From the NCBI GenBank assembly GCA_963977445.1, contig CAXBPH010000171.1, forward strand, positions 1 to 15,014: DNA of 15,014 bases. Direction: 5' to 3'. The notes below the pieces were generated by a model. It had not been told where the DNA came from, did no database searches, and worked only from the letters and a program-made list of their open reading frames with translations. The first letter of the stretch is position 1, and every line of letters starts with the position of its first letter. Made by a program: the position numbers and the translations under genes. This document shows positions 1 to 15,014 of the stretch, one piece after another. The stretch comes from an uncultured bacterium. Its GTDB lineage: Bacteria > Hydrogenedentota > Hydrogenedentia > Hydrogenedentales > JAEUWI01.

Positions 1-478
1 AAACTCCCCCGCAGGGCTCCTCCGTGTACAGGTGGCACCCGTATAGTCCACTTTCATAACTTTGGTATTCTTAAGTTGAGAAGAGCACTCACCCATCACT
101 CATAAGGTGCTACTAACACTGCCCCGCCATCCAAGGTGACCCCACGGGTGCCACCTACACGCGGGGGAGCGCAGCGGAGGAGCTTGTGGGTGCGGGTCTC
201 ACACGGCGTCCTCGATCTGGGTCCCAATGGGTTCATTCTTTTGGCACCTCAGGGTATTTTGGTAGAGACCAGTTCCCTGCACCCGTAAACTCCCCCGCAG
301 GGCTCCTCCGTGTACAGGTGGCACCCGTATAGTCCACTTTCTTGAACTTGGTTTTATAAAGTTGAGAAGAGCACTCACCCATCACTCATAAGGTGCTCCA
401 AACACTGCCCCGCCATCCAAGGTGACCCCACGGGTGCCACCTACACGCGGGGGAGCGAAGCGGAGGAGCTTGTGGGTG
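1..478. repeat. REPIN/BIME-like array: two 192-bp direct copies (1-192, 287-478; period 286), each bounded by ~50-bp imperfect inverted arms
   Basis: The copies align without gaps, with about 10 mismatches, 9 of them in the internal spacer. The left arm ends ...CAGGTGGCACCCGT and the right arm begins ACGGGTGCCACCT..., its reverse complement. The array probably continues left of the window. Confidence 0.9.
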
Positions 479-577
479 AAACTCAATGAACGCAGTAATT
501 CCCGTCCCCTGCACCCCGGCGGCTTGATTGTTAATCCAAGTAGACGTATTTAATGCGGTTGCCTCGGAAGCTCCTGG

Positions 578-606
578 TTGCAGACCTTTCCCCCCCTTGT
601 TAGAAT
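578..606 (+). promoter_or_regulatory. sigma-70-type promoter for the 628 gene
   Basis: TTGCAG (578-583), 17-nt spacer, TAGAAT (601-606) with extended -10 TG at 598-599. RBS AAGGAGG at 613-619 precedes ATG 628. Confidence 0.6.
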
Positions 607-627
607 GCCACCAAGGAGGATTGCACC

Positions 628-1251
628 ATGTTACAGGACCTGAAGAAGATCATCGACACCCTGAAGGACACCAGCAACGGCTGGGTGGACCGCCGGGATG
701 CGGCCGATGCGCTCGGTGATATTGCAGGTCACGCTATGGCGGCGTTGCGGGCCCATGCCAGCGAAAGCGATGTAGACGTGCGCACGGCCGTGAAACGGGC
801 CCTTGCCAAGGTTGGTGCCGTCGGTACGGTGTCCAGTGCGACGGCACCGCCCACCCTCGCCGCACTCGCTCAGGCCTGCGAGAAGAAATTGAAGCGGGCC
901 GTGAAGGCGAAAGGGAACGGCTTTGTGGTTCGGGTCCAAACCAAAGATGGCCGGACGCAAGACGTACTTATTGCGCCCCACAAGCGCCCCGACGGCCGGG
1001 AGCTTATTCGTGTTTCCACCCAATGTGGCGAAGCGAATTCGGAAACCATCGCTTGGGCAATTCGCAGCAATGCAGAACTCATGTATTGCGCCTTCAGTGT
1101 AGTCACGAAGGGAGACAAAGAGCTCCTGGTGATCGTCAACAATTTTAATCCCGACGAAGTCACGCCCACTATGGTCAAAGACGCCGTCAAAGAAATTGCC
1201 TACTACGGGGATTGGCTAGAGAGTAAGTTGTCGGGCAAAGACGACTACTAA
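628..1251 (+). CDS. HEAT-repeat protein with C-terminal YbjN/CesT-like (T3SS-chaperone-fold) domain, 207 aa
   Basis: Strong RBS. N-terminal HEAT-like helices (RRDAADALGDI...DVDVRTAVKRALAKV), an Ala/Pro/Thr linker, then an alpha/beta domain (GRTQDV...CGEA...AIRSNAEL...FSV...EIAYYGDWLESKLSGKDDY) resembling YbjN-like domains. The gene call is solid; the domain call is by eye. Confidence 0.7.
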   Translation: MLQDLKKIIDTLKDTSNGWVDRRDAADALGDIAGHAMAALRAHASESDVDVRTAVKRALAKVGAVGTVSSATAPPTLAALAQACEKKLKRAVKAKGNGFVVRVQTKDGRTQDVLIAPHKRPDGRELIRVSTQCGEANSETIAWAIRSNAELMYCAFSVVTKGDKELLVIVNNFNPDEVTPTMVKDAVKEIAYYGDWLESKLSGKDDY

Positions 1252-1357
1252 CCCGTGGGCCATTGACGCGTTGCCCGATATAAAATCTCCAATTGCACTG
1301 AGTCGCGTTTCAATACGACGTGGCACGATCGTTTGTTATCGAGTTTTCAATGGGACG

Positions 1358-2089
1358 TTACTTCAGGGGCTCCATCCGCACATTCCGATAGGCCACGGGG
1401 CCGTGGTCTCCCTGAAACATGAGGGGGCCGGTGGGCTTCTCGTCGGTGAAAGTTCCCGAACGAGTAGGGCCGGTCACCGGCTCATTTTCGTGGATGATCT
1501 GACCATTTAACACAACCTTCTCGAAGAGGGCATCCTTAATCTTCTTGCCATTGTCGTCGAAGCGGGGGGCGCGAAAGGTGATGTCGAAACTTTGCCATTC
1601 GCCGGGCTGCTTTGAAGCGTTTAACTTGGGTGCTACGCCGCCGAAGGAAGGGGCACCGTCTTTGCCGGTCTGTTCGTAGATGCCACCGCAATCGCTGTAC
1701 TTGAGCTCCGTTTTGCCCCAGCTGTCGAGGACCTGAATCTCGTAGCGACTCATGAGGTAAATGCCCGAGTTGGAGCCTTTGGCCACGGCAAATTCTACAT
1801 GCAGTTGGACGTCGCCATGTTCCGCCGCAGAATGGAGGTCGTCGGTCTTTCCCTTGTCGCCGTTGACCGCGACAGCGTTGCCCTCGGTCCAACCCAGTCG
1901 CTTGTCGTCGTCCGGAGCCAGACTCACATCGCCTGCCATAACCCAATCGCCGAGGGGCGCACGACATTGGGTGAGATCACCGGTGGCAAAGAGGTCTACG
2001 GTGTCGGTGAGGGATTCGGCGGAGGTGAGGGAGGACGTAGTGACCAGCATAAAGATGACGAGAATGAACGAACGAAAGATTGAATACAT
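1358..2089 (-). CDS. DUF1080 family protein (3-keto-disaccharide hydrolase / 3-ketoglycoside lyase-hydratase family), secreted, 243 aa
   Basis: Signal peptide. Family motifs NSGIYLMSRYEIQVLDS, CGGIY, PGEWQSFDITFRAPRF, VVLNGQIIH, GPLMFQGDHGPVAYRNV. Confidence 0.9.
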   Translation of the reverse strand: MYSIFRSFILVIFMLVTTSSLTSAESLTDTVDLFATGDLTQCRAPLGDWVMAGDVSLAPDDDKRLGWTEGNAVAVNGDKGKTDDLHSAAEHGDVQLHVEFAVAKGSNSGIYLMSRYEIQVLDSWGKTELKYSDCGGIYEQTGKDGAPSFGGVAPKLNASKQPGEWQSFDITFRAPRFDDNGKKIKDALFEKVVLNGQIIHENEPVTGPTRSGTFTDEKPTGPLMFQGDHGPVAYRNVRMEPLK

Positions 2090-2204
2090 GAGCGGGTCCT
2101 TTTTCGAAGTTCTACAGATTTCGGGTGTTTTTGATGTTTGGTGAGCTATGAGTCTACCACGAAATAGTCAGAAACGGTGATGTGGATTATGGAGAAGAAG
2201 TGCG

Positions 2205-2319
2205 AACCACAAAGAACACAAAGAGCACAAAAAAGATTCGAAAAGCACTTGCGATTCTACAGCATGCGCGTTGGCGAGCACGGTAATTCCTTTCTGTGTT
2301 CTCTGCGTTCTTTGTTGTT
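2205..2319. repeat. Imperfect inverted repeat with 9-nt-periodic arms
   Basis: AACCACAAAGAACACAAAGAGCACAAAAA (from 2205) versus TTTCTGTGTTCTCTGCGTTCTTTGTTGTT (to 2319): 24/29 complementary, with a ~55-nt loop. It begins 10 nt after the DUF5107 stop codon. Confidence 0.8.
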
Positions 2320-2328
2320 AAGAAATAG

Positions 2329-5300
2329 TTACTTCATCAACTCCAAGGCCGTGGCACATTTCTTCACGTGTAAATCCTGCGCATCGTCGATGCCGATGTA
2401 CGGCTGTTTGGGCGAAGTCTTGGTCGGTTGTGCCGCACCAATTTTCCACGCGTCCCGGGCGTCTTTCATGCGGTCCAGCTTGGCCAGCGACTTGCCCTGC
2501 CAGTAACGGAGTTCGGCGTCGGTCAAGACATAGCGCGCGCCCACTTCCAGGTACTCGGGGTAGGTGAGGGTTTCGGTAAAATCGGCCAAGGCCTTTTCGG
2601 TTTCACCAGCTCCGAATGACAATTTGCCCCGGGCAAGCAAGGCCGCTTCAAAAATGTCGTGGGGACGGGTGGAGCCTTCAAAATTCGAGAAGGTCGCGTT
2701 TTTCAAGAGGTCCAGACAATCGTCGTAACGGCCACCGTCCACATAGGCCTGGGCGAGCCACAACACGATGTCGAAGCGCGCGGGCACCACTTCGGGCATA
2801 CCCTCGATTAAAGTGATCGCTTCTGCCGTCTTTTTATCGGCCACGAGGATTTGCGAGAGGTCGCGGTAGAGAATCTGGTCTTCCGGGCTGGACGCAATGG
2901 CCTTACGATAAAAGGCAGCCGCTGCGGCCAAATCCTTTTTGGATTTCCAGGCATCCTGTCCCAGCAAGCGGAGGGGAACACTGCCACCGCCCTTGGCAAC
3001 GGCCTCTTCCCAATAGGGCACGGCACCATCGGGATTGAAGAGCGCCGCTTCCAGCAGTCCCTGCGCGGTGTGTATGACAGCGCTATCGGGCGCGAGTTTT
3101 GCCGCATGGGCGAGAACTACGCGGGTCTCGGGCCGCGAGGGGAAGGTCAGGCCCAGGCTGGCGGGGGTAATGTTGCTCAATGCTGCTTGTGCTCCCGATT
3201 CGTCACCGGTTTGGCTGCGACACCACGCGAGGTAGGTGTAGGGGAGTAGATCGTTGCCGTTGAGGACGTCCGTGCTCAATGCCCCTTCTAGGAGCATGGC
3301 TGCTTCGCTGTAGAGGCCGTGATTTGTGAAAAAGACGGCGACCTCCATGAGCGTGAAGACTTTCTCGCCACAGGCCTCTTGCCAGAAGGCCAGGGCCCTT
3401 TCGGCGTTCGTCGGATCAGCCACGGCGGCCAGCCCATGGACAACAAAGTCCGTGGGGTCCACGCGGTGCTGGAGGAGCGGTAGTTCGGCGGAGATGGAAT
3501 CGCCCAGGGCATAGCGTGCAGCGAGCCACTCATTGCGGACTTGGGTATCTTCGGGGGCCATCGTGCCGGCTTGGCTGAAGGCATCCACAGCGCCCGTATA
3601 GTCGCGCTGCATCATCTTCGCCCGACCAATGAGACTGTAGCCCAGGGGGATATTGTCCAGACCCTGCACCACCTTGAAGCCACTCGCAATGGCCCCATCA
3701 AAATCGCCCGTAGCCAATTGGGCCGCACCGAGGAGGTGCCAGGCTTCGGAAGATTCCGCGTTGATGCGCAAAGCTTCCCGGGCGCGGGCCATGCAATTGG
3801 TATAGTCGCCCCGTTCCAACAGGAGCGTCGCCAGGGCATTCAGGGCATCCACATGTCCCGGAGAGACGGCCAGCACGGCCTCATATTTCTCTTGGGCCAT
3901 TTCCGGCTGATTTTTTCGATCGAGCAATTGGCCGGCCATATACAATTGGGTGGCCTCCGGCAGCGTTTTCTGCCAGGCCGCTTCCCCTTCGAGATCGGGC
4001 GCGTCTACCGGCGTGATGGCCAGGGGTGTGGCATAGGCCAGGAGGGTGCTTCCCGCGCTATCGGTGATGGCTATATCGATGGGCTCCGTTGGTGCGTTTT
4101 CCAATGAGGTGGTGTACGCAGCAAGGGGGGACAGGTCCATGGTCATGTCGGAAAGGACACGTTCGCCTTGGGACAAGACCAGTCGGGCACCGGGAAACTT
4201 CGCCGTGGCAATGAGGGCGAGCTTCAGCAGCGTACCCTCCCGTTTGGCATTGATGGCGATATCACGATTGGCGAATTCAAAGCCGTCGCCGAGGCCATGG
4301 ACAGGATACCAATACTCCCGCCAGCGAATTTCTTCCAGGGGTTTGAGGAAGCCATAGTCCGCCTGGGTGAGGAGGGGACCCGTCTGTACCTCGATGTAGG
4401 GCGCGTCCTCCCGGTTGCCATCGGTGAGGCCCATCTGGCTCGTGACACCGAAGTCATCTTCGCCCCAGGTCCAGGCTTTTTTGCCGCGAACGATGTGGTG
4501 GTTCGCATGGGACACAATGCCCCGGTCGAGGTCGACGTCGTAGGCCCCGAAAAAATCCTGATCGCAGCCATAGGCGAAGACGGAAGCCATGGTGGGATAG
4601 TTTTTCAGGTAGGTCATATCCACGCCGTCATTCACCGGCCATGTAAAAAACTCATCGCCATTGTGATTGCTGCCGAGGGACATGGGGTAAATAAAGCGCG
4701 TACCGTCGAGGTTGGGGAAGGCCGTGTTGTTCCAGAAGTAATAGGTGTGGGTGCCGTCCGTCGGGTTGGCCATGCGGATGGACTCATCGAGGTAGGCCTT
4801 GCCCGGGTGCAGGGTCAGGCGCACTGTCCAGCGGGTGCGAAACATTTTTTCCGTGTTGCCGATGACCAGGGTGGCCGAGCCGTCCTCGTTGTTCACGATG
4901 GTGGCGTCTACGGGGGATACAATGGTGACCGTGTGGCCTTGGGGGCCGACGTTCCATTCGATACCCCCGGCAATCCACGCGCCCCGCATGGAAATCAACG
5001 CGGGCTTAATGACACCCGGGTTGTGAAACATTTCCTGGTCCGTGGTCTTGTCCCACACCGAATGGATGCGCCCACCGAGTTCCGGGAGGCAGGTGACCTT
5101 CAGGTATTCGTTTTCCAGATAGAGGGCGCGATAGGTGCGGAGCTCCGGCTTGTCGAGAAGGTGATCCTGTCGGGTGTAGGGATAATAGATGCGTCCTTCG
5201 TACTCCTGAAAAACGGGATTGGGGTCGTCTATCCAGGGATAGGTCAAGAGGTCGAGGGTGCCCTCCGAGCTTTGGACCGGCTCGGCGTTTGCCGTCGAAA

Positions 5301-5343
5301 TGGTGGCCAATACAACAAGCAGCGCTGGAAGTAATCGAGTCAT
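2329..5343 (-). CDS. DUF5107 domain + tetratricopeptide-repeat protein, secreted, ~1004 aa
   Basis: DUF5107 motifs (LENEYLKVTCLPELGGRI, IKPALISMRGAWIAGGIEWN, YYFWNN, GKKAWTWG, YIEVQTG, EYWYPV) followed by many TPR-like helical repeats. Start moved from 5487 to ATG 5343 because of the AAGGGA RBS and the signal peptide MTRLLPALLVVLATISTANA. Confidence 0.88.
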   Translation of the reverse strand: MTRLLPALLVVLATISTANAEPVQSSEGTLDLLTYPWIDDPNPVFQEYEGRIYYPYTRQDHLLDKPELRTYRALYLENEYLKVTCLPELGGRIHSVWDKTTDQEMFHNPGVIKPALISMRGAWIAGGIEWNVGPQGHTVTIVSPVDATIVNNEDGSATLVIGNTEKMFRTRWTVRLTLHPGKAYLDESIRMANPTDGTHTYYFWNNTAFPNLDGTRFIYPMSLGSNHNGDEFFTWPVNDGVDMTYLKNYPTMASVFAYGCDQDFFGAYDVDLDRGIVSHANHHIVRGKKAWTWGEDDFGVTSQMGLTDGNREDAPYIEVQTGPLLTQADYGFLKPLEEIRWREYWYPVHGLGDGFEFANRDIAINAKREGTLLKLALIATAKFPGARLVLSQGERVLSDMTMDLSPLAAYTTSLENAPTEPIDIAITDSAGSTLLAYATPLAITPVDAPDLEGEAAWQKTLPEATQLYMAGQLLDRKNQPEMAQEKYEAVLAVSPGHVDALNALATLLLERGDYTNCMARAREALRINAESSEAWHLLGAAQLATGDFDGAIASGFKVVQGLDNIPLGYSLIGRAKMMQRDYTGAVDAFSQAGTMAPEDTQVRNEWLAARYALGDSISAELPLLQHRVDPTDFVVHGLAAVADPTNAERALAFWQEACGEKVFTLMEVAVFFTNHGLYSEAAMLLEGALSTDVLNGNDLLPYTYLAWCRSQTGDESGAQAALSNITPASLGLTFPSRPETRVVLAHAAKLAPDSAVIHTAQGLLEAALFNPDGAVPYWEEAVAKGGGSVPLRLLGQDAWKSKKDLAAAAAFYRKAIASSPEDQILYRDLSQILVADKKTAEAITLIEGMPEVVPARFDIVLWLAQAYVDGGRYDDCLDLLKNATFSNFEGSTRPHDIFEAALLARGKLSFGAGETEKALADFTETLTYPEYLEVGARYVLTDAELRYWQGKSLAKLDRMKDARDAWKIGAAQPTKTSPKQPYIGIDDAQDLHVKKCATALELMK

Positions 5344-5430
5344 GGAGATTCCCTTTTCTGAGTTCCTGAGTTGCACCCTATCCCGACGAGTTTTTTTATT
5401 GTAGTGAGGCCGGGGTTTGGTTACAAGGGC

Positions 5431-5491
5431 GACTTGTGGAGTCCATGGGACTTGTGGATGTGGCAAACGCCAACTATCAACTATCAATCAC
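5431..5491. repeat. Short tandem repeats in the divergent intergenic region (9-mer x3, 7-mer x3)
   Basis: GACTTGTGG-AGTCCATGG-GACTTGTGG (5431-5457) and CAACTAT-CAACTAT-CAATCAC (5471-5491). Confidence 0.5.
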
Positions 5492-5610
5492 CGACGCCCA
5501 AATACGCCCAACCTATGCAACTATGTTAAGCTGCACCCAACTGGACGTGAGGCCCTGCGCCTCCGCAAGAAACATCACCTTGACCTACCAACACATCCGG
5601 GAGCCCCGCC

Positions 5611-7704
<2,094 letters not shown>

Positions 7705-7709
7705 AGGAA

Positions 7710-7738
7710 GGGACAGCAGAGACGACAGGGACAGCAGG
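7710..7738. repeat. 9-mer tandem repeat x3 immediately after the yyaL stop
   Basis: GGGACAGCA-GAGACGACA-GGGACAGCA-GG. Confidence 0.55.
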
Positions 7739-7820
7739 TAAAGTGGAGCACTCGCTCGCCGGAGTCTGTCATGACTAATATGGTTGCACATGCTCCACGC
7801 ACACGAACCGGGGCTGTTCT

Positions 7821-7870
7821 CTCGTTCCCAAGCTCTGCTTGGGAATGCAGTCCCTGGAGCTCCGCTCCAA
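7821..7870. repeat. REP-like double-hairpin element (CTCGTTCCCAAGCTCTGCTTGGGAATGC type), copy 1
   Basis: Hairpins TTCCCAAGC-TCT-GCTTGGGAA and TGGAGC-TCC-GCTCCA. 47/50 identical to 9156-9205. Confidence 0.85.
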
Positions 7871-7923
7871 TCGAGTGGTGAGTGTCATCGGACGTCTAAC
7901 AATGGCATTCAGGGTTATTTTTC

Positions 7924-7966
7924 AAACAAAAAACGCCCGGGTCGGGCTAAGGCAACCCGGGCGTTT
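7924..7966 (-). terminator. Intrinsic terminator of the 322-aa gene, possibly bidirectional with yyaL
   Basis: Stem AAACGCCCGGGT...ACCCGGGCGTTT, followed on the minus strand by TTTTTTGTTT, 11 nt past the stop at 7978. Confidence 0.8.
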
Positions 7967-7977
7967 GTGTCTCTATT

Positions 7978-8946
7978 TCAATTCCCGATTTCGTCCTGTG
8001 GGGGCGATGCCGATGGACTCATCAACCGATAGAGAGCGCGCACGACTAAAAATCCGAGAAGTAGGAGCAGCAAAACCAAGGCTCCAACGAAGACGAGATT
8101 GACGGCTCTCCTGGGGGTGACTTTCCATGTGCTGTCAATGATACCTTGATAGCGCGCCAGTCTTTCATCTATATCGGCGACGTCGTGATAGCCATAGGTC
8201 CTTGCGAGTTCCAGCAACTCGACCGCAGGCTCAAGGACCCTCGTGTTTGCTTCCAGCACTGCGAAGCTGTAGAGCAAATCGGCCACGATGGGGTCGGTCG
8301 GTTTGACGAAGAGCATACGCTCGCCAAGCTGATAGTGGAGCGCAATGAGTAGTTCACTTTGGCGGAGTTCTCGGTCCCGATAGCGATAGAAATAGGCTTC
8401 TTTCTGCATATCGTCCTCAGAGAAATCGAGTGTGTGGTGAGTCAACAAGAAGTCGGGGTCGGATTCCATGGCGATTTTGGCCTCCAGTATTTTTACGTGG
8501 AGCCACTCCGTGCCATAGTGGGAGTTATCGTTCCGCTTGATTCCTTCTTCGATCCAGTGGAGCGCCTTCACATTATCGCCGGCGAGTTCATAGGCCGTAC
8601 CAAGATTCGCCGCAACGCTATAGTTTCCGGGCGAAGCGTCCTCCAGGGCCGATAGTTTCTCGATGCCCCCCGTGTAGTTACCGGTCAGGATGTCCTCGAT
8701 CGCGGGCACTTCACTGTCTTCCGGATCCTTAACAAGTTTGGTCTCCAGATCGGTGCGCTCCTTCGGGCCACCGTTCAGCGCCATCAATTTGCTTGAGGGG
8801 TCCGCCGCCATGCGGGCGCGCAGATAATCAACGTGGAATCCGCCACCGACCCTTTTATAGGTTCCCTCGAGGGTTACGCCTTCGATGTTGATGCACGCGA
8901 AGGTTGTCTGGCTGATTAGAAGTGCGAAACAAAAGAGATATCGCAT
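7978..8946 (-). CDS. Hypothetical exported TPR-like protein with C-terminal transmembrane anchor, 322 aa
   Basis: AAGGA RBS. Signal peptide ending TTFA|CIN, a TPR-like segment (YSVAANLGTAYELAGDNVKALHWIEEGIK), conserved-looking SHYGTEWLHVKILEAKI and QLGERMLFVKPTD, and a hydrophobic C-terminal helix LVFVGALVLLLLLLGFLVV. Confidence 0.8.
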   Translation of the reverse strand: MRYLFCFALLISQTTFACINIEGVTLEGTYKRVGGGFHVDYLRARMAADPSSKLMALNGGPKERTDLETKLVKDPEDSEVPAIEDILTGNYTGGIEKLSALEDASPGNYSVAANLGTAYELAGDNVKALHWIEEGIKRNDNSHYGTEWLHVKILEAKIAMESDPDFLLTHHTLDFSEDDMQKEAYFYRYRDRELRQSELLIALHYQLGERMLFVKPTDPIVADLLYSFAVLEANTRVLEPAVELLELARTYGYHDVADIDERLARYQGIIDSTWKVTPRRAVNLVFVGALVLLLLLLGFLVVRALYRLMSPSASPPQDEIGN

Positions 8947-9057
8947 GGGTGCCCATTCCTTTCATGTAGCCGCAACTTGGTGGAGTTTATCGTAGCATGG
9001 ATATCGCGCAGACGCCACCCCAACGGGCGGGTGATGCGTGTGGTCGTGCTTGCTCCA

Positions 9058-9138
9058 CACACGAATTCACCGTCGGCAAATCTTCGACATGGCTTCGACC
9101 GGATCGCCCTCCTACGACGCGTCTCCGACGTGGCACGA
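9058..9138. repeat. Distal, expanded copy of the RAYT-associated REP carrying two 22-nt modules
   Basis: CACACGAA-[22 nt]-CATGGCTTCG-ACCGGATCG-[22 nt]-CGTGGCACGA. The outer parts match CGCACGAACCGGAGTACCGGATCGCGCGGCACGA, the reverse complement of 14888-14921. Confidence 0.65.
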
Positions 9139-9155
9139 ATCGAGCTTGTTTATCC

Positions 9156-9205
9156 CTCGTTCCCATGCTCTGCCTGGGAATGCAGTCCCTGGAGCTCTGC
9201 TCCAA
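9156..9205. repeat. REP-like double-hairpin element, copy 2
   Basis: CTCGTTCCCATGCTCTGCCTGGGAATGCAGTCCCTGGAGCTCTGCTCCAA, 47/50 identical to 7821-7870. Confidence 0.85.
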
Positions 9206-9259
9206 CAAACTGGTTAGTGCCCAAGAAGTTTTCACATCGTCCTTCAGGTCCTTTGCCAT

Positions 9260-9301
9260 AACAAAAAACGCCCAGGCCAGCCTAAGCCAACCTGGGCGTT
9301 T
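9260..9301 (-). terminator. Intrinsic terminator of ileS
   Basis: Stem AAACGCCCAGG...CCTGGGCGTTT, followed on the minus strand by TTTTTTGTT, 15 nt past the ileS stop. Confidence 0.85.
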
Positions 9302-9316
9302 GTCGTTTGTATCTGT

Positions 9317-12300
9317 TTACCCCACGGCCACCAGCAACCGCAGTTCACTGCCCTCAATCGTCACCACTTTCGCATCACCCTCGGCTGCACCGCTCTCCAG
9401 CGAATTCGCCAGGACTTCCTGAGCGATATAGTCGCGGAAGCCCTCGATGGCCGCGTTCAGCGACGTGTCGTCGGTGGCGTAGGTCACGGCGATGCGTGCG
9501 TCGTAGGCGAGGTTCTGGTCTTTGCGGATGTCCTGCAGGGCGCGGATTACTTCGCGGACCAGGCCCTCTTTGCGGAGCTCGTCGGTGATGATGGTAGAAA
9601 TGACCACCACCAACTGATTGCCCTGGGCGGCGGCGAAGCCTTCTTTCGGCGTAAGGCGTACTTCGACCTCCTCCGCCGTAAGGGCTTCCTGTTTGCCGTC
9701 GACTTCGATGCTGATACCGCCGGTGAGCAGTTGGGCCTGGAGGGCGGCACCATCGGCACCGGCCAAGGCCTTGCGGACCTGCTGGACGTTTTTCCCGAAG
9801 CGGGGTCCGAGGACTTTGAAGTTCGGGCGGACTTCGTAGGAAACGTATTCTTCGGGACTGTCCGTAAAGGATACTTCCTTGATGTTCAGTTCTTCCTGGA
9901 TGAGGTCGAGGTGCTTTTCCAGGGCTGCACGCTGGTCGGGGTTGGCCACGACGAGTTCACAACTGCCGAGGGGCTGGCGGACCTTGATGTTTTCCACGCG
10001 GCGGGCATTGAGCCCCAGCGTTACCGCTTCGCGGGTCAGGGCCATCTGGTCGAGCAAGGCGTGGTCGATGGATGCGGCGTCGGCGTTGGGGTAGGTCGCG
10101 AGGTGGACACTGTCCGCCGCACCGGCCACGGGCTTCGCCAGGTTACGCCACGTCACTTCCGCGAAGAAGGGCGTGAAGGGCGCGGCCAGACGGGCCAGCT
10201 TGATGAGGCACTCATAGAGCGTCCAATAGGCATCGGCCTTGTCTTCGCTCCAGCCACTCGCCCAGAAACGGGCGCGACTGCGGCGTACGTACCAGTTGGA
10301 GAGGCTGTCCACAAAGCCCGAAACTTCGCGGGCGGCCGGATAGGTTTCGTAGTTGTCCAGGGCCGTGCAGGCATCGACGATGACGCGGTCGAGTTCGTTG
10401 AGGATCCACTGGTCCAACTCGGCCCGTTCGGCGGCGGGACGATAGACGGCGTCGCCACCCGTGCCACCGGCAGGTGCCAGTGCGGGGTCGGCGTAGAGTT
10501 CCTTCAACACAGCCTGGGGCGCACTCGACGGGTCGAAGCCATCGAGGTTCGCATAGATGACAAAGAAACTGTAGACGTTGTACCAACGCATGAGCAGTTC
10601 GCGCTGCGCCTCTTCCACGATGCGCTCCGAAAGGCGGCTGCTGTTCGTGGGCGGGTTCTTGGCGATGAAGCTCCAGCGGAGGGCGTCGGCGCTGAACTTT
10701 TCAAAAAGCAGTCCGGGCTCGCTGTAATTCTTCAGGCGCTTGGACAGCTTCAGGCCGTCTTCCCCGAGGATGTGGCCGAGGCAGATACAATTCTTGAAGG
10801 GGTGGGGCCAACCGCCTTTTTCTTTCCCATGGACCACGGTGCTGATGGCCAGCAGGGCGTAGAACCAACCACGGGTCTGGTCGATGGCTTCACTGATAAA
10901 GTCCGCCGGAAAGCGGTCGTTAAATTTTTTGTCGGATCCTTCGAGGTGGGGATAACCCCACTGGGCAAAGGGCATGCAGCCCGCGTCAAACCACACGTCG
11001 ATGACTTCCGTCACCCGGCGCATGCGGCCTTCGGGGTCCTTGGGGCTCTGGAAGGTCACCGCATCGATGTAGGGCTTGTGCACCTTGAGGTGTTCGCTCA
11101 ACTCTGGCGTTTCGGCTTTCGCTTTCAGCCAGACGTCCGTGCCTTCGATGCCGGGCTTGGCCAGCAACTCATCATAGGAGCAGATGCATTCCATGTGGCC
11201 TGTCTTGTCGCAGATCCACACAGGCAGGGGCGTTCCCCAATAGCGCTCGCGGGACAGGGCCCAGTCCACGTTGTTTTCCAGGAAGTTGCCGAAACGGCCA
11301 TCCCGGATATGCTGGGGCTGCCAGCTGATTTCTTTATTGTTCGCGACGAAATCATCTTTGAACTGGGAGGTCTTGATGAACCAGCTTTTCCGGGCATACT
11401 GGATGAGGGGGTCATTCTCCGCACGGGGACAGAAGGGATAGGAGTGTTTGTATTGCTCGTGCTTGAAGAGATTGCCCCGCTCTTTTAAGACACGCAGAAT
11501 ACCCTTATCGGCGCTTTTGCAGAACTGACCGGCGATGGGGCTCTGGTCATAGGGGTCCACATCGATAACGCGCTCGTCGAAGGTGCCGTCGGGCTTCACA
11601 TAACACAGGAAGCCGATGCCGCTTTCCTTGCAGACACGGTAATCGTCTTCACCAAAGGCCGGGGCCATGTGGACGATGCCGGTACCGGTTTCGAGGTCAA
11701 CAAAATCACCGGCGATGACCATCCAGTGCTTTTCCGATTCTACATCCGGGTTTTCCATGGAGGTGGGCATGCCGTAATTGAAGAGGGGTTCATAGCCCAC
11801 GCCAAGGAGATCGCTACCCTTGATGGTCTGGACAATTTCTGCCTCTTCACCAAAATATTTCGCTACCAGCGCCTGGGCGAGGATGAGCATCTCGTGGCCG
11901 GCTTCGGTCACGTGTTTCACTACGGCGTAATCCGTCTCGGGTCCCACGCACGCGGCGCAATTGCTCGACAAGGTCCAGGGTGTCGTCGTCCAGATGAGGA
12001 GACCGGCGTCTTCCCCTTCCAGATTGAGGGCCTGCTTGCCCGCGTCGGTGAGGGAAAGTTTTACCGTTACGGCCGGGTCATCGGTGTCGCGATAGCCTTC
12101 GCCCACTTCACCCGCCGAAAGGGCCGTGCCGCCCTGGGCCCACCACCACACAACCTTGTGGCCCTGATAGAGGAGGCCGCGGTCAAAGAGTTGTTTCAAG
12201 GCCCACCACACGCTTTCCACATAGCTCTGGTGGAAGGTCACATAGGCCTCGTCCAGGTCTACCCAGAATCCGATCCGGTCCGTGAGTTGTTCCCATTCCT

Positions 12301-12703
12301 TCTTATAGCGGAAGACCGACTCGATGCAGGTGCGGTTGAACTTTTCCACGCCGAATTTCTCGATGGCTTCTTTACCACCATCGATGATGCCCAGTTCCTT
12401 GCAGACCTCAATTTCGACGGGAAGGCCATGGGTGTCCCAGCCGGCCTTGCGCTCGCAATAGCTGCCCGACATGGTCTTGTAGCGGGGGAAAATATCTTTG
12501 ATGGTCCGCGTCAGGCAGTGGCCCGGGTGGGGCATGCCGTTGGCCGTGGGGGGGCCTTCAAAAAAGACAAAGCGGGGCGCATCCTTCCGCTGTTCCAGAC
12601 TCTTCTTATAGGTCTGGTGTTCCTTCCAGAAGGCAATGGTCTCATTTTCCGCCGCAGCAAAATTAAAGGGGGACGGGACCGGTTCAAAGGCATCGTTGGA
12701 CAT
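9317..12703 (-). CDS. ileS: Isoleucine--tRNA ligase, type 2 (IleRS2), 1128 aa
   Basis: FEGPPTANGMPHPGH (HIGH motif), GWDTHGLPVE, editing domain WTTTPWTL and GTGIVHMAPAFGEDD, DWALSRERYWGTPLP, EAIDQTRGWFY, KLSKR (KMSKS motif), LSNWYVRRSR. Long type-2 C-terminus (EGLVREVIRALQDIRK) with no C-terminal Zn finger. Confidence 0.97.
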   Translation of the reverse strand: MSNDAFEPVPSPFNFAAAENETIAFWKEHQTYKKSLEQRKDAPRFVFFEGPPTANGMPHPGHCLTRTIKDIFPRYKTMSGSYCERKAGWDTHGLPVEIEVCKELGIIDGGKEAIEKFGVEKFNRTCIESVFRYKKEWEQLTDRIGFWVDLDEAYVTFHQSYVESVWWALKQLFDRGLLYQGHKVVWWWAQGGTALSAGEVGEGYRDTDDPAVTVKLSLTDAGKQALNLEGEDAGLLIWTTTPWTLSSNCAACVGPETDYAVVKHVTEAGHEMLILAQALVAKYFGEEAEIVQTIKGSDLLGVGYEPLFNYGMPTSMENPDVESEKHWMVIAGDFVDLETGTGIVHMAPAFGEDDYRVCKESGIGFLCYVKPDGTFDERVIDVDPYDQSPIAGQFCKSADKGILRVLKERGNLFKHEQYKHSYPFCPRAENDPLIQYARKSWFIKTSQFKDDFVANNKEISWQPQHIRDGRFGNFLENNVDWALSRERYWGTPLPVWICDKTGHMECICSYDELLAKPGIEGTDVWLKAKAETPELSEHLKVHKPYIDAVTFQSPKDPEGRMRRVTEVIDVWFDAGCMPFAQWGYPHLEGSDKKFNDRFPADFISEAIDQTRGWFYALLAISTVVHGKEKGGWPHPFKNCICLGHILGEDGLKLSKRLKNYSEPGLLFEKFSADALRWSFIAKNPPTNSSRLSERIVEEAQRELLMRWYNVYSFFVIYANLDGFDPSSAPQAVLKELYADPALAPAGGTGGDAVYRPAAERAELDQWILNELDRVIVDACTALDNYETYPAAREVSGFVDSLSNWYVRRSRARFWASGWSEDKADAYWTLYECLIKLARLAAPFTPFFAEVTWRNLAKPVAGAADSVHLATYPNADAASIDHALLDQMALTREAVTLGLNARRVENIKVRQPLGSCELVVANPDQRAALEKHLDLIQEELNIKEVSFTDSPEEYVSYEVRPNFKVLGPRFGKNVQQVRKALAGADGAALQAQLLTGGISIEVDGKQEALTAEEVEVRLTPKEGFAAAQGNQLVVVISTIITDELRKEGLVREVIRALQDIRKDQNLAYDARIAVTYATDDTSLNAAIEGFRDYIAQEVLANSLESGAAEGDAKVVTIEGSELRLLVAVG

Positions 12704-13110
12704 GGATAGGGCTTCCTTCGCTTCGGGCGACGGTTTTCATGTTAATACAGGGTGTATGCCCATGTTGGGGCATGTCGGCAGGCCATGGCTACGGTCAAGG
12801 ACCGAAAAAACACAAAAAATGGCCTGCCAAGCCCAATATGATCGCCTTTTGACCCCGGATCATGCAACTTTTGGACAAAATAAGAGAAAATTGATATGGG
12901 CAACGACTCTACACTCCACGACTCCCTGGGAGTGGGGGGGAACGGGTATTCGGAGAGTACCTGTTTGGGCCTTGCATAGTCTCGTTTTGAGGCCGTGTGT
13001 CGAAGGACGGCACTGTCGTGTCCATGAGATAACGCAAGTTTTTGGGTTGCATAGTAGATGTAATATTGCTAAGTCCTTATAAAATAGAATGTTATGACGA
13101 GGTGTGATTC

Positions 13111-13127
13111 TTGGCACGGCGCTGGCT
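13111..13127 (+). promoter_or_regulatory. sigma-54 (RpoN) -24/-12 promoter
   Basis: TTGGCACGGCGCTGGCT versus consensus YTGGCACGRNNNTTGCW: one mismatch, exact GG-N10-GC spacing. An AT-rich tract lies just upstream (~13056-13096), and the small ORF starts 117 nt downstream. Confidence 0.75.
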
Positions 13128-13243
13128 TTACATTCCCATACGCTACGAGGCGTACGAACAATTGAACGTGAACGTTGATGACCGCCATCTATGGCTCCGT
13201 AAACCATCAGCGATTTGCAGGGAAAAACCAGGAGGAATTTACT

Positions 13244-13390
13244 ATGAACACTATCGAAATCAACGACCTCAAGAATGAAGTGACTGCAGAAGAAGCTACC
13301 ACGGTCGTGGGCGGCTACAGGTACAAGCTCAAAGACGTCATTGTTACCAGCTATAGCGTCAACGGCTCATCTGGTGCCACCCGTGGCTAA
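13244..13390 (+). CDS. 48-aa peptide: double-glycine-type leader (24 aa) + 24-aa beta-strand core with Hcp-like sequence
   Basis: AGGAGG RBS at 13230-13235 and ATG at 13244. MNTIEINDLKNEVTAEEATTVVGG|YRYKLKDVIVTSYSVNGSSGATRG. Flanked by a sigma-54 promoter and a terminator. Confidence 0.78.
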   Translation: MNTIEINDLKNEVTAEEATTVVGGYRYKLKDVIVTSYSVNGSSGATRG

Positions 13391-13435
13391 AAACTGAGTC
13401 CGAACCACGGTTCAGGACTGGAACGGGGTAAGGAC

Positions 13436-13484
13436 AAAAAAACGGCTGGTGCCCTGCACTTCGTGCACGCACCGCCGTTTTTTT
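13436..13484 (+). terminator. Intrinsic (likely bidirectional) terminator after the peptide gene
   Basis: A7-CGGC-T-GGTGC-CC-TGCAC-TTC-GTGCA-C-GCACC-GCCG-T7. A smaller hairpin AGTCC-GAACC-AC-GGTTC-A-GGACT lies at 13397-13419. Confidence 0.85.
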
Positions 13485-13515
13485 ATTTGGGTGAGACCCG
13501 TCCCAAGACCCCGGA

Positions 13516-13760
13516 ACCATGGTCGTGTCGTGCGAACCGGTACTCCGGTTGAAGATATGCCGCAGGAGGATTCGTGCGAAGGGACTGTGGGGAGTCAATG
13601 GTGTCGGTGAGATATCAAATTGCCCGGAAAGGGAATTCATTGGGAAACATATCGATACTCACCCTTTTGCAGACGAAAGCATAAACCATGGACGTGCCGC
13701 GCGATCCGGTAGCTCCGCATCGTGCGAGGGAACTGAGGGGAGTCTTTGGAGTCGGTGATG
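13516..13760. repeat. REP-containing ~147-bp tandem unit upstream of RAYT (copies start at 13516 and 13685)
   Basis: Both copies read ACCATGG-REP-GGGA(A)CTGWGGGGAGTC..TGGWGTCGGTGA. Spacing is 169 = 147 + a 22-nt insert in copy 1. REP core 13693-13726 is an imperfect palindrome. Confidence 0.85.
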
Positions 13761-13845
13761 TTGTAAAAAGAACTCCACGAGGAATTTGAGAATAGCGCAC
13801 CAGGCTCGCTTGTGGTCTTCGTGGAGGGATTCGGTTTATCTTTCC

Positions 13846-14049
13846 TACCCACGCACGATGCGGAGCTACCGGATCGCGGTGCACGCCTGGAGGGTTTCGT
13901 TTTTGTTGGTGGGTTGATTCACTGTTGGTACCCACGCACGATGCGGAGCTACCGGATCGCGCGGCACGATTGGAGGGTCTCGTTTTTGTTGGTGGGTCGA
14001 TTTTCTGTTGGTACTCACGCACGAACTCACCTTCGGCGAGTCTTCGACC
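13846..14049. repeat. 83-bp tandem unit carrying the same REP in inverted orientation (starts 13846, 13929, 14012)
   Basis: 13935-13968 is the exact reverse complement of 13693-13726, and 13852-13885 has 2 mismatches. The third unit diverges after CGCACGA into the 22-nt module. Confidence 0.9.
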
Positions 14050-14125
14050 CTGGAGAGCGCCCGTCTCGCTCGGTGGGGTTAGTTGCTCGGTAGTAGACAT
14101 AGGTCATCTGGCCAACGTTTGCCCC

Positions 14126-14154
14126 TTGACCGAAAATAAGATTCTCGGTAGGCT
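14126..14154 (+). promoter_or_regulatory. Candidate sigma-70 promoter for RAYT
   Basis: TTGACC, 17-nt spacer, TAGGCT. AGGAGG at 14178-14183 lies 12 nt before ATG 14196. Confidence 0.5.
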
Positions 14155-14195
14155 ATATCCATCAAGGGCCAAGATGCAGGAGGCAACGACTCGAT

Positions 14196-14756
14196 ATGGA
14201 AAACCACGATATTCCTCGTCGAATCGTTCAGTTACAGAATACGCCGGGGGAGGCGCACTATCTGACGTTCTCCTGTTTTCAGAAACGCCGCTTCTTAATT
14301 CGAGACCGAACCCGCCAGTATGTGGTGGGCGCCTTAGATCGCGCGCGGGCCAAACACAAGTTCGACCTCTGGGCCTACGTCATCATGCCTACCCACATAC
14401 ACGTACTCTTGTTCCCCAGAGAGGACGTATATGATATGGGCAAGATCGAAACGACAATCAAGCTGTCGGTTACGCGTCGTGCGATGAATTACCTCCGTCG
14501 TTACAATCCGGAAGGGCTTCGATACCTGGCCACCGGGCAACGGGATACGCCCTATCGTTTTTGGCAACAAGGGGAGGGATACGACGAGAATTTGAGTACA
14601 CTCGAGGCCGCCCACGCTATCGCGGAGTACATTCACAATAATCCCGTCCGTGCGGGCTTGGTTGCCAATCAGGAAGATTGGAAATGGTCCAGTGCCCGTG
14701 AATGGTTGATTGAGGGAAGTGGGCCATTGTCCTTGGATAAGAATTCTTTTTTGTAG
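14196..14756 (+). CDS. rayT: REP-associated tyrosine transposase (RAYT / TnpA-REP, IS200-like Y1 HUH family), 186 aa
   Basis: HYLTFSC, AYVIMPTHIHVLL (HUH motif), FWQQGEGYD, YIHNNPVRAGLV (catalytic Tyr) and WKWSS. Flanked on both sides by REP arrays; no tnpB. Confidence 0.92.
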   Translation: MENHDIPRRIVQLQNTPGEAHYLTFSCFQKRRFLIRDRTRQYVVGALDRARAKHKFDLWAYVIMPTHIHVLLFPREDVYDMGKIETTIKLSVTRRAMNYLRRYNPEGLRYLATGQRDTPYRFWQQGEGYDENLSTLEAAHAIAEYIHNNPVRAGLVANQEDWKWSSAREWLIEGSGPLSLDKNSFL

Positions 14757-14788
14757 GCTCATCTCTTTGTTTCGAGAAGCCTTGGCCC

Positions 14789-15014
14789 TCAATGGGGTCG
14801 ATAAGATATCAAACTGCTCCAAGAGATTATATTTTTGGAATGATGTCTCCACTCACGATTTTTGCAAAACGAAACCGTACACCATGGTCGTGCCGCGCGA
14901 TCCGGTACTCCGGTTCGTGCGAAGGGACTGAGGGGAGTCATTGGTGTCGGTGAGGTGGCAATTCCCCCGGAGGAGTCATTTTCTGGAAACATGTAGCTAT
15001 TCAAACGTTTACAG
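14789..15014. repeat. ~147-bp REP-containing tandem unit downstream of RAYT (partial 14789-14880, then 14881 to window end)
   Basis: 14789-14880 aligns with 13595-13684. 14881 onward (ACCATGGTCGTGCCGCGCGATCCGGTACTCCGGTTCGTGCGAAGGGACTGAGGGGAGTC...) aligns with 13516 onward minus the 22-nt insert, up to the last base of the window. Confidence 0.88.

What the first reader, a model, noticed from the sequence alone, without database searches (positions are those of the whole stretch)
13244..13390. Orphan double-glycine-leader peptide whose core looks like a single beta-strand of the T6SS tube protein Hcp
Seen: a 48-aa ORF with AGGAGG RBS, its own promoter and terminator, split into a 24-aa acidic leader ending EVTAEEATTVVGG and a 24-aa core YRYKLKDVIVTSYSVNGSSGATRG. 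Established: leaders of the form (L/V)(S/T)xxE(L)xx(I/V)xGG are cleaved and exported by C39-peptidase ABC transporters (PCAT), as for bacteriocins and RiPPs. Inference: the core has no Cys and an alternating beta-strand pattern. It aligns without gaps to the Hcp segment I recall from P. aeruginosa Hcp1, LIITLKEVLVSSVSTGGSGG (9/20 identical plus D/E, I/L, T/S; recalled from memory, needs verifying). No transporter, modifying enzyme, immunity or T6SS gene lies nearby. It could be a secreted tube-strand mimic that caps or poisons Hcp or phage tail-tube assembly by beta-augmentation, a self-assembling beta-fibre subunit, or a signal peptide derived from an Hcp fragment. I know of no characterised system of this kind.
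Basis: partly seen in the sequence, partly recalled or inferred. Interest (0 to 1): 0.85.

Follow-up and report, generated by a model that had tools for sequence, protein, structure and literature searches.

The report
Exported-type peptide built from an Hcp strand
A real small gene from an uncultured Hydrogenedentota bacterium encodes a secretion-type leader joined to a free copy of one beta-strand of the Hcp tube protein, and it belongs to an undescribed family whose members carry different Hcp and pilin-like fragments.

Summary
Window 13244..13390(+) encodes 48 aa: a 24-aa acidic leader ending VVGG and a 24-aa Cys-free core, with an AGGAGG ribosome-binding site and a strong terminator hairpin.

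It is a real gene family. I collected 22 members of 44-70 aa, and the two loci with an organism title are Hydrogenedentota MAGs. All 22 keep GG. They also keep [VLI](-12), E(-8), A(-7) and [VI](-4). pN/pS is about 0.2-0.35.

The Hcp likeness is homology, not composition. PF05638 is the top Pfam hit. hhalign gives 96% probability. All 22 cores beat all 200 of their own shuffles. All 120 listed longer hits are Hcp proteins.

A three-gene operon in a relative (L002) fuses the same type of leader to the Hcp N-terminal strand, to an H-X9-DG pseudopilin C-terminus, and to the same Hcp mid strand.

A conserved sigma-54-type promoter, not a sigma-70 one, precedes the genes.

No transporter, modifying enzyme or T6SS gene lies within about 10 kb at any of the three loci. 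Whether the rest of the genome holds one could not be checked.

The function is untested. Export followed by strand mimicry is my leading reading, but it is an inference.

The parts
12966..12980 (+). Conserved upstream box TGGGCCTTGCATAGT, about 140 nt upstream of the -24 element. It is a candidate enhancer-binding-protein site (inference).
   Evidence: the box is kept upstream of both L001 copies (TGGGCGGTGCATGGT, TGGGCGTTGCATAGT) and only weakly in L002. repeat family D5.
13038..13055 (+). Second copy of the box (GTTTTTGGGTTGCATAGT), 75 nt downstream of the first.
   Evidence: D5: 78% identical direct repeat. It is not clearly conserved in L001.
13112..13127 (+). Sigma-54-type promoter element TGGCAC-N5-TGGCT (-24 GG / -12 GC).
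   Evidence: the only match in the window (0.17 expected). Conserved in L001 copies A and B. L002 has TGGCATGGAAGTTGCT upstream of its peptide operon. The consensus TGGCAC-N5-TTGCW is recalled, not taken from a call.
13138..13243 (+). Inferred 5' UTR of about 105 nt, with a conserved hairpin at 13139-13154. It carries a 20-nt insertion relative to L001.
   Evidence: near-identical in the three copies. No compensatory pairs (0 of 20). No Rfam match. The start site is inferred from the -12 element.
13230..13235 (+). Shine-Dalgarno sequence AGGAGG.
   Evidence: Invariant in the three copies.
13244..13315 (+). Double-glycine-type leader, 24 codons (MNTIEINDLKNEVTAEEATTVVGG).
13316..13390 (+). Core peptide, 24 codons plus stop (YRYKLKDVIVTSYSVNGSSGATRG). 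It is homologous to the Hcp long strand plus the following loop.
   Evidence: PF05638, E 0.056; hhalign 96.2%, residues 25-45 against P0043 97-117; 19.5 bits against a shuffle maximum of 3.1. P0043 strand E93-112.
13436..13484 (+). Intrinsic terminator hairpin flanked by an A-run and a T-run (it could terminate in both directions).
   Evidence: -28 kcal/mol, z -4.17. Conserved in L001.

Best explanation
This is a genuine, translated small gene of a family so far seen only in Candidatus Hydrogenedentota.

Shown:
- The gene is a self-contained unit: a conserved upstream box, a sigma-54-type promoter, a conserved 5' UTR of about 105 nt, a strong ribosome-binding site, a 24-aa leader, a variable core and a terminator.
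- The leader has the recognition pattern of double-glycine (C39-peptidase ABC transporter, PCAT) substrates.
- The core is a recruited fragment of an Hcp-fold protein: the long beta-strand plus the following Gly/Ser loop.
- Other family members carry the same leader on other conserved pieces. These are the Hcp N-terminal strand, an H-X9-DG pseudopilin C-terminus and an FG-GAP-like tail.
- The strand motif is sometimes duplicated in tandem.

Inferred:
- Under a signal read by a sigma-54 activator, the precursor is made, cut after Gly24 and exported by a PCAT encoded elsewhere in the genome.
- The released 24-aa peptide (YRYKLKDV...) has no stable fold of its own. It acts by beta-strand pairing, either with Hcp-fold proteins or with itself. 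Several of the closest Hcp homologues read carry Sec-signal-like N-termini, which would place them outside the cytoplasm.
- It would then be a secreted competitive 'strand mimic' or microprotein-like antagonist rather than a cationic membrane peptide.

My odds by step: real gene with an Hcp-derived core, about 0.9. PCAT-type export and cleavage, about 0.55. Action through strand mimicry or beta-augmentation, about 0.25.
For: Real gene:
- Homologues at 40-83% identity keep the frame, including an in-frame 2-codon indel.
- pN/pS is 0.16/0.50, 0.13/0.44 and 0.05/0.24 for the three DNA pairs, in both leader and core.
- Each of the three L002 genes has its own Shine-Dalgarno sequence.
- Synteny with L001: IleS is 94% and the DUF255 protein 89% identical, while the peptide is only 60% identical and the copy number is 1 against 2.

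Leader:
- Counts over 22 members are, set against the pattern and LahT structure passages of PMC6363468.
- ESM-Atlas look-alikes are ComC (0.86) and type-A lantibiotic (0.85). Both are under 0.9, so they are leads only.
- hhalign aligns only residues 25-45 to Hcp, so the leader is a separate module.
- The same type of leader sits on the Hcp N-terminus in L002 peptide 1.

Hcp origin:
- PF05638 hits: P0001 at E 0.056 (profile 84-110 of 129), L002 peptide 1 at E 1.9e-4 (profile 1-24), L002 peptide 3 at E 0.0082 (profile 87-108). Overall 5 of 22 members hit it at E <= 1.
- hhalign of A1 against A4: 96.2% probability, E 2.2e-9, 57% identity over 21 columns.
- 22 of 22 cores score above all 200 of their own shuffles against an Hcp HMM, always starting at core residue 1-2 or, in L002 peptide 3, residue 6.
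- In the 'longer' search, 120 of 120 listed hits carry PF05638.
- P0043, the reference Hcp, models at pLDDT 90.6 and matches Hcp1 structures 1Y12 and 4W64 at TM 0.85-0.9.

Other fragments:
- L002 peptide 2 matches DUF1559 at 25.8 bits, above the gathering score of 23.3.
- TIGR04294 (H-X9-DG) is hit by one of the 22 members at E 8.7e-9. The table does not say which member; I take it to be L002 peptide 2.
- FG-GAP is hit by 5 of 22 members, best E 0.0019.

Not a generic cationic peptide: core net charges, counted by eye, range from about +3 to -2, and 0 of 22 cores contain Cys (sequences, Cys count).

Topology: 10 of 14 Hcp homologues read have N-terminal hydrophobic extensions.

Sigma-54 link: RpoN with VasH-type activators drives hcp and T6SS clusters in several bacteria (PMC10482370, passages read).
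Against: - No PCAT, HlyD-type protein, TolC-type protein or immunity gene lies within the window or within about 10 kb of the L001 and L002 peptides.
- No curated double-glycine-leader model matched any of the 22 members at E <= 10.
- Position -7 is Ala, not Leu.
- The window peptide's own Pfam Hcp hit is below the gathering score (14.2 against 23.5 bits).
- PDB phmmer found nothing for P0001 or P0002.
- My Hcp alignment and HMM were built from proteins retrieved because they share 5-residue words with the peptides, so lean towards the match.
- In the index-free phmmer search, a non-Hcp repeat protein (P0005, E 6e-9) outscored the multi-Hcp protein P0009 (E 2.3e-4). E-values for repeat proteins are therefore inflated in that search.
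- No source that names an organism shows an Hcp from Hydrogenedentota, so a cognate target in the same genome is unproven.
- An internal strand of a folded barrel is not an obvious docking site.
- There is no evidence of any kind for binding, self-assembly, export or activity.
- The sigma-54 element rests on a motif only. Whether the genome has rpoN or an activator is unknown.
Confidence: 0.4

Rival explanations
1. It is an ordinary class II microcin-like bacteriocin. A PCAT/MFP system exports it and it kills relatives through some receptor or membrane target. The Hcp origin of the core is only raw material: a fragment captured from an abundant paralogue family, with no Hcp-related function.
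For: The leader pattern fits. The peptide evolves fast and varies in copy number next to neighbours that are 89-94% identical. The core has a Gly/Ser-rich tail. Class II microcins are reported as abundant and sequence-diverse (PMC12219008, abstract in the listing and passages).
Against: The cores keep the same motif as the Hcp homologues collected, although those were retrieved by shared words. They do so across divergent leaders, and at least two different Hcp pieces plus a pseudopilin piece were recruited. P0024's last 15 residues are identical to a stretch of the Hcp P0039. This suggests recent capture or conversion, although P0024 may be cut short by the end of its 501-nt contig. No immunity gene or transporter is nearby. 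The cores are shorter (20-44 aa) than the microcins I recall (60-90 aa).
Confidence: 0.28
2. It is a secreted signalling peptide (a ComC-like pheromone). It is cleaved at GG and sensed by a two-component system.
For: The ESM-Atlas look-alike is ComC at 0.86, a lead only. PCATs export quorum-sensing peptides (PMC6363468 introduction). The gene appears to be under regulated, sigma-54-type expression.
Against: No sensor kinase or response regulator is adjacent in the window. The kinase and regulator in L001 lie about 6-8 kb away, with unrelated genes between. The reading does not explain the Hcp, H-X9-DG or FG-GAP content, or the several different cores in one operon.
Confidence: 0.1
3. It is a cytoplasmic microprotein that is never exported. 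The Hcp-like strand would act on the cell's own Hcp pool or on an Hcp-sensing sigma-54 activator, and GG would simply be a turn.
For: In the Hcp homologues read, a '...KAGG' turn precedes the same strand. Pfam's alignment of P0001 runs into the leader, covering residues 14-40. Hcp is reported to bind the activator VasH in V. cholerae (PMC10482370, passage read).
Against: The same type of leader is fused to the Hcp N-terminus and to a pseudopilin C-terminus in L002. hhalign does not align the leader to Hcp. The -12/-8/-4 pattern is conserved.
Confidence: 0.07
4. It is a RiPP precursor. The leader would recruit modifying enzymes that act on Tyr, Ser or Thr residues of the core.
For: The core is rich in Ser, Thr and Tyr, and an aromatic residue sits at +1 in 18 of 22 members. 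There are weak L_biotic_typeA leader hits in 3 of 22 members, E >= 0.13.
Against: No radical-SAM, LanM/LanB/LanC, YcaO, P450 or other tailoring enzyme was found in the window, L001 or L002. No core contains Cys.
Confidence: 0.05
5. It is a decaying remnant of an hcp gene, or a spurious ORF.
For: The core matches only about 20 residues of Hcp, and the Pfam score is below threshold.
Against: The gene has its own conserved promoter, UTR, ribosome-binding site and terminator. pN/pS is about 0.2-0.35. There are 22 intact members. tblastn found no other Hcp-like remains in the window.
Confidence: 0.02

Closest known systems
Class II microcins and bacteroidetocins (double-glycine signal peptides exported by a PCAT + MFP + TolC type I system)
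   Same: They share a short N-terminal leader ending in GG with hydrophobic residues at -4 and -12 and Glu at -8, a small unmodified-looking Gly/Ser-rich core, and fast evolution (PMC12219008 passages; PMC6363468 passages).
   Different: No PCAT, MFP or immunity gene is nearby. No curated leader HMM matches. Position -7 is Ala. The leader is 24 aa, against the 15 aa quoted for MccV and the bacteroidetocins. The cores are fragments of Hcp, pseudopilin and FG-GAP-like proteins. The promoter is sigma-54-type.
Hcp (PF05638), the tube protein of the type VI secretion system; e.g. P. aeruginosa Hcp1, PDB 1Y12
   Same: The core is locally homologous to the long strand plus the following loop: P0043 residues 97-117, and Hcp1 '...ITLKEVLVSSVSTGGSG...' as printed. 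A paralogue carries the Hcp N-terminal strand.
   Different: The core covers only about 20 of the roughly 130-160 residues, so it cannot form the barrel or the ring. It sits behind a secretion-type leader. The peptide alone models as disordered (pLDDT 55).
ComC-type competence pheromones and lantibiotic precursors (Gram-positive double-glycine substrates)
   Same: They have the same leader architecture, and they are the look-alikes found by language-model features, with scores of 0.85-0.86 that count as leads only.
   Different: The phylum differs, there is no cognate ComAB/ComDE or Lan enzyme nearby, and the core is unrelated.
NHLP / Nif11-type RiPP precursors, whose leaders derive from fragments of larger proteins (recalled: Haft et al. 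2010, not read here)
   Same: Both are peptide precursors partly built from a recruited piece of a larger protein family, with a GG-type cleavage site.
   Different: In those families the leader is the recruited piece. Here the core is. No tailoring enzymes are seen here.
Eukaryotic 'microProteins' (small dominant-negative fragments of multidomain proteins; recalled concept)
   Same: A small protein made of a single interaction element copied from a larger assembling protein.
   Different: This is only an analogy of mechanism. No binding has been shown, and this peptide is bacterial and probably secreted.

Membership tests
Double-glycine-leader (PCAT substrate) peptides / class II microcins | Leader ends in Gly-Gly (or GA/GS) directly before the core | tested here: met
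   GG at -2/-1 in 22 of 22 members. In the window it is G23-G24.
Double-glycine-leader (PCAT substrate) peptides / class II microcins | Recognition pattern Leu(-12)-X3-Glu(-8)-Leu(-7) with a hydrophobic residue at -4 (PMC6363468) | tested here: inconclusive
   Position -12 is V/L/I in 21 of 22, -8 is E in 16 of 22, and -4 is V/I in 22 of 22. Position -7 is Ala in 21 of 22, a small rather than large hydrophobic residue.
Double-glycine-leader (PCAT substrate) peptides / class II microcins | Match to a curated leader or bacteriocin HMM (e.g. TIGR01847 or PF10439 types) | tested here: not met
   NCBIfam: no leader model matched any of the 22 members at E <= 10. Pfam: only L_biotic_typeA, 3 of 22, best E 0.13. 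HMMER's filters drop most matches above about E 0.1.
Double-glycine-leader (PCAT substrate) peptides / class II microcins | Cognate C39-peptidase ABC transporter (plus MFP) encoded nearby | tested here: not met
   None in the 15-kb window or in the 20-kb and 12-kb loci L001 and L002.
Double-glycine-leader (PCAT substrate) peptides / class II microcins | A PCAT anywhere in the genome; cleavage and export | not testable with these tools
No experiment was possible.
Hcp (PF05638) | Pfam score at or above the gathering threshold, covering the domain | tested here: not met
   14.2 bits against 23.5, covering profile 84-110 of 129 only. The best family member reaches 22.1 bits.
Hcp (PF05638) | Local homology to a defined Hcp element | tested here: met
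   hhalign gives 96.2%, E 2.2e-9. 22 of 22 cores score above 200 shuffles. 120 of 120 listed longer hits are Hcp. Caveat: the Hcp set was chosen by shared words.
RiPP precursor | Tailoring enzyme or RRE protein in the neighbourhood | tested here: not met
   None found by Pfam in the window, L001 or L002.
Sigma-54-dependent gene | -24 GG / -12 GC element with the correct spacing upstream, conserved among copies | tested here: met
   Window 13112-13127, L001 9226, L002 1327. The alignment shows it in both L001 copies. Chance expectation in the window is 0.17.
Sigma-54-dependent gene | rpoN and an enhancer-binding activator present; RpoN-dependent transcript | not testable with these tools

The most novel reading that the evidence does not exclude
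Hydrogenedentota run a cassette system. One sigma-54-controlled secretion leader is fused, by repeated recruitment, to the most conserved assembly strands of polymerising envelope machines: Hcp strand 1, the long Hcp strand, and the H-X9-DG C-terminus of pseudopilins. The exported peptides would act as dominant-negative strand mimics that cap or misassemble Hcp-fold rings, tubes or pseudopili, either in competitors or as self-regulation. That would be a new class of bacteriocin-like agent: an anti-machine microprotein.
Probability: 0.15. Interest if true: 0.9.

Novelty: new variant of a known kind. Interest (0 to 1): 0.72.

Why it matters
Double-glycine peptides are usually treated as toxins or pheromones with cores of unknown origin. 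In this family the origin of the core can be read directly. It is a short, highly conserved strand of the Hcp tube protein, and in sister genes it is another Hcp strand or a pseudopilin C-terminus.

If the peptides work through these motifs, they would be natural, genetically encoded inhibitors or probes of Hcp-fold or pilus assembly. They would also be the first secreted 'fragment mimic' peptides described in bacteria.

If they do not work that way, the family is still a clean case of new small genes being born by fusing a leader cassette to fragments of abundant paralogues. It also gives a first handle on peptide secretion and sigma-54 regulation in an uncultured phylum.

Tried and rejected
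- PDB sequence search with P0001 and P0002: no hits at E <= 10.
- Rfam on the whole window at gathering thresholds, and on 12700-13520 at E <= 1: nothing. The conserved 5' UTR belongs to no known RNA family, and its predicted fold shows 0 of 20 compensatory pairs.
- Sigma-70 promoter scan: 0 sites.
- tblastn of all 22 peptides against the window, L001 and L002: no copies beyond the six known. One marginal match at window 14177-14257 (E 0.034) lies at the start of the transposase gene, and I judged it chance.
- AlphaFold of the peptide alone, with a 22-row alignment: pLDDT 55, essentially disordered, so uninformative.
- Hits P0005, P0010 and P0011 are repeat proteins of other kinds. I rejected them as spurious. 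They show that this search inflates E-values for repeat proteins.
- Complex prediction (Hcp alignment A4 with peptide alignment A1): the queue was full and then the tool was declared unavailable. Nothing was folded.
The taxa and sources of P0001, P0021, P0043, P0044 and others therefore stayed unchecked.
- Literature searches found no paper describing such peptides: double-glycine + Hcp + leader peptide (one unrelated paper); Hydrogenedentes + bacteriocin (8 unrelated by title and abstract); Hydrogenedentes + type VI secretion (none); Hcp + peptide + tube assembly + mimic (18 papers of which 8 were listed, none on this by title or abstract); double-glycine + RpoN (4 unrelated). I saw listings only for these.
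Full report
**1. What is in the sequence.**

Window 13244..13390 (+) is an ATG-to-TAA ORF of 48 codons. It reads MNTIEINDLKNEVTAEEATTVVGG followed by YRYKLKDVIVTSYSVNGSSGATRG. AGGAGG sits 8 nt upstream, at 13230-13235. Downstream, 13436-13484 folds into a long hairpin between an A-run and a T-run: -28 kcal/mol, z = -4.2, and 0 of 200 shuffles fold as well. The simple terminator scan missed it because of its inner loop.

The sigma-70 scan found no promoter in 12600-14300. Instead, TGGCACGGCGCTGGCT at 13112-13127 fits the -24/-12 layout of sigma-54 promoters; that consensus is recalled, not taken from a call. It is the only match in the window. Chance expectation is 0.17, and 30 of 200 shuffles have at least one match. 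On its own this is weak evidence. Its weight comes from conservation, described in section 3.

**2. Where it comes from, and the neighbourhood.**

The window's neighbours are ordinary genes:
- isoleucyl-tRNA synthetase, 9317..12703 (-)
- a DUF255 thioredoxin-like protein, 5611..7704 (+)
- a DUF5107/TPR protein, 2329..5487 (-)
- a 3-keto-disaccharide hydrolase-like protein, 1358..2089 (-)
- downstream, a REP-associated tyrosine transposase, 14196..14756 (+), among REP-like repeats

There is no C39-peptidase ABC transporter, HlyD-type protein, tailoring enzyme, immunity-like gene or T6SS gene.

L001 is syntenic with the window: IleS is 94% and the DUF255 protein 89% identical. L001 carries two tandem peptide genes where the window has one. 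The peptide is only 60% identical to its best L001 counterpart. The locus therefore evolves several times faster than its neighbours and varies in copy number.

**3. The gene is a conserved unit.**

I aligned the window unit with the two L001 units. The promoter element, a 5' UTR of about 105 nt, the ribosome-binding site and the leader are nearly invariant. The core and the 3' region diverge. The terminator hairpin is kept, with changes on both sides of the stem. The window has a 20-nt insertion in the UTR.

About 140 nt upstream of the promoter, a box TGGGC-N2-TGCATRGT is kept in all three units. The window has a second, 78%-identical copy 75 nt further on. This fits an activator site but is only an inference.

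The UTR has no Rfam match. Its predicted fold has 0 of 20 compensatory pairs, so I make no RNA-structure claim.

Codon-level comparison of the three copies gives pN/pS of 0.16/0.50, 0.13/0.44 and 0.05/0.24, similar in leader and core. The numbers are small, but they consistently point to selection on the protein.

**4. The family.**

Three searches built the family:
- The word-indexed search found one close homologue, P0002, at 79% identity with an in-frame two-codon deletion right after GG.
- The index-free phmmer search of 1.84 billion representatives found five more small proteins.
- A profile search added more.

With the three L002 peptides this gives 22 members of 44-70 aa. Leaders are 21-32 aa and cores 20-44 aa. 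No core contains Cys.

Leader positions over the 22 members:

| Position | Residue | Members |
|---|---|---|
| -1, -2 | G | 22 of 22 |
| -4 | V/I | 22 of 22 |
| -7 | A | 21 of 22 |
| -8 | E | 16 of 22 |
| -11 | T/S | 16 of 22 |
| -12 | V/L/I | 21 of 22 |
| +1 | Y/W | 18 of 22 |

Bobeica et al. 2019 (PMC6363468, passages read) give Leu(-12)-X3-Glu(-8)-Leu(-7) as the recognition sequence. [quoted passage not shown] The family fits this pattern except for Ala at -7.

Against membership, no curated leader model in NCBIfam matched any of the 22 members at E <= 10. Pfam gave only L_biotic_typeA, in 3 of 22 members at E >= 0.13. ESM-Atlas feature look-alikes are ComC (0.86) and type-A lantibiotic (0.85). 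Both are below the 0.9 at which such hits mean more than a lead.

**5. The Hcp likeness is real.**

For the window peptide alone, PF05638 (T6SS_HCP) is the top Pfam hit, but it is sub-threshold: E 0.056, 14.2 bits against a gathering score of 23.5, residues 14-40 against profile 84-110 of 129. The family makes the case:
- **(a) Pfam across the family.** 5 of 22 members hit PF05638 at E <= 1.
- **(b) Profile-profile comparison.** Comparing the seven closest peptides with 104 Hcp proteins gives 96.2% probability and E 2.2e-9. Peptide residues 25-45 align to P0043 residues 97-117 at 57% identity. The leader is not aligned.
- **(c) Shuffle control.** Against an Hcp HMM, 22 of 22 cores score above all 200 of their own shuffles. 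The window core scores 19.5 bits against a shuffle maximum of 3.1. The match begins at the first residue or two after GG in all but L002 peptide 3, where it starts at core residue 6.
- **(d) Longer proteins.** A profile search among longer proteins returned 255 hits at E <= 1, and all 120 listed carry PF05638.
- **(e) The reference is a true Hcp.** P0043 models at pLDDT 90.6 and matches Hcp1 structures 1Y12 and 4W64 at TM 0.85-0.9. In that model the aligned segment is the long strand E93-112 plus the following loop.
It is printed in the 1Y12 alignment. Through P0043 the window core matches it at 9 of 20 positions.

Three caveats apply. The Hcp set behind (b) and (c) was retrieved by shared 5-residue words, which favours the motif. 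The hhalign E-value is for a single comparison. In one search a non-Hcp repeat protein (P0005, E 6e-9) outscored the multi-Hcp protein P0009 (E 2.3e-4), so repeat proteins inflate that search's E-values. The independent Pfam model and the next point carry the argument.

**6. The decisive relatives.**

L002 holds an operon of three peptide genes, each with its own Shine-Dalgarno sequence. They lie behind a canonical-looking TGGCATGGAAGTTGCT element. All three have the same type of leader.

| L002 peptide | Match | Score | Region matched |
|---|---|---|---|
| 1 | PF05638 (Hcp) | E 1.9e-4, 22.1 bits | residues 30-53 against profile 1-24 (the Hcp N-terminal strand and loop) |
| 2 | DUF1559 | 25.8 bits, above the gathering score of 23.3 | profile 221-260 of 268 |
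| 3 | PF05638 (Hcp) | E 0.0082 | profile 87-108 (the same mid strand as the window) |

NCBIfam's H-X9-DG model TIGR04294 is hit by one of the 22 members at E 8.7e-9. The table does not name the member, and I take it to be peptide 2.

Seven other members append a tail, F/Y-[RT]-GGVRVA-x-GD-[VL]. FG-GAP is hit by 5 of the 22 members, best E 0.0019. By eye the tail resembles the H-X9-DG tail of L002 peptide 2.

Three members repeat the strand motif twice (P0007, P0014, P0015). One leader module is therefore joined to different conserved beta-strand pieces of larger protein families.

P0024's last 15 residues are identical to a stretch of the Hcp P0039. That hints at recent capture or conversion. 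However, P0024 sits on a 501-nt contig and may be cut short.

**7. How it most likely works.**

Shown:
- The gene is real, selected and self-contained.
- It has a double-glycine-type leader.
- Its core derives from Hcp.
- The family is modular.
- A sigma-54-type element is conserved upstream.

Inferred:
- The precursor is cut after Gly24 and exported by a PCAT encoded elsewhere.
- The free 24-mer is disordered on its own (pLDDT 55) and acts by strand pairing.

Four points make me prefer an Hcp-related action over a generic antimicrobial peptide:
- The cores keep the same motif as the Hcp homologues collected, across divergent leaders.
- At least two different Hcp pieces and a pseudopilin piece were recruited.
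- Core charge, counted by eye, varies from about +3 to -2, which is unlike cationic membrane peptides.
- 10 of 14 close Hcp homologues read have N-terminal hydrophobic extensions that look like Sec signals. No predictor was run. A crude rule flags 10 of 104. Hcp-fold proteins of this kind may therefore lie outside the cytoplasm, where an exported peptide could meet them.

Sigma-54 with VasH-type activators controls hcp and T6SS clusters in several bacteria, and Hcp is reported to bind VasH (PMC10482370, passages read). A sigma-54 promoter on Hcp-derived genes is at least suggestive of shared regulation or shared origin.

Against this reading, no transporter is in view. No Hcp has been shown to come from Hydrogenedentota, since none of the source names is from that phylum. 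An internal barrel strand is not an obvious docking element.

My odds are about 0.9 for a real gene with an Hcp-derived core, about 0.55 for PCAT-type export, and about 0.25 for strand mimicry.

**8. Comparison with known systems.**

It works most like a class II microcin or bacteroidetocin precursor, or another PCAT substrate. I do not file it as a member. The GG site and most of the recognition pattern are met. Curated HMM matches and a linked transporter were tested and not met, and genome-wide presence of a PCAT could not be tested.

It is not an Hcp. It holds about 20 of the roughly 150 residues and scores below Pfam's threshold, but it is locally homologous to one.

It is not a recognisable RiPP locus.

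**9. Novelty.**

Five literature searches found no description of double-glycine peptides with Hcp-derived cores, or of any bacteriocin-like peptide in Hydrogenedentota (listings only). I rate it a new variant of a known kind. The precursor architecture is known. The fragment-derived, modular cores and the sigma-54-type control are new. Function remains open.

**10. What stayed unchecked.**
- The rest of the genomes, for a PCAT, rpoN, hcp and tss genes.
- The metagenome and viral contig collections, which were closed.
- Any complex prediction.
- Supplements of the papers cited, which I did not open. I do not expect them to bear on the claims.

Noticed in passing
window 13504-14971: REP-like repeats flank a REP-associated tyrosine transposase gene at 14196..14756 (+) (NCBIfam NF047646, E 7.6e-25). 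There are three 58-nt copies, three 39-nt copies, a tandem pair of 83-nt units at 13846-14011, and 19-41-nt inverted pairs. The 161-aa ORF at 13615..14100 (-) has no family hit and overlaps these repeats, so it is probably not a gene. This block occupies the place where L001 has its second peptide gene.
   Followed up: partly
L001 9338..9472 and 10001..10171: Two tandem peptide-gene units, each with its own sigma-54-type element, UTR and terminator. The first encodes a core that is the strand motif repeated twice (YKLKNVVVSSYKLKNVVVSS).
   Followed up: yes
L002 1415..2068: A three-gene operon of leader peptides. Their cores match the Hcp N-terminus, the DUF1559 C-terminus (the likely H-X9-DG match), and the Hcp mid strand. 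One sigma-54-type element lies upstream, at 1327-1342.
   Followed up: yes
proteins P0009, P0026-P0036, P0038: 13 of the 14 multi-domain Hcp proteins examined have exactly six tandem Hcp domains, and eleven of them are about 1040-1125 aa long. This is as if an Hcp hexamer ring were encoded as one chain. Eleven begin with an N-terminal motif of the type L-E-x-R-x-[LVF]-[LFM]-A; one carries PF07595 and is labelled Pirellulales. I do not know of a description of this, and I did not follow it up.
   Followed up: partly
proteins: 10 of the 14 Hcp homologues read carry N-terminal hydrophobic extensions that look like Sec signal peptides. This is unusual for T6SS tube proteins. No signal-peptide predictor was run.
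   Followed up: no
protein P0021: A 78-aa ORF, seen on two contigs, consists of the C-terminal third of Hcp with the strand motif duplicated. It has no double-glycine leader. Its strand, YYRYELKNVIVTSYQISG, is 13 of 20 identical to the window core.
   Followed up: partly
window 13181-13200: A 20-nt insertion (ACCGCCATCTATGGCTCCGT) in the otherwise near-invariant 5' UTR, relative to both L001 copies.
   Followed up: no
window 12704-13110: The spacer of about 400 nt between ileS and the promoter has no convincing ORF. It contains a box conserved with L001 (12966-12980) and a short conserved TAAGT...ATGTTATGAC stretch just upstream of the -24 element.
   Followed up: partly
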